Of a stretch of DNA of 64,000 nucleotides, positions 1 to 64,000 are shown in pieces. Under the pieces are notes generated by a model. It worked only from the letters and a program-made list of their open reading frames with translations, was not told where the DNA came from and did not search any database. Made by a program: the position numbers and the translations under genes. The stretch comes from Halobacteriovoraceae bacterium (GTDB lineage: Bacteria; Bdellovibrionota; Bacteriovoracia; Bacteriovoracales; Bacteriovoracaceae). Every line of letters starts with the position of its first letter. The first letter of the stretch is position 1. The stretch spans positions 768,001 to 832,000 of the forward strand of contig CAVRCF010000001.1 in NCBI GenBank assembly GCA_963719505.1. The letters are read 5' to 3'.

Positions 1-2912
1 ATTTCTTTTAAATATAGTTGAGCATCGTTAAAAAGTTTTTTTGCCTCAGAGCCAAGTTTTTCATCTTCGAAAATTTTAGGGTAGGCACCTTTGAGTCGCC
101 ATGCAGAGAAAAAGGGACTCCAGTCTATATACTCAACAAGTGTGTTCATGGACACATCAGTGATCTCTTTTGTTCCGACGAAACTTGGTTTAACTGGAGT
201 GAATTTTTCCCAATCAATTTTTAGTTTATTTCTTCTGGCTTCTGCCATTGAGACAAGCTTAATTTTATCAACTCTTTTAGCGTGACTGTCTCGAAGCTCT
301 TGATAGTGCTCTTTGGTTTCTTTGTGAATCTTATCTCGGTTTGTCATAAGCATCTGGGCCACGGGAACTGACTTTGAGGCATCTGAGACGTGAACAATGG
401 TGTTTTCATAATTGGGATCGATCTTTACTGCCGTGTGAATTCGGCTGGTCGTCGCACCACCAACCATGAGAGGAATATTAAAATCGAGACGCTTCATCTC
501 TTTGGCCACATCCACCATCTCATCTAAACTTGGAGTAATAAGACCTGACAGTCCTATAATATCGACATTTTCTTCTTTAGCGCGTTTAAGGATATCTTGA
601 GCCGGAACCATAACGCCCATGTCAATAACTTCAAAGTTATTACAGGCCAAGACAACACCGACAATATTTTTTCCAATATCGTGAACATCACCTTTGACGG
701 TTGCCATAAGAATCTTGCCGTTTGTTTGGGCTTTTCCACCTTTTTCAGCTTCGATAAAAGGTTGCAAGTGAGCGACGGCTTTTTTCATCACTCTTGCCGA
801 CTTAACAACTTGAGGAAGAAACATTTTTCCATCCCCAAAAAGTTCTCCCACCACATTCATCCCATCCATAAGGGGGCCCTCAATAACTTCAAGGGGGCGA
901 GCGAAAGTGGGTCTGGCTTCTTCAACATCATCCACAATAAAGTCGGCGATCCCTTTAACGAGTGCGTGAGTAATTCTCTCATTGACTGGAAGAGTTCTCC
1001 ACTGATCATCTTTTTTCTTGTCTTTTTTGACACCGACAACGGTACTTGCAAACTCTAAAAGTTCTTCAGTCGCCTCAGGATGTCTATTTAAAACGACGTC
1101 TTCAACTTTGTCTCTTAGCTCTTTTGGTATTTCATCATAGATCTCAAGCATACCTGGATTTACAATTCCCATATCCATTCCCGCTTTAATAGCGTGGTAG
1201 AGAAAAACGGAGTGAATGGCTTCTCGAACGGCATTATTTCCTCTAAAAGCGAATGAGAGATTTGAAACACCTCCACTAACTTTGGCAAAGGGGAGGTTCT
1301 CTTTAATCCATTTGGTAGCATTTATAAAATCAACACCGTAATTATTGTGCTCTTCAATTCCTGTTGCGATCGCTAAAATATTGGGATCAAAAATAATATC
1401 CTCAGCCGGAAAGCCCACTTTTTCAGTTAAGACTTTATAAGCTCTTTGACAAATTTCTATTCTTCTATCAAAAGTGTCAGCTTGTCCTTTTTCATCAAAG
1501 GCCATAACGACTACCGCCGCTCCAAACTTCTTTACCGTATTGGCGTGAGCGATAAATTCCTCTTCTCCCTCTTTTAAAGAGATGGAGTTCACAATAGCTT
1601 TTCCCTGCACACACTTTAGACCCGCTTCAATAATAGACCATTTCGACGAGTCCACCATAACAGGCACTCTGGCAATATCAGGCTCTGCGGCGATAAGGTT
1701 GAGAAACTTCACCATGGCCGCTTTACCATCGATCATCCCATCATCCATATTGACGTCAATGACCTGGGCACCATTTTCAACTTGTTCTCTGGCCACTTCC
1801 ACTGCCGTGGTAAAGTCTTCTTCAGCGATAAGTTTCTTAAAGCGAATGGAGCCAGAAATATTTGTTCTCTCGCCGATATTAATAAAATTACTTTCTTCAA
1901 AAATTGTCAGCGGCTCAAGCCCTGAATAATGGGGAAGCTTTTTAAGTTCAGGGATAGTATGGGCAGAGTAGTTTTTTGCTCTATCGGCAATCTCTCTTAT
2001 GTGTTCATCTGTCGTTCCACAACAGCCACCGACGATATTAATATAGCCCTCTTTGAGAAAGTCTTCGATAATGTCGGCCATCTCAGCCGGAGTTTGATCA
2101 TATTCTCCAAACTCGTTGGGAAGCCCAGCATTTGGATACATAGAGACTTTAAAGGGCGCTTTCTCTGAGAGAGTTTTAATATAAGGGCGCATCAGATCAG
2201 CACCAAGCGCACAGTTTACTCCTATACTCATCAAAGGCAGATGGCTCATGGAATAAAGAAAAGCTTCAATCGTTTGTCCTGACAACGTTCTTCCGGAGGC
2301 ATCAGTAATTGTTCCTGAAACCATAATAGGAAGAGGTTTGGTTTTAGTTTTTTCAAAATAATTACTAATGGCAAACAGTGCGGCTTTGGCGTTAAGAGTA
2401 TCAAAGATAGTCTCAACGAGAAGATAATCGACTCCACCCACCACTAGGGCCTCAATTTGTTCGTAGTAGGCTTCGACAAGTTCATCAAAAGTTATCGCTC
2501 GATATCCTGGATCATTTACATCTGGAGATAAGGATGTGGTCTTTGTCGTGGGTCCAATTGATCCGGCGACAAATCGAGGTTTCTCTTTTGTGGAAAATTT
2601 CTCACAAGCAGCCTTGGCCAATTTTGCTGACTCGAGATTGAGTTCATAACAGAGGTTTTCCATATTGTAGTCGGCCATGGAAACTGAATTGGCCGAAAAA
2701 GTATTTGTCTCAATAATATCTGCGCCAGCATCTAAGTATTTTTCGTGAATTTCGCTTATCACCTCGGGCTTTGTTAGCGTTAAAAGATCGTTATTGCCTT
2801 TAAGCGAACTGGGATAATCTTTAAAGCGCTCACCGCGATAGTCTTCTTCTGATAAATTATACCTTTGAATCATGGTACCCATAGCACCATCGAGAACGAG
2901 TATTTTTTGCAA
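1..2912 (-). CDS. metH: Cobalamin-dependent methionine synthase (runs off window start)
   Basis: Manual minus-strand translation: [16 protein letters not shown]...GNNDLL...GSIGPT...; [15 protein letters not shown] (B12-binding region); [14 protein letters not shown] near position 1. Same frame at 2912 and 563. Start is TTG 2912, or ATG 2931 if there is a 1-nt indel. Confidence 0.95.
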
Positions 2913-3025
2913 AATTAAAACCTTTGGTCATTTGAAAAATATTTGATTAGTGTATTATTTATTTAGGGATATTCCAAGGGGAATCAACGCTTTTCTAACG
3001 ATTAAAACAGGGCTAAACTAGATTT

Positions 3026-3911
3026 ATGTTATCAAAACTTGAACCAAAATTTACCTATAAAATCTGGGGTGGAACGAAGCTTTCACAAATTAAAAACCAC
3101 ACTTGTGAGACTCCACTAGGCGAGACCTGGGAGATTTCAACTCATGAAGATGGACCAAGTCTTTTGGGAGGCGTGCCACTAAATAAATTTTGTGACCTCT
3201 CTTATTTAGTCAAGTTTATCGATACATCTGACAATTTATCAGTTCAGGTTCATCCAGGAGATGAGTATGCCAAAGAGCACGAAAACTCTATGGGAAAGAC
3301 AGAGTGTTGGATTATTTTAGAAAGTGCGCCTGGATGTGGAATTTATCTGGGCTTTAAAGAAGGCATCACAAAAAAAGAGTTTAAGACAGCCGTTGATAAT
3401 GGATTGAATGTTCAAGAGTATCTAAATTTTATTCCGACAAGCCCCGGGGACTACTTTTATGTTCCCTACGGAGCCGTGCATGCCATTGGTGTTGGCGTTA
3501 CTCTTTGTGAAGTTCAACAAAACTCAGGAATAACCTACAGAGTGTGGGACTGGAATAGAGTGGATGATAAAGGTGTGGGAAGAGAGCTCCATATAGATAA
3601 AGCCTTGGATGTCTTAAACTTTTCGGCAGACTTTAATCTTAAATTGATACAAATGAAAAATATTTTTAAAGGATCTGGGCTTCAAAAAGTTGTCGACCAC
3701 AAAGACTTTAAAGCGGAGATCCTTCTTTTAGAAGCAGATCAAAAAAAAGAGCTTAACCTTTCAGTAAAGGAAGGGACTTGCCATTTTATCGGGAAGCTTA
3801 GAGATTGATGAAAATCAGTTTCACTCCTTTGATTGTGCCATTACCTTAAAATCGAGTCTTTGTGAGATTAAAGCCAAGACTAAATCAATTGTTTTACTCA
3901 TTAGAGAATAG
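3026..3911 (+). CDS. manA: Type I mannose-6-phosphate isomerase (cupin); probable frameshift near 3775, alternative frame ends at TAG 3911
   Basis: IWGG, LSVQVHP, GKTECW, HAIG, EVQQNS motifs; shifted frame GLAILSGSLEIDENQ...LLIRE* ends just before kdsD. Confidence 0.85.
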
Positions 3912-3918
3912 GAAAGAT

Positions 3919-4857
3919 ATGAATCATATTGAGATTGCCAAAGAAGTTATTGATATTGAAATTGAAGGATTGAAGTTTTTAAGATCAAACCTTGATGACA
4001 ATTTTAAAACGGCCGTTGAAGTTATTTTAAAAACCAAAGGACGAGTGGTTATAACAGGCATGGGTAAGTCGGGACTTGTAGGAAAGAAAATTGCTGCGAC
4101 GATGGCTTCTACTGGAACTCGAGCATTCTATATGCATCCAGGAGAGGCTTATCATGGCGATCTTGGCATGATTAGTCCAAGTGATGTGATTATTGCCATT
4201 TCAAACTCAGGTGAGACCGAAGAGATTATAAAGCTTATAAGCTTTTTTAAAGACAATAAAAATACCATTGTTGCCATGACGGCCAAAGAGAATTCTACAC
4301 TCGCTAAGTTCTCAGATATCTTTTTAAATATCGCCGTTGAAAAGGAAGCTTGCCCTTTAAAACTCGCTCCAACGAGCTCGACCACAGTGACGATGGCTTT
4401 AGGGGATGCATTGGCCGTGAGTTTAATGAAGGCGATAGATTTTAAAGAAGAGAACTTTGCGCGCTTTCATCCCGGTGGAAGTTTGGGCAGAAAGCTTTTA
4501 GTAAAAGCAAAAGATGTGATGAAAACTCAAGACCTTCCGGTCATTTCCTTAAACTCAAACTTTAGTGAAGTCATTGATATGATCTCAAAGGGACGGATGG
4601 GAATTGCCATTGTGACAGAGTCTGAAAAAGTTATTGGTGTTGTCACTGATGGCGATATCAGAAGAATTTTAACCACAGATCCAAAAGTGGCCATCACAAA
4701 ATCGGCAAAAGACTTTTACACAAAAAATCCAAAATCGATCACCAAAGAAATGAAAATAGTCGACGTCGAAAAACTGATGCAAGAAAATAAAATTACATCA
4801 GTTCTCGTTTTAGAAAATGAAAAGCTTGTGGGTCTTATTAATCGCTACGATCTTTAA
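3919..4857 (+). CDS. kdsD: KpsF/GutQ arabinose-5-phosphate isomerase (SIS + CBS)
   Basis: GMGKSG, HPGEAYHGDLG, EACP-LAPTSST, FHPGGSLG; ATG 3919 is the likely start. Confidence 0.93.
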   Translation: MNHIEIAKEVIDIEIEGLKFLRSNLDDNFKTAVEVILKTKGRVVITGMGKSGLVGKKIAATMASTGTRAFYMHPGEAYHGDLGMISPSDVIIAISNSGETEEIIKLISFFKDNKNTIVAMTAKENSTLAKFSDIFLNIAVEKEACPLKLAPTSSTTVTMALGDALAVSLMKAIDFKEENFARFHPGGSLGRKLLVKAKDVMKTQDLPVISLNSNFSEVIDMISKGRMGIAIVTESEKVIGVVTDGDIRRILTTDPKVAITKSAKDFYTKNPKSITKEMKIVDVEKLMQENKITSVLVLENEKLVGLINRYDL

Positions 4858-6465
4858 TAGTGAAAAACTTTTAAGACGTAATTATCATTTTGTGGAATGA
4901 CATCGGCCCAACCGGCAAACCCGTCTATATCATTTCCAAGAACTCGGTACTTAATTGTTTGATCAAACGGAATACTCGTTTGGTAGCCTAATAGACGAGA
5001 GACTAAAAGAGTTACGTTAAGGTGGTTGGGAAGAGGGCCAAACTTATCCAAGAGGGCTTTAAAGTCAGGACTTGTTGAATAACCGAGCACAGGAATATCC
5101 ATAGAAATTTTATGGAGCATTCCGTGACCCCAAATATTATCTTGTCCAAGTCCTTCACCGTGATCAGAAATATAAATAACGGCCGTGTTAGGATACTTTT
5201 CAATCTCAGTTAAAAGTTTTTTAAAGAATGAATCTAAGTGATAAGTACTATTGTCGTAGTGGTTAACGAGGGCAACTTTGCCAATATCTTCAATCTTATT
5301 TTTAAAGACGAGTGAATCTTTTGTGTAGCGAAGATTATAGGGGCTATGAGAACCTCGGTGGTGAAGGACCATAAAGTTTTTCCCCTGAGTCAAATCAACT
5401 TTTCTAATCTGTTCAATAAGATCGTGATCGTTTGCTGCATTCTCATCTTGTGTGTCTTTGGTGATATCGTAGAACGATTTATAGTCGTCAATAAACTCCG
5501 GGCAAAGACTATTGATGATATAGCGAAGTTGCTGAGATGACTGCGCCGAGTAAAAGTAGGTTTTGAAATTATTTTCTTTGGCCATCTTAAAAAGACAACG
5601 ATCAGCTTTTGAAACTCTTGCCCCACCACCAAGGCCAAAAGTATTATTCATAATAAAAGCCAATGAGATATCGGTGGAGACACCAGAAGAGATCCCCCTG
5701 GTAAAATAAAAGCGTTCATCGTCTTTTAGGCTATCAAGAAAAGGAGTTGTCTCTCTTTTGTAGCCATAGAGGCTCATCTGATTAGGAGTTTGGCTCTCTC
5801 CGATAATAAAAATAATATTTCTATCACCAACAGGTTCTTTGTCGAAGGTGATCTTGATATCTTCTTTATCAAAAGAATTCCCCGATAATTTGTTGGGAAG
5901 AATTCGTCCTAAAAAATAGGAGAGACTGAGATAAATATTCATCCCGTCAAACTCTTGATTTGAAGGCTGACGTCACCAGTCGTGTTTCCGACTGTATAGG
6001 TTCTGTCGGATTAAAAATAAAATAAAAAATGAAAAGAAAATGAAAAAACTTTGACGATATTTTAGGTGGATAAGTCTTGTTTACTTTCCAAAGAATCACA
6101 AGATGCAGGAAAGACGAGAAGAAATGGTCTTAAAAAGACGTAGATATCTTCTTTTAGTGTCCCGGTGATCTCAGAGACCTGTGTGAACAAGAAGCTAGAT
6201 CTCAGCTGGAAAAACGGGGAGCCCATAGAATTCCAAGTGAATCATCTGGAAAAGGCTTAGCATAAGGACAAAACCCATGGAGACGAATCTCCAAATAGGT
6301 CTTCGTATAAAACTAAAGACATAAAAAGATAACCGATCAGTCCAACATAATTACTAAATGGAATCTCTAAAGTTAATGAATCGTGAAACCAATAGAAAAA
6401 ACTTGAGCGGCGATCGTAAAGAAACTAAAACAAAGAGTAAGAATAGCGTTATTTAATATTTTCAT
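4854..6465 (-). CDS. Phosphoethanolamine transferase/sulfatase family; N-terminal membrane part frameshifted
   Basis: IIGES, HHRGSH-PY, YDNS, SDHGE and HG motifs in 4854-5942; hydrophobic reading upstream from ATG 6465 (MKILNNAILTLCFSFF) is broken by indels. Confidence 0.75.
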
Positions 6466-6481
6466 CTATAAAAGGTAGCAT

Positions 6482-6515
6482 AAAAAAAAGAAATTGGGAG
6501 GATTTCTCCTCCCAA
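6482..6515 (-). terminator. Intrinsic terminator
   Basis: Minus strand TTGGGAGGA-GAAA-TCCTCCCAA followed by TTTCTTTTTTTT. Confidence 0.8.
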
Positions 6516-6643
6516 GTGTAGGTCTCAACGAATGTTGCTCTCTCATGACAATCTAGCATTCACTAGATTAAGGTGTGGATTGTGACTGTAAACTCTCTCA
6601 AGTTCCACCATCCATAGAGCAAGTGAGATGCCAAACATTTCCC
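6482..6643 (-). ncRNA. Candidate structured small RNA
   Basis: Long fold-back (TCTCA/TGAGA, TTGCTCT/AGAGCAA) enclosing two hairpins (GGTGGA..TCCACACC; AATCTAG..CTAGATT), followed by a terminator. Confidence 0.45.
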
Positions 6644-6644
6644 A

Positions 6645-7523
6645 CTATTTTGTTTTGTTTTCGGAATCCTCGTCAACGTCACTTATAAACTCAGTCACAA
6701 CTTTGCTTAGGACTTTTGGCTTCTCCGTCCAAATAGCGTGGCTTGCGCCTTTGACCTCATAAAAAGAGCAGTTGGGAATAAGGTTTGCGTATTTGATACC
6801 CGTCGTTGGGGTCGCCTCATCAAATTCTCCACAAACAATGAGAACCGGAACTTTTAGCGTCTTGAGTTTTGCAACTTTATTGTATGACTTTAAGCTGCCT
6901 GTAGGTTTAAACTCTGAAGGGCCCCACATCGACATATACACTTCTTCTCCGTGAGGATTTTTTATCTTCATAAAGTCTGCGAGCTTCTTTTTATCTCGAA
7001 GAACATGCTTTTCATAATATTTCATAATCGCGTTTTGATAAACTTTTGAATCTGTCGCATCTATCTCGTGACAATAATTAATAACCTTTTGAATATCTTT
7101 GGGAAGACCTTTGATGAGTTTAATCGCATCCTTTTCCCAGTCTTTTGCACTAAACATGGGTGATTGAAAGATAATTGACTTCACTCCTTTGCCCTTCTTC
7201 GCAAGGTAGTACTCTAGGGCCAAAGTTGTGCCCCACGATCCCCCGGCAAGGTGAAATTCTTTAAGCCCCCAAGCTTTTATCAACAGATCAAGTTCTTCTA
7301 CAAAAGTAGAGATCTTAAATTTATTTCTCTCAAGCTTGCTGCTTTTGCCTCCGCCAATCTGGGTATAGGCATAAACCTTTCTTCCTTTTGCCAAGTCAAA
7401 AATTTTTGACGAAGAGCTATGAGTACCACCCGGACCTCCGTGAAGCCAGATAAGAGGAGTCTTTCCTCCTCTGCCTTTGACAGTGTAGTGGGTCTTTCCA
7501 AGCGTGTGGGCGATGTATGGCAT
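6645..7523 (-). CDS. Proline iminopeptidase-family alpha/beta hydrolase
   Basis: LHGGPG, GGSWG nucleophile, GEFDE, ASH; GAGGAG RBS before ATG 7523. Confidence 0.9.
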   Translation of the reverse strand: MPYIAHTLGKTHYTVKGRGGKTPLIWLHGGPGGTHSSSSKIFDLAKGRKVYAYTQIGGGKSSKLERNKFKISTFVEELDLLIKAWGLKEFHLAGGSWGTTLALEYYLAKKGKGVKSIIFQSPMFSAKDWEKDAIKLIKGLPKDIQKVINYCHEIDATDSKVYQNAIMKYYEKHVLRDKKKLADFMKIKNPHGEEVYMSMWGPSEFKPTGSLKSYNKVAKLKTLKVPVLIVCGEFDEATPTTGIKYANLIPNCSFYEVKGASHAIWTEKPKVLSKVVTEFISDVDEDSENKTK

Positions 7524-7637
7524 CTCTGTGTCTCCTCGTAAAAAGTCAATAATATCGGTGAGTTTCGGTTTTTGCAACGAATTAAATCAAAATATTCGGA
7601 AATCGAAATAAAAAGCATCTAAGAAGCTTCATCTGAT

Positions 7638-7652
7638 TGGCACCCTCATTGC
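7638..7652 (+). promoter_or_regulatory. Sigma54 (RpoN) -24/-12 promoter
   Basis: TGGCAC-CCTCA-TTGC, a consensus match 31 nt before the ATG at 7684. Confidence 0.75.
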
Positions 7653-7683
7653 TAAAGAGAATAAAAAATAAAAAGGAGAAAGA

Positions 7684-9234
7684 ATGAAATTACTATTAGC
7701 AACACTTTTGACGATGACCTTTCTATCGTGTGGAAAGGCAGAAAATGAGTCGGGATCTTATGCAAGTTTTATCAATCAGATGTCAGTTGATACTGACTTT
7801 GATGGGATCTATGATTTTCATGAAAAGAAAATGGGGACAGATCCCCAGGTGGCCGACTTACCCTTTATTGAAGTAAAGAGCCAAAATATAAAACTTAAAG
7901 GTAGGAACTTCACACTGGAATATGAAAAAGAAGAGACATCAACTTTTGTTTTAGATAATAAAATTAAGAGACAAGTGCGGCTTTTTTTAAAAGAGAGAAA
8001 TTATCACTTAGAAGAAGAGGTCTTTTCTGAAAAAGAAAAACGCAGATTTTGCCTCTCAGATGACGTGTACTTTGAGGCTCTTGCAAAGAAACTCTATCCT
8101 GAAAAACTAAGCTTCGAGTACTCTGTTATCCCAGATCAAAACAAGCTTTCAGACTCAATAACGAACTTAAAAGTGAATTTACTTCAAGATGAGTCGACCT
8201 TACAGGTGAACTCTCAGATTTTTTTTGCCAATATAGATTTTAATAGAGCTATTGAGAGATGCCTGAGTTTTGATCTTATAGACTTTAATTATACTATCGC
8301 TGGTCGGGAGCTTGAATTTTCAGATGTCGCTTCTGACACTGGAAAAAATTTGTCTCATATTATCATAAAAAATGAAGACGTCTTGAAAGATTATAGAGTG
8401 AACCCAAAGGGAAACTTTCTCGATCAACTGAGAAAACAAAATATTGACTTTAAAATAAGTCCAAGTGGTGAAATTATTCACATCGACCAAAAAAGAAGCT
8501 CATTTGCTCTAAGAGAGAGCTTCTCTTATTATAGATCTCTAAAACCAGATCAAAAAAGATGGTTCTTTATTTCAAGTGACTCAGGTGTCATCACAGATCA
8601 ACTAAACCCTGGGCAGACTTATATACTGGCCCTTGTCTCAATAAAAGAGATTTTAAAGAGTGAAAAGCTCTATGAAACTCAAGCGATAGAGCAAAATTCA
8701 AATATCATTTCTCTCAAGGGGTTTAGTAGTGGGGATGAAATTTATTTAAACCTTGATGCGCAGATAGACCTTATCAGTAAACAAAATATTAATATTAGAA
8801 AAGCGGGTTATAATCATTTGGTTGAACAGTTTGGTATAGCGACTCCTAGGAGTGTCGCCACTGGCTGCTCCCATGTGGAGACGAACTTAAATGATGGTGC
8901 AAGAAGATATGAGCTTTTAAAAAATCTAAGACTCTTTGCTCAGTTTTCAAGCGGTGAAAGCCGTGAGTTAAAAAATGTGAATGGGAAATTAGTTTTAAAG
9001 TACACTCTTAAAAAAGAAGATTTCATCTCGGGAGTCGCATCAATTCAAGTTGGGCCAATAAACAAAAGTGCCTTTACCTACACGCGCCAAACAATTATTA
9101 AAGATGTTGGAAAACTGAGTAAAAGAGAGTTTTATCGTTGTGCACGAAAAGATATTACCCACCAAGTTTCTAACACGACAGAAATATTTAGTTTCGATTA
9201 TAAAATCTCAGGAGGGGCAGCGCGTCGTTATTAA
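7684..9234 (+). CDS. Lipoprotein with Ca-binding DxDxDG motif; remote resemblance to binary toxin B/anthrax PA
   Basis: Lipobox FLSC; DTDFDGIYDFHE..GTDPQVADLP; AAGGAG RBS. Confidence 0.7.
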   Translation: MKLLLATLLTMTFLSCGKAENESGSYASFINQMSVDTDFDGIYDFHEKKMGTDPQVADLPFIEVKSQNIKLKGRNFTLEYEKEETSTFVLDNKIKRQVRLFLKERNYHLEEEVFSEKEKRRFCLSDDVYFEALAKKLYPEKLSFEYSVIPDQNKLSDSITNLKVNLLQDESTLQVNSQIFFANIDFNRAIERCLSFDLIDFNYTIAGRELEFSDVASDTGKNLSHIIIKNEDVLKDYRVNPKGNFLDQLRKQNIDFKISPSGEIIHIDQKRSSFALRESFSYYRSLKPDQKRWFFISSDSGVITDQLNPGQTYILALVSIKEILKSEKLYETQAIEQNSNIISLKGFSSGDEIYLNLDAQIDLISKQNINIRKAGYNHLVEQFGIATPRSVATGCSHVETNLNDGARRYELLKNLRLFAQFSSGESRELKNVNGKLVLKYTLKKEDFISGVASIQVGPINKSAFTYTRQTIIKDVGKLSKREFYRCARKDITHQVSNTTEIFSFDYKISGGAARRY

Positions 9235-9274
9235 AAATCTTCATTCATAGAGAGACTTATGCTAAATTCTCTCT

Positions 9275-10243
9275 ATGAATATTTTACTTACAGGAGTGGC
9301 AGGCTTCGTTGGTCATAAAACTGCACAATTATTACTTGAAGACGGTCACCAGGTTGTGGGTGTGGATAATCTCAATGATTATTATGATGTCGAGCTTAAA
9401 AAATTTCGTCTCGCTCAAATCAATTCTGAAAACTTTACTTTTGCTCAAGTGGATATAGAAAATCTAAAAGATCTAGAAAATATTTTCTCTCATCATAAAA
9501 TCGATAAAGTCATCAATCTCGCAGCTCGTGCGGGTGTGAGGTATTCTATGGAAAATCCTCATGTCTATCTTTCAACAAACGCTCAAGGAACACTCAATAT
9601 TCTTGAATGCATGAAAAAGTTTGGACAGAAAAAATTAGTTTTGGCTTCGACAAGTTCTTTATATGCAGGCCAAGAAATGCCATTTTTAGAATCTCTTCCC
9701 GTTAATGAACCCATCTCTCCATACGCGGCATCAAAAAAAGCTGCAGAGACGATGGCCTATACTTATCATCATCTGTATGGAATTGATGTTAGTGTTGTCC
9801 GTTATTTTACAGTGTATGGACCGGCCAGTCGACCAGATATGGCTCAGTTTCGCTTTATGCGCTGGATAGAAGAGGGCGCTGAAATTGAACTTTTTGGTGA
9901 CGGAAAACAAGCAAGAGACTTCACCTTTGTGGATGATATTGCTAGGGGAACTATTCTTGCTCTTAAGGATGTGGGCTTTGAAATTATTAATCTGGGCGGA
10001 GGGAATAATCCCATCGAAGTCAATACGATGATAAGTGAACTCGAGAGACTCTTGGATAAAAAAGCAAAAATAAAAAATCTTCCCTTTCATAAAGCAGATA
10101 TGATGGTGACATGGGCTAATATCGATAAGGCAAAAAAGATTCTTGGATGGGAGCCTCAAATTAATTTTACTAAAGGTTTAGAACTTTGTGTCGCTGACTT
10201 TAAAAATCATTACGATTTTTTAAAGGGAATAAAGTTATCATGA
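9275..10243 (+). CDS. NAD-dependent nucleotide-sugar epimerase (UDP-glucuronate 4-epimerase-like)
   Basis: GVAGFVG, NLAARAGVRYS, YAASK, FTVYGP-RPDMA. Confidence 0.9.
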   Translation: MNILLTGVAGFVGHKTAQLLLEDGHQVVGVDNLNDYYDVELKKFRLAQINSENFTFAQVDIENLKDLENIFSHHKIDKVINLAARAGVRYSMENPHVYLSTNAQGTLNILECMKKFGQKKLVLASTSSLYAGQEMPFLESLPVNEPISPYAASKKAAETMAYTYHHLYGIDVSVVRYFTVYGPASRPDMAQFRFMRWIEEGAEIELFGDGKQARDFTFVDDIARGTILALKDVGFEIINLGGGNNPIEVNTMISELERLLDKKAKIKNLPFHKADMMVTWANIDKAKKILGWEPQINFTKGLELCVADFKNHYDFLKGIKLS

Positions 10244-11499
10244 AAAATCTTAACGAAAAATATTTTAACCTTCTTTTAAATAGATTTAAAACAGGACATA
10301 AAACACAAGTCGTTCTCCACCAACCAGAAAAAGATATTTTTTCAAATGTTATCTGCCTTCCTATTGCAAATGATAAAGAGCTCTCAAGCATCACTATTCA
10401 AAAATACGAACAGCTAACGGATGATCTTTCTAAAAATTTGAAAAATTATGATTATACTATCTTAAAAATGCAAGCGGGACTTGGCTCAAGTGTAAAAAGA
10501 AAAGATCTAATTGCAAAAGTTGAAAAGAGAACCAGGCTTGGAGCAAAGGGGACCGATTTGTACTTTGAAGTTGAAGGTCAGATGAAGTCAATCTCTGAAC
10601 TACAACTCCTTCAGGCCCAGGCCCTTGGTGAGAAAAAAATATTTAAAAATATTAATTACGTAAACCTCGTCAATAAAGAGACAAAGGATGCGGTCGATGA
10701 AAGTTCTCAGAAATTTCAAGAGAGCAAGAGTCTTAATATCCTTGAGGATATCTACCAAAAGAAAATGAAAACAATTGGAGCCGATGGTGAACTGACCGAC
10801 AGAAGAAGGGCTCCTGCTGGGCACGGTTTTGTTGGATTTTCGGCAATTCTGGATACTTATCTTAATGATTTAAGACATGAAATAGTCGCTATCGGAAACG
10901 GTGAAGACCTTTGTTCAACTCCAGATCCTTTGATGATCAACTGGGTTGTTGAAAACAATATACCTATCACAATGCTGACAACGACAAAAACGCAAGCTGA
11001 TAAAAAAGGCGGTCAAATCTCTATTGTGACTGGTGAAAATGAGCATGTGACTATTGTTGAAAAAGCCCAAGCTGAAGAATCTGGTCAGCTTGAGTATTTT
11101 GAAGCTCTTGGCCTTCGTGCTGGGGATAAAGAATCTCTTTTTAATACCAATATTGTCATCATTAATAAAAAAGCTTTGAAAGAAATGTTTAATAAATATC
11201 TTGGTGGAATGAGTGCTGATGAGTTTTCTCAATGTTTTACTCCAGACATAATAAAAAATGTTAAGGAGCAAGATGGAGAGAAGTTTACTCAGCTTGAAAG
11301 TGCCCTGGGTTCTGTTGTCCTCAATCTAGATCGTTTCTTTAGAGAAAAGTTTAGTCAGCCTTTGGTTTCATTTTTGAATTTAAATAAAAATGACAGACGT
11401 AAATTTTTTATGCCTATAAAAAAGAGATCAGATTACGATGAAATCTTGGAGGCTTTTAAAGTGGATGCCAATAGTTTTCAATTAGTTCCAAAAATTTAA
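10240..11499 (+). CDS. UDPGP-family (eukaryote-type) UTP-sugar-1-phosphate uridylyltransferase
   Basis: ILKMQAGLGSS, PAGHG, KGG, FNTN, QLESALG and FMPIK correspond to UGP1-family motifs. Confidence 0.75.
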   Translation: MKNLNEKYFNLLLNRFKTGHKTQVVLHQPEKDIFSNVICLPIANDKELSSITIQKYEQLTDDLSKNLKNYDYTILKMQAGLGSSVKRKDLIAKVEKRTRLGAKGTDLYFEVEGQMKSISELQLLQAQALGEKKIFKNINYVNLVNKETKDAVDESSQKFQESKSLNILEDIYQKKMKTIGADGELTDRRRAPAGHGFVGFSAILDTYLNDLRHEIVAIGNGEDLCSTPDPLMINWVVENNIPITMLTTTKTQADKKGGQISIVTGENEHVTIVEKAQAEESGQLEYFEALGLRAGDKESLFNTNIVIINKKALKEMFNKYLGGMSADEFSQCFTPDIIKNVKEQDGEKFTQLESALGSVVLNLDRFFREKFSQPLVSFLNLNKNDRRKFFMPIKKRSDYDEILEAFKVDANSFQLVPKI

Positions 11500-11626
11500 T
11501 ATAAGCCTTGCTTTAAAAGCTTAATCCTTAAATGAATTCACTCTCTTTTTCATAACTTACAGACTCTTATGACTGATCACCTTTTGCAAATCCTTGTCTT
11601 AATCAATTCTAGCAAGGAGAATATAA

Positions 11627-11803
11627 GTGGATCAAGGGCAAGAAAATCAATACACCTATATCGATCTTTACGATCATGTGGTTAATGGACATTTGGTTGA
11701 TACAGGCTTTACCTACGACTGTTGGTCAGGTCAGTACGCTGTTGAAGATGCTGAAAAGAGAATTTTCAACTTAAAAGTGCGGGGCTATTTTAGTGAGGAC
11801 TAG
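11627..11803 (+). CDS. Small acidic hypothetical protein (58 aa), absent from ORF track
   Basis: AAGGAG RBS, GTG start, MDQGQENQYTYIDLYDHVVNGHLVDTGFTYDCWSGQYAVEDAEKRIFNLKVRGYFSED*. Confidence 0.6.
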   Translation: MDQGQENQYTYIDLYDHVVNGHLVDTGFTYDCWSGQYAVEDAEKRIFNLKVRGYFSED

Positions 11804-12246
11804 TCTTTACAAATGAAGGGGCTTCTATTTTCATAGCTTGGTGTACAGTAGGTTAACCAAGCTCCATCTTTAAAATGGGCAGAACCAAAGAACCAATTAA
11901 TATGATGATTAATTTTTGGATCTATTTTGATCTCATTCATAAACCTGTCGGGTTGGACACCATCGACTTCAAAGCACCAGCCGTAAACTCGCATCTCGTT
12001 ATCGCTAATCACTTCGTAGGAATCAAGGCCTGTGGGTGTTCCTATAATAGAATTTACTGATCTTTCGTCTCCTATAAATTCGACATTGTTCTCAAGGAAT
12101 GAATCAAGAGTAATCTTTGAGACTGTGGACTCATTATTGAGTGGTATTTCGATATCCAGATACTTTGAATCTGTACAAAGCTCAGAGATTGAGAATCGAA
12201 TGGCAAAGGCTTGTAGACTTAAAATGAGTAAAAGAATTATTTTCAT
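11800..12246 (-). CDS. Secreted DUF4430 (transcobalamin C-terminal-like) protein
   Basis: Signal peptide; VNSIIG...GWCFEVDG..P pattern. Confidence 0.6.
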   Translation of the reverse strand: MKIILLLILSLQAFAIRFSISELCTDSKYLDIEIPLNNESTVSKITLDSFLENNVEFIGDERSVNSIIGTPTGLDSYEVISDNEMRVYGWCFEVDGVQPDRFMNEIKIDPKINHHINWFFGSAHFKDGAWLTYCTPSYENRSPFICKD

Positions 12247-12285
12247 AGGCCCAAACTAACTTGGGCCATAGAGGTTGTAAAGAGA

Positions 12286-12675
12286 CTATATAATTTTGTT
12301 TAAGACTTGAATAAGAACAACAGCTCCCACCATAATACTAGAAAGCTTAACCGTCATTCGACTCTCAAGAGACTTTATGTCCGATCGAACCATAACAAAC
12401 TCCTGGTCAACTTTTGCAAAGCCATCTCTCATCTCAGTTCGAACGTTAGTGAATTCTTCTTTCATCTCAGATCGAAACTTAGAAAACTCTTCATGAACCT
12501 CAGTTTTAAAGGCTTGGAAGTCAGCTTTCACTTCTAGTTTGGCGATGTGAATGTCTTGTGAAGTCGCAAAATTGTCGTTCATAATTTCACTCAATACCTT
12601 GATCATGGTGGTGGCTTGATCTTTAGAAAAGCCACTTTCCTCTAAATAAAGACTATACCTCATTGCGTTAATCAT
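12286..12675 (-). CDS. DUF1640/CCDC90-like coiled-coil membrane-anchored protein
   Basis: LEESGFSKDQA head, FATSQD neck, 11-residue repeats (FKTEVHEEFSK/FRSEMKEEFTN/VRTEMRDGFAK), C-terminal TM. Confidence 0.8.
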   Translation of the reverse strand: MINAMRYSLYLEESGFSKDQATTMIKVLSEIMNDNFATSQDIHIAKLEVKADFQAFKTEVHEEFSKFRSEMKEEFTNVRTEMRDGFAKVDQEFVMVRSDIKSLESRMTVKLSSIMVGAVVLIQVLNKII

Positions 12676-12740
12676 TTCTACTCCTTTTTAAAGGAGAGTA
12701 TTCAATTTAGGGGTAAAGCTAAGATTTGTAAGTGATTGAA

Positions 12741-15700
12741 TTAACTCAGTAAAAACTGGATATCGTTCTTTTTCAGCTCTTTGATAAAGCCCTCATTGGA
12801 CTCTAGCAGAGTATTATAAAGATCTCTTTTTGTATTTTGAAGAGCATGAACTTTCTCTTCAATGGTGTCCTTGGTGATAAGTCGGTAAGCAAAGACGGGA
12901 TTTTTTTGACCAATCCTGTGGATTCTATCAATGGCTTGAGCTTCAACCGCCGGATTCCACCATGGGTCTAAAATAATACAATAGCTGGCGTTGGTGAGAT
13001 TTAATCCCACACCTCCGGCTTTGATACTAATGAGAAAAGTTTTATGCTCAGATCTATTTTTAAATTCGTTGATGACCTTATCTCGGTCGCGGGTAGAGCC
13101 ATCGAGGTAAGAAGAGTTGTCTGCATCGAGGTTTAGCTCCTCTTTAACTAAGGCCAAAAGCTTTGTGAACTGGCTAAAGATAATCACCTTATTTCCGGAG
13201 TCGTGAATCTCACTGACAAGCTCTTTGAGAGTCTCCATCTTTGAGCTTTCAATTTTGGTAGCGTTATCCACAAGCTTTAAGTGACTTGCTGCTTGGCGAA
13301 GCTTGGTGAGAACTTGCAGGAAAATAAGTTTTGAAAACTTCTCTTCAGATTGTTTTTCTAGCTCCTCTCGGAGGGCCACGTGATAACTTAAATATTCTTT
13401 TTTCTCTTTTGCCGACTGCTCACAGTAGATGGTTTGAATAGTCTTTTCTGGAAGGTCTTTTAAGACAGTCTCTTTTGTTCTTCTGAGAATAAAAGGTCTC
13501 AAAAAGTTAAAGTTCTCGAGAATGGTGGGATCTTTAATTTTCTTAGCTTCAAAAAGTCCAGGAATCACAATATTAAAAATACTCATCATGTCTCCGGCGT
13601 GATTTTCAACAGGAGTTCCGGTAAGAGCGTATTTGTGTTTGGCCACAACCGCAGCACAAGCTTTGTGGGTGAGAGAGGTTGAGTTTTTAATCATCTGGGC
13701 TTCATCCAAGATGAGATAGTCAAATTGATAATCAAAATTCTCTTGTCTTTGTAAAAGCTGATAAGAAACCAAGAAAACATCATTGAGGTCAAAATCCATT
13801 TTGCCCAAATTCTTATTTCGCCAGTTAAAAACTGAAATCTCTTTGGCAAACAGAGCAAATTCACTTTCCCAGTTTCCTGTGAGTGACTTTGGACAGACGA
13901 TCAATATCTTGAGCCCTTTGTTGGCATTAAGCTTTCTTTGAAGGTGAGCGATTATCTGAATCGTTTTTCCAAGTCCCATATCATCGGCGAGGCAACCACC
14001 AAAGCGGCACCTCTCAAGAAAATCAAACCAGCCAAGGGCCAATCTTTGATAAGGACGAAGAGTGCCGTTAAAGTTTTTTTCTTCATAGATTTCTTTAATC
14101 TCTTTAAAGTTTTCAAGCTCAGCTTTTAAAAGTCTGATATTCTTTTGTGTTTTTAATTCTGGAAACTCATCCAGGATTAATGCCTTTGCTGGGTGCAAAG
14201 ATATAGAGTCTTTAGTAATGACAGCATGTTTTTGAATAAGTCTTATTTTTTCAATCCAGTCATCGGGAATGATTCCCATTTCACCGGAGCTGAGTTCAAT
14301 GGTATTTGATTTTAGATTTACTTTTTTGAGGATATCTCTAAAATTTATTTCTTTTTTTAAGCCATTAAAATCAAGCTTTGGATTGAGGTCGAGCCAATTG
14401 ATTCCACTTGTCACATCCATACTAAACGAGCTCGCACTTTTTAATTTTTGTTTTTTAAAGAAAACGGGAAGCTTAAATTCATCTGCATATTGCATAAACT
14501 TAAAAAGTTCGGAGCTTTCAAATAAGAACGTATTATCCGTAAACGTAAAAGACGGAAAAGCTTTTATAAATCTCTCAAGCGGTTCGTAGTTGAGTTCAAC
14601 TAAGTTATTATTATTAGGTCCATCAGGGACATAGATATAGCCTCTGATGTGATTTGAGTTATCTTCCCACTTTAAATAAAGCTCAAAATAGATATCAATG
14701 GTTTCAACCTTGAGGTTAAACTTATCACCGGTAAAAAGGTGATGAGGTATATTTTTGATCAGCATGGCCTGAAGTTCATTCCACTGTTCATTGCTCACCT
14801 CAAGACTTTTTTCATAAATCTCAATTAAGGTTGAATAGAGGTTATTATCGATAAGATCTTTATTCTCCACCTCATAAAATTCATCATACTTTAAAAGAAG
14901 ATTGTCATAGATCTCTCGATCAAAATCCTTGTAAGAGAATCTTTTATCATTGATCTCAATATAGGGGACAGCAGACTTTTGCAAAGAGTCCACTTCAATT
15001 TTAAAGCGAGCCTTTTCTGAATTAAATCTCAGATCTTTATCCTCGTCGACATCATAATAGCGATAAGATCTTTTGATCGTTCTTTTCGTTTTAATCATTT
15101 TCTTAAAAAGGAGTCTGTTTTGATGAAGATAGAAGTCGCCGTTATGAAAACTTGATGAATTTTTAGATTGGGAATATTCCCACCTGCCAAAAGCACACAG
15201 CTGGTTGAGAATCTCTTGATCCAGAGCATCTGGAAGCATGCGAATAAGTTCAGGCTCTACTTTTACATTTTTAATTTTTCCAAGACGACCAGAGGCAAGT
15301 CTTGATTGACACTGAAGGGAAAACTCAACCTTAACTCCTGTATAGTCTTCATAAAAATCTATAATATACCAGATGAGTTCGGGGGCATTTGTTTTGACTT
15401 CTTTTTCACTGTAGAAAAGTTCGGGGGTCTCAATATCTTCTTTTCTTCTTTTTTGCTCGTAGATAAAACTTTCCATGATTTGTTCAAACTCATTGGATGG
15501 CTTATCTTCATGTTTTATAGGTTTAGGATTAATAAAGGCATTGTTAACAAATTCGTAGTCGCTATTCCAGTCATCAAAAAACATACCCGTCTCTTTTAAG
15601 ATGACAGCTGCGATATGCTTACACTGACCATTTGAGATAAAGGCCATGCAAGAACAAAAACCCAAAATTTCTTCATTAAGGGCCGACTTTTGAAGACTCA

Positions 15701-15833
15701 CCTGATAGGTGGTTGATCCTTTAACAGTAGCTTTGAGTCTATTTTTAGTAGAGTCTACAAGATTGATTTTATCCAAATAGTCTTGGGCTTTTTCAAATTG
15801 TATTTTATCAATATTGTAGAGAAATCTTGGCAT
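12741..15833 (-). CDS. SWIM zinc finger-SNF2 family helicase
   Basis: CSC..CKH SWIM; LADDMGLGKT, DEAQ, TGTPVEN, QAIDRIHRIGQ. Confidence 0.93.
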   Translation of the reverse strand: MPRFLYNIDKIQFEKAQDYLDKINLVDSTKNRLKATVKGSTTYQVSLQKSALNEEILGFCSCMAFISNGQCKHIAAVILKETGMFFDDWNSDYEFVNNAFINPKPIKHEDKPSNEFEQIMESFIYEQKRRKEDIETPELFYSEKEVKTNAPELIWYIIDFYEDYTGVKVEFSLQCQSRLASGRLGKIKNVKVEPELIRMLPDALDQEILNQLCAFGRWEYSQSKNSSSFHNGDFYLHQNRLLFKKMIKTKRTIKRSYRYYDVDEDKDLRFNSEKARFKIEVDSLQKSAVPYIEINDKRFSYKDFDREIYDNLLLKYDEFYEVENKDLIDNNLYSTLIEIYEKSLEVSNEQWNELQAMLIKNIPHHLFTGDKFNLKVETIDIYFELYLKWEDNSNHIRGYIYVPDGPNNNNLVELNYEPLERFIKAFPSFTFTDNTFLFESSELFKFMQYADEFKLPVFFKKQKLKSASSFSMDVTSGINWLDLNPKLDFNGLKKEINFRDILKKVNLKSNTIELSSGEMGIIPDDWIEKIRLIQKHAVITKDSISLHPAKALILDEFPELKTQKNIRLLKAELENFKEIKEIYEEKNFNGTLRPYQRLALGWFDFLERCRFGGCLADDMGLGKTIQIIAHLQRKLNANKGLKILIVCPKSLTGNWESEFALFAKEISVFNWRNKNLGKMDFDLNDVFLVSYQLLQRQENFDYQFDYLILDEAQMIKNSTSLTHKACAAVVAKHKYALTGTPVENHAGDMMSIFNIVIPGLFEAKKIKDPTILENFNFLRPFILRRTKETVLKDLPEKTIQTIYCEQSAKEKKEYLSYHVALREELEKQSEEKFSKLIFLQVLTKLRQAASHLKLVDNATKIESSKMETLKELVSEIHDSGNKVIIFSQFTKLLALVKEELNLDADNSSYLDGSTRDRDKVINEFKNRSEHKTFLISIKAGGVGLNLTNASYCIILDPWWNPAVEAQAIDRIHRIGQKNPVFAYRLITKDTIEEKVHALQNTKRDLYNTLLESNEGFIKELKKNDIQFLLS

Positions 15834-15841
15834 GGGGTACT

Positions 15842-16375
15842 CTACAAAATGATTTCTGGGCTTGGAAGTTTCAGTGCGTCAATATGTCTAACCTTTTTGA
15901 TATCACTTTTAGACACGGGCTTATTAAGCCAGTGAAGTTTATACTCATCAGGCATGCCAAACTTTTCGTGGATAGGGGCTTTCATGGATTTTCCATGAAC
16001 GAGGTGGTGCAAAGTACTATAGGGATAGTGCTCAATTTTTTTGACAAGCTTTGCCCTTGTAGGATTTTGGTAGATATATCTGTAGCAGTGAAGAAGATAG
16101 GTTTTTGAAGCAATGGACTGAATCTTGAGATTTTGAAAGACGCCCGGGTTGAGAAAAGAGATAAACTTCGAAACCTTCTTTGAATGAGTTTTTAAAAGAA
16201 GATGGTAATGATTATTCATTAGGACAAAACAGATAATATCCCCACCGTGGATTCTATGAGCGAGAGACAGACCAAAGAGAAGTTCATTCCACATTTTATC
16301 CATGGGTTTTTTAAACCATCTTTGGTCAATTGTTTTTGCTGTAATATGAAGTGTAAGTTTTTGTAATTGCGCCAT
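15842..16375 (-). CDS. REP-associated tyrosine transposase-like (HUH Y1) protein
   Basis: HITAK, FVLMNNHYHLL (HUH), YIYQNP, YPYST. Confidence 0.85.
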   Translation of the reverse strand: MAQLQKLTLHITAKTIDQRWFKKPMDKMWNELLFGLSLAHRIHGGDIICFVLMNNHYHLLLKTHSKKVSKFISFLNPGVFQNLKIQSIASKTYLLHCYRYIYQNPTRAKLVKKIEHYPYSTLHHLVHGKSMKAPIHEKFGMPDEYKLHWLNKPVSKSDIKKVRHIDALKLPSPEIIL

Positions 16376-16468
16376 TTTTAAAAAGTCCTTTATTTCAATC
16401 AGTAAAATATGCTATTCTTTTCATGCACCAAAAGGGTGGGGATGTGCTTCTAACACACCCCCCTTGGT

Positions 16469-16549
16469 TCACTTATATAGCTGGTAAGTCGCTACAATTA
16501 GCTGACAAACTGCTGCTATAAAAGAGAACACCCTAATGATGTCTTCCAT
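16469..16549 (-). CDS. Candidate 26-aa hydrophobic peptide (type I toxin-like)
   Basis: MEDIIRVFSFIAAVCQLIVATYQLYK*, AAAGG upstream, GC-rich hairpin downstream. Confidence 0.5.
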   Translation of the reverse strand: MEDIIRVFSFIAAVCQLIVATYQLYK

Positions 16550-16595
16550 AACAAAACCTTTTGGCAAAGGCGCCCTTCATTGGGCGTCATGGAAG

Positions 16596-16661
16596 CTCCT
16601 TGCTTTCTATGCAAGCTCTCAACGACCTAAAAAACTCTAAAGGTTTGAAATGATTCTATTT
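16596..16661. repeat. Direct repeat copy 1 (~66 bp)
   Basis: CTCCTTG..TTCTATGCAAG...CTAAAAAA.TCTAAAGGTTTGAAATGATTCTATTT, near-identical to 17332-17397. Confidence 0.9.
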
Positions 16662-16709
16662 AAAAGATGCTAAACGGATTTTTTTGTGGGGAGGAGGAGA
16701 GTATAAAGA

Positions 16710-17012
16710 TTAAGCGACGATGCTAACTTTTCCACTTACGCCAGCTTTAGTGAGTTGGTCTTGTAGGGCGTACTTGGCAAAAGTTTTTTCCGGCATACCA
16801 ATAAGCCTTGCAAAGCTTACGGCTCTTTCTACACTGACAAGCTTTCTCCCTTTTTCTATATTACATAGATCCTGTTTTGAAATTTGCAGTCTTTCAGCAA
16901 AATCTGTCTGAGTGATTTCATTGGCAATCCTATAAGAGTGAAGCATTTCACCAAAAGAGACTTGGCCGCTTTGTTGTCTTATGGCTGACTTTGCCCTATT
17001 TTTTGTACTCAT
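16710..17012 (-). CDS. HigA-like XRE HTH antitoxin
   Basis: ITQTDFAERLQISKQDLCNIEKGRK HTH; likely start MSTKN, overlapping the toxin end. Confidence 0.8.
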   Translation of the reverse strand: MSTKNRAKSAIRQQSGQVSFGEMLHSYRIANEITQTDFAERLQISKQDLCNIEKGRKLVSVERAVSFARLIGMPEKTFAKYALQDQLTKAGVSGKVSIVA

Positions 17013-17283
17013 GATGATTAATCTCCAGAACCTCAATGAGTAACTCATGGGTTTTCTCGTTTAGCTGGTAGATGATTCTCCAGCTTCTAGATAGGGAGCA
17101 GGAGCGCTGTCCTATTCTACTACCTTTGAGACTATGGTCTCTAAAACCTTTAATTTGTTGCATTTTTTTAAAGCCATCGGTTTCTATAATTTCCACCCAT
17201 AAATCAAATTGGATGAGAATATACCTTGGTATTTTGGATAAGTTTTTTTGAGCTTTTTTTGTCAGTAAAACTTTATATTCCAT
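16996..17283 (-). CDS. RelE/HigB-family toxin
   Basis: KKAQKNL..., DHSLKGSRIGQRSCSLSRSWRIIY; toxin-first gene order. Confidence 0.85.
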   Translation of the reverse strand: MEYKVLLTKKAQKNLSKIPRYILIQFDLWVEIIETDGFKKMQQIKGFRDHSLKGSRIGQRSCSLSRSWRIIYQLNEKTHELLIEVLEINHHEYKK

Positions 17284-17295
17284 AAAACCTTTTTA

Positions 17296-17316
17296 AGTAT
17301 ACCATAAAGGTGTACT
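17296..17316. promoter_or_regulatory. Palindromic operator of TA operon
   Basis: AGTATACC-ATAAA-GGTGTACT inverted repeat just upstream of the toxin ATG. Confidence 0.6.
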
Positions 17317-17331
17317 CTTGTATAGAGCCCA

Positions 17332-17397
17332 CTCCTTGGGTTCTATGCAAGGTCTTAGCGATCTAAAAAATTCTAAAGGTTTGAAATGATTCTATTT
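17332..17397. repeat. Direct repeat copy 2 (~66 bp)
   Basis: Near-identical to 16596-16661. Confidence 0.9.
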
Positions 17398-18519
17398 TAT
17401 AAAAGGAACAATGATTCTTTCAAAAAGATCGGGAAGTTTTGATTCAAAAACGGCACTTGCCGATTGAGCATTTTGTCTTGAGACCTCTGCTCTTAAATCC
17501 GCATCACTGAGAAGGGTTTGCATCAGCTGCGCCAGCTCGTGATCATTTTCTCCAGAGTAGATAAAGTTTTTTGACTTTCCCTCTAAAAGTTCGCTCGCCC
17601 CAACCCAGTTGGTTGTTATGACAGGAGCCCCGCAAGCCATGGCTTCGGCCACGACGCGGCCAAATTCTTCAATCCTTGCTGGTAAAACAAAAATATCTAG
17701 AGCGTTAAAATACTCTTCCACATGATGAATAACGGGCAGAAGCTTAACTCTATTTTTATAGGGACTTTGATCTAAGATGCTTTGAAATTCAGCTGGAAGC
17801 GTGTCTTTTCCCACGAAAACAAAATGACATTTTCGAGCGATCTCTTTTGGAAGAAGATTGATGGCGTTAAAAAATCTGTCCACTCCGCGCTTTTTAAAAT
17901 TTCCAGAAGTAATAAGACCGACTAAAAATTCATCCTCTTCCACTCCTAGCTGCTCTCTTTTATTATCGCGAATCTCTTTTGAGAGAACTTGAAATTGAGT
18001 CTCATCCACAGCGGGATAAATCACTGAGATATCTTTTTCCGGAATTTCAAATCTTTTTATCATCTCATTTTTCACAAGCTTGGAGTTGGCAATAAGATGC
18101 TTAAACTTTTGATTTTTAAAGATGGGGGTATGAATCTTGTACATTTCATCTTCTCTTGAAAGTACCGTCACCATGAACTTTTTCACTGAAGTGAGATGCA
18201 CACAATTGTGAACAAAGTGAATATCTGGATTTTGATAATCTCCGTGACCGATCACAAGGTTGGGCTTTAGCTTCTTGGCAAGATCTCGAGTTTGATTTGA
18301 AAACTGCAGACGCCTTTTAAACTTCTTTTGCCAAGGCCATCTAAAGGATTTATGGCTAGTTGCGCCACTGGCCTTAATATCACCCACATTTGGGTCCTCT
18401 GAGATAGTATGCACTTCATATCCAGCTGACTTAAAATACTTTATTTCCTCATGCACACTTCTAGTAGCACCGGAATAAGTTTTGGCCAAATTTTGCTTTG
18501 AAATGAGTATTTTCTTCAT
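17392..18519 (-). CDS. GT4 glycosyltransferase (WaaG-like)
   Basis: FKKRGVD, DIFVLPARIEEFGRVVAEAMACGAPVIT. Confidence 0.88.
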   Translation of the reverse strand: MKKILISKQNLAKTYSGATRSVHEEIKYFKSAGYEVHTISEDPNVGDIKASGATSHKSFRWPWQKKFKRRLQFSNQTRDLAKKLKPNLVIGHGDYQNPDIHFVHNCVHLTSVKKFMVTVLSREDEMYKIHTPIFKNQKFKHLIANSKLVKNEMIKRFEIPEKDISVIYPAVDETQFQVLSKEIRDNKREQLGVEEDEFLVGLITSGNFKKRGVDRFFNAINLLPKEIARKCHFVFVGKDTLPAEFQSILDQSPYKNRVKLLPVIHHVEEYFNALDIFVLPARIEEFGRVVAEAMACGAPVITTNWVGASELLEGKSKNFIYSGENDHELAQLMQTLLSDADLRAEVSRQNAQSASAVFESKLPDLFERIIVPFIK

Positions 18520-18676
18520 ATTAATAGTGTAGACTTTAAGAGCTACTTTGAGAACATCTATTCAAATACTTATCCCATATTTAGAGCTAGAAAAATCTTT
18601 TAAACCATGGTAACTAAATCGTTCATATATACCGCTATAATATAACTTTAGAACTAAATAGGGAGAACGAAGAGAT

Positions 18677-20068
18677 ATGGTTTTTACTTCCTTTGTTTTT
18701 CTTTTTCTCTTTTTGCCTTTTTGTCTCATAACACTTTTTTTAATCCCAAAAAAATACAGACATATCCAACTCCTTTTTATGAGCCTTGTCTTTTATGGTT
18801 ATTGGCGTCTGGATTTTATTCTTTTAATCATTGTCTCAACACTGGTTGATTTCTATTGTGGAATAAAAATTTTTGAAAGTACCGGGGATAGAAGAAAGCA
18901 TTTCTTAGCTCTTTCAGTTATTTTCAACTTAAGTCTCTTAGCCTATTTTAAATACTTCAATTTTGGGATCGAAAATTTAAACCTAATACTGAACGAATTT
19001 GGAATGACCTCACTTGGGCGTTATTCTATTTTACTACCTGTGGGGATCTCATTTTTTACCTTTCAGACCATGTCGTACTCCATTGATATTTATAGGAAAG
19101 AAGTTGAGCCAACTTATGATCTTCTAAAATTTGGTACTTATGTTTCAATGTTCCCTCAATTGGTGGCAGGACCTATTGTTAGATATTCAGAAATCCAAAA
19201 ACAATTAAAAAACTTCCACTCAAATATGCAAATTAAAGAGGGATTGGCTTTATTTGCTCTGGGCTTTAATAAAAAAGTATTAATCGCTAATAACGTCTCT
19301 GAGGTTAGTGATTTTGCCTTTAAAGTAGGGGGCGGAGATAATATAACCGCGATTATTGGTGCTGTGGCCTACACTCTACAAATCTATTTTGATTTCTCTG
19401 GCTACTCAGATATGGCAATAGGCCTTGGAAGGATGTTTGGTTTTGAATTCCCAATAAACTTTAACTCACCTTATCGATCTAAAAATATTACTGATTTTTG
19501 GAATCGATGGCATATGAGTCTCTCTAGGTGGTTTCGAGATTACCTCTATATTCCTCTAGGCGGGAATAGAGGAAGCTCTTTGACGACTTATAGAAATCTT
19601 TTTTTAGTCATGTTTTTATGCGGCTTGTGGCACGGAGCAGCTTGGACATTTATTATTTGGGGTTTATTTCATTCCTTACTCCTAATCCTAGAGAGATTAA
19701 ATGGAAGACGAGCTCTGGGGTACCACTGGTTACCAAAACCTTTAATGAGCACGGTAACGTTTTTTATTGTCATTGTGAGTTGGATTCCTTTTAGAGCTGA
19801 AAACCTTGGGCAGCTCACTCACTATATGGGAGCATTTTTTAATAGTGTGCCAGACTTAAAGCGCTCAATGATATTTGAAATCCTTGACGTAGAAAAACAG
19901 ATTTTTTTGATTTTGGGTTTAGTCCTCTGTCTTGGTTTTAAAAACATCTACAATGTAAGTGATAGGAGGCGTAAGAGTCTTTACATATTCAACCTGGGAA
20001 TTTTTATATTTGCTATTCATGAACTGATGTTGCAAGAATTTAATCCCTTTCTTTATTTTAATTTTTGA
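18677..20068 (+). CDS. MBOAT O-acyltransferase (AlgI/PatA-like)
   Basis: LPVGISFFTFQ, FPQLVAGPIVR, DFSGYSDMAIG, GLWHGA, NPFLYFNF. Confidence 0.93.
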   Translation: MVFTSFVFLFLFLPFCLITLFLIPKKYRHIQLLFMSLVFYGYWRLDFILLIIVSTLVDFYCGIKIFESTGDRRKHFLALSVIFNLSLLAYFKYFNFGIENLNLILNEFGMTSLGRYSILLPVGISFFTFQTMSYSIDIYRKEVEPTYDLLKFGTYVSMFPQLVAGPIVRYSEIQKQLKNFHSNMQIKEGLALFALGFNKKVLIANNVSEVSDFAFKVGGGDNITAIIGAVAYTLQIYFDFSGYSDMAIGLGRMFGFEFPINFNSPYRSKNITDFWNRWHMSLSRWFRDYLYIPLGGNRGSSLTTYRNLFLVMFLCGLWHGAAWTFIIWGLFHSLLLILERLNGRRALGYHWLPKPLMSTVTFFIVIVSWIPFRAENLGQLTHYMGAFFNSVPDLKRSMIFEILDVEKQIFLILGLVLCLGFKNIYNVSDRRRKSLYIFNLGIFIFAIHELMLQEFNPFLYFNF

Positions 20069-21507
20069 TCATGAAAAACGTTAAAAAAGTGATATTTAAT
20101 TTTTTGTTCCTTTGCGTGATACTTTTTATCGCGACTCAGATTCCTTTGAGCTTTATGTTTGTGGAAGATATAAAGTTGCCCACCCTGAGTTTTTCGAAAC
20201 TTAGAAATGGAGAGTTTGGTGTCGATTTAGAAAAAACAATGAAAAATAGCTCGTATCTTTCAGAAGTGACAAGCAAAAATTATAAATCCTTTATTGAAAA
20301 AATAGTTAAAAGACCCAATAAAAATGTTTTGATTGGTGAAGATGACTTCCTGTTTTTGAAAAAAGAAACTGATGAGCTACCTGCCATTTATCTTGAAGAG
20401 AAAGTGAGTAAAATAACAAAGAATCTTGCTCTTTATAATGATCTTTTTGAAAAAAATGGGATTAAGCTCATCCTTGTTATTCTGCCCAATCGATCGAGGC
20501 TTTATAAAGAACTAGCTTACAAAAATAAAGAAATACCGGAAGTAAGAAAAAAATCTTTTTTAAAAGTTTTGGATGAACTCAAAGGTAAAAATATCGATTT
20601 TATTGAACTTAGTCCATTTATGATAAATGCAAGTAAAGAGCTAAAAGATCCTGTCTTTTTTAGAATTGATCATCACTGGACTTGGCGATTTGTTGAATGG
20701 CTAACACCTCGCTTATTGTCGGAATTATCTCTTTCATTAAATGAGGAGATTATAAACCCTAAAAAAATATTCGATATAAAATGGACAACGATAGTTAATG
20801 AGCATGACAAAATTTTAAGAAAGCTAGGTTACGCTAGAAATCTTGTACCTAATCGATTTAAGCACAAACAAGAAGTACCAGTCTTTAGTCCAGATAGAGA
20901 TAAATTACAAATAAATGCAGAAAATAAACTCCTCATGGTTTCATCTAGTTATGGAAGGTATGGAGTGGTTGAGCACTTCTCCAATAAGCTGGGTTACGCT
21001 ATGCCTTATTATATTGGAAGAGGTAAGGGTCCTCTGTGGGGCATGAATGCAGCAATCCAAAGAAATATAAGTCAGGGATACAAGTATGGAAAGCCCAAGG
21101 CCGTTATGTGGATTTTGTCAGAGTCTGAGGTCCTTAAAATGGATGATATTCTCAATATTCCTAAAGTCGCTGATGTGGATAAGCTAAAGTCAGCTCCATT
21201 TTCTATAAGCAGTGTTGAGAACAGTAATGGTTCAACTGAACTTAGCCACGTAAACGGACAAATTGACCTTAAGTTAAGTGTTCCTCGATCGAATTCTATG
21301 TACTTTGTTAAATTAGCTCTTTTTGCTACGAAGGAGCAGTCATTACTAAAAATAGGTTCTAAAAATTACGAATTTTTTCAAGATGGTGGCGACCACTACT
21401 TTCCGGCAAGAGCGAAGAATGGAGAGATAGAGATTAGACTTACTACGCCATTTGATAAAAAAGTTGATGAGAAAAGAGAATTAAAGGTTTTAGGGGTTTA
21501 TTATTAG
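20065..21507 (+). CDS. AlgJ/AlgX-like SGNH O-acetyltransferase
   Basis: N-terminal TM, LFL, P-R, FFRIDHHWT; coupled to the MBOAT gene. Confidence 0.75.
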   Translation: MIMKNVKKVIFNFLFLCVILFIATQIPLSFMFVEDIKLPTLSFSKLRNGEFGVDLEKTMKNSSYLSEVTSKNYKSFIEKIVKRPNKNVLIGEDDFLFLKKETDELPAIYLEEKVSKITKNLALYNDLFEKNGIKLILVILPNRSRLYKELAYKNKEIPEVRKKSFLKVLDELKGKNIDFIELSPFMINASKELKDPVFFRIDHHWTWRFVEWLTPRLLSELSLSLNEEIINPKKIFDIKWTTIVNEHDKILRKLGYARNLVPNRFKHKQEVPVFSPDRDKLQINAENKLLMVSSSYGRYGVVEHFSNKLGYAMPYYIGRGKGPLWGMNAAIQRNISQGYKYGKPKAVMWILSESEVLKMDDILNIPKVADVDKLKSAPFSISSVENSNGSTELSHVNGQIDLKLSVPRSNSMYFVKLALFATKEQSLLKIGSKNYEFFQDGGDHYFPARAKNGEIEIRLTTPFDKKVDEKRELKVLGVYY

Positions 21508-21509
21508 TT

Positions 21510-21982
21510 GTCTCATTTAGGGCTAATAAAAACAAAAGTCTACTAAATTTCATTTTGGGGCTTGCTCCCGTTGTGACGATTATCTTTTTAATCCTCAATA
21601 TTTCATATGCTAATGGGGGCTTTGATAAAGGATTTCCAAAGCTTACCAAGATCTATAAGGCCCGAGTTCTTGGTGTGGTAGAAAAAGGGGAAGTTCAAAA
21701 GCCTCTTACAAAAAAAGACTATTACAAATACCCTCTCACTGCGTCAGCTAGGATTGAGAGATATTTCTATATTCCAGGTCTGGCTTCCTTTTTCTGGGAT
21801 GGATTCTTTTAAAATTTCGACGAAAAAACAATACAGAGCTTAATTATAGAGTTTTTAGATTTTTGATTCCTGCGGATCTGTCTTGGTATATGTTGGTTTA
21901 TGAGCATACAGTCGTTCACCAAGTTGCTGGGAGTTATAGTTATTTTTTATGGATGATCTTTTTCTATTTATTCAAGTTATAA
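21510..21982 (+). pseudogene. Fragment of a polytopic membrane protein with a frameshift near 21795
   Basis: Hydrophobic ORF 21555-21812 continues in another frame (FLGWILLK...WYMLVYEHTVVHQ...LFKL*); no clear start or RBS. Confidence 0.4.
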
Positions 21983-23079
21983 TACAAAGTTAATTCGTTG
22001 ATTCTTTTTTCAAGTAAATCTACATTTCTTTCAACTATCAATAAATAGACGTATTCTTCATCTAAACTTTGAAAAGCATTTTTAACTTTGGGCGAAAGGA
22101 TATTTACCAAGTGAACCATGCCTACTTTGTAAAAAGAATCGAATAAACCTACTCGCTGCATAGTGTTGGTGAAAGAATCTCTTACTATCAAAATATTTTT
22201 TCCATTTATAATCTGATGATTAGTTACTATCTCTGGACCTAAACTTTGATCTATATATTTAGAATTATCAGGTGTATTATATTTAAAATCATAATCACTA
22301 GAATTATAGTTAGTTGACTCCGGAATGTAGTCTTTTTTTTCTAAAATAAAAGGTAGTTTCGAAATTTTTACTAAATCTAGATTTCCAGTGGCTGCTATAG
22401 TGTAATCTATGCAATTAAACTTATTAGAACTATTTAAGATGGCTTCTCGTATTTTTTTTAAGGCAACATATGCTCCAATTTGGTTCCAATGAGTGTCTGT
22501 TTTGTAGTAAATTAAATCTCCACAGCGTTCTTTATAGTCCATGAGTGTCGAGAATAAATCAATGTAGTTTTTATTTTTGAAATTAGAGATAGTAACCTTT
22601 TTTTGCCTCCTTATCTTTAATGGTAGAAATTCTGAGTATATTGAGCTTTTATTTGGTGCAATTGAAAAATAAAATTTTTTGCCGTGTTTCTCTTCTAGTA
22701 GCATACTAAAACGTTCGATCTTTTTTGAGAGTGACTCTAGATCCAAAGGATGCAAACCTTTAAATCTGTCAATGTTTGAGATATAATCTTTACCAAGAAA
22801 TATCCAGTCATTATTCCCTAAAATTGATTTATTAGCATTAATTGTTTTATTGAATATAAAGTATTTTATCCAAACCAAGGCATTTATAAAATCATTTCTA
22901 AATAAATATTGATCTCGAATATATAGTTTTAAGTTTTTATAATCCTCTTCTCGTACTCTGTTCTCTAGGCTTTGAAATTTGACTTTCGATACCTTTGCAA
23001 AATGCGTGTCCTTAAATATTATTCCAACTAAGGGGAGAAAAAGAATAAAACAAAAAATAAAAATATAAATTTTTTTCAT
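21964..23079 (-). CDS. AlgJ/AlgX-like (DHHW-type) acetyltransferase
   Basis: ENR, WIFL, APNKSSIY, YKTDTHWN, RDSF. Confidence 0.8.
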   Translation of the reverse strand: MKKIYIFIFCFILFLPLVGIIFKDTHFAKVSKVKFQSLENRVREEDYKNLKLYIRDQYLFRNDFINALVWIKYFIFNKTINANKSILGNNDWIFLGKDYISNIDRFKGLHPLDLESLSKKIERFSMLLEEKHGKKFYFSIAPNKSSIYSEFLPLKIRRQKKVTISNFKNKNYIDLFSTLMDYKERCGDLIYYKTDTHWNQIGAYVALKKIREAILNSSNKFNCIDYTIAATGNLDLVKISKLPFILEKKDYIPESTNYNSSDYDFKYNTPDNSKYIDQSLGPEIVTNHQIINGKNILIVRDSFTNTMQRVGLFDSFYKVGMVHLVNILSPKVKNAFQSLDEEYVYLLIVERNVDLLEKRINELTLYYNLNK

Positions 23080-23262
23080 TTAAAACCTAAAATATATAAA
23101 TGGGTTATAGGTTGCTCCAGATAAATAAATAATACTAATAAGGAGTAGTGATAAGCTTAAAATTGAATCAATGAATAACTTATAATTATTGATCAGTCTA
23201 AGTCTTGTTGTTAAAAATGTTCGTGACCCCCTTTTGACGGCTACCTCTTAACGGAGGAAAAA

Positions 23263-23628
23263 ATGGAAAGAAAAAGAAGAAGATTTACCGAAGATCAAAA
23301 AATCCAAATTCTACAGGAACATCGTTCAAAAGGTGTTCCAATTTCAGTTTTAGCACGAGTCCATGATATAAATGCAGTAACTTTATACCAATGGAAAAGA
23401 GCTATGAAAGACAAACCTGATACTAATATCGATGTTGCTGACCTTTTGAAACAAATTGATCAACTTAAAAAAGACAAAGATAAACTACTCAAGAAAGTTG
23501 GTGAATCTACCCTCAGAGAAGAGGTCGCTCAGGATATCATCGATTTTTATAAAAAAAAGATCTTGGAACAGGAGTTGATCGAGCAAAAGAATTCATCAAA
23601 CTCAAAAAGAAAGGATCAAAAAAAATGA
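23263..23628 (+). CDS. IS3 transposase OrfA (HTH)
   Basis: RRRFTEDQK...LYQWK; A8G slippery site at 23551-23559 with the -1 frame open into OrfB. Confidence 0.9.
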   Translation: MERKRRRFTEDQKIQILQEHRSKGVPISVLARVHDINAVTLYQWKRAMKDKPDTNIDVADLLKQIDQLKKDKDKLLKKVGESTLREEVAQDIIDFYKKKILEQELIEQKNSSNSKRKDQKK

Positions 23629-24428
23629 TCTGTGAAATGTTTGGAGTCCACTCAAAATCAATTTATAAAACGACTAGCTCAAAGAAATTTTACTTTAAAG
23701 CTGAAGATGGAGAAATACTAAGCCAGATTAGGTCAATTGTTTCCTTACGACCAACTTATGGTTATAAACGAGTTACGGCCATGGTCAATCGTCTTCGACT
23801 TACTCTGGGGCATCCAAGGCTTAATAAGAAGCGTATCTACAGGATCATGAGAGTGAATGGACTTCTTCTTCCAAAGTCTGCTGTGACGAGAACTCACACT
23901 CCAACTGGCAAAGTAATGACTCTGCATTCAAATACAAGGTGGTGCAGTGATTGTTTTGAGATTAAGTGCTTTAACGGAGAAAAAGTTTTTGTTTCTTTTG
24001 TTTTAGATACATGTGACAGAGAGGTTCTCTCATTTGTAGCTTCAAAATCACCACTGCTTGCGACTGATATTGAGAGTCTGATGCTGAAAGCAGTTAAATA
24101 CAGGTTTAAAGATTACAAAACTTTGAGAACGATAGAATTTTTATCGGATAGAGGAAGTATTTATCGAGCCCATTCTGTTAAGAATTTGGCGAACCATCTT
24201 GGTTTAAAAAGCTGTTATACAGCTGCCTATAGCCCAGAATCAAATGGAATGAGTGAAGCTTTTGTGAAAACGATCAAGCGAGACTATGTCTACAACAGCG
24301 ACTGTTACAGTGCGGATGTAGTGCTGAAGATGATCAAGGGTTGGATGAAAGATTATAATGAAATAGCACCTCATTCAGGGCTTGGCATGTTGAGCCCGAA
24401 AGAGTATTTATTAGAAAATCAAAGGTAG
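23625..24428 (+). CDS. IS3 transposase OrfB (DDE integrase core)
   Basis: YGYKRV, WCSD, SDRGS, SNGMSE, YN..PHSGL. Confidence 0.92.
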   Translation: MICEMFGVHSKSIYKTTSSKKFYFKAEDGEILSQIRSIVSLRPTYGYKRVTAMVNRLRLTLGHPRLNKKRIYRIMRVNGLLLPKSAVTRTHTPTGKVMTLHSNTRWCSDCFEIKCFNGEKVFVSFVLDTCDREVLSFVASKSPLLATDIESLMLKAVKYRFKDYKTLRTIEFLSDRGSIYRAHSVKNLANHLGLKSCYTAAYSPESNGMSEAFVKTIKRDYVYNSDCYSADVVLKMIKGWMKDYNEIAPHSGLGMLSPKEYLLENQR

Positions 24429-26119
24429 CCTAAAACGGGGTCCAATCCAAAAATTTATAGGTTGGTGCAGAAAATATAAATGCAATTATAAAGAAAAATA
24501 GAACCTCTTTGTCTATTAGGTTATTGATGCTAGAGTTGGTGTAATTACGCTGAATAGTATTATTAAAATCAAAAAGTTTTAAAACGAAATTATTTGCATA
24601 TTGAATGTTCTCCGATCTAAAATAAACCCACCCTACCATTACAACAAGCAGAGTATAGAGTCTTGTAAAAGTGTTAGGGATTTGGGAAAATAAATTTAAT
24701 AAGAATAGTTTTTCAAGTACAAGAAATAGACCATGATAGAATCCCCAAAAAACAAATGTCCAGCTTGCTCCGTGCCACAAACCGCAGAGAAAAAATACAA
24801 TAAATAAATTTCTATAATTCTTTATTATACCGACCCTATTGCCACCGAGAGGTTTGTAGACATAGTCTTTCCACCAGGTTGAAAGTGATATATGCCATCT
24901 TCTCCAAAAATCTGTCACAGATGTTGCTATATATGGATAATTAAAATTTTCGACGTATCGAAATCCAAATACACGCCCCAATCCAATAGCCATATCGGAA
25001 TATCCTGAAAAATCAAAATAAATTTGGAACGTATAAGCTATAATTCCAACCCATGCGGCCGGTACATTTAGTTCTGTAGGCACTGTTTTAAAAACTTCAT
25101 CTGCTACCAATCCACAAGTATTTGCGACTAGAACCTTTTTTGATAATCCATAACTAAATCGAACAAACCCTTCGTATATATCGCTAATGGAAACTGAATG
25201 ATTTTTTAACTGACTCTCTATGTCACGATATCTAACTATGGGGCCCGCAACTAATTGCGGAAAACAAGTGACGTAGCTTGCAAACTTAGAAAAATCTTTA
25301 GTTGCTTTAACTTCTCCCCAGTATACGTCAATTGAGTAACTCATTGATTGAAAAGTATAGAAGCTTATACCGAGAGGCAGGCTAACGTGCCGCATGAAGT
25401 TCAGAGCTTCTTCATCAATCCCCACTGAAACTAAATTTTCTGCAATAAAACCAGCATATTTAAAATACATGAGAAGTGAAAGATTTACAGCAATACTTAA
25501 AAATAATGTATATCTTGCTTTTATTGATCCTTGATATCTGTATTTTTCTATATTCAAGCCGCAGAAAAAATCGATAACTGAACTTAACAAAATAACCCAA
25601 AGTGCTTTTGAGTCGCCCCATGCATAGAATATCGCGCTTAAAATTAGTAGAACCAAAAACTTGAATCTTTTTTTAAAGATGAAAAAAAGAGCTAAGCTGA
25701 ACGGAAGGAAAAAAAATATAAATTCAATAGAGCTAAAAACCATTTTACATCAACAAATTTGCTCCGAACAAATAGACTAAACTTAGGACTTGAGAATAAA
25801 TCACAAACCGCACAAAATATCAAATATATCTTCTTTATAGGAGAGTATTTGGATTCCTACATTTAAAATACATGCGATTGCTAAGTTTATCCTTCAAAGA
25901 GTCAAGGTCGGTACCATTAAAATCTACATAAAAATTTAAAGGGAATAGCTTTTGTGTAATAGCGCCAAAGATTAATATAATTTTAAGACTATAGAATTCT
26001 TTTTTCATACAAAGAGAGCATTAATATTTTCCAATTAATTAAGGATTTTGCTCCGCATAAGGGACAGAAAAATCTGTTTTTGTATATAATTTTTAGTTTT
26101 GCTGTTATATAAGTTTGCA

Positions 26120-27349
26120 ATGAATGAAACGGTTTTAGATGTACAAAATGTAAGTAAGATATTCTGTCGAAATATGCGTAAGAGTATGTTTTATGCTCTT
26201 GTTGATACCTTGAGAGGATTTTTAGGATTGCGGTCCCCAAGCGGAGAAGCCGACTTAAGAGAAGATGAATTTTGGGCTTTAAAAAATATAGATTTTAAGC
26301 TTAAAACAGGTGAAGTTTTGGGCATAATTGGCATGAATGGGGCAGGAAAGTCAACCTTACTCAGAGTTCTTACGGGTATATTTCCTCCTTCTGGAGGAAA
26401 AATTGTGATCAATGGAGACGTTGGAGCACTAATTGCTGTGGGTGCTGGTTTTCATCCCCATATGAGTGGGAGAGAAAATATTTATGTTAATGGTACCATT
26501 TTGGGAATGAGTAAAGAAAAAATTGATGAAATGTTTGATGAAATTGTCTCGTTTTCAGAGATAGGAGAATTTTTAGACGCCCCCATATCCACTTATTCTT
26601 CTGGTATGAAAGTTAGACTCGGATTTTCGATCGCAATTCAAAATAAGCCTAAACTTCTACTGATAGATGAGGTTTTATCTGTGGGGGATCTAAAGTTTCG
26701 AAAAAAGTGCATGAGTAAGATAGAAGAATTAAAAAAAGAATGCTCAATTATCTTTATTTCTCACAATATGAATCAAGTAAAGAGACTTTGCAATAGAATT
26801 ATTTTTATGGATAAAGGAAGAATTATATCTGATGGAGAACCCGACGCAATTATAAGTGAGTACTACAACCTATCAAACAAATCGAGTGAAGACGCTGATG
26901 TTCTTTCGATAGTGGACTCTACTTCAGATATTGAAATAGTTCAGTTTCGGTTTTATCGTCTAAAAGGGGATGTGAAAGAGTATACAAATGAGTTTTTATT
27001 TCAAGAGTTAATTAATGTCGAAGTCTGTTTTAAAAGTTTAATATCGGCAGAGCAGGCTAATATAGGATTTGCCATTGTTAATTCATCTGGTCATATTGTT
27101 GGCTCGACAAAGTCTATTAATTTAATTAAATCTCCAAAAGAAACAATTAAAAAAGGCAGAAATAGCATTGATATAAGTATTGGCAGAATTAACCTTCTTC
27201 CAGACATATATAATACTGAATTTAAGTGGAAACTTAAAAATGGTTTAGAACTCTTGCAGGGACATGGACCATCATTTACCGTCCTAGCGGAACCAGAATT
27301 GACTAACTATGATGGCATAGTAAAATTTGATGATGAGTGGTCATGGTAA
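26120..27349 (+). CDS. wzt: Polysaccharide ABC transporter ATPase with C-terminal Wzt_C domain
   Basis: FWAL, GMNGAGKST, YSSGM, DEVLSVGD, C-terminal extension. Confidence 0.92.
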   Translation: MNETVLDVQNVSKIFCRNMRKSMFYALVDTLRGFLGLRSPSGEADLREDEFWALKNIDFKLKTGEVLGIIGMNGAGKSTLLRVLTGIFPPSGGKIVINGDVGALIAVGAGFHPHMSGRENIYVNGTILGMSKEKIDEMFDEIVSFSEIGEFLDAPISTYSSGMKVRLGFSIAIQNKPKLLLIDEVLSVGDLKFRKKCMSKIEELKKECSIIFISHNMNQVKRLCNRIIFMDKGRIISDGEPDAIISEYYNLSNKSSEDADVLSIVDSTSDIEIVQFRFYRLKGDVKEYTNEFLFQELINVEVCFKSLISAEQANIGFAIVNSSGHIVGSTKSINLIKSPKETIKKGRNSIDISIGRINLLPDIYNTEFKWKLKNGLELLQGHGPSFTVLAEPELTNYDGIVKFDDEWSW

Positions 27350-28833
27350 ATAAAGTGCACAAAAAACTTAGATACCTAGTATTTCTATATATAGAAAAAT
27401 TAAGCTTTTTTTATATTTATTTATTCAAAAGTGCTCCTCGCTCAAACTCAATAAATAGAAGCTTCCAGGCCACACAAAAAATAGAGTTATTGGATCGTAA
27501 AGTTTTAATTGTTGTTTCTCATTGCGACGATGAGCTAATATGGTCAAGTTCCCTTTTAACCCAAAAAGACTCAGCTTCAGTTCGGCTCTTAGTGATTTAT
27601 AGCGGTGGAAAGAAGAGGGATGATTCGGCTTGTCGCGTTGCCCACCAGTCAGGGGTTGAGTTTGATCACTTAAAATTGGAAGAGAACACTTTCAGCGATA
27701 ATCGACTTGCATTTATCACAAATGAGGCGGCTGAAAAGATAGAAAATAAATTAAATACTTATACAGATATTGATATAGTTTTCACTCATAATCCTCATGG
27801 TGAATATGGGCATGGTCACCATATAGATCTTTCAGCTAAGATTTCTAAGTTTTATAAAAATAGAGAAGAAGAGTTGTTTTATTTTGGTTATGCTCATTCA
27901 ACAGTTTATAATAAGTTAGCTCTATTTTATAAAACTACAACCTTGTTTTTAAATCACACTGGAGTCTGGCCTAAGTATTCAACTAAGAGTGTGAAACCAT
28001 CTTCTGGAATGTTAAAATTTAAACAGTATGAGAGGTATTTCTTAGTCAATCATACTCACTACTTTCCTCAAAAAGATCAGGGGCTTTTATACAAATTAAT
28101 TGAGAATTATGAATTTATTAGAAAAGATATCTGGGATGGATGGCTTAGATATGGAACTCATTATCACAAATATATGGTAAGTAATGTTCAGTACTTCATG
28201 TCAAATAAAGTTGCATATAATTTTGAAGTATTTCTTGAATGGCCAACATTTTATAAAACCGATCTTTTGCCAAAGAATAAGCAGGGTGAAATTGTTAGAG
28301 CAGACGACATTAGATATTTGTTTGACTACTTTCTTATTCCGAAACTAAAATTTGAGGGCGATTTGTTATTCTGCGGCTGGAATGAATTTTGTATAAATAG
28401 AAGATATAAAAGTAAATTTTTGAAATATTGCTCATCATTCAGTACTTTGGATAATAATCCTATAAGAAAAGATGAAAGTATTTACGGCGATCAAGTAGCA
28501 ACCTATGTTGGAGATATCGTAAATTTGGACGGAGTCATTGAGGACTCAAAGTTTGATTCTATAGTCTGTAATGGTGTGTTTGAATATGTAAGTGATATTG
28601 AAGCGTCTACAGCTGAAATTTCAAGAATTCTTAAGGTCGGAGGAAGGTTTCTTCTTGGTATGCCTGGCAAGGAATATTCGTCCACAGGAGTAAATAGAAC
28701 GACCTACACTGAAATGAAAAAAATTCTTAGAAGTAATGGACTTTTACCTGTACAGGTCTGGCTGAAAGAATTCCCAGAATATTATTTTATACATGGAATA
28801 AAGCTAGATGAGTCTTGGCAATTAACTCCTTAA
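27337..28833 (+). CDS. PIG-L-like deacetylase fused to a class I methyltransferase-like domain
   Basis: SHCDDE and THNPHGEYGHGHH; C-terminal FDSIVCNGVFEYV..EISRILKVGG. Confidence 0.7.
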   Translation: MVMVNKVHKKLRYLVFLYIEKLSFFYIYLFKSAPRSNSINRSFQATQKIELLDRKVLIVVSHCDDELIWSSSLLTQKDSASVRLLVIYSGGKKRDDSACRVAHQSGVEFDHLKLEENTFSDNRLAFITNEAAEKIENKLNTYTDIDIVFTHNPHGEYGHGHHIDLSAKISKFYKNREEELFYFGYAHSTVYNKLALFYKTTTLFLNHTGVWPKYSTKSVKPSSGMLKFKQYERYFLVNHTHYFPQKDQGLLYKLIENYEFIRKDIWDGWLRYGTHYHKYMVSNVQYFMSNKVAYNFEVFLEWPTFYKTDLLPKNKQGEIVRADDIRYLFDYFLIPKLKFEGDLLFCGWNEFCINRRYKSKFLKYCSSFSTLDNNPIRKDESIYGDQVATYVGDIVNLDGVIEDSKFDSIVCNGVFEYVSDIEASTAEISRILKVGGRFLLGMPGKEYSSTGVNRTTYTEMKKILRSNGLLPVQVWLKEFPEYYFIHGIKLDESWQLTP

Positions 28834-29675
28834 TACATCTTCTCAATTAATTTTTCTTCACTAACATAGTAAAACCTGTAAGAAATAATAAAGATAGCTA
28901 TAGAAATAAGTAATATTAAAAAATACTCAAGCTGAAGAACAAACATACCTTTAAATATAAGATCTCTACATCTAATTAGTAAATATCCAATTGGGTTATA
29001 ATCTATCAATATCCTAATCAATGGGTTTTCGATTGTTGTCTGCTTGTATATTACGGGAGTAATGAACATAAAAAGTGTTAAACCGAAATTTACAGCTTTT
29101 CGAAAGTCGTTATAGGCTATAGATAGAATTGAGGTAATTAGACCGATTGAGCATGCTAAAAACAGTAATGGAGCCAGATATATAAAAACAAGAATAGATT
29201 TCCAGCTAGGTATAATGTCAAAGAAAAATAAAGCTATAAAAGTAATTGCTAGGTTAATTATTATTGTTATCGATTGATTTATTATTTGTTTAACTAGAAG
29301 TGCGTGGCGTGGAAAGTTTACCTGCTGCAAGAAACCAGAAGCTATATTGAATATATCGCTAGATGCATTAATGTATCCGACAAAAATAGACCAAAAGGTT
29401 GTACCAATTAAAACAAATGCTGGGTAGGGTACACCTATATCTCCGGGAGTAAGTAATCCTGCGTAGTTTAGAAATATCCAGGATATAATGCTGACTAGAG
29501 GTGTAATAATATGCCAGGTCACCCCAAGTAAAGCTTTCTTGTACTGCGCAATAAAGTCTCTTTTCACTAATTGAGTTATAAGATCTTTTTTGCTCATCGT
29601 GTCTCTAAAACTAGTTCTAAGCATTTGGAAAATATTTTCAGCGTTTCGGCTGTTCGGGGTATAAATTTCTTGCAT
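28830..29675 (-). CDS. wzm: Polysaccharide ABC permease
   Basis: RDFIAQYK..LG..W..ITP, FP, TPVIY, NP motifs; multiple TMs. Confidence 0.9.
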   Translation of the reverse strand: MQEIYTPNSRNAENIFQMLRTSFRDTMSKKDLITQLVKRDFIAQYKKALLGVTWHIITPLVSIISWIFLNYAGLLTPGDIGVPYPAFVLIGTTFWSIFVGYINASSDIFNIASGFLQQVNFPRHALLVKQIINQSITIIINLAITFIALFFFDIIPSWKSILVFIYLAPLLFLACSIGLITSILSIAYNDFRKAVNFGLTLFMFITPVIYKQTTIENPLIRILIDYNPIGYLLIRCRDLIFKGMFVLQLEYFLILLISIAIFIISYRFYYVSEEKLIEKMY

Positions 29676-29727
29676 AGTTCGTTAGTATCATGTCAAAAAT
29701 GAGGATGTCTATTTAATAGCAAGCTAT

Positions 29728-30720
29728 GTGGGTAATTTTTTGAATTTAACTAGAGATTTACGTTTCAACTTAGAAAAAGAAGCCGTAGAGTATCGCGGAC
29801 TTTTTTATTGGAGAAGAGAAATCTCTGGTGTTTGGCCTTTGGTTAATCAGAATCGAGAAATCATACCGTACATCGCTTTTGGTAATAAGAATGGATTGAG
29901 TGAGGAGTTAATACTTCGAGCAAAAGTTTACAAAAAAAAGGGATATCGGATCATATTTAATCTTCAAAGTGCTCCATATTATAAGGAAAATAAAAAATTT
30001 ATATATTCTTTTTTTGATGCTGTTATGGATATGGGGAGTGAAGAAAAAAGTCTAAACATGAATCATTCAATGATGGTAAGGTCTATGCCTTATAAAAATT
30101 TTTTTTGGGAAACAGCTGGAAATCTAAAGTCCGTAGACTTTTCTATCTTAACGTGGGGTGATGATGATGGCGGATGTAAACAATGGGAAAAAGGCAAAAA
30201 AGTAGTTTTGCAACTCCTTGAAAAAGGAATGTCTGGGATTGTTTTTAATCAAAGGCCTATTGTAAATATTGAATCAGACGATCTGAAATATTGGACGGAC
30301 GGTGGCTCGTTAAAAATTATCAATACTGTTTTAGAAGAGAAAGACTTTTTTAAAATTGCCGATAGAAGTAAGATCTCTATTTTTCCAAACGAAAACGATG
30401 CTTTTCCTAAATTCATCATAGAGTCACTGTTGAGTAATAGACCTATTGTTTACTCAAATAAACTAAAGTTTGGAAAAGGAGTATTGCAGTGGAGTGGGGA
30501 CGTCGCCATGGAATATAACTTTGAAAATGAAGATAGTATTGATAAAATAATTACGTTTCAAAAAAAATCTGAAGCTTACAATTCAAGAAAGCTATGGTTG
30601 GAAGAGTTTGGTTTTGATAGGTTATCAAAATTATGGGCTAGTGAGCTAAATAGGCTTTTTGGGACTAACTACAAACAGATCTCTTATTTGAACCACGAGA
30701 AGCGAAAAAATGATAAATGA
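29728..30720 (+). CDS. Putative GT-B glycosyltransferase
   Basis: IFPNENDAFPKFIIESLLSNRPIV; locus context. Confidence 0.55.
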   Translation: MGNFLNLTRDLRFNLEKEAVEYRGLFYWRREISGVWPLVNQNREIIPYIAFGNKNGLSEELILRAKVYKKKGYRIIFNLQSAPYYKENKKFIYSFFDAVMDMGSEEKSLNMNHSMMVRSMPYKNFFWETAGNLKSVDFSILTWGDDDGGCKQWEKGKKVVLQLLEKGMSGIVFNQRPIVNIESDDLKYWTDGGSLKIINTVLEEKDFFKIADRSKISIFPNENDAFPKFIIESLLSNRPIVYSNKLKFGKGVLQWSGDVAMEYNFENEDSIDKIITFQKKSEAYNSRKLWLEEFGFDRLSKLWASELNRLFGTNYKQISYLNHEKRKNDK

Positions 30721-31549
30721 AATCAAAAAAAATTCAATTTGTGTAATAAGGAGTGTTGGTGAAAGTACGACTGACACTTGCCTATCTAGATGTGTCAGCT
30801 TCTTTGGTGAGAATAATGTCGTTGTTATTTATGAATCGCCGTTTGAAAATGCAATAAAAAAATGTTTCGAAATTGGCATTGATTCAGGGAAAAAATGGCT
30901 CATGGTAATTGATGCTGACGTTATACCTGCTGAGCATGGATTAGAGAGCTTATTGAGATATGCTAGTGCATCATCTGAGAACCTTTTCGAAGTTCAAGGT
31001 AATGTTTATGATTTCTCTTTTGGGGGTTGGCGTCAAGCTGGAAACCATCTATATAGAGTATCTTTATTAAGTAAAGCAATTGAGTTGATTCCAGGTCCAG
31101 GAGAGTCACTCCGGCCTGAATCAACAACGATAAAGAGAATGGCTGGGTTGGGTTATGAATGGTCAGAGTTAGATTTTAAAATTGGACTTCATGACTTTGA
31201 ACAATATCCAAAAGATTACTTTCGAAAAGCACTACTATTTAATAAAAAATTCAAACGATATATTCCTATTTTAAAGTTTCGTTGGAAAAAAAATGAACAC
31301 TTACACTATGGCTTCAAATACCTAATAAACGGTATCGAATATAAGCAAAATGTAGAGAATCAAGATTATTTAAATGCTGATAAAGTAAACCTAATATTTA
31401 AATCGTTAGATAGGGTCGAAAATATAGACTTTGAAAAATACGCTGACCTCGATATTAATGACTACAACAATACATTTGAGTTTAAAATATTTCAATGTGT
31501 GAGCTTTATTTCCAATTCAAATCTTTATAAATGGATATCAAATGTTTAA
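30710..31549 (+). CDS. Putative GT-A glycosyltransferase
   Basis: WLMVIDADV DxD motif; locus context. Confidence 0.55.
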   Translation: MINEIKKNSICVIRSVGESTTDTCLSRCVSFFGENNVVVIYESPFENAIKKCFEIGIDSGKKWLMVIDADVIPAEHGLESLLRYASASSENLFEVQGNVYDFSFGGWRQAGNHLYRVSLLSKAIELIPGPGESLRPESTTIKRMAGLGYEWSELDFKIGLHDFEQYPKDYFRKALLFNKKFKRYIPILKFRWKKNEHLHYGFKYLINGIEYKQNVENQDYLNADKVNLIFKSLDRVENIDFEKYADLDINDYNNTFEFKIFQCVSFISNSNLYKWISNV

Positions 31550-32534
31550 AGTTGGATTTTACTTTAATGGTGTGGAAAACAATCATGATATCAATACTAT
31601 TCAAGCATCGACACGAATAAGAGTATTTGATGTTATTAAAATGTTTAAGTATGATTTTAAGTACCGTCTTGAGCTTTTCAAGCCAGGTAAAAAATACGAT
31701 CTTGTGGTATTTCAAAAAATTTTAGACAAGAAAGGTTTAGATCTTTTAAAAGAAACAAAAAACCTAGGTTGTAAAACAGTATATGATATAAACATTAATG
31801 CTATTGACTGTGACTGGGACTCAGATAGTCTATTTGGAAGCGGAACAAAAGAAGTTCTAGTGGAACGTGCAGAAATAATAAAATCTATTTGTTCAGAAGC
31901 TGACATCGTTTGTGTTTCATCTAGACACCTTAAAGGTGTTTACTCTCAGTATTCTAAGAGGACGATTTGTATTGAAGAAAGTGTACCTGACAGTTTAATT
32001 GATCTCTCTAGGGAAATTAATCGTGTAAACCCACTGTCAATGGTTTATTGTGGATACTCCTTGAAGGCCAAAGAACTGCTTTTGATTTCAAATGCTATAA
32101 AAGAAATGCAAAGTGAACATGGAGCTAAAATGTATTGTGTTTGTGAAGCTCCTCCAGAAGGACTAGACTTTAGCTTTGAATTTGTAAAATATAATCAATC
32201 TAAAATAATAGAGCAGTTATCTGCTTTCGATATCAAACTTGCACCTAGAGACTTATATAATGGATATAACTTAGGACATGCTGCTACAAAGGTAGCACTT
32301 CCTGTTGTTGCAGGTGTTGTAGCCATTGGTTCAAACATCCCTTCATATATAAATAGAATTGAGACGCTCGATAACAATCCTCTTAATTGGCTGAATTTAC
32401 TAAAAACTCTAAATAGTGATCGGTCTTTGATGGAGCATATGCTTTTTAGTCAGTACGAGTCTGTGCGAGCAAACTTGTCTGGTAAAAAGATTAAAGCTGA
32501 CTATAAAAGAATGTTTGAGTATATTTTCTCATGA
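31542..32534 (+). CDS. Putative GT-B glycosyltransferase
   Basis: ASTRIR, VVFQK, YDID, DIKLAP pattern. Confidence 0.6.
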   Translation: MFKVGFYFNGVENNHDINTIQASTRIRVFDVIKMFKYDFKYRLELFKPGKKYDLVVFQKILDKKGLDLLKETKNLGCKTVYDININAIDCDWDSDSLFGSGTKEVLVERAEIIKSICSEADIVCVSSRHLKGVYSQYSKRTICIEESVPDSLIDLSREINRVNPLSMVYCGYSLKAKELLLISNAIKEMQSEHGAKMYCVCEAPPEGLDFSFEFVKYNQSKIIEQLSAFDIKLAPRDLYNGYNLGHAATKVALPVVAGVVAIGSNIPSYINRIETLDNNPLNWLNLLKTLNSDRSLMEHMLFSQYESVRANLSGKKIKADYKRMFEYIFS

Positions 32535-33508
32535 TGAAAATTTACCTAGATTATGAACATTCAGAAGATCCTTGGGGGGGAATTAATAGTTTCTTTAGAG
32601 GTTTCCATAAAGAACTAACATCAAGTTCTCAAAGGGCAAAACTAATAAATTCTAAATCTAAGGCTGATATCGTTCTCTTAGGTGCAGCTTCTAGAGGGAT
32701 CGAGAAAGCTGTCACTGGTGATGAGATTGAAAGAGAATATCAATTAAGAGAGAAACTATTAAATAAAATTTTAAGTCGTCATCGATATAAACTTATTCAT
32801 CGTTTGGACGGTCTGAGGGCTAGTTATGGGGCTGGATTTATACCAAATGATAGGGAACAACTTAATATAGCTGAACTCTCAGATGCGATAATATTCCAAA
32901 GTAAAGAGAGTAAAAATGTTTTTGAAAAATATGGTCTAAACATTTCAAAAGTACAGTCTGAAATCATTTATAATGGAGCGGACCAAAGTATTTTTTTCCC
33001 TTGTATTTCTAAAAAACCTTCATTAAAGAAGAAAGTTTTAGCTACAAGCTGGTCAACAAACCTGAGGAAAGGTTTCAAAAAGATTGCTCAATTATCAAGA
33101 AGACAGGACATAGATGTTTTATTTGCTGGTCAATGGAATCAAGAGGTAGATTCAGAAAATGTTTGTCTTTTGGGTACAAAAAATTACAAGGAGTTATCCT
33201 ATTTATATAGAGAGGTTAATTTTTTTCTACATGCAGCTGAAAATGACCCTTGTCCCAATGTTGTTCTCGAGGCTCTCTCTTCTGGATTACCAATTTTGTT
33301 TCACCCCTCTGGAGGAACGAAAGAGTTATCTGAAAGATATGGTGAATCTATAGGATCAAACTCGGTAGATGAGCTTTTTAATGCTTTAGATAATATAATT
33401 ATTAACGAAGAAAAAATAAGAGAAAATATTATTCAGAATTTAAATAATTTTTCATTTAAAAAATGTTTTAACCAGTACTTAGATTTCTTTGAAAAACAGC
33501 TGATTTAG
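32531..33508 (+). CDS. GT4 glycosyltransferase
   Basis: HRLDG, IYNG, DPCPNVVLEALSSGLP. Confidence 0.8.
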   Translation: MMKIYLDYEHSEDPWGGINSFFRGFHKELTSSSQRAKLINSKSKADIVLLGAASRGIEKAVTGDEIEREYQLREKLLNKILSRHRYKLIHRLDGLRASYGAGFIPNDREQLNIAELSDAIIFQSKESKNVFEKYGLNISKVQSEIIYNGADQSIFFPCISKKPSLKKKVLATSWSTNLRKGFKKIAQLSRRQDIDVLFAGQWNQEVDSENVCLLGTKNYKELSYLYREVNFFLHAAENDPCPNVVLEALSSGLPILFHPSGGTKELSERYGESIGSNSVDELFNALDNIIINEEKIRENIIQNLNNFSFKKCFNQYLDFFEKQLI

Positions 33509-33517
33509 GAGAAAAAG

Positions 33518-34096
33518 ATGCTTCAAAAGTTAAAAAAACTTTTAAATAAAAGAAAAGTCTTTATTGATTGTGGTGCAAATGTTGGTGAGATTTCAGCAAG
33601 GTATCTAGATTTAGGATATACAGTAATTGCTTTTGAGCCTAACCCCAGTGCCTTTGAGGTTTTGTTGAATAAATTTGAAGATAATAAAAAAATAACGCTC
33701 ATCAATAAAGCTGTCTGGCATAAAAATACAACTTTAAAGCTTTATCTACATGAGAATAGCGACGAAGATGAGGTGTATTGGTCTCAGGGGTCTTCGTTAC
33801 TTTCATTTAAGGGTAATGTACTTGAGAGTAAGTTTGTAGAGGTCGAAGTTATCGACCTTTTCGAATTTATTAAAAATAGCGAATATGACTTCATTGATAC
33901 GATTAAAATCGATATAGAGGGTGCGGAAGTAGAAGTTCTTGAGAGATTGATAGAGGAAAAACTATATACTAAATTTGGAGAAATCTTTGTGGAGACTCAC
34001 GACCATAAAATCCCAGAGCTCAAAGAGTCTACAGACAAGATTCGAAATAGAGTTACTAATCTTAGAATCAAAAATATAGATTTGGATTGGGTCTAA
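33518..34096 (+). CDS. FkbM-family methyltransferase
   Basis: IDCGANVG, FEPNP, KIDIEGAE. Confidence 0.88.
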   Translation: MLQKLKKLLNKRKVFIDCGANVGEISARYLDLGYTVIAFEPNPSAFEVLLNKFEDNKKITLINKAVWHKNTTLKLYLHENSDEDEVYWSQGSSLLSFKGNVLESKFVEVEVIDLFEFIKNSEYDFIDTIKIDIEGAEVEVLERLIEEKLYTKFGEIFVETHDHKIPELKESTDKIRNRVTNLRIKNIDLDWV

Positions 34097-35110
34097 ATGA
34101 AGTATAATGTCGCTATCCCAAGCCTCGAAACAACTGGAATTGGAGGCCCTATATCATTCCTAAAAAACTTCAGAGAATTTTCTAATAAAAATGGAACTAA
34201 ATTTTCAAAAAATAGCAAGAATATTTTCTTTCCCATTGAGCACCCTATTCATGATTTAAAAAAAAGAAGAGAGATGGGAGGATGTATTATCCAAAGGCTT
34301 GATGGTATATACTACCCTGAGAAGCATGGTGAAATGTTCGTTACTCTGAATGAAAATATAAAAGAAATCTACAGAAATTATTCATCGCACATCATCTTCC
34401 AAAGTGAATATTCAAAAAAGCAATGTTTTGCCATGTTTGGACCAGTCACTAAATACTCAATTATTCACAACGGGGCAAATTTGGAAGTCTTTTATCCACT
34501 ACAGGATAAACCCAAAAATAAAACAACTCAATTTATTACAACCGGCAACTTTAGAAACTTGGATATGCTAGAGCCAGTTATTAAAGCACTTGATATCCTT
34601 AGTGATAGCTATCAATTTGAATTGCAGATCTTGGGACCAGTAGTTAATGATGATCTTAAAAAATATTTAGATCGAGAGTATATTCGTTATTTAGGTCAGA
34701 GTACATCGCAGTTAGAAATTGCAGGTTATCTACGGACAGCAGATGCATTTATCTATTCTCACCTAAATCCTCCATGTCCAAACTCTGTCATAGAGGCAAT
34801 CTCAACCGGACTTCCCGTTATAGGGTTTGATAGTGGATCAATGTCGGAGTTATGTCATTTTTCGAAAGATTTGCTTGCTGATGTTGAAACAAAAATATTT
34901 CAAGAATATCTCGATTTTGATGAAAAAGAGTTAGCTATAGTTATAAAAAACTACTTAGACTCGCCAAGTTATTTTAATAAGATAGCATTAGAAAACCGTA
35001 GTTTTTTTTCAATTGAAAAATGCGTGAAATCATATTTTGAAATTTTTAGTAATGCTGGACTTAAAAGAGAGTCTTTTATAGATAAAATTAGGAGATACAT
35101 AAATGGATAA
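34097..35110 (+). CDS. GT4 glycosyltransferase (paralog-like to 32531)
   Basis: QRLDG, IFQS, IHNG, PCPNSVIEAISTGLP. Confidence 0.8.
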   Translation: MKYNVAIPSLETTGIGGPISFLKNFREFSNKNGTKFSKNSKNIFFPIEHPIHDLKKRREMGGCIIQRLDGIYYPEKHGEMFVTLNENIKEIYRNYSSHIIFQSEYSKKQCFAMFGPVTKYSIIHNGANLEVFYPLQDKPKNKTTQFITTGNFRNLDMLEPVIKALDILSDSYQFELQILGPVVNDDLKKYLDREYIRYLGQSTSQLEIAGYLRTADAFIYSHLNPPCPNSVIEAISTGLPVIGFDSGSMSELCHFSKDLLADVETKIFQEYLDFDEKELAIVIKNYLDSPSYFNKIALENRSFFSIEKCVKSYFEIFSNAGLKRESFIDKIRRYING

Positions 35111-35753
35111 GCCCACTATGCATTGCCAGTCAGAAATTTTAAGTGATATTGGATATGAGTCCGTTTTAACGGATGATTTGATGTTGAAGTGGTATCGAGA
35201 TTATTACTCAACCTCAAAGCATTTGTTGACGCTGTATTCTATTGCAAATGGTCTCTGCGCAAAAAAGATCTTAGAAGTCGGATTTGGAAGAAGCTCATTT
35301 GTGTTAGCAAAGTCAGCGAAAGAAAATAATGGAAAATTATTCGCTTGCGATATGCGTGACTTTTCATATCTATTTAATGACGTCGAGAAAAAATATACCA
35401 ATTTCATTATCGGCTTGTCAGATAAAGCTTGGAACTCTTTAGAGGACGAGTCTTTAGATTTTGCATTTTTAGACTATTTCTCAGGAGAAGATATCTCAGA
35501 AGAATTTGTCATGAATGAGATTGAAAAATGTCTAAAGAAGATGAAGGGAAACAGCGTGATCGCAATTCATGACGTCTTTGATAGTCGATATAAAGTAGGC
35601 GAAGTTTTGAAAAAGATGTCTAGATCATGGAAGTTTAAGAATAAAATTTCTTTCTCATCAATAACTTATAATTACGGACTAGGGATCTTGACAGTTTCTC
35701 CTAAAGGGAAAAAAAATATCTTACAGGACGAGCAAAAAAAGAAGCTAGAATAG
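35103..35753 (+). CDS. Class I SAM methyltransferase (Methyltransf_24-like)
   Basis: ILEVGFGRSS, DFAFLD, IAIHD. Confidence 0.75.
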   Translation: MDKPTMHCQSEILSDIGYESVLTDDLMLKWYRDYYSTSKHLLTLYSIANGLCAKKILEVGFGRSSFVLAKSAKENNGKLFACDMRDFSYLFNDVEKKYTNFIIGLSDKAWNSLEDESLDFAFLDYFSGEDISEEFVMNEIEKCLKKMKGNSVIAIHDVFDSRYKVGEVLKKMSRSWKFKNKISFSSITYNYGLGILTVSPKGKKNILQDEQKKKLE

Positions 35754-36560
35754 ATTTTTAACTCTAAATATAGTTTTTCTTTTTAAACGAGAGAGACTAC
35801 ATCTGAAGGGATTTATGGCAATAACTTTTCCACCATTAGCCCTTATTTTCGCTGTTAAGGAGTGTTCATTCAATATGCACAAGGCTTTAAATCTTAAAGT
35901 TTTAGCCGACTTAATTGTTAAATCTTCCGAGCGGTACCACTTTTTTGGCATTTTCATAATGGGAACGCTTTTAATGAGCCACTCGTCTATCAATTCTATA
36001 TAATTCTTACTAAAGAAATTGTTGTGATTATTTATCAGCTGATCGGATCCATCAATATCCTTAATCTTATAGGAAACAATGGACTCTACGCATTGAAGAG
36101 CTTTCTTATTGCAAAGAAAAAAGTTTGTTCTAATCCAGCTATTAGATTTTAGATTTCTAATTCTAACATCTTCAATATAAGCGTCTGCGTAACCTGATAT
36201 GAAAGGAGAATTGATTTTCTCCAGCCTTTTCAGATTAAATTTATTAATAAAGTCGGCAGAAAAGTTTCTGTGAAAAGAATCGTTTGCCAGTATTATTATA
36301 TCTTGCTCATTAATAGACTCTGACAAAATAGTATAACCTTTTTGCCATGCGCTAAATTCATGAGAACTGTTGTCTCCATTAATTAAAGTCTTATTTCCTG
36401 CGAGCTGATCTTTGAATTCGTGATCTACTGAGTTATCTAAAATTAAAAAATTTTGGGGAATTATTGAATTCTTTTCTAAGAACCTATTTATGACATTAAT
36501 TGAGCTATTGTGATGTTTACTTCCAAATTGAACAAGAATGACGTGGTAATTTATATCCAT
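35745..36560 (-). CDS. Hypothetical polysaccharide-locus protein (GT-A-like)
   Basis: DNS, GDNSSHEFSAWQKG, ILANDS; locus context. Confidence 0.5.
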   Translation of the reverse strand: MDINYHVILVQFGSKHHNSSINVINRFLEKNSIIPQNFLILDNSVDHEFKDQLAGNKTLINGDNSSHEFSAWQKGYTILSESINEQDIIILANDSFHRNFSADFINKFNLKRLEKINSPFISGYADAYIEDVRIRNLKSNSWIRTNFFLCNKKALQCVESIVSYKIKDIDGSDQLINNHNNFFSKNYIELIDEWLIKSVPIMKMPKKWYRSEDLTIKSAKTLRFKALCILNEHSLTAKIRANGGKVIAINPFRCSLSRLKRKTIFRVKNLF

Positions 36561-36632
36561 TTATTGCGCCCATTGTTAGAGTCCAATCTGAGCTAATATT
36601 TTAGCCAAATTGTTAGATTTAGGCTATACATT

Positions 36633-37733
36633 ATGTCTAATAATAAACAAGTAGGGGGAGATTTGAAAGTTTTAATAACTGGTGGAGCAGGTTTTATTGG
36701 TTCTGCTGTCGTAAGACATATTATCAAAAATACAGACAACACAGTTTTAAATATTGATAAGCTCACCTATGCAGGGAACTTGGACTCACTAGTAGGAGTT
36801 GAAGAAAGCGAAAAGTATAAATTCTCTAAGACTGATATTTGTGACTTTAATAACCTAAAACAAGTATTCAATGATTTTAAGCCTGATCTTGTAATGCATC
36901 TTGCGGCTGAAAGTCATGTCGATAGATCAATAGATGGAGCATCTGAATTTATTCAGACAAATATAATTGGAACTTTCAATTTACTGGAAATTTCAAAAGA
37001 GTACTTCAACGGTCTCTCTGATGAAAAAAAATCAGTCTTCAAGTTTCATCATATATCCACAGATGAAGTGTATGGCGACTTAGATAATATGACTGACCTT
37101 TTTACTGAGGAGACATCCTATGCTCCAAGTAGCCCATACTCTGCTTCAAAAGCATCTTCTGACCATTTAGTTAGAGCTTGGAGAAGAACTTATGGTCTTC
37201 CTACCGTTGTAACAAACTGTTCTAATAACTATGGACCTTACCACTTTCCTGAAAAACTAATTCCTTTAGTCATCTTAAATGCTATTTCCGGTAAAAGCCT
37301 ACCTGTGTATGGTGATGGAAAGCAAATCAGAGATTGGTTATATGTAGAAGATCACGCTCGGGCTCTCTATAAGGTACTCACTGAAGGGACAGTAGGAGAG
37401 ACTTATAACATCGGTGGCCACAATGAAAAAACTAACTTGGATGTTGTTCATACAATTTGCGATCTCCTTGATGATTTAGTGCCAAATAAACCAGATGGAG
37501 TTACAAACTTTCGAGACCTAATAACTTTTGTTACAGATAGACCAGGACACGATCAGAGGTACGCAATAGATGCTTCTAAAATACAAAAAAAATTAGGTTG
37601 GTCCCCAGAGGAAACTTTTGAAACAGGAATTAAGAAAACAGTTGTTTGGTATCTTGAAAATAGGAATTGGTGGGAAAAAGTTTTAAATGGTTCGTACAAA
37701 AATGAAAGACTTGGTCTTTCTGGAGGGAAATAA
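36633..37733 (+). CDS. rmlB: dTDP-glucose 4,6-dehydratase
   Basis: [29 protein letters not shown]. Confidence 0.97.
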
Positions 37734-38605
37734 TGAAAGGTATTGTATTAGCAGGAGGTTCTGGGACACGATTGTATCCTATTACTAAGGGCGTCTCTAA
37801 GCAGCTTCTTCCGGTTTATGATAAACCAATGATTTATTATCCACTTTCGACTCTTATGCTTGCTGGAATTAAAGATATTCTTATCATTACTACTCCAGAA
37901 GACAATGAAAGCTTTAAGAGGCTTTTAGGTGATGGCTCTGATTTTGGTATTAACCTAAAATATGCCGTTCAAGATGCTCCAAACGGTTTAGCTGAAGCCT
38001 TTATTATTGGAGAAGACTTTATCGGTGGAGACTCTTGTTGCCTTGTATTGGGCGACAATATTTACTACGGACACCATTTCTCAGACACATTAATTAATGC
38101 TTTTAATCAAAAGGAAGGGGCTACTGTTTTTGGTTACCATGTGAGAGACCCAGAAAGATTTGGAGTTGTTGAGTTCGATAAAAACTTCAAAGCACTTTCA
38201 ATTGAAGAAAAACCTGAAAATCCTAAGTCTAATTGGGCCGTAACTGGATTATATTTTTACGACAACAAAGTGGTTGAATATGCAAAAAAGATAAAACCTT
38301 CTCACCGAGGAGAACTGGAGATAACAAGTATTAATCAGCTTTATCTTGAAGCGGAAACGTTAAAGGTTGAGCTCTTGGGAAGAGGTTTTGCATGGCTTGA
38401 CACGGGAACTCATGAGAGTTTGAGTGATGCATCAACATTTATTCAGACTATAGAGAACAGACAGGGGTTAAAGGTAGCTTGCTTGGAAGAGATCGCCTGG
38501 TCAAAAGGTTGGTTGAGTGATGATGAACTTAGAGAAAAAGGGAATCTCATGGCAAAAAATGAATATGGTCAATACCTTTTACAACTACTAAAGAGTCATA
38601 GATAA
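37733..38605 (+). CDS. rmlA: Glucose-1-phosphate thymidylyltransferase
   Basis: [31 protein letters not shown]. Confidence 0.97.
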
Positions 38606-39472
38606 ATGAAAGTTTTAGTCTTTGGAGCTAATGGGCAAGTCGGTAAAGACCTCGTTTTAAAGCTTAATCAGAACAATATTGATTTCAAAGCTTATGAAAG
38701 AGAGTCTTTGGATATAACAGATAGGGAACAATTACTGTCCGTGTTTAAAAAAGAAAGACCTTCTTTTGTTGTTAATGCAGCCGCCTACACAGCTGTTGAC
38801 TTAGCTGAAGAAGAAGAGTTGAAAGCTAGAGCAGTTAATACAGATGCTCCGGGTATTATCGCAAAGCTATGTTCCGAATTCGACACGTGTCTTGTTCACA
38901 TATCAACAGACTATGTTTTTGATGGTGAGAGTATTGATAGGTTGTATTCAGAAGAAGATGTCACTAATCCTGAAACTGTCTATGGGACAACCAAGAGAGA
39001 TGGTGAAATCGAAATTTGTGAGGTTCTAGCTAAATACATAATTCTTAGGACCTCTTGGGTGTTTGGTGAACACGGAAATAACTTTGTTAAGACAATGTTG
39101 AGGCTCTCGAAGTCAAATGATGAACTTCGAATTGTTCACGATCAAGTGGGAGCTCCTACCTACGCTGGAGATATTTCAAAAGCGATTATTCAAATTTTGA
39201 AAGCTGATAATATTAACTATGGAATCTTTCACTTTTGTGGAGCTCCGTATGTTAGTTGGTATGAGTTTGCTAATGAAATTTTTAAAAAGGCTAAAGCAGA
39301 AAATATCATTGAACAAGAACCGATACTAAAACCGATTCAATCAATAGATTTTCCTCAAAAAGCTAAGCGCCCAAAGAACTCAAGGTTGGCAACGGCAAAA
39401 ATAGAGTTGAAATATAATATTCAACCATCGAATTGGTTGAACGCACTAGATAATATTAAGGATTATAAGTGA
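38606..39472 (+). CDS. rmlD: dTDP-4-dehydrorhamnose reductase
   Basis: GANGQVG, AAYTAVD, STDYVFDG, YGTTK. Confidence 0.95.
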   Translation: MKVLVFGANGQVGKDLVLKLNQNNIDFKAYERESLDITDREQLLSVFKKERPSFVVNAAAYTAVDLAEEEELKARAVNTDAPGIIAKLCSEFDTCLVHISTDYVFDGESIDRLYSEEDVTNPETVYGTTKRDGEIEICEVLAKYIILRTSWVFGEHGNNFVKTMLRLSKSNDELRIVHDQVGAPTYAGDISKAIIQILKADNINYGIFHFCGAPYVSWYEFANEIFKKAKAENIIEQEPILKPIQSIDFPQKAKRPKNSRLATAKIELKYNIQPSNWLNALDNIKDYK

Positions 39473-40029
39473 AAGTAATTGATACCAAACTTCAAGATGT
39501 AAAAATAATAGAGCCCGTTGTATTCGGAGACGACAGAGGCTTTTTCATGGAAACCTTTCAGCAAGAGAAATTCGAAAAAGAAGTTTGTGAAAGAAGATTT
39601 GTTCAAGACAATCATTCAAAATCTAGCAAAGGGATTCTAAGAGGTCTTCATTTTCAAACAAAGAATACACAAGGGAAGCTTGTTAGGGTTGTAAGTGGTG
39701 AGGTTTATGATGTCGTTGTAGACCTTAGAAATAGTTCTCAAACATTTGGTCACTGGGTAGGTGTTTATTTATCTGCTGAGAATAAGAAACAGCTTTGGGT
39801 TCCGGAAGGATTTGCTCACGGCTTTTACGTTACTTCAGCAGAAGCGGAATTTGTTTATAAGTGTACTGATTATTATAACCCAAAGTATGAAAAGACATTA
39901 GCTTACAATGATAAGGACATCAAAGTCGATTGGCCATTTGATGGAGATCCTATTCTATCTTCCAAAGATGCAGATGGAGAGAAATTTAGTGAGTTAAACC
40001 TTAATTGGGGGGGGAATGAATTTAGATAA
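39469..40029 (+). CDS. rmlC: dTDP-4-dehydrorhamnose 3,5-epimerase
   Basis: FGDDRGFF, QDNHS, LRGLHFQ, GFAHGF. Confidence 0.96.
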   Translation: MKVIDTKLQDVKIIEPVVFGDDRGFFMETFQQEKFEKEVCERRFVQDNHSKSSKGILRGLHFQTKNTQGKLVRVVSGEVYDVVVDLRNSSQTFGHWVGVYLSAENKKQLWVPEGFAHGFYVTSAEAEFVYKCTDYYNPKYEKTLAYNDKDIKVDWPFDGDPILSSKDADGEKFSELNLNWGGNEFR

Positions 40030-40811
40030 CTTTATCAATCTTGAAAATTTTGAAAATTCTTTTCGCAATTTTAAAAATGAGAAGCCATTTCCTTTTGCTA
40101 TAGTAGATGACTTTTTTAAAAATGATATAGCAGCACAACTAGAAAATGAAATCCCTGAGTATGATGGAAGTGAGTGGTTTAGCTATGAAAATGCAATTGA
40201 GATCAAAAAAGCCTGTAATAACTGGAATTATTTCCCCAAATTAACATATGAAGTTTTCACATTACTAAATTCAAAGACATTTACTCAAATGGTCGCATCT
40301 CTTACAGGTACGGACTTTTTAGAAAGTGATATGGGGTTAAACGGAGGTGGTTGGCATATTCATCCAAGTGGTGGGAAGCTCAATACTCATCTCGACTACT
40401 CTCTTCATCCCAAACTAGGATTAGAAAGAAAGTTTAATATTATTATCTATTTAAACAGTAATTGGAAGGAAAGTTGGGGGGGGCCATTTAGGATTTTGGA
40501 ACCACGATGAAAAAAATAGCGGACCAGGGGAGCTTTCTAAAAAGGTTAGCTGTAAGTTTAATAGAGCGGTTATCTTTGACACAACATTCAATAGTTGGCA
40601 CGGCTTACCTGAGCCTATAGAAGCCCCAAAGGGGGAGTTTAGAAAAAGTATCGCAGTTTATTATTTAACAAAACCTTCTGAGATGACTTCTAGTAGAGGG
40701 AAGGCGTTGTTTGCACCTACTAATGCTCAAAAGAATGATCAAGAGGTTTTAGATTTAATAAAGTTACGCTCTCAAGTGTCGGAGGCTCAAAATGTTTATA
40801 GAAAGAAATAG
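40016..40811 (+). CDS. 2OG-Fe(II) oxygenase, frameshifted at G8 tract 40476-40483
   Basis: HLD motif, WGG; G7 restores WGGHLGFW...FNRAVIF...SWHGLP...RKSIAVYY to TAG 40811. Confidence 0.82.
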
Positions 40812-40817
40812 GATACC

Positions 40818-41591
40818 TTGAAAGAAGTAACAGTTATTATTCCCTTTTATAATTTAGGAAAGTATCTAGATGAAGCAGTATTATCTGTTGAGAATCAGTC
40901 CCTGAGTAATTGGGAATTAATCATTTCAAATGATGGGTCAAGCGATTTAGATTCTATTGAATCATTAAATAAATATAGACAGAAATATACAGTCATTGAC
41001 AAAGAAAATACTGGCTTAGCGAATACAAGAAATGTCGCTATCGAAATATCTAGAACTGAATTTATAGTCTGCCTAGATGCAGACGACGTCTTAGAACCAA
41101 CTTATATTGAAGAGCTTTTAAGAGTTATAAAGAATAATAATGAATTAGGCTTTGTAACCTCTTGGGTTCAACTCTTTGAAGGAAGTCAATCTATTTGGGA
41201 GACTTCAAAGTTTGATAAAATTAAGCTTTTGAAAGAGAATTGCATTCACGTGGCTTCACTATTTCGAAAGGAAGCATGGAAGCAAGTCGGTGGATATGAT
41301 GAAAAACTCATTGGCTATCAAGATTGGAACTTTTGGTTAGGTCTAGTAGCTAAAGGCTACAAATGGGAAGTTGTTGAGAAGTGCTTATTTAATTATCGTG
41401 TGCGGGAGCAATCTATGATTCAGAACTCTGATGGAAAAAGAAGAGAAATCTTATCTGAGATTATAAAAAACCATTATCAACTTTATCAGGAAATGATGCT
41501 CGATTTGATATTATCTATGGATGAAGATAAACAAAATTTACTGGAAAGGATTAGATTTTTAGAGGGAGAACTTGATGAAAAAAATAAGTAA
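40818..41591 (+). CDS. GT2 glycosyltransferase
   Basis: VIIPFYN, NDGS, CLDADD, QDW. Confidence 0.88.
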   Translation: MKEVTVIIPFYNLGKYLDEAVLSVENQSLSNWELIISNDGSSDLDSIESLNKYRQKYTVIDKENTGLANTRNVAIEISRTEFIVCLDADDVLEPTYIEELLRVIKNNNELGFVTSWVQLFEGSQSIWETSKFDKIKLLKENCIHVASLFRKEAWKQVGGYDEKLIGYQDWNFWLGLVAKGYKWEVVEKCLFNYRVREQSMIQNSDGKRREILSEIIKNHYQLYQEMMLDLILSMDEDKQNLLERIRFLEGELDEKNK

Positions 41592-42615
41592 AGTTCCTTA
41601 TTTACTCTTTTCAAAGATAAAGGTTATTCTATTTAGCTTAAAAATTTTATTAAAAAAGTTTCTTGATAACTTTAGAGACTATTCAAAGGTGAAATCGCTT
41701 CCTCTTAAATTGGATCAATCAGGGCATTGCTTTGCAGCTCAAAGCGAATACTTTAGATCAAATTACTATGATATGTTAGAGATTGAAGGTAATTTTGAAT
41801 ATCCTATTCTTCCAGAAAAAAAAGATAACCTTCAAAATCTAAAATCATTTTGTTATGCCAATAATATTAAAACTCTGTGGCTTTATAGGCCGGAGTGGTT
41901 CACATCAATAAAGGAAGATTTAGAAGAATTGCGAGAGAATGGTGTATCAATTATAGGCTTTTCAACTGAGCCAATACCAACCCTCAATGATTTCCTCAAG
42001 ATGAACTCTCATATTGATCAAATGAAAAGACTAATTTCTCTTTTTCCTGCAAGAAAGTTACAACTTGATAGAATTATTCACTTCGACTCTTCTTCCGAAA
42101 GTTTACTGAAGTATTTAGGATTTAAGAACTTAATTTGTCATCCACTACCTGTAAGTCGTTCTGTTTTTGACGTTCCTTCTGAGGAGATTAAATATGACAT
42201 TTGCTTCATTGGTAGGCCAACAGAGTATAGAGAGTTTTTTCTATCTCCACTTAAAGCCTTTTATAAAGTCATTCATATTGCCCACGGTCTTTTTGATGAG
42301 GACGCTGCAAAACTTATGGCATCTTCAAGAATTGTATTAAATCTTCACAATGAGAAATACCTCAATTTTGAAGACAGATTAGTCCAAATAAAATTTTCTA
42401 AAAGTATCGTTTTCTCTCAGCCTTTAACAATGAATGAATGGCTTAAAGAAGATGAGTACGTAGAATTCAAATACAAAGATGAATTGCTTAAAAAGGTGGA
42501 ATCTGTATTAAGAGAGAAGGACGCCTCTGTAATAGAAAAATACAGAAACAAATTTGATAAAAAAGAATCTTTTTATTATTCATCACTTTTAAAAGTACTT
42601 AGTTTAGCCAAGTAG
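41572..42615 (+). CDS. CgeB/Glyco_trans_1_2-like glycosyltransferase
   Basis: YDICFIG..R, SRIVLNLH..FEDR. Confidence 0.65.
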   Translation: MMKKISKVPYLLFSKIKVILFSLKILLKKFLDNFRDYSKVKSLPLKLDQSGHCFAAQSEYFRSNYYDMLEIEGNFEYPILPEKKDNLQNLKSFCYANNIKTLWLYRPEWFTSIKEDLEELRENGVSIIGFSTEPIPTLNDFLKMNSHIDQMKRLISLFPARKLQLDRIIHFDSSSESLLKYLGFKNLICHPLPVSRSVFDVPSEEIKYDICFIGRPTEYREFFLSPLKAFYKVIHIAHGLFDEDAAKLMASSRIVLNLHNEKYLNFEDRLVQIKFSKSIVFSQPLTMNEWLKEDEYVEFKYKDELLKKVESVLREKDASVIEKYRNKFDKKESFYYSSLLKVLSLAK

Positions 42616-43800
42616 TCTTTTTAAATATAAGTAGGCTTTGATGTTGTGACGTTTTAAAAAACGAGCAACTTTCCCTTTAAAAACTTTAAAGTATTTGCGC
42701 ATTAGGCTTTCTCTTGGAGAGTTTGAGCTGTACCACGCCAAGTGAATCTGATTCATCTGTCCTATTGTTTTTTGTTTTTCCTTATTAACGATAAAATTCT
42801 GGAACACTTGATCCCAAAACTCTTGAGAAGATTCTTTCCAATTGGGCCATGCTTGAGCTGTAGCTATAGCTCCCTTTTTGAGATCCAGTAGCTTATCTTT
42901 ATTGTCTTTGAGACCGTTTATTGCAGATATAACGCCTCGTTCATCATTGGTTTTAATTACAATTCCATTTATTCCGTCTTCTATATATTCATCGTGTCCG
43001 GATACATCATAAACAATAGATGTTCCTCCGCAGTGAAACATTTCAAGGGGGGGACCAAACATTCCTTCGACATAGCTGAGCTTTACTAGGACATCGCATG
43101 CTCCATATATTTCAGGAGTCTTTGTGATTGGAACTTGGCTAAAGACTCTATCAACTCCTGGAAGCGATTTGACTTCCGTGCTTGTCAGGAGCCAAATCTC
43201 ATCAGCATTTGAATCAATTGCAAGCTTTATTGTTTTTTCAACATTTTTAAAAGGAACGTGTAATGGACCTTCTATTAAAACTCGAAGTTTATTATCTGAT
43301 CTGAGCGAGAGGCTCTCTTTATAAATATCTTTTCTTATGCCATTTTTTGCAAGGGATACTTGGTGTCCATATTTGTCTTCCAAATAATCTTTTATCCAAG
43401 TAGCCTCAGTGATATAGTTGACGGGTAGAAAGTAAGTAGATTCAACAAAGCTTTGAAGATTGACATCACTGTCAGGGTAAAATTTCGACTCTATAGATTG
43501 AACAAAGTAACCGTAACTATCCGCTTGAATCTTGTGTATATCGAGAGAAGTTTTCCACCAAGTTGCAAAGCAGTAGTTAAAGTTGATACTCGCTGCTTCA
43601 TCAAATGTGATCCAGTTAAGTGTTTTTGCTTCGGGGTGCCAATCGAGACTGCCTTCTTCTATTGTATCCAAAGTGATCATTGTAATACGGTGTCCAAGTG
43701 CTTTGGCGTGTAACGCATGTTGGAAAATCACATACATACCACCCGAGATGCAGGGGGGTCCCATTAGAAAAGCAATATCTCTAGAATCAGCCATCATCAA
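42604..43800 (-). CDS. GT4 glycosyltransferase (rhamnosyltransferase-like)
   Basis: ISGG, ATWW, YFVQSIE, EGMFGPPLEM. Confidence 0.75.
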   Translation of the reverse strand: MMMADSRDIAFLMGPPCISGGMYVIFQHALHAKALGHRITMITLDTIEEGSLDWHPEAKTLNWITFDEAASINFNYCFATWWKTSLDIHKIQADSYGYFVQSIESKFYPDSDVNLQSFVESTYFLPVNYITEATWIKDYLEDKYGHQVSLAKNGIRKDIYKESLSLRSDNKLRVLIEGPLHVPFKNVEKTIKLAIDSNADEIWLLTSTEVKSLPGVDRVFSQVPITKTPEIYGACDVLVKLSYVEGMFGPPLEMFHCGGTSIVYDVSGHDEYIEDGINGIVIKTNDERGVISAINGLKDNKDKLLDLKKGAIATAQAWPNWKESSQEFWDQVFQNFIVNKEKQKTIGQMNQIHLAWYSSNSPRESLMRKYFKVFKGKVARFLKRHNIKAYLYLKRLLG

Positions 43801-43943
43801 CCTTTAGTTAAATAGTCTAATTATAGTGAGTTGAGACTAAAATGTGTACCTAAAACTTAAATATGTTGATAAGAAAGTACGCAGAAGTTAATATGTTGGC
43901 AATGAGCTTCAGATAATGATGCTGCATGTAACGGAGAATCGGA

Positions 43944-45350
43944 TTGATAATGGTGGACTTGAGAGAGTATAAGAGGAAAGCTAAGTTTATAGCCTCCAAA
44001 AATGATACTATCTTCAAAATTTCGAAGTTTGCTTATCATATTTTGCTCAAGGTGAAGTCTCGCCTAAAAGTGAGAAGAAATCTTCGTCTGATAAAAGAGT
44101 ACTTCTTTTCAATAATTTCTGTTTTAAAGCGTATAAAATACAAAGTTAAAAATTCTTTTTATGATAAAGACTTTATCAAATTAAATGAGTCGCCTTTTAA
44201 GTTTTGCGATCCGCATACACAAATATCAAAAAAAACTCACCATGAAATTTTAGATTACTATGAAAAAAATAAATACAGATCAAGAGAGCATACGTTTCGT
44301 AAGTATGGGAAAAAGATAAGGTTCAGGGCCAAAGATATTTCTTCTGAAAACATAGACATATTAGTGTTTCCTGATTATCGGCTAAATAATCCTTACCAAA
44401 AGGACTTATATCTTTTTAATGAAACAACAAAGTATATAAATACTGTCGATGCACTTAAAAATTTCTTGGAAAAAAGAGGATCAGAGAAAAAAGTATTACA
44501 CCTTCACTGGACCTCAAATATTCTTAGAGAACTCGGTTTTGAGAGATTTAAGAAAAGCTTAGATCTTTTTCTTTCTCGGGGTGGGAAGGTTGTCTGGTTT
44601 GTACACAATCTTTACCCTCACGACTCTCAAGATAAATCGGAAGAGAAAAAACTGAGGCTATATATATCTGAGATTTCTTCTAAAGTTGTTGTTTTGGCTG
44701 AAGCTTCAAAGAATAAGGTTATAGATGAATTTCATTGCGACCCAAGCAAGATGACTGTGATCCCTCATCCCAACTATGCTCGTCATTACAACTACCCAGA
44801 TCTAGACTTTTCTGTAAGAGGAAAACAAAACTCTGGAAGAACGAAACTTCTTATAATGGGTTCTATTAAAAAGTATAAGGGAATAAAAGAATTTTTGGAT
44901 GCTTTTGTTTCCTCTGAAGTCATGTCCAAGTTGTGTAGTTTAACAATTGTTGGAAATGCTGATGATGAAACTTATCGACGAGAATTGATGAATTATGGAG
45001 ATGCCTTTAATGTTCATTTTGATTTGCGAATGCTCTCTGATTATGACTTAGCATCCTATCTTAATGAGTGTGACTTCGTTGTTCAAAATTACCTTTGCAC
45101 CCTAAACTCTGGGGTAACCCTCTTGGCACTCTCAAAAAATCGTCCCGTCTTATGTTTGAAGAATGACTCATTCGACTTTCTAATAGAAAATGGAGAGAAT
45201 GGTTTCAAATACGGAAACTTTAGCGAATTAGAAAGTGAGATGGCCAGTCTAGTTAAAAACAAAGAAAAACTAAAACAGAAATCCTTTAAATCTGTTGAGA
45301 TGTACGATTGTGTTCCTCTCTCTCAGCTTAGAGATACTTTAAAGTTGTAA
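43944..45350 (+). CDS. GT4 glycosyltransferase
   Basis: NPYQ, HLHW, VHNLYPH, IPHPNY, YKG, NSGV. Confidence 0.75.
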   Translation: MIMVDLREYKRKAKFIASKNDTIFKISKFAYHILLKVKSRLKVRRNLRLIKEYFFSIISVLKRIKYKVKNSFYDKDFIKLNESPFKFCDPHTQISKKTHHEILDYYEKNKYRSREHTFRKYGKKIRFRAKDISSENIDILVFPDYRLNNPYQKDLYLFNETTKYINTVDALKNFLEKRGSEKKVLHLHWTSNILRELGFERFKKSLDLFLSRGGKVVWFVHNLYPHDSQDKSEEKKLRLYISEISSKVVVLAEASKNKVIDEFHCDPSKMTVIPHPNYARHYNYPDLDFSVRGKQNSGRTKLLIMGSIKKYKGIKEFLDAFVSSEVMSKLCSLTIVGNADDETYRRELMNYGDAFNVHFDLRMLSDYDLASYLNECDFVVQNYLCTLNSGVTLLALSKNRPVLCLKNDSFDFLIENGENGFKYGNFSELESEMASLVKNKEKLKQKSFKSVEMYDCVPLSQLRDTLKL

Positions 45351-45355
45351 CAATT

Positions 45356-46453
45356 ATGAATGAGAAACAAAAAAAAATCTTTGTGACGAGACCTTTTCTT
45401 CCGGCTAGAAAAGAGTATGAAAAGATCTTAGATAGGGTTTGGGATTCATCCTATTTAACAAACTTTGGTCCAATCCTAACAGAGCTAGAAAAAGAAATAA
45501 AGACATACACTGGTGTAGAAAACCTAACGGTATCGAATGGAACCTTTGCATTAAACTTGGCTTACGAATTATTAAAGCTTAAGGGAAAGAAGGTATTAAC
45601 AACACCTTTCTCTTTTATTGCAACGGCATCAACTTTGGCTTGGGATCGGATCGATTTTGACTTCGTAGATATAGATGAGCAAACATACAACATTGATCCG
45701 GTAAAATTAGAGATTCGACTACAAGAAGACGCATCTATTTCGGCAATCGTGGCAACTCATGTGTTTGGTAATCCATGCGACGTAAAAAGAATTGCGGAGA
45801 TCGCAAAGAAATATGATGTGAAAATCATTTATGATGCTGCTCATAGTTTTGGAGTTAAAATTGATGGTGTATCAATCTTTAAATATGGTGATTTAAGTAC
45901 TTGTTCGTACCATGCTACAAAAATCTTTCATACTGTTGAGGGTGGAGCTGTCTTTTCAAATAGTCCAGAGGTTATTCTTAAATTGAAACAGCTCTCAAAC
46001 TTTGGTTATAATCCTAAAGCTGTAATAACTGAAGTAGGTATTAATACAAAGGTTTCTGAGTTCCACGCCTCTATGGGGCTTGCTAATATTAAGCATATTT
46101 CCAACTTGATTGATGAAAGACTTGATATTATAGGTACCTATAAGAGAGAGTTATCTGAGTTAGGTACATTCCAAAAAATAGATGAGAGTGTCAGCTGGAA
46201 TGGGGCATATATGCCAATTTTACTTCCAAGCTCAGCTCATGTTGAAAAGCTTTTTGTGACTTTAGAAGAAAACTTTATTTATCCCAGAAGGTACTTCTAT
46301 CCTAGTTTAGATGAACTTGGAATTTTTAGTGATAAAAGCGCTTGTCCTGTGTCGAGGAATATTGCTTCAAGGATAGTTTGCTTACCTCTGTTTAATAATA
46401 TGAACAAAGATGATCTAAAAAATATAATTGAGTTAATAAAGGTGAGCCAGTGA
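45356..46453 (+). CDS. DegT/DnrJ sugar aminotransferase (VioA-like)
   Basis: TPFSFIAT, YDAAH, SYHATK, RRYFYP. Confidence 0.9.
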   Translation: MNEKQKKIFVTRPFLPARKEYEKILDRVWDSSYLTNFGPILTELEKEIKTYTGVENLTVSNGTFALNLAYELLKLKGKKVLTTPFSFIATASTLAWDRIDFDFVDIDEQTYNIDPVKLEIRLQEDASISAIVATHVFGNPCDVKRIAEIAKKYDVKIIYDAAHSFGVKIDGVSIFKYGDLSTCSYHATKIFHTVEGGAVFSNSPEVILKLKQLSNFGYNPKAVITEVGINTKVSEFHASMGLANIKHISNLIDERLDIIGTYKRELSELGTFQKIDESVSWNGAYMPILLPSSAHVEKLFVTLEENFIYPRRYFYPSLDELGIFSDKSACPVSRNIASRIVCLPLFNNMNKDDLKNIIELIKVSQ

Positions 46454-47061
46454 AGAAGGTAATAATTTTAGGAGCTGGTGGCTTCGCCAGAGAATTACAT
46501 TCATGGATTGATAATGTTGAAGGAGTCGAACTCGTGGGATTTTATGCCGATGTAGATTCAGATAAGAAGCTTAACGATTATAATATCTATTCCGACCTTA
46601 GTGGGCTTAAAGATACAAAGTATGTTCTAGGTGTTGGCGACGTTAATTTAAGACAAAAGTTTGCAGAAATTGCAGAGTCGCAAGGGCTTTCCGCGTGCGA
46701 TCCCTTAGTTCATCCTTCCGTTGTTTTAGGAAAAAATAATAGCCTTGCACAAGGAGTTGTTTTAACTCCCGGATGCATTGTTACAACAAATGTGACACTT
46801 GAAAAAAATGTTATGATTAATATTGGATCCACAGTTGGACACGATTGTACTATCGGGGAGCTTAGTGTCCTTTCTCCTGGGTGCCGAGTCTCAGGAAATG
46901 TGGAGGTCGGTAAGAGATGTGATCTTGGAACAGGATGTTCTATAAGACCAAAGATACATATAGTAAATGATGTCGTGGTGGGGATGAACGCTGCAGTTGT
47001 ATCTAATCTTAATGAAAGCGGTGTCTATATTGGCATTCCCGCCAAAAAGTTAAGCAGGTAA
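46450..47061 (+). CDS. NeuD/PglB/VioB-family sugar N-acetyltransferase
   Basis: GAGGFARE, VGHD, hexapeptide repeats, GIPAK. Confidence 0.88.
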   Translation: MKKVIILGAGGFARELHSWIDNVEGVELVGFYADVDSDKKLNDYNIYSDLSGLKDTKYVLGVGDVNLRQKFAEIAESQGLSACDPLVHPSVVLGKNNSLAQGVVLTPGCIVTTNVTLEKNVMINIGSTVGHDCTIGELSVLSPGCRVSGNVEVGKRCDLGTGCSIRPKIHIVNDVVVGMNAAVVSNLNESGVYIGIPAKKLSR

Positions 47062-47065
47062 GTGA

Positions 47066-48190
47066 GTGCTTAAAATACTTCACATTGTTAAAGATGAAAA
47101 GTTTGTAGATCTTGCAGGTGATTTATTTGAGACAGCTTACCCTGGACAGAACGAATTCTGGTCTTTTCAATCGAGCAAAGACTTTAAATATATTAAAAGA
47201 ACTAAGATTATACAAAGATCACTTCTTTCACTTTTCTCTCTATCATTAAAACAAAAAGTTCAAAAATTTGATTTAATTATTATTCATTGGTTAGGGCCTG
47301 TTGCTTGTATCTTTGTCAATCGATTTTCATTCAAGCCAATAAGTTGGATTGGCTGGGGTGGAGACTATTATGAATTTACGGATATTAAGCTATTAGATGA
47401 TAAGTCGGAAAAATTTGAGAAAGAAATCAAAACGATTTTTTCGTTTTATTATTTGCAAGAAACTGTAAAACAATTAACCTTTTTTACATTAAATCAAATT
47501 GGTTGGGGAAAGAAAAATTCCATTAGAAAAATAAAAACTTTTGCGCCTGTTCTAGAAAATGAGTATTCAAGGGTTAAAAGTTCTTTTGATAAGAGTTACT
47601 TTCCTGAATTTGTCGATTGGAATTATGGGTCTCTAGAAAGACACTTGATCGTTGGTGTTGAAAACAAAGTTGTCAGTGGTGAAAATTTACTTCTTGGAAA
47701 TAGTGCGACCTTAACCAATAACCATCTTACAGCTTTTGATGTGATCAAAGAGGAAAAAACAAGTTTTAACAAATTGATAATACCTTTGAGTTACGGAAAT
47801 GATGTCTATAAAAAAACGATTTCTGACCTTTTTAAAAAAGAGCTAGGAGAGAAGTTTGAATCACTAGACCGATTTATGCCAGTTGATGAGTATTTTCAAA
47901 TAATTCTAAGCTGTAGAATAGTGGTCATGAATCATACTAGGCAGCAGGGGTATGGAAATATTATCGTGGCACTATATTTGGGAGCTTCAGTATATCTAAA
48001 CGATAAAAATCCACTATATGAATATTTAAAAAATAAAGGGTTCAATATATTTAAAATTGAGGACCTCGGTCAAAGCAATACAATCTCTGACGAAATGATT
48101 GAGATCCATAGAGCCTTACTTTCTTCTATTTTTTCAGAAAGTCAGATGCTTTCAAAAACAAAAAACCTTGTTGAGAAGACTTTGACATGA
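47066..48190 (+). CDS. GT56 WecF-like 4-acetamido-deoxyhexose transferase
   Basis: WGGD, LGNSA..NNH, PLSYG, RQQGYGNI. Confidence 0.8.
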   Translation: MLKILHIVKDEKFVDLAGDLFETAYPGQNEFWSFQSSKDFKYIKRTKIIQRSLLSLFSLSLKQKVQKFDLIIIHWLGPVACIFVNRFSFKPISWIGWGGDYYEFTDIKLLDDKSEKFEKEIKTIFSFYYLQETVKQLTFFTLNQIGWGKKNSIRKIKTFAPVLENEYSRVKSSFDKSYFPEFVDWNYGSLERHLIVGVENKVVSGENLLLGNSATLTNNHLTAFDVIKEEKTSFNKLIIPLSYGNDVYKKTISDLFKKELGEKFESLDRFMPVDEYFQIILSCRIVVMNHTRQQGYGNIIVALYLGASVYLNDKNPLYEYLKNKGFNIFKIEDLGQSNTISDEMIEIHRALLSSIFSESQMLSKTKNLVEKTLT

Positions 48191-49632
48191 CTAAACAGCT
48201 AAACGATTCGACATTAAAAGGTATCAGATGGACCACCTTTTCTAGTGTCATAACAGCATTTCTTCACTTATCTCAAATTATTATTCTCTCAAGATTTCTA
48301 ACTAAATCAGAGTTTGGATTAGCTTCTTTATCAATAGTGGTTTTAGGATTTGCTCAAACGTTCGTGGATATGGGGTTTTCAAACGCGATCATTCATAAGC
48401 AGAACTCAAGTGAGTCTCAACTAGGTACTCTTTATTGGATGAATTTCATAGCCGGTATCATAGTTGCAAACATAATATACTTTTCATCTGGCTCTATAGC
48501 GTCGTTCTACAACGAACCTGGTATGGTACCTTTGCTGAAGGTTATTTCGATATGCTTTGTAATTATACCTTTAGGTTTGCAGTTTAAGGTTCTATTCCAA
48601 AGAGACTTGAGGTTTAATTTACTTGCAATACAAGAAACGATCGGTGCTTTGTTTGGTTTTGTGGCAGCTCTGTACTTTGCTATAAATAATTATGGCGCAT
48701 TCAGCATTGTAAATGGCTATCTTTTTAATATTTTGATTACAAATTTTCTATTCCTTACATATGGAGTAAGAAAATACCCTGTAAAACTTGTCTTTAAATT
48801 ATCAGAAGTAAAAGAGTATATAAGATTTGGCATGTTTCAAACTGGTGAAAAGACTATCAATTATTTTAACACTCAGTTTGATGTGATGATTATCGGAAAG
48901 ATTCTTGGAGCTGAAACCGTGGGGGTTTACTCGATTTCAAAACAGCTAGTTTTAAGGCCAGCTCAGGTTATAAACCCTATTGTCACGAGAGTTTCATTTC
49001 CAGTAATGTCAATTCTCCAAAATGATTTAATCCGAATTAAATCAATTTATATGAAAACAATTAATTTTTTGTCATCTGTAAACTTTCCAATCTATCTTGG
49101 AATATTTCTTCTTTCAGAAGAGATAGTACTTCTTTTATTTGGTGAGAATTGGACTCAGGCCATCTCTGTCGTAAAGATTCTTTCCTTATATGCTGCCCTT
49201 CGTTCAACAATTAATCCCATCGGTTCATTGACTCTTGCAATGGGAAGGGTCGATATAGGCTTCTTTTGGAACTTAATTGTTTTTTTTACTCTTCCATTTG
49301 CTGTTTATATTGGGACATTCTTTGGACTCGACGGTGTTTGTTTTGCGTTAGTCATTTACATCCTTCTACTCTTTATCCCTAACTGGCGATTCCAAGTGAG
49401 TGTTTTATGTGGCGCTGGTTTTAGAGAATATCATTTAGAGATTCTGAAGCCTCTTGTATTGACCTTGATTGCTTCTATAGCTCCAATAATATCTCTCTAT
49501 TTTATTGATAATTTATATGTGAGGATTTTAGCAGTATCAATTTTGGGAACAGTATCAGCGGGTATCGTTAATTATTTATTTAACAAGCCTTTTTACAACA
49601 TGATAAAAAAACTTATAAAAAGTACTTCCTAA
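48187..49632 (+). CDS. wzx: MOP/Wzx flippase (WzxC-like)
   Basis: Many TMs; LSRFL..EFG, DMGFSNAIIHK, G.YS. Confidence 0.88.
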   Translation: MTKQLNDSTLKGIRWTTFSSVITAFLHLSQIIILSRFLTKSEFGLASLSIVVLGFAQTFVDMGFSNAIIHKQNSSESQLGTLYWMNFIAGIIVANIIYFSSGSIASFYNEPGMVPLLKVISICFVIIPLGLQFKVLFQRDLRFNLLAIQETIGALFGFVAALYFAINNYGAFSIVNGYLFNILITNFLFLTYGVRKYPVKLVFKLSEVKEYIRFGMFQTGEKTINYFNTQFDVMIIGKILGAETVGVYSISKQLVLRPAQVINPIVTRVSFPVMSILQNDLIRIKSIYMKTINFLSSVNFPIYLGIFLLSEEIVLLLFGENWTQAISVVKILSLYAALRSTINPIGSLTLAMGRVDIGFFWNLIVFFTLPFAVYIGTFFGLDGVCFALVIYILLLFIPNWRFQVSVLCGAGFREYHLEILKPLVLTLIASIAPIISLYFIDNLYVRILAVSILGTVSAGIVNYLFNKPFYNMIKKLIKSTS

Positions 49633-50371
49633 TCCCATGAATAGCATAGCGAAAAAAGTAATAAGCTGATTTTATAAATCCTAGTTTAAACTCATCTCGA
49701 TACAATCCCCATTGAATAACGGCCATTTTCTTTTTATCTGAAGATAAAGAGTCACCGCCAAATATTCTATAACAGCTAAGTTTCTCGTTTAACCCTATAG
49801 CTTCTCTACAAGCTAAAATTGCATCATACCAAAATAAATAATCTTGCCTTCGACGAAGGTGTTCCTTAAACCTGATAGAGTTTAAATCTAATAGGCTTTT
49901 TGAGATCATGATGGAGCTCGTAGCAAAAGGGTTGAACTTTAAAAGATCAGTCGCAGTGTATTTTTGATCGAGAAGTTGCTCTTTTAAGACTTTTCCTTCT
50001 GCGTCAATTGTCCAGTAGTCGTGGTAGGTGAATTCACTTCCTGTTTGCTCCATAAAAGAGATCTGTTTTTGAAGTTTTTGAGATTCCCAAAGATCGTCTA
50101 CATCTAAAAATGCCACGAAATCACCAGTTGCATGGTCTAAGCTTACATTTCTCGTTTTTGCGGCACCGGAGTTTTTCTCATTTTTAATGAGTTTTACTCT
50201 TTGGTCATTTTCCCTTAGTTTCTCAATGATTTCGACAGAGCCGTCAGTTGAGCAGTCATCTGTAATGACCCATTCCCAATTTGAGAAAGTTTGACTCTTA
50301 AGGCTATCATAAGTCTCAGGGATGAACTTTTCAGCATTGAAGCAAGGCGTAATTATCGATACTTTTTTCAT
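49613..50371 (-). CDS. GT2 glycosyltransferase (TuaG-like)
   Basis: VSIITPCFN, DDCSTD, AFLDVDD, RQDY. Confidence 0.88.
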   Translation of the reverse strand: MKKVSIITPCFNAEKFIPETYDSLKSQTFSNWEWVITDDCSTDGSVEIIEKLRENDQRVKLIKNEKNSGAAKTRNVSLDHATGDFVAFLDVDDLWESQKLQKQISFMEQTGSEFTYHDYWTIDAEGKVLKEQLLDQKYTATDLLKFNPFATSSIMISKSLLDLNSIRFKEHLRRRQDYLFWYDAILACREAIGLNEKLSCYRIFGGDSLSSDKKKMAVIQWGLYRDEFKLGFIKSAYYFFRYAIHGIRKYFL

Positions 50372-50440
50372 GTAAACTTCACTCTTTTTTTAGTATAGTC
50401 CCATGATATTTCAAATGAACTATATTGGTAAGGAAATGTT

Positions 50441-51730
50441 TTGAGACGTCGTGTTAAGTCCATTGATTATACCCAAAGAGTTGTAGACCTTTTTATTGTC
50501 TACATCTCGTGGATGTGCGCTTATTTTCTAAGGTTTGAAAATGAAAGTCTGTTTTCTTGGTACGCAAATTACGGCGTGCTTTTGTTTTTAATCTCTTTAC
50601 TCGTTTTTAAAAACTCAAAACTCTACGATGCTCTAAGGTTAACTAATACCTCTAAATTGGCCAGTGCACAGATTAGGGCCAATGCAATATCTCTTGTCGC
50701 TTTCTTAGTAGTGGCTTTCTTTATGTCTCATCACAGAGTTTCAAGAGTGATGCTTGTTGTGTACTTTGCTCTTTCCACATCTCTTCTCGTTTTGAGTAAA
50801 ATTTATTTTAGAAAAGTCATGAACTCAATTAAGCAGAGGATTCTTGTTATTGGAAACGGAGAGCCCGCTAAGAAATATGTTAAAAATATTGAAGAGTATA
50901 AAAATATAGAGATTGTTAATTGGATAGACTCTGTAGAAAGTGTTGATGCCAGTGAGATTGAAAAACTTGAACTCGATGATATCGTGGTGGGTTTTGATGC
51001 TGAGAATGTTAAAGACCAAAAAGAGGTTCTCACAAGACTTTCGGAGTCTATGGTTCCTATTATCGTGCTCCCAGATGTGAGCTTTGCAAAAGTGGGCTAC
51101 ACCATGAGCGATTTTAAGGGGCAACCTTTAATTTATCTCAATGAGCCCAACATAAAGCATTCGGGATTGATCCTCAAAAGACTTTTTGATTTTACCGCTA
51201 CCGTTATAGGTGTGTTTTTAATTTCTCCCATTCTACTTTTTATAGCCGCAGCTATAAAGCTCACAAGCAAAGGCCCAGTTCTTTATCATCAAGTGAGAAT
51301 GGGCGTAGACGGAAAAGAGTTTAAGATGTGGAAGTTTCGCTCCATGGTTACCGGTGAAGCGAATCACGGTGGCTGGACAGTAGAAAATGATCCAAGGGTA
51401 ACAAAGATCGGTCGCATCATTAGAAAAACGAATATAGATGAACTTCCTCAACTTTGGAATGTTATAAAAGGCGACATGAGCCTAGTGGGTCCAAGACCAG
51501 AGAGGCCTCAGTACGTCGATAAATTTAGAACTGAGATCCCAGGCTATATGATTCGCCATAAGTTTAAAGCAGGTGTGACTGGTTGGGCTCAAGTTAACGG
51601 TTGGAGAGGAGATACATCCATTCCCAAAAGAATTGAATGTGATCTTTGGTATATTAAAAACTGGAGTTTCTCTTTGGATATCTCGATTCTTTTTATGACC
51701 TTTTTTAAAGGAAATAAAAATGCTTACTAG
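50441..51730 (+). CDS. Undecaprenyl-phosphate glucose phosphotransferase (WcaJ/WbaP family)
   Basis: KRLFD, KFRSM, DELPQL, SLVGPRPE, GVTGWAQV. Confidence 0.92.
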   Translation: MRRRVKSIDYTQRVVDLFIVYISWMCAYFLRFENESLFSWYANYGVLLFLISLLVFKNSKLYDALRLTNTSKLASAQIRANAISLVAFLVVAFFMSHHRVSRVMLVVYFALSTSLLVLSKIYFRKVMNSIKQRILVIGNGEPAKKYVKNIEEYKNIEIVNWIDSVESVDASEIEKLELDDIVVGFDAENVKDQKEVLTRLSESMVPIIVLPDVSFAKVGYTMSDFKGQPLIYLNEPNIKHSGLILKRLFDFTATVIGVFLISPILLFIAAAIKLTSKGPVLYHQVRMGVDGKEFKMWKFRSMVTGEANHGGWTVENDPRVTKIGRIIRKTNIDELPQLWNVIKGDMSLVGPRPERPQYVDKFRTEIPGYMIRHKFKAGVTGWAQVNGWRGDTSIPKRIECDLWYIKNWSFSLDISILFMTFFKGNKNAY

Positions 51731-52949
51731 CTCTCAAGATAAAACTTTTAAATGGATTATGTGGGCGCTTATGTTTTTGAGTGTGGGCTTTTTATCGAGT
51801 CCAACGATTGTAAGTGTGTACCATATACTCATAGTCATCCCTATGTTTATAGCGATTAAGCGAGCGGATTCATTTCGTATTCCTAAAAGCGGATGGTTTT
51901 TAATAGCCCTCACGGTTTGGGGATTAGTTTGTAATTTTGTAAACTTAGATGAGCTTGTCAAGGTGAGAAAAAGTTTTGATGAATTAAAGTTTTATCTTCT
52001 TGGCCCTCTTTTGATTTATCCTCTTAAGTATTTCTTTGATAGGGCGACGCCTTTTCAGGTGAAAAGAATGTTAAATGCCTTGTACCTCGTTATTATTGTA
52101 GCCCTCATCGTTGGCTGCACCAAAGCTTTTTTTGGCTTCAATCTTTTAAAGATGGAATTTGGTGACTTTAAAAATCGCTCGGATGGCCTGACGAATTATA
52201 TGCGTTACGGCTATGCATCAGCTTTTCTTTTTGTTTTGGGCTCAGGTTTTGTCCTTAAGAGGAAGGAACTTCAAAAGATTTTTAATCCAAGATTCTTTTA
52301 TATCGCTCTTTCACTTTGTTTCTTTGCTGTTCTTGCAGCTAAGACTCGTGGAGCGCTTCTTGGAATTATCGTTGGATGTTCATTTTTAATGCTTAAATTT
52401 AAACCAAAGCTTGGTAAGGTCTTGGTGGGGTTTGGAGCCTTCTTTATTGCAGTCGTTATATTTATCTCCTTTACAGGAATCAAAACCAACTCGAGATTTT
52501 TTAATATCAAAGATGGCTCTAATAAAAAGAGAATGAGCCAGTTCTATACTGCTGTAAAATCAATTGGGGAAAAGCCAGTCTTTGGACTTGGAGCTTCTCA
52601 GTTTTCTTATCACGTTACAAAACTAAAGATAAAGTACGATATATGGTCGAAAGAGTATTCCGGGCATTCTCATAATATCTTTCTTGAACATGCAGCAAAT
52701 TATGGGATTCCAGGTCTTATTTTATTCTTGGGCTTCTTAGCCTTTTGGGGGATGGAGCTTTTTCAAAGAGGAGACTTTGGATGGGTTCTTTTATCTTATC
52801 TTGTGGCCTTTACCGTCTCTGGTCAGGTAGAAAATCTATTTGATAATACGAATTCACATTTATTATTTTTTATATATCCATTGAGCTTTATTAAATTTAA
52901 AGACTACTCGAAGAACTTAGATAAATTTAAAACGAGCCAAAAGATATAA
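51720..52949 (+). CDS. O-antigen ligase family (WaaL/Wzy_C)
   Basis: TRGA, KPVFGLG, HSHNIFL..GIPG; multiple TMs. Confidence 0.85.
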   Translation: MLTSSQDKTFKWIMWALMFLSVGFLSSPTIVSVYHILIVIPMFIAIKRADSFRIPKSGWFLIALTVWGLVCNFVNLDELVKVRKSFDELKFYLLGPLLIYPLKYFFDRATPFQVKRMLNALYLVIIVALIVGCTKAFFGFNLLKMEFGDFKNRSDGLTNYMRYGYASAFLFVLGSGFVLKRKELQKIFNPRFFYIALSLCFFAVLAAKTRGALLGIIVGCSFLMLKFKPKLGKVLVGFGAFFIAVVIFISFTGIKTNSRFFNIKDGSNKKRMSQFYTAVKSIGEKPVFGLGASQFSYHVTKLKIKYDIWSKEYSGHSHNIFLEHAANYGIPGLILFLGFLAFWGMELFQRGDFGWVLLSYLVAFTVSGQVENLFDNTNSHLLFFIYPLSFIKFKDYSKNLDKFKTSQKI

Positions 52950-53049
52950 TCATTTATACCTTGGTCTCAGATTAACTAACATATTTTCAATAGTTTAGCT
53001 GCATCAGCTTCATATTTTACTTGCATAAGACTCCATAAGGAGATGACTT

Positions 53050-53313
53050 ATGCCGGCAATATCAATGTTTTTTGGAATTATTATCAAAATGTATTATCGT
53101 GAACACAATCCACCTCATCTCCATGCTTACTATCAAGGATTTGAAGCAAGCTTTAGCATAGTTACAGGAGATAAAATTATAGGGAATTTTCCTATAAAAG
53201 CTGATAGAATTGTTTCCGATTGGATACAAGTGTATAAAGTCGAGTTAAGTAATAATTGGGAGTTAATGAGAGACAGTAAACCTCTTCTTCGTATCCCTGG
53301 AGCTGACCAATGA
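53050..53313 (+). CDS. DUF4160 family protein (putative toxin)
   Basis: MPAISMFFGIIIKMY.REHNPPHLHA. Confidence 0.88.
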   Translation: MPAISMFFGIIIKMYYREHNPPHLHAYYQGFEASFSIVTGDKIIGNFPIKADRIVSDWIQVYKVELSNNWELMRDSKPLLRIPGADQ

Positions 53314-53558
53314 AAAATATAATTAGAGTTGAAGCTTTTGAGTACTATCTTGAGTGTGAAATGGATAACGGAGATATTTTTAGATTTGATATGTCATTTG
53401 TTCTTAGTAGTGAAGGGGAGATGCTTCAAGCTCTAAAAGATAAATCTTTTTTTAAAAAAGTATTTATAGAAATGGGCGCGATTACTTGGCCCAACGGCTA
53501 TGATATACATGCTGACACTATTATAGCTGATGGTGAGTTAATAAAGAGTGCATCTTAA
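53310..53558 (+). CDS. DUF2442 family protein (putative antitoxin)
   Basis: LKD..FFKKV...GAITWPNGYDI; ATGA overlap with DUF4160. Confidence 0.85.
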   Translation: MKNIIRVEAFEYYLECEMDNGDIFRFDMSFVLSSEGEMLQALKDKSFFKKVFIEMGAITWPNGYDIHADTIIADGELIKSAS

Positions 53559-53584
53559 AATATTAATATAACAAAGGATTAAAC

Positions 53585-54898
53585 ATGAAAATATCAGTAA
53601 TAGGAACAGGCTATGTAGGCTTGGTCACAGGAACTTGTTTTGCCGAAATGGGAAACAAAATAACATGCATCGATATCGATGCTTCTAAAGTTGAGAGCAT
53701 GAAAGCTGGAAAGTGTCCGATCTATGAGCCGGGTCTTGAGCCAATGATGCAAAGAAACTTTGAAGAGGGACGTCTTCAATTTTCAACATCTAATGAATCA
53801 ATTAAAGATTCTGCAGCAGTATTTATGGCCGTGGGAACTCCAAGTGGAGATGATGGATCTGCCGATCTGCAATACGTTTATAAAGCTCTCGATGATCTTA
53901 TTCCTATGATCACAGATGGACTTATTGTGGTTTTAAAATCCACAGTGCCTATTGGAACTGGTGAAAACGTTAAAAAATATCTTAGTGAAAAAACTTCAAA
54001 GAAGGTCGTCGTTGTGAATAACCCTGAATTTTTAAAAGAGGGTTCCGCTGTCCAAGATTTTATGAAACCGGAAAGAGTTATCATTGGAACGGATGATGAC
54101 AAAGCTTGGAGTGTAATGGAAGAGTTATACGAGCCGTTTAACCGTCTAAGTGGAAGAACAATTCGAATGAGTAATCTTTCTGCTGAGATGACTAAATATG
54201 CGGCGAACTGCTTTCTTGCCACAAAAATATCTTTCATGAATGAGATAGCAAGGCTTTGTGATAAAACAGGTGCAGATGTGACTGAGGTTCGCCACGGAAT
54301 TTCAACGGATTCAAGAATTGGGATGCAGTTTTTATACCCGGGACCAGGATACGGTGGATCTTGTTTTCCAAAAGATGTTAAGGCCCTGGCCTATACAGCG
54401 AAACAGCACGGTATGACGCTTAAGCTGGTGGAAACAACAGAAGAAGTAAATGCTGAGCAAAAACTTTATATGTTTGAAAAAATGAAAAATCATTTTGGAG
54501 ATCTTAAAGGAAAGACCATTGCTATTTGGGGAGTTGCCTTTAAAGCGAATACTGATGATATCAGAGAGACCCCCGCAATCTATACTGTTAAGGCCCTAAA
54601 CGAAGCTGGAGCAAAGGTGAGATTCTTTGATCCTGTGGCCGATGATAACTTTGAAATTTATGCCAAAGAGAATTCTTTTGACGCGGTAAAAGTTGAAAAT
54701 AAGTATGACTGTCTCGATGGTGCAGATGCCCTTTGTGTTCTGACTGAGTGGAAAGAGTTTAGAGCTCCTGATTTTGATGAGATGAAATCAAGACTTAAAG
54801 CCCCACTGGTTTTTGATGGTCGAAACCTTTATAAGACCAGTCATATGCTGGAAGATGGATTTACTTATTATGCGGTAGGGAAGAGAATTAACAAATAA
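53585..54898 (+). CDS. ugd: UDP-glucose 6-dehydrogenase
   Basis: GTGYVG, KSTV, NPEFLKEG, GYGGSCFPKD. Confidence 0.95.
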   Translation: MKISVIGTGYVGLVTGTCFAEMGNKITCIDIDASKVESMKAGKCPIYEPGLEPMMQRNFEEGRLQFSTSNESIKDSAAVFMAVGTPSGDDGSADLQYVYKALDDLIPMITDGLIVVLKSTVPIGTGENVKKYLSEKTSKKVVVVNNPEFLKEGSAVQDFMKPERVIIGTDDDKAWSVMEELYEPFNRLSGRTIRMSNLSAEMTKYAANCFLATKISFMNEIARLCDKTGADVTEVRHGISTDSRIGMQFLYPGPGYGGSCFPKDVKALAYTAKQHGMTLKLVETTEEVNAEQKLYMFEKMKNHFGDLKGKTIAIWGVAFKANTDDIRETPAIYTVKALNEAGAKVRFFDPVADDNFEIYAKENSFDAVKVENKYDCLDGADALCVLTEWKEFRAPDFDEMKSRLKAPLVFDGRNLYKTSHMLEDGFTYYAVGKRINK

Positions 54899-54960
54899 TT
54901 CCGATTTCAGAAGACCTTTATTCCATTTGCGGGATTAAACATTCAAAATATTAATAACTT

Positions 54961-54985
54961 AGGCCAGATATACTCTGGCCTTTTT
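54961..54985 (+). terminator. Intrinsic terminator after ugd
   Basis: AGGCCAGA-TATAC-TCTGGCCT followed by TTTT. Confidence 0.65.
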
Positions 54986-54990
54986 ATTGC
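54976..54990 (+). promoter_or_regulatory. Candidate sigma54 promoter overlapping the terminator
   Basis: TGGCCTTTTTATTGC: GG-N10-GC spacing, 36 nt before ATG 55027. Confidence 0.55.
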
Positions 54991-55026
54991 TTAAACCTTT
55001 GGATACAAAACAACAAAGGGGAAACG

Positions 55027-58008
55027 ATGAAAAAGTTAATAACGACAAGTCTCATTATGCTGAGTGTATTCAGCTGTGGACAAAAGGGCGATTCAGGTCA
55101 ATCTGATTCCGTGCTTACTCAAAATCTAGAAGAGGCATCAGGCAACAAACCAAACTATTCACATCTTGATCTTTATAGTTTTAGTAATAATCTAAAAAAG
55201 CCACTTAAAGCTGATCTCAGATACATGCAGTATCAAGATCGAAAGAGTAAGGGCGTTGAGAGTCTTAATCATATCTCTCCTGAAGGAGGAATAAAAGATG
55301 TCTCGATTAGTGGTCTTAAAGTTATTATCAAAAAAGATGACCCCCAAGGCTTATATAAAAAGCTCTATCAAAGATCTGATCTTAAAAGCCTCTCAATTGA
55401 TGCCGAAACTATTGAGATTCATGATCCCATTCATCTCGCACAAACGGATATTACTCTCACAGCGAAAAAAATTATCTTCATAGGAGCGGGCTCTATTAAT
55501 ACGACACCTCTTGATTCAATAGCTCTGAGAGCACCTCAGTTTAAAGATGGTGTCGATGGCTTAGATGCAGGATCTATTTACGTGCATGCCGATGAGATTG
55601 TAGAGGATAAGAAGAGCGTGAGATTTATTGCCAATGGTGGTAAAGGTCAGGGAGCCGGACCTGGACAAGCTGGAAGAAGAGGGACCAATGCCGTTTTAAA
55701 ACACGGATACTACAAGTACACAAGTCATGTCTGTCATCCAGGAACAAATACGAATATTTGTTTTGATGAAGTAGAGCGAGGGAGTCCTTCTGGAAATGGC
55801 CAAAATGCCATTGTTGGTGGGAAGCCAGGAGAGGGAGGACAAGCCGGGAAGATATATATAAATAAGAACTTTAGTATCGCCGCAACTCAAACCGGAGGTG
55901 TGGCAGGAAACACAGATTCTTTGCGACTTGGTGGTGCTCCTGGTTCGCCGGTGACGACTTGTGCAGCAAAGTTTAAACGTAGAAGAGTGAGGTCCTATGA
56001 TTGTATAACAGCGATTGGAGGCGCTTCAGCGATGCCAATAAAGGCAAAGAGACCTTGGGCTTTTGATAAAAAAATTCAGATTAAAAGAACAAAAGCTTCT
56101 TGGATAAGTTCTGCTATTACACCTTTTCAATATAAATATATCGAGGACCTTTATAAGGCCGGTTATCTTAGTTCATCACAAAGTGAAATCTCGAGCTTAA
56201 AAAATACTATCACAAAAAATGTAACAGGAATGGAGACGAAGGCTTTGCAGCAAAAGCTTACAAAGCTATCTAATCAGATGGATATGCGACTGGATTTTTA
56301 TGGAAATAAAAAAACCTGGGTTCCAAACCTTGGCTTTGAAGTTAACTATATGCTTTTTAAAAATGAAGTAAAAAGAAATATTGAAGTTCTCTATCTGGCC
56401 AACTCTATGTCTATTGATCTTGAAAAAGAACAGATGAATATTCAAACGATTAAGGAGCTTCAAAGTGAACTCTTTGAAAATATCGATGCCGAGAAAAAAG
56501 AAATTGATAAAACAATTGATGATATCGTTGCAACCAATGAGGCGCTTGGAGAATTAAAGACGGCTGAAGAGGAATTTCACTATCAGTTAAAGGAAGTTGA
56601 AAGACAAATTAAAGCGAAGGCCAAAAGAAATATAAAAGTGCCTTTTATGGATAAAGCCGTAAAGGTTTTTGCAGCAGCTTCCAAAGTAATTCCTGTAGGA
56701 CAGCCGGCTCTTGGTGCTGTTGGGATGGGAGTTGAATTTTTCCACAATGCCACAAATGGAAGTATGAGCGCCGGTGAAATCCTTCAACAAGCTCCTTCAA
56801 TGTATGGACAATTCCAAGAACTCGACTGGAAGGCCACGACAAAAGAGATTCATGAAAAACTGGATGAACTGTCTTTATCTCATCTTGAGGGAATGGACTC
56901 TTGGGAAGAGAGAGGAAAGCATTTAAAAAAGATCGTTGATTTTTCAAGCCCAGTTTTTAAAGCTGTTGCCAGTCAGATGAGTCAGTGGAAAGAGATGGAG
57001 GGAGGATCAAAGCTTGATCGTGAAATCGCAAAAATAAAAAGCTCTCATAAAATGTACAGAAAAGTTATTGAAGCTCTAGAGAACTTAAATTTAAAGAAGA
57101 CACTTTTTAAAGACCGAGTGATCGATTTTCAAAGCTCTATGTCAGATGCTTTGACATCTATTACTGTTAATTACTCAGCACTGGCCTATTCATTTGAGGA
57201 TATTGAAACCATTAGTATTGAGAGAAAAAGAGATTATATGAGTGCACTTGATGAAGTTAAAAGCCTCGCCTCAAAATCTCTTCACTATTATGGGTATCTT
57301 CTTGAAAAGTCTTATGAGTATCGCCTGCTAAAGGACTATAAAAGTAAATTTAACCTAGATATTTTAACGGATGAGATTTTAAATTTAATTAAAACCGGAG
57401 CTGGAAATAGCGTGAATAATATTGAGTCTCTTGAAGTGATCTATAATGCTAAGCTGACTGAGATTACCAACGAACTTTTACACGTTTACAATGATAGTAG
57501 CGCCGCTCAAACCATGTCTAAAGAAGTCAGCCTCACTGTGGAGGAGATCAACTCCCTCAATAATGGTCAAGCGATCTATCTGGATACCACACAAGCAAAC
57601 TTCTTTGGAGAAGATAAAGAGAATATTAGGCTGCTTGACCTAGAGGTAGAGTCTATAAAAAGTAGTGGTACTCATGCACAAATTGAAGTTTCAATGAGTC
57701 ATAGTGGAAGATCGGTGATCGATCAAAACTCTGTAAACTTTGTCTTTGACTTTCATCATCCGAAAACAAATTCTGCTCTCAACTGGAGATCGGTCTATAA
57801 CCCTTGGGCAAATACCTATTATCACTCTGAAATAAGTGCTAATGATGAGTCCCTTCTTAGAAATCTGCTAGATTTGGACTCAGGAAATAGTCAGCTCTTT
57901 ATCAGTCCTGGAGCGAGGACCTTTATCAAAGTCGAGCTCAATAAGAGCGAACAAACAAAGATTAACTCGATGCGTATTAGGATGGATTATTCATACAGAA
58001 TTAAGTAA
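55027..58008 (+). CDS. 993-aa lipoprotein: Gly-rich region, coiled coils, hydrophobic hairpin; TcA-like C-terminal half suspected
   Basis: Lipobox VFSC; GxxG-rich segment; LDFYGNKKTWVP; VIPVGQPALGAVGMG; SYEY; terminal beta-rich domain. Confidence 0.7.
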   Translation: MKKLITTSLIMLSVFSCGQKGDSGQSDSVLTQNLEEASGNKPNYSHLDLYSFSNNLKKPLKADLRYMQYQDRKSKGVESLNHISPEGGIKDVSISGLKVIIKKDDPQGLYKKLYQRSDLKSLSIDAETIEIHDPIHLAQTDITLTAKKIIFIGAGSINTTPLDSIALRAPQFKDGVDGLDAGSIYVHADEIVEDKKSVRFIANGGKGQGAGPGQAGRRGTNAVLKHGYYKYTSHVCHPGTNTNICFDEVERGSPSGNGQNAIVGGKPGEGGQAGKIYINKNFSIAATQTGGVAGNTDSLRLGGAPGSPVTTCAAKFKRRRVRSYDCITAIGGASAMPIKAKRPWAFDKKIQIKRTKASWISSAITPFQYKYIEDLYKAGYLSSSQSEISSLKNTITKNVTGMETKALQQKLTKLSNQMDMRLDFYGNKKTWVPNLGFEVNYMLFKNEVKRNIEVLYLANSMSIDLEKEQMNIQTIKELQSELFENIDAEKKEIDKTIDDIVATNEALGELKTAEEEFHYQLKEVERQIKAKAKRNIKVPFMDKAVKVFAAASKVIPVGQPALGAVGMGVEFFHNATNGSMSAGEILQQAPSMYGQFQELDWKATTKEIHEKLDELSLSHLEGMDSWEERGKHLKKIVDFSSPVFKAVASQMSQWKEMEGGSKLDREIAKIKSSHKMYRKVIEALENLNLKKTLFKDRVIDFQSSMSDALTSITVNYSALAYSFEDIETISIERKRDYMSALDEVKSLASKSLHYYGYLLEKSYEYRLLKDYKSKFNLDILTDEILNLIKTGAGNSVNNIESLEVIYNAKLTEITNELLHVYNDSSAAQTMSKEVSLTVEEINSLNNGQAIYLDTTQANFFGEDKENIRLLDLEVESIKSSGTHAQIEVSMSHSGRSVIDQNSVNFVFDFHHPKTNSALNWRSVYNPWANTYYHSEISANDESLLRNLLDLDSGNSQLFISPGARTFIKVELNKSEQTKINSMRIRMDYSYRIK

Positions 58009-58014
58009 GGTTGG

Positions 58015-58038
58015 GTCCCACAAACGTGGGGCTTTTTT
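58015..58038 (+). terminator. Intrinsic terminator
   Basis: GTCCCAC-AAAC-GTGGGGC followed by TTTTTT. Confidence 0.75.
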
Positions 58039-58118
58039 CATTTTACCCCAGCGGTTATTAGACTTCTTTTTCTCAAATTGGTATTAATAAGGTGTCTAAA
58101 ACATAAGGATATACCGCT

Positions 58119-59522
58119 ATGCATACTGAAGTGCAAAAATCTCTTTTTCTAGAAGTTGTCACTCTTATTGAAAACTATTTTGATGAAAATAAAACGTCAA
58201 ATGTTGTGAATTACATTAAAGGCACTGAACTCAAAAAACAGCTAGACCTTAAGATCACAGATTCTGGAATCGATTCAACTGAACTCATTTCTGAAATTAA
58301 AAAATATTTAAAATACACGCCTAGAACAAGTCATCCTCAATTCGCCAATCAACTCTCTGGTGGTTATCAATTTGAGGCGATGCTTGGAGAGCTGATCTCT
58401 TTTGTTGGCAATAACACCATGGCCACTTATGAGGTCTCGCCTGTTGCTTCTTTAATTGAGGCTGAGTTAGTAAAACTTATCAATGACATTATTGGAATTA
58501 AAGACGGTGATGGCATTATGCTCACAGGTGGAAGTAATGCCAATTTAATGGCCATCCACTGTGCTCGTGAAAAAAAGTTTCCCGATGTAAAACGAAAAGG
58601 AAATCAAGGTCTTGATCTTTGTCTTTTCGTTTCTAGTGAAGCTCATTACTCCCATAAAAAAGCTATGATGGTCATGGGACTTGGCTTGGATAATCTCATT
58701 ATGGTTGAAACTGATGAGTCAGGAAAAATGCTAGCTTCAGATTTAGATAAAAAAATTGAAGCTTCAAAAGATGCTGGTAAAACGCCTTTAATTGTCTGCT
58801 CAACCGCTGGAACGACTGTTCTTGGGGCTTTTGATCCCATCGATGAAATCGATGTCGTTTGTAAAAAGCATAATCTTTGGCACCATGTGGACGGCGCATG
58901 GGGTGGGGCAGTGATGTTCTCTCCTAAATATAAAGCTCTTATGAAGGGAATTCAAAACGTTGACTCCTACACCTTTGATGCTCATAAGCTTATGGGATCA
59001 GGACTCATCACTTCATTTTTTACAACGAGACACCCCGATATTTTAAAACTTGCCAACTCCGGTGGTGGAAGTCAGTACATCTTTCATGAATACGAAAACG
59101 CGCAGTTTGATACTGGTCGAAAATCACTTCAGTGTGGACGAAAAGTTGATGCCCTTAAATTTTGGCTTCAGTGGAAATCAAAGGGGCATACGGGGTTAGC
59201 AAAATTTGTTGAAGATCAATATGAGAAACAAAATTATATGGTCAAAAAAATTGAGGAGCATCCAAGATTAAAACTTGTTGCTCACCCTGAGTATCTCAAT
59301 GTTTGTTTTCAAGTGATCCCAAAAGATGAGTCGAAAGATATTAATGAATATAATCTCGACCTCAGAAGTCGTCTGGTGAAAGAGGGAAAGATGTTAACAA
59401 ACTTTTCTCGTTTTAAAGATGGGACAATCTTTTTTCGCCATATCTTTGCCAATAATATAACGACAAATGAGCACACCGACGCTTTACTCAATCATTTACT
59501 TAACGATCTTAAAAAGGAATAG
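58119..59522 (+). CDS. Group II PLP-dependent decarboxylase (GAD/CSAD-like)
   Basis: HPQFANQL, GGSNAN, AGTTVLGAFD, HVDGAWGG, DAHK, QCGRKVD.LKFW. Confidence 0.9.
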   Translation: MHTEVQKSLFLEVVTLIENYFDENKTSNVVNYIKGTELKKQLDLKITDSGIDSTELISEIKKYLKYTPRTSHPQFANQLSGGYQFEAMLGELISFVGNNTMATYEVSPVASLIEAELVKLINDIIGIKDGDGIMLTGGSNANLMAIHCAREKKFPDVKRKGNQGLDLCLFVSSEAHYSHKKAMMVMGLGLDNLIMVETDESGKMLASDLDKKIEASKDAGKTPLIVCSTAGTTVLGAFDPIDEIDVVCKKHNLWHHVDGAWGGAVMFSPKYKALMKGIQNVDSYTFDAHKLMGSGLITSFFTTRHPDILKLANSGGGSQYIFHEYENAQFDTGRKSLQCGRKVDALKFWLQWKSKGHTGLAKFVEDQYEKQNYMVKKIEEHPRLKLVAHPEYLNVCFQVIPKDESKDINEYNLDLRSRLVKEGKMLTNFSRFKDGTIFFRHIFANNITTNEHTDALLNHLLNDLKKE

Positions 59523-59524
59523 AT

Positions 59525-61120
59525 ATGAAAATCTTTTTAGTGGCTCTAATGTGCTTTCAGGCTCACGCAAGCTTTCTTGTGAAAAGAACAATTGAAAATG
59601 GAAAGACCAAGGTCATCAGTACAAAAAAACTAGAAAGAGAGGCAAAAAAGACAAAGATCTTAAAAAATATTAGAGAGTCTATTTCAGAGAAGGAAAAGAC
59701 AAAAGATATCATTTATCAAGAGGTCATCTATCCCAATCACCTTTTACCTAAAGGGTATGAGGATTATATCAAAGAGAATAAGTCTTCTTGGCCAGATTCT
59801 GAAATAAGAGACATCGTAAAAACGGGTAATGATAATAATAGAATCACCATTACTATTTTAGGCGATGGTTACACTTTGTCTGAAAAAGAGAAGTTCTTCT
59901 CCGATGTGAAAAGAATGGTTAAAGATATGTTTCAAGAGGTGACGTTTAAATCCTACCTCAACCTTTTTAATATTTATGCGATTTTTACTCCAAGTGAGGA
60001 AAGCGGAATTTCTGATCTAACCACAAAAAGAACGGCCTTTGATCTATATAGAAGTCCTAGAGGTTCTAAGCGCGGTATCATGCCGGGCAATAGATCTGCG
60101 ATTGAAAAGGCTTTAAACCTTATTTCTGCTAATACTGATTATCCAATCATCATCGCCAATGATGACTTTTATGGAGGTCTGGGGGGAAGGTATGCCATCA
60201 CGACTAGAAGTCTAACTTCAGGCTCAATGGTTCTTCGCCATGAACTTGGACACAACTTCTCAAATGTTGGTGAAGAGTACGACGGAGGCCAAGTTTATTC
60301 CGGCGCAAATTTTTCTCGAACATCAAATGTTCCTTGGTCCCACTGGGTAGAGGGGAAACTTTCAGTTAATGATTCAAAGTTTTTGACAGGCTCTTATGTT
60401 TGGCAAGATTTAGGTGAGAAGGACTTTGAAATTGATTTTAATTTCCCAAGCGGAGAGGGCTATTCCTATGATCTACAATTAAGCTCAGTTGGTTGGGAGA
60501 GTAAAGATGACGTTTCAATTTTCTTAGATGGAACGAAATTAGAACTAGATGGAGATTTTACAATTGATAGAAGCTTCTTTCAAACAGTGATGACTCCTCT
60601 TTCAACTGGCTTTCATAAGCTGCAAATTAAAGACAATAATAGGGACGGAAATAATGTTTTGGCCTTCGCCAATGGATATGCCTATCCAAAAGAATACAAT
60701 TTCACGCCTAATCTTGTCGGTGCTTTTAATGTTTTTCGCGACGGGGGAAGTAAGGCCGGCTATAGACCTACGGATAATCAGTGTTTAATGAGAGAGATGA
60801 AAAGCAAGGTTTTTTGCTCGGTTGATCAAGAAAATATTTGGTTTAAATTTTTAGATCGTATCTCTTTAATAGATGAGTTAAATGTCTCTGGGTCTGTTCA
60901 CTCTTTAAAGCTTCTGGATATTGAGACGATTTCAATTAAGTGGTTTAAAAAAGAGGGATGGAGCACAGTCTCTGAGATTGTTGAATTAAGAGACAAGCTT
61001 GTGGTGGATCTCTCTCAATATGGCAAAGGTAAGTACGAAGTTCACGCGGAACTCACCCATCCAGAAATAAGAAAGAAAACTGATTCAACGAAAGACATTA
61101 AAGAATTTAAAATAAGGTAG
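59525..61120 (+). CDS. Secreted M64-family metallopeptidase
   Basis: Signal peptide; LGDGYT, HELGH...GEEY, YRPT..CLMR...FC. Confidence 0.85.
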   Translation: MKIFLVALMCFQAHASFLVKRTIENGKTKVISTKKLEREAKKTKILKNIRESISEKEKTKDIIYQEVIYPNHLLPKGYEDYIKENKSSWPDSEIRDIVKTGNDNNRITITILGDGYTLSEKEKFFSDVKRMVKDMFQEVTFKSYLNLFNIYAIFTPSEESGISDLTTKRTAFDLYRSPRGSKRGIMPGNRSAIEKALNLISANTDYPIIIANDDFYGGLGGRYAITTRSLTSGSMVLRHELGHNFSNVGEEYDGGQVYSGANFSRTSNVPWSHWVEGKLSVNDSKFLTGSYVWQDLGEKDFEIDFNFPSGEGYSYDLQLSSVGWESKDDVSIFLDGTKLELDGDFTIDRSFFQTVMTPLSTGFHKLQIKDNNRDGNNVLAFANGYAYPKEYNFTPNLVGAFNVFRDGGSKAGYRPTDNQCLMREMKSKVFCSVDQENIWFKFLDRISLIDELNVSGSVHSLKLLDIETISIKWFKKEGWSTVSEIVELRDKLVVDLSQYGKGKYEVHAELTHPEIRKKTDSTKDIKEFKIR

Positions 61121-61123
61121 AAA

Positions 61124-62323
61124 ATGAAAATTTTAATTTTACTTATTCCCTTTTTCGCTTTTGGATCTGTTACTCAGAACAATTATCCCTGGGCAATACA
61201 TTGTTAAGGGGTCTCAGTTTATTGTCGGTCAAAAGCTTCGAGATCTTGGAGACGATGTCTTTTTAATTAAAACCAAAGATAAGATTAAAGTTGATAATAT
61301 AAATGTCTTTTATAATTTCCAATATAGTGGAGAGTTTAAAGAATCAAAGATTGAATCCACTAAAAGTAATGATGCTCTATTGGGGGATCAAAAACACCAT
61401 CTTATGATCAAATCCCTTGAGGCTTGGAAGATTAGTCAGGGCAGTAAGAAAGATTATTGTTGCTGTTACGGATAATGAATTTGAAATGGATCACGATGAT
61501 TTAAAACATGCGTGGTGGAAAAATGAAAAAGAGATCCCTGGCAATGGAATCGATGACGATCAAAATGGATACGTTGACGATATTAATGGATGGGATTTTG
61601 TCACACAAGATAACGATCCCAATGTTGAAGAGGGACCAACTCATGGAACTCATGTCTCTGGAATTATTGCCGCTTCTTTAAATAATAAAATTGGCGTGGC
61701 CGGAATCGCACCAAATGTTTCGATTATGCCCCTTCGTTGGTACGGGGATGAGAGAAGTTGGAATACCGCTTTGGTGGTTGAGACTTATCGCTATGCCATT
61801 GAAAATGGAGCGAATATTATTAATACAAGTTATAATATCGATCCTTTAGTTGAGGATCCCGCTTATCTTAGACGTGATTCAATACGCGAAAAAAAATGAA
61901 GTCATTATTTTTAATTCTGCTGGAAATGATTATAAAAAAGATCCTCCCAGAGGTGTTGTCAAAGATATTGTTTTGGTTTGCTCTGTCAGAAGTTCTAAAG
62001 AGAGACATTTTGATAAGAAATCGAATTTTTCAAATTATGGTTCTGAAATAGATGTCTGCGCTCCAGGTGATCCTATTCTTTCAACAGTTCAGCGACGCTA
62101 TCTTGGGGAGAGTCGCTACGGTGAGCTTGAAGGCACCTCAATGTCCTCTCCAGTTGCTGCGGCAGTGGCGGCCTTAATTTGGTCTCACTTTCCAGAACTC
62201 ACGGCGTCTGGGGTGGTGAGGAAACTTTTAGATTCAGCTGATAATATAGATGAAAAAAATAAACGTAAATATAAAGGAATGCTTGGAAGCGGAAGAGTGA
62301 ATGCTCTGGAAGCTTTGAGATAG
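61124..62323 (+). CDS. S8 subtilisin-like serine protease, split by about 3 frameshifts
   Basis: VAVTD, GNGIDDDQNGYVDD, HGTHVSG, GTSMSSP across ORFs 61161/61417/61850; signal peptide from ATG 61124. Confidence 0.85.
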
Positions 62324-62335
62324 AGGGATAAAAAA

Positions 62336-63328
62336 ATGAAAAAGATTTTAGTCACAGGTGGAGCTGGATATATTGGATCTCATGTTGTTAAGCAACTTGG
62401 TGAAGCCGGTTATGATGTGGTTGTTTATGATAATTTATCAACAGGTAATAAAAATGCTATTTTGTTTGGGGAACTTGTCGAAGGGGATCTTGAAGATCAT
62501 AAAAAACTCGATGACACTTTTGCTAAACATAAGTTTGATGGTGTGATGCACTTTGCTGGATCAATTGTTGTTCCAGAAAGTGTGGAAAAGCCCATTCTTT
62601 ATTATAAAAATAATACAGAAAATTCTCTAAATTTAATTAGTATGTGTGAAAAACATGGTGTCTCTAGTTTTATCTTCTCATCTACTGCAGCTGTTTATGG
62701 AGTGCCTGAAGGTGATGAAGCGAGTGAGGAGACCCCTACACTTCCTATTAATCCTTATGGTCAATCAAAACTTATGACTGAACATATGCTTAGAGACACT
62801 TCCTTTGCCAATGATAATTTTAACTATGTCGCTTTAAGATATTTCAATGTCTCAGGAGCAGATCCATCTGGAAAGATTGGACAGGCCTTTCCAGGGGCCA
62901 CTCATCTGATTAAAGTTAACTGCGAAGCCGCTGTTGGAAAGAGAGAGAAAACTTATATCTTTGGAACGGACTTTAATACTCCTGATGGAACGGGTGTTCG
63001 CGATTATATTCACGTGGTCGATCTTGCTGCGGCTCACTTAAAAGCGATTGAGTATCTGTTTGAGAATAAGAAGTCTCAGGTTCTCAATTGTGGTTATGGT
63101 CATGGGTTCTCAGTCAAAGAAGTGGTAAAGACTGTTAAAGCGGTAACAAAGAGTGACTATACAGTTATTGAAACTGATAGACGTGCAGGTGATCCAGCCA
63201 AACTTATTTCTCGAGCTTCTAAAATAAAAGAAGTTTTGGGATGGACACCAAAACATGATGATCTAGAATTTATTATTAAAACAGCTTTTGAATGGGAAGG
63301 CGGAGAGACTTATAAGTCTTGGAGTTAG
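62336..63328 (+). CDS. galE: UDP-glucose 4-epimerase
   Basis: GGAGYIGSH, SSTAAVYG, YGQSK, LRYFN, DGTGVRDYIHV. Confidence 0.96.
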   Translation: MKKILVTGGAGYIGSHVVKQLGEAGYDVVVYDNLSTGNKNAILFGELVEGDLEDHKKLDDTFAKHKFDGVMHFAGSIVVPESVEKPILYYKNNTENSLNLISMCEKHGVSSFIFSSTAAVYGVPEGDEASEETPTLPINPYGQSKLMTEHMLRDTSFANDNFNYVALRYFNVSGADPSGKIGQAFPGATHLIKVNCEAAVGKREKTYIFGTDFNTPDGTGVRDYIHVVDLAAAHLKAIEYLFENKKSQVLNCGYGHGFSVKEVVKTVKAVTKSDYTVIETDRRAGDPAKLISRASKIKEVLGWTPKHDDLEFIIKTAFEWEGGETYKSWS

Positions 63329-64000
63329 TAATAAAGAGCAAGACCTAATTGAGTTCTATATTCTTTTGGGTCGTACTCACCACTTGAGATGAGACTCACA
63401 CTTTTATTTATCGAATAATTAAAATTATAGTCGATGATATTAAACTCTCTATGACTTTCAAGGTCCTGATAGTATCCCGCCGCTAGAGTTGCTCTTATGG
63501 CATCAGTAGTAAAGAAGAGTGAGTATTTTCCACCCACCAATGATTCACGAATATAACCTTGTCTTGAAATATGTCTAAAGCGAGAATCAACGGCTAGGTA
63601 GCCCACGAGAGAGTCGAGCACATGGGTGGCGAAACCCAGTCCTAAATCTAGGTAGGGAGAGGTTATTTCTTCATACTCCCTTGAGTTACCAAGGCCCACA
63701 GCAAAGTTCCACGAAAAAGTTTTTTCAAGAAGATTCCAAGGGCGAAGGGCCAAAACGGTTGCAAGTTCAGCTCTGTTGAGATGGGCTTTCTTTGTTTCAA
63801 AAAAATCCAAATCTAGTTTTCCCATTTCAAGACTAAAGGTGGAAAAAACATCTCCAGATCTATCGGTAACCTGATGAAGAGCAGTTCTGTTTTGAATATT
63901 AATTCCTATTCGATCATTATCACTAACGGAAGAGAGATTAACTCTACGGGCCCTGTGACCAAGATCAATCTTCTCTAAAGTGACTTTGTTTTGAAACTCA
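63325..64000 (-). CDS. C-terminal part of an outer-membrane beta-barrel protein (possibly DUF4105/Lnb-like); starts beyond window
   Basis: Frame open to window end (GHRARRV...RTALHQVTD); amphipathic strands ending LGLALYY. Confidence 0.55.
   Translation of the reverse strand, partial: EFQNKVTLEKIDLGHRARRVNLSSVSDNDRIGINIQNRTALHQVTDRSGDVFSTFSLEMGKLDLDFFETKKAHLNRAELATVLALRPWNLLEKTFSWNFAVGLGNSREYEEITSPYLDLGLGFATHVLDSLVGYLAVDSRFRHISRQGYIRESLVGGKYSLFFTTDAIRATLAAGYYQDLESHREFNIIDYNFNYSINKSVSLISSGEYDPKEYRTQLGLALYY

Follow-up and report, generated by a model that had tools for sequence, protein, structure and literature searches.

A lipoprotein of a Halobacteriovoraceae bacterium, from a previously unnamed protein family, has a predicted C-terminal fold resembling the pore module of TcA toxins

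Results

Gene organization

The 993-aa lipoprotein encoded in a 64,000-nucleotide stretch of DNA from a Halobacteriovoraceae bacterium (the window) is, as judged by sequence search, a member of a large, previously unnamed protein family, and its predicted C-terminal fold resembles the channel and TcB-binding domains of the TcA subunits of Tc toxins. We see about an even chance that it is a lipid-anchored extracytoplasmic protein composed of a β-solenoid and a 570-residue TcA-like pore module, which would make it a minimal stand-alone pore. The coding sequence, preceded by AGGGG 5 nt upstream of the ATG, lies between a UDP-glucose dehydrogenase gene upstream and a PLP decarboxylase gene downstream. 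The features of the region are as follows.

54961..54981, + strand: terminator-like hairpin closing the upstream UDP-glucose dehydrogenase gene (8-bp stem, 5 GC pairs, T-run)
54976..54990, + strand: sigma-54-like -24/-12 element (TGGCCT-N5-TTGC) that overlaps the 3' arm of the upstream terminator and lies 51 nt 5' of the ATG
55027..58008, + strand: coding sequence, member of a large unannotated family (open reading frame and family search)
55027..55077, + strand: lipoprotein signal peptide and lipobox, Cys17 (sequence reading, conservation)
55144..56112, + strand: predicted β-solenoid domain (residues 40-362) that contains the Gly-rich polyglycine-II-like segment
55537-56046, + strand: polyglycine-II-like segment within the β-solenoid, about residues 171-340
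56113..56295, + strand: three-helix connector, residues 363-423, with a conserved LDYFGN..W.P motif at its end (predicted secondary structure)
56296..57495, + strand: region of long helices, residues 424-823, matched to the pore-forming (channel) domain of TcA (structure alignment, with YenA2 domain borders from PMC6486591)
56632..56751, + strand: hydrophobic hairpin tip, residues 536-575, core KVIPVGQPALG (conservation)
57496..58005, + strand: C-terminal β-sandwich, residues 824-993, matched to the TcB-binding domain of TcA (structure alignment)
58013..58034, + strand: terminator-like hairpin 3' of the stop codon (9-bp stem, 5 GC pairs, T-run)

The sequence features described in the initial annotation were all found in place, namely the flanking hairpins, the GG-N10-GC site TGGCCTTTTTATTGC at 54976-54990, the lipobox, the Gly-rich segment, the hydrophobic hairpin and the C-terminal motifs KSYEY (761), ENIR (865), PGA (961) and RMDY (985). 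A scan for terminator-like hairpins gave 3 sites in the region compared with 2.5 expected, a count not above that of shuffled sequences, so that only their location at the gene ends is suggestive. The -24/-12 site is a putative sigma-54 promoter and is treated here as a lead: the stricter pattern TGGC-N7-TTGC occurred 3 times in the window, compared with 1.1 expected, and 3 occurrences were reached in 9 of 100 shuffles. The same motif lay about 46 nt 5' of one homologue and about 55 nt 5' of another, and rpoN was found in the genome carrying the lipoprotein.

N-terminal domain

The N-terminus, MKKLITTSLIMLSVFSC-GQ, reads as a bacterial lipoprotein signal peptide with a lipobox, in which LSVFSC17 follows a KK n-region and a hydrophobic core. 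Cys17 was invariant in an 18-sequence alignment. Of the 65 aligned homologues, 48 matched a lipobox regex, and at least two of the others look like a lipobox by eye. Cys312 and Cys326, which were also invariant among the 18 sequences, fit an extracytoplasmic location together with the lipobox.

The N-terminal domain is, in the predicted model, a β-solenoid with a polyglycine-II-like bundle rather than a TcA shell, and no TcA chain appeared among the structural matches listed for residues 40-362. Gly accounted for 17.5% of residues 170-340, compared with 6.6% overall, and its period-3 spacing within this segment was modestly enriched (22 versus 14.9 +/- 3.3, reached by 51 of 2000 shuffles). The polyglycine/polyproline-II bundles of the snow-flea antifreeze protein and of the phage gp38 receptor-binding tip came near the Gly-rich segment with scores below significance; unlike in these proteins, the bundle here would sit inside a larger β-solenoid. 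The β-helices of two-partner secretion and adhesin systems (EtpA, HMW1, FHA) are also among the nearest known counterparts.

Structural comparison with TcA

The AlphaFold2 monomer model of the 993-aa protein had a pLDDT of 81.7 and a pTM of 0.79. When it was compared with the PDB using Foldseek, the 21 leading matches listed were all TcA chains (YenA2, XptA1/2, TcdA1/4 and TcaA-TcaB; E 3.3e-12 to 4.6e-6), and the first match after them had an E value of 9e-4, more than a hundredfold higher. The TcA-like pore architecture had been proposed in the initial annotation, and for the predicted fold the TcA channel and TcB-binding domains indeed ranked first. The alignments with TcA began at about residue 424 and reached the C-termini of both proteins, with the helices and the β-sandwich aligned as one unit, and the C-terminal β domains of the two aligned proteins comprised 169 and 173 residues. 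As in the TcA pore domain, the predicted fold had two very long helices joined by a hydrophobic tip loop that is conserved, and in both proteins this tip lay about 128 residues into the aligned pore region. In the monomer model, residues 481-723 were packed as a four-helix bundle and not as an extended hairpin, and the helical region was about 90 residues longer on its ascending side than in YenA2. In a structure search without filtering, a designed four-helix bundle and toxins of the AhlB/Hbl type ranked level with TcA.

The stretched unstructured linker of TcA has been described as about 47-49 residues long with a trefoil knot at its base (PMC6795518, PMC6486591). The corresponding part of our model was the three-helix connector at residues 363-423, although models of this kind cannot show a strained linker. 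D423, G426 and P433 at and after the end of the connector were invariant or nearly so in the family alignments.

The hydrophobic hairpin was the best conserved part of the protein. Its residues, about 543-571, gave the top hydropathy windows of the mature protein, it was kept in all 65 aligned homologues as the initial annotation would lead one to expect, and its regional conservation (0.48) was the highest. Model confidence was lowest at residues 558-568, at the tip. In the β-sandwich, W920 was invariant across the family, and R868 and F907 were nearly so.

Taken together with the known TcA subunits (TcdA1, XptA1/2, TcdA4, TcaA-TcaB, YenA2 and SepA), the lipoprotein is alike in its predicted long pore hairpin, tip loop and terminal β-sandwich, and the motif order is colinear. 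The differences lie in size (about 1000 residues here, about 2400 in TcA) and in the N-terminal part, since the shell and the neuraminidase-like and receptor-binding domains of TcA are absent and a lipobox and a β-solenoid/polyglycine-II domain take their place.

Sequence comparison with TcA

Matches to the Tc-toxin Pfam families, including TcA_TcB_BD (PF18276), were found in 0 of 44 family proteins (the 993-aa protein and 43 relatives, the relatives at E<=1), and the 993-aa protein matched neither the VRP1 nor the neuraminidase-like Pfam families. Profile comparison of the family with 12 natural TcA C-termini by hhalign, in which the whole family, trimmed versions and profiles enlarged to 152-156 sequences were used, gave E values of 0.025-0.8, and for the TcB-binding region the values were 0.1-0.2; neither set was better than the reversed-profile controls. 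A language-model feature search with residues 424-993 placed two PF18276 clusters at ranks 2-3 with scores of 0.86 and 0.85, which we regard only as a lead. The interpretation in the initial annotation is partly supported, and the resemblance to TcA comes solely from the predicted monomer fold. The fold match and the conserved hairpin favour the proposed TcA-like architecture, whereas the non-significant profile comparison, the unmatched PF18276 and the ties in the unfiltered search weaken it.

Family distribution and gene neighbourhoods

The family comprised 863 representative clusters at 50% identity and was present in genomes of Bacteriovoracaceae type and of Bacteroidota, whereas Tc loci are described as occurring mostly in Proteobacteria and Firmicutes (PMC7861908). 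Of 24 long relatives, 16 had domains for binding or anchoring outside the cell (LamG, PKD, CBM, Kelch, NHL, dockerin, PEP-CTERM), and one relative had a T9SS tail. Searches of Pfam, NCBIfam and PDB sequences with the 993-aa protein and the family profile returned only coiled-coil noise, the best being EmrA at E 0.004. Among viral contigs, none of 81 pattern matches was confirmed as a family member. In the literature, no paper was found on the family or on TcA-like proteins in predators; the mentions of a Tc toxin and of Bdellovibrio in a CASP15 paper concerned unrelated targets.

TcA occurs with TcB and TcC, whereas the lipoprotein was found with neither. No TcB/TcC gene adjoined its gene, the 83.5%-complete genome gave no match to PF12256, PF03534 or PF05593 (TcdB_toxin_midN, SpvB and RHS_repeat), and none of the 57 neighbour proteins scanned at 7 loci was a TcB, TcC, RHS or SpvB protein. 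Over 14 homologous loci, no TcB, TcC or RHS gene lay alongside, and the sole conserved partner was an S8 protease, shared by two synteny groups that are related. The stand-alone status suggested by the initial annotation is borne out within this genome and beside the homologous loci.

Discussion

In the 570-residue C-terminal module, a β-sandwich equivalent to the TcB-binding domain would cap a long hairpin of helices whose hydrophobic tip is conserved. TcAs by themselves form functional pores (PMC6795518), and by analogy with them, the likeliest mechanism is that several copies of the lipoprotein would assemble so that the helical hairpins line a channel and the hydrophobic tip enters the membrane of a target. 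The N-terminal domain, like the lectin-like, PKD and dockerin domains fused in relatives, might serve in attachment or in shielding of the tip. Since no TcB-TcC cocoon was found, the protein would be a plain membrane-perforating or permeabilizing device rather than a toxin injector. The gene, its family, the lipobox, the conservation, the predicted fold match and the lack of Tc partners are observed here, whereas we infer homology with TcA, oligomerization, membrane insertion, surface exposure and the target.

Three other explanations have to be weighed against a stand-alone pore. The protein might form no pore and serve at the surface or in the envelope as, for example, an adhesin, a stalk or a structural lipoprotein, with the long helices as a spacer, the hydrophobic segment as a buried core or protein-protein contact and the TcA match reflecting a generic combination of long helices and jelly-roll. 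This seems unlikely, since the 21 TcA chains were set apart from all later matches, both domains are colinear with TcA with the tip at the matching position, and the peak of conservation falls on a hydrophobic loop containing Pro and Gly, which would be odd for a spacer. An α-helical pore-forming toxin of the ClyA/Hbl/AhlB type, in which the bundle of residues 481-723 with its hydrophobic head unfolds at the membrane and oligomerizes while the β-sandwich is accessory and the likeness to TcA convergent, appears quite improbable. No ClyA-family chain was present among the 50 Foldseek matches listed, in which TcA led; no HBL/ClyA Pfam family matched the 993-aa protein or the 43 relatives; and adjoining paralogous partner genes of the tripartite-toxin kind were found neither at its own locus nor at the 14 loci. 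Moreover, tripartite and ClyA-family toxins (AhlB, Hbl-B/L1, XaxB) have neither an N-terminal solenoid nor a C-terminal β-sandwich, which here aligned with TcA together with the helices up to the chain end.

A TcA-like translocon could also still deliver cargo, with an unrecognized non-TcB partner, encoded elsewhere, docking on the β-sandwich. The retention of a TcB-binding-like β-sandwich with its conserved W920, R868 and F907 would agree with this, as would an unlinked 1855-aa open reading frame that matched TcdB_toxin_midN weakly (E 4e-5) in one of three other genomes carrying the family. We nevertheless hold it very unlikely, because TcdB_toxin_midN, SpvB and RHS_repeat matches were absent from its own 83.5%-complete genome and the 14 homologous loci had no conserved partner beyond the S8 protease.

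A stand-alone pore could be taken further, to a reading that we consider possible but doubtful. The family would then be the first miniature TcA to be recognized, a widespread one with the channel and cap only, the β-solenoid/polyglycine-II domain replacing the shell and no B or C subunit, either ancestral to the ABC toxins or a stripped-down derivative of them; in predatory Bacteriovoracaceae it would be tethered to the surface and perforate the envelope of prey or competitors on contact.

Tc toxins are a model of syringe-like protein translocation, and to our knowledge the TcA channel has not been seen outside the three-component toxin. If the channel and cap do occur by themselves in another domain context, this would bear on the evolutionary assembly of the Tc machine, provide a compact and tractable model of a helical pore, and suggest what hundreds of surface proteins now called "hypothetical", some of them from bacterial predators, may do. 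Even if the likeness proves merely generic, the family has both an unusual Gly-rich domain of polyglycine-II-like type and a hydrophobic hairpin that is strongly conserved, a pairing that would be worth a structure.

Gene organization and upstream signals

P0001, the founder of the family studied here, was encoded by a single long ORF with the ribosome-binding site AGGGG 5 nt ahead of the ATG, and its N-terminus was a lipoprotein signal in which a KK n-region was followed by a hydrophobic core and SVFSC17-GQ.

Features of the P0001 gene and related upstream elements
54961-54981, terminator-like hairpin at the 5' end of the P0001 gene
54976-54990, "GG-N10-GC site" (TGGCCTTTTTATTGC), sigma-54-like TGGC-N7-TTGC, 51 nt ahead of the P0001 ATG
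55027-58008, + strand, P0001 ORF, 993 aa
58013-58034, terminator-like hairpin at the 3' end of the P0001 gene
8139-8153 of related locus L007, sigma-54-like TGGC-N7-TTGC upstream of a P0001-family gene
1086-1100 of related locus L005, - strand, sigma-54-like TGGC-N7-TTGC upstream of a P0001-family gene

Three terminator-like hairpins were observed in the region versus 2.5 expected from shuffles, and since the total was close to expectation, the evidence lies only in their position at either end of the gene. This position and the spacing to the adjacent genes (128 and 110 nt) were consistent with a monocistronic unit. Glycine made up 17.5% of residues 170-340 versus 6.6% of the whole protein, and a hydrophobic hairpin was located at residues about 543-571. 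The sequence features described in the initial annotation (ORF, lipobox, flanking hairpins, Gly-rich stretch, hydrophobic hairpin and C-terminal motifs) were all present.

The sigma-54-like element lay at a similar upstream distance in 3 of the 8 family loci inspected, including about 46 nt ahead of the homologue in genome G006 and about 55 nt ahead of that in G003, and the full motif was absent from the five other upstream regions inspected. Its abundance within the window was not above chance (3 versus 1.1 expected; 9 of 100 shuffles reached 3). The genome contained rpoN, and the element is a lead, drawn from sequence, to the regulation of the P0001 gene.

Predicted structure of P0001

The AlphaFold2 model, built from a 65-sequence alignment of homologues (A1), had a mean pLDDT of 81.7 and a pTM of 0.79; its sole internal stretch of very low confidence was the hairpin tip at residues 558-568.

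Domains of P0001 in the AlphaFold2 model
residues about 48-355, beta-rich domain
residues 363-423, three-helix connector
residues 437-823, long helical region
residues 828-992, beta-sandwich

Foldseek comparison of the model with the PDB gave 23 matches at E<=1e-3. Among the matches listed from E 3.3e-12 to 4.6e-6, all 21 were TcA subunits (YenA2, XptA2, TcdA1, XptA1, TcdA4 and TcaA-TcaB), covering both the prepore and the pore state, and the next was an axonemal protein (E 9e-4). Because the borders of YenA2 quoted from PMC6486591 place the linker at 813-861, the pore helices at 862-1170 and the TcB-binding beta-sandwich at 1171-1343, the match of the model spans exactly the TcA pore and TcB-binding module. 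With the YenA2 tip residues taken from the same excerpt (L990/H996), the tip in both proteins came about 128 residues from the start of the module; the modelled beta-sandwich had 169 residues as compared with 173 in YenA2. A language-model feature search with residues 424-993 ranked second and third two clusters that carry PF18276 (TcA_TcB_BD), with scores of 0.86 and 0.85 and 178 and 173 of 256 features common, and since both scores fell under the reference mark of 0.9, the link is a lead only.

Sequence comparison did not reproduce this likeness. At E<=1, no Tc-toxin Pfam family, PF18276 included, matched P0001 or any of 43 further family members. Alignment of the family with natural TcA sequences by hhalign (SepA of pADAP plus 11 further plasmid-borne ones, 25-78% identity) gave E 0.1 at 0.6% probability; with profiles that had been trimmed or enlarged, E was 0.025-0.8, not better than the reversed-profile controls. 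The alignment at E 0.1 paired ENIRLLDLEV with RRIKxVSV, the PGA region with FEG and MRIRMDYSY with ILHIRYT in colinear fashion; these are the echoes quoted in the initial annotation, and their similar order and distance from the C-terminus carried no statistical weight. P0001 also lacked the TcA shell, neuraminidase-like domain and receptor-binding domain, its model had the three-helix connector where TcA has the stretched linker, and its modelled ascending side was about 90 residues longer than that of YenA2. The earlier proposal of a TcA-like pore was partly supported, in its architecture and at the level of the predicted fold.

The N-terminal domain (residues 40-362), modelled separately, reached a pLDDT of 93.1 and had no Foldseek match in the PDB at E<=1e-3. 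Its Gly-rich segment (window 55537-56046, residues about 171-340) was modelled at very high confidence with no helix or strand, and overlaid the entire snow-flea antifreeze polyproline-II bundle (rmsd 1.9 Å, 78 of 81 residues), a rare fold to which the modelled segment appears similar. The best BFVD match of the domain was a 1032-aa uncharacterised metagenomic-mimivirus protein (E 7.9e-9; 296 columns, 20% identity), equal in length to the P0001 family, followed by a Terrestrivirus DUF7932 protein (E 1.1e-3). Both may belong to the family and stem from giant-virus bins.

Size, location and distribution of the family

P0001 had no sequence match in Pfam, NCBIfam or the PDB, and a word-indexed search returned seven proteins, itself counted. 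When 1.84 billion representatives were searched exhaustively, 863 matched at E<=1e-3, of which 674 passed E<=1e-10 and 347 passed E<=1e-30. Where sources name them, members are called 'hypothetical protein' or 'Lipoprotein', and no description of the family was found in the literature searched. Many members had 1200-2900 aa; among 24 long relatives scanned, 16 had additional domains beyond the core (LamG-like, PKD, CBM, Kelch, NHL, dockerin, cohesin, CarboxypepD_reg, PASTA, PEP-CTERM and beta-helix) and none a Tc-related family. Because of these domains, the T9SS sorting domain at the C-terminal end of the relative P0007, and the invariance of Cys17, Cys312 and Cys326 in an 18-sequence alignment (A3), the family would be extracytoplasmic, probably at the cell surface or secreted.

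Going by record titles, close relatives came from MAGs of Bacteriovoracaceae/Halobacteriovoraceae, from one labelled 'Bdellovibrio sp.' and from a Pedobacter. The spread was patchy: 4 of 40 relatives' genomes (own family 4/24, outside 0/16), 4 of 200 in the phylum sample (own family 4/35, 27 other families 0/165) and 1 of 200 in the phylum of Pedobacter. The own genome held one copy. The full-length match of the G018 homologue (G018:C10:980835-983936) read through one in-frame TAA; the gene may be broken, or the stop may stem from a sequencing error.

Genomic context and partners

The P0001 gene was preceded by a polysaccharide/O-antigen-type cluster and followed by a PLP decarboxylase, an M64-like peptidase and a broken S8 gene.

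Features flanking the P0001 gene
43944-54898, polysaccharide/O-antigen-type cluster directly upstream: GT4, DegT aminotransferase, PglD-like acetyltransferase, GT56-like, Wzx-type flippase, GT2, Bac_transf, Wzy_C, UDP-glucose dehydrogenase
53050-53558, + strand, two small paired genes, DUF4160/DUF2442 (87 and 82 aa, 4-nt overlap), between the Wzy_C-type O-antigen ligase-like and UDP-glucose dehydrogenase genes
59525-61120, + strand, M64 (IgA peptidase-like) protein whose N-terminus resembles a signal sequence, two genes downstream of P0001, a position conserved in the closest relatives (L030-L032)
61161-62323, + strand, S8 subtilase gene split across three frames (frameshifts near 61440 and 61871); orthologue intact at 399 aa in metagenome loci L030-L032

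Neighbours were clustered over 16 locus sets, in 14 of which the family gene was detected. The sole neighbour common beyond one synteny group was an S8 subtilase, 1-3 genes downstream in 7 of the 14 loci, in two related groups. The 57 neighbour proteins scanned, from seven loci, included no member of a Tc-related family, and TcdB_toxin_midN, SpvB and RHS_repeat had no match in the own genome, which is 83.5% complete and comprises 3.69 Mb in 5 contigs. One of three other holder genomes gave a weak TcdB_toxin_midN match in an 1855-aa ORF unlinked to the family gene (E 4.2e-5; 24.3 bits, 27.2 with neighbours). This ORF sits in the 'Bdellovibrio sp.' MAG, on another contig than family member L029 (G219:C28:71657-74995).

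Interpretation

Three other, less probable explanations have to be weighed beside a TcA-like pore. P0001 could be a ClyA/AhlB-type switch, and in the monomer model the hairpin region was packed as a four-helix bundle, which counted against a simple TcA assignment; the 21 leading fold matches listed were TcA subunits. It could also be a non-pore adhesin or stalk, or a translocon with a partner of an unrecognised type.

The results are read most economically as a new family in which the rear 570 residues have, as modelled, the TcA pore and cap architecture, used without B and C subunits, and in which the N-terminal solenoid/polyglycine-II domain, or the added binding domains in relatives, stands in place of the TcA shell. 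Since TcA is stated to form pores alone (PMC6795518), by analogy P0001 copies would be expected to oligomerise into a helical channel, whose conserved hydrophobic tip would insert into a target membrane.
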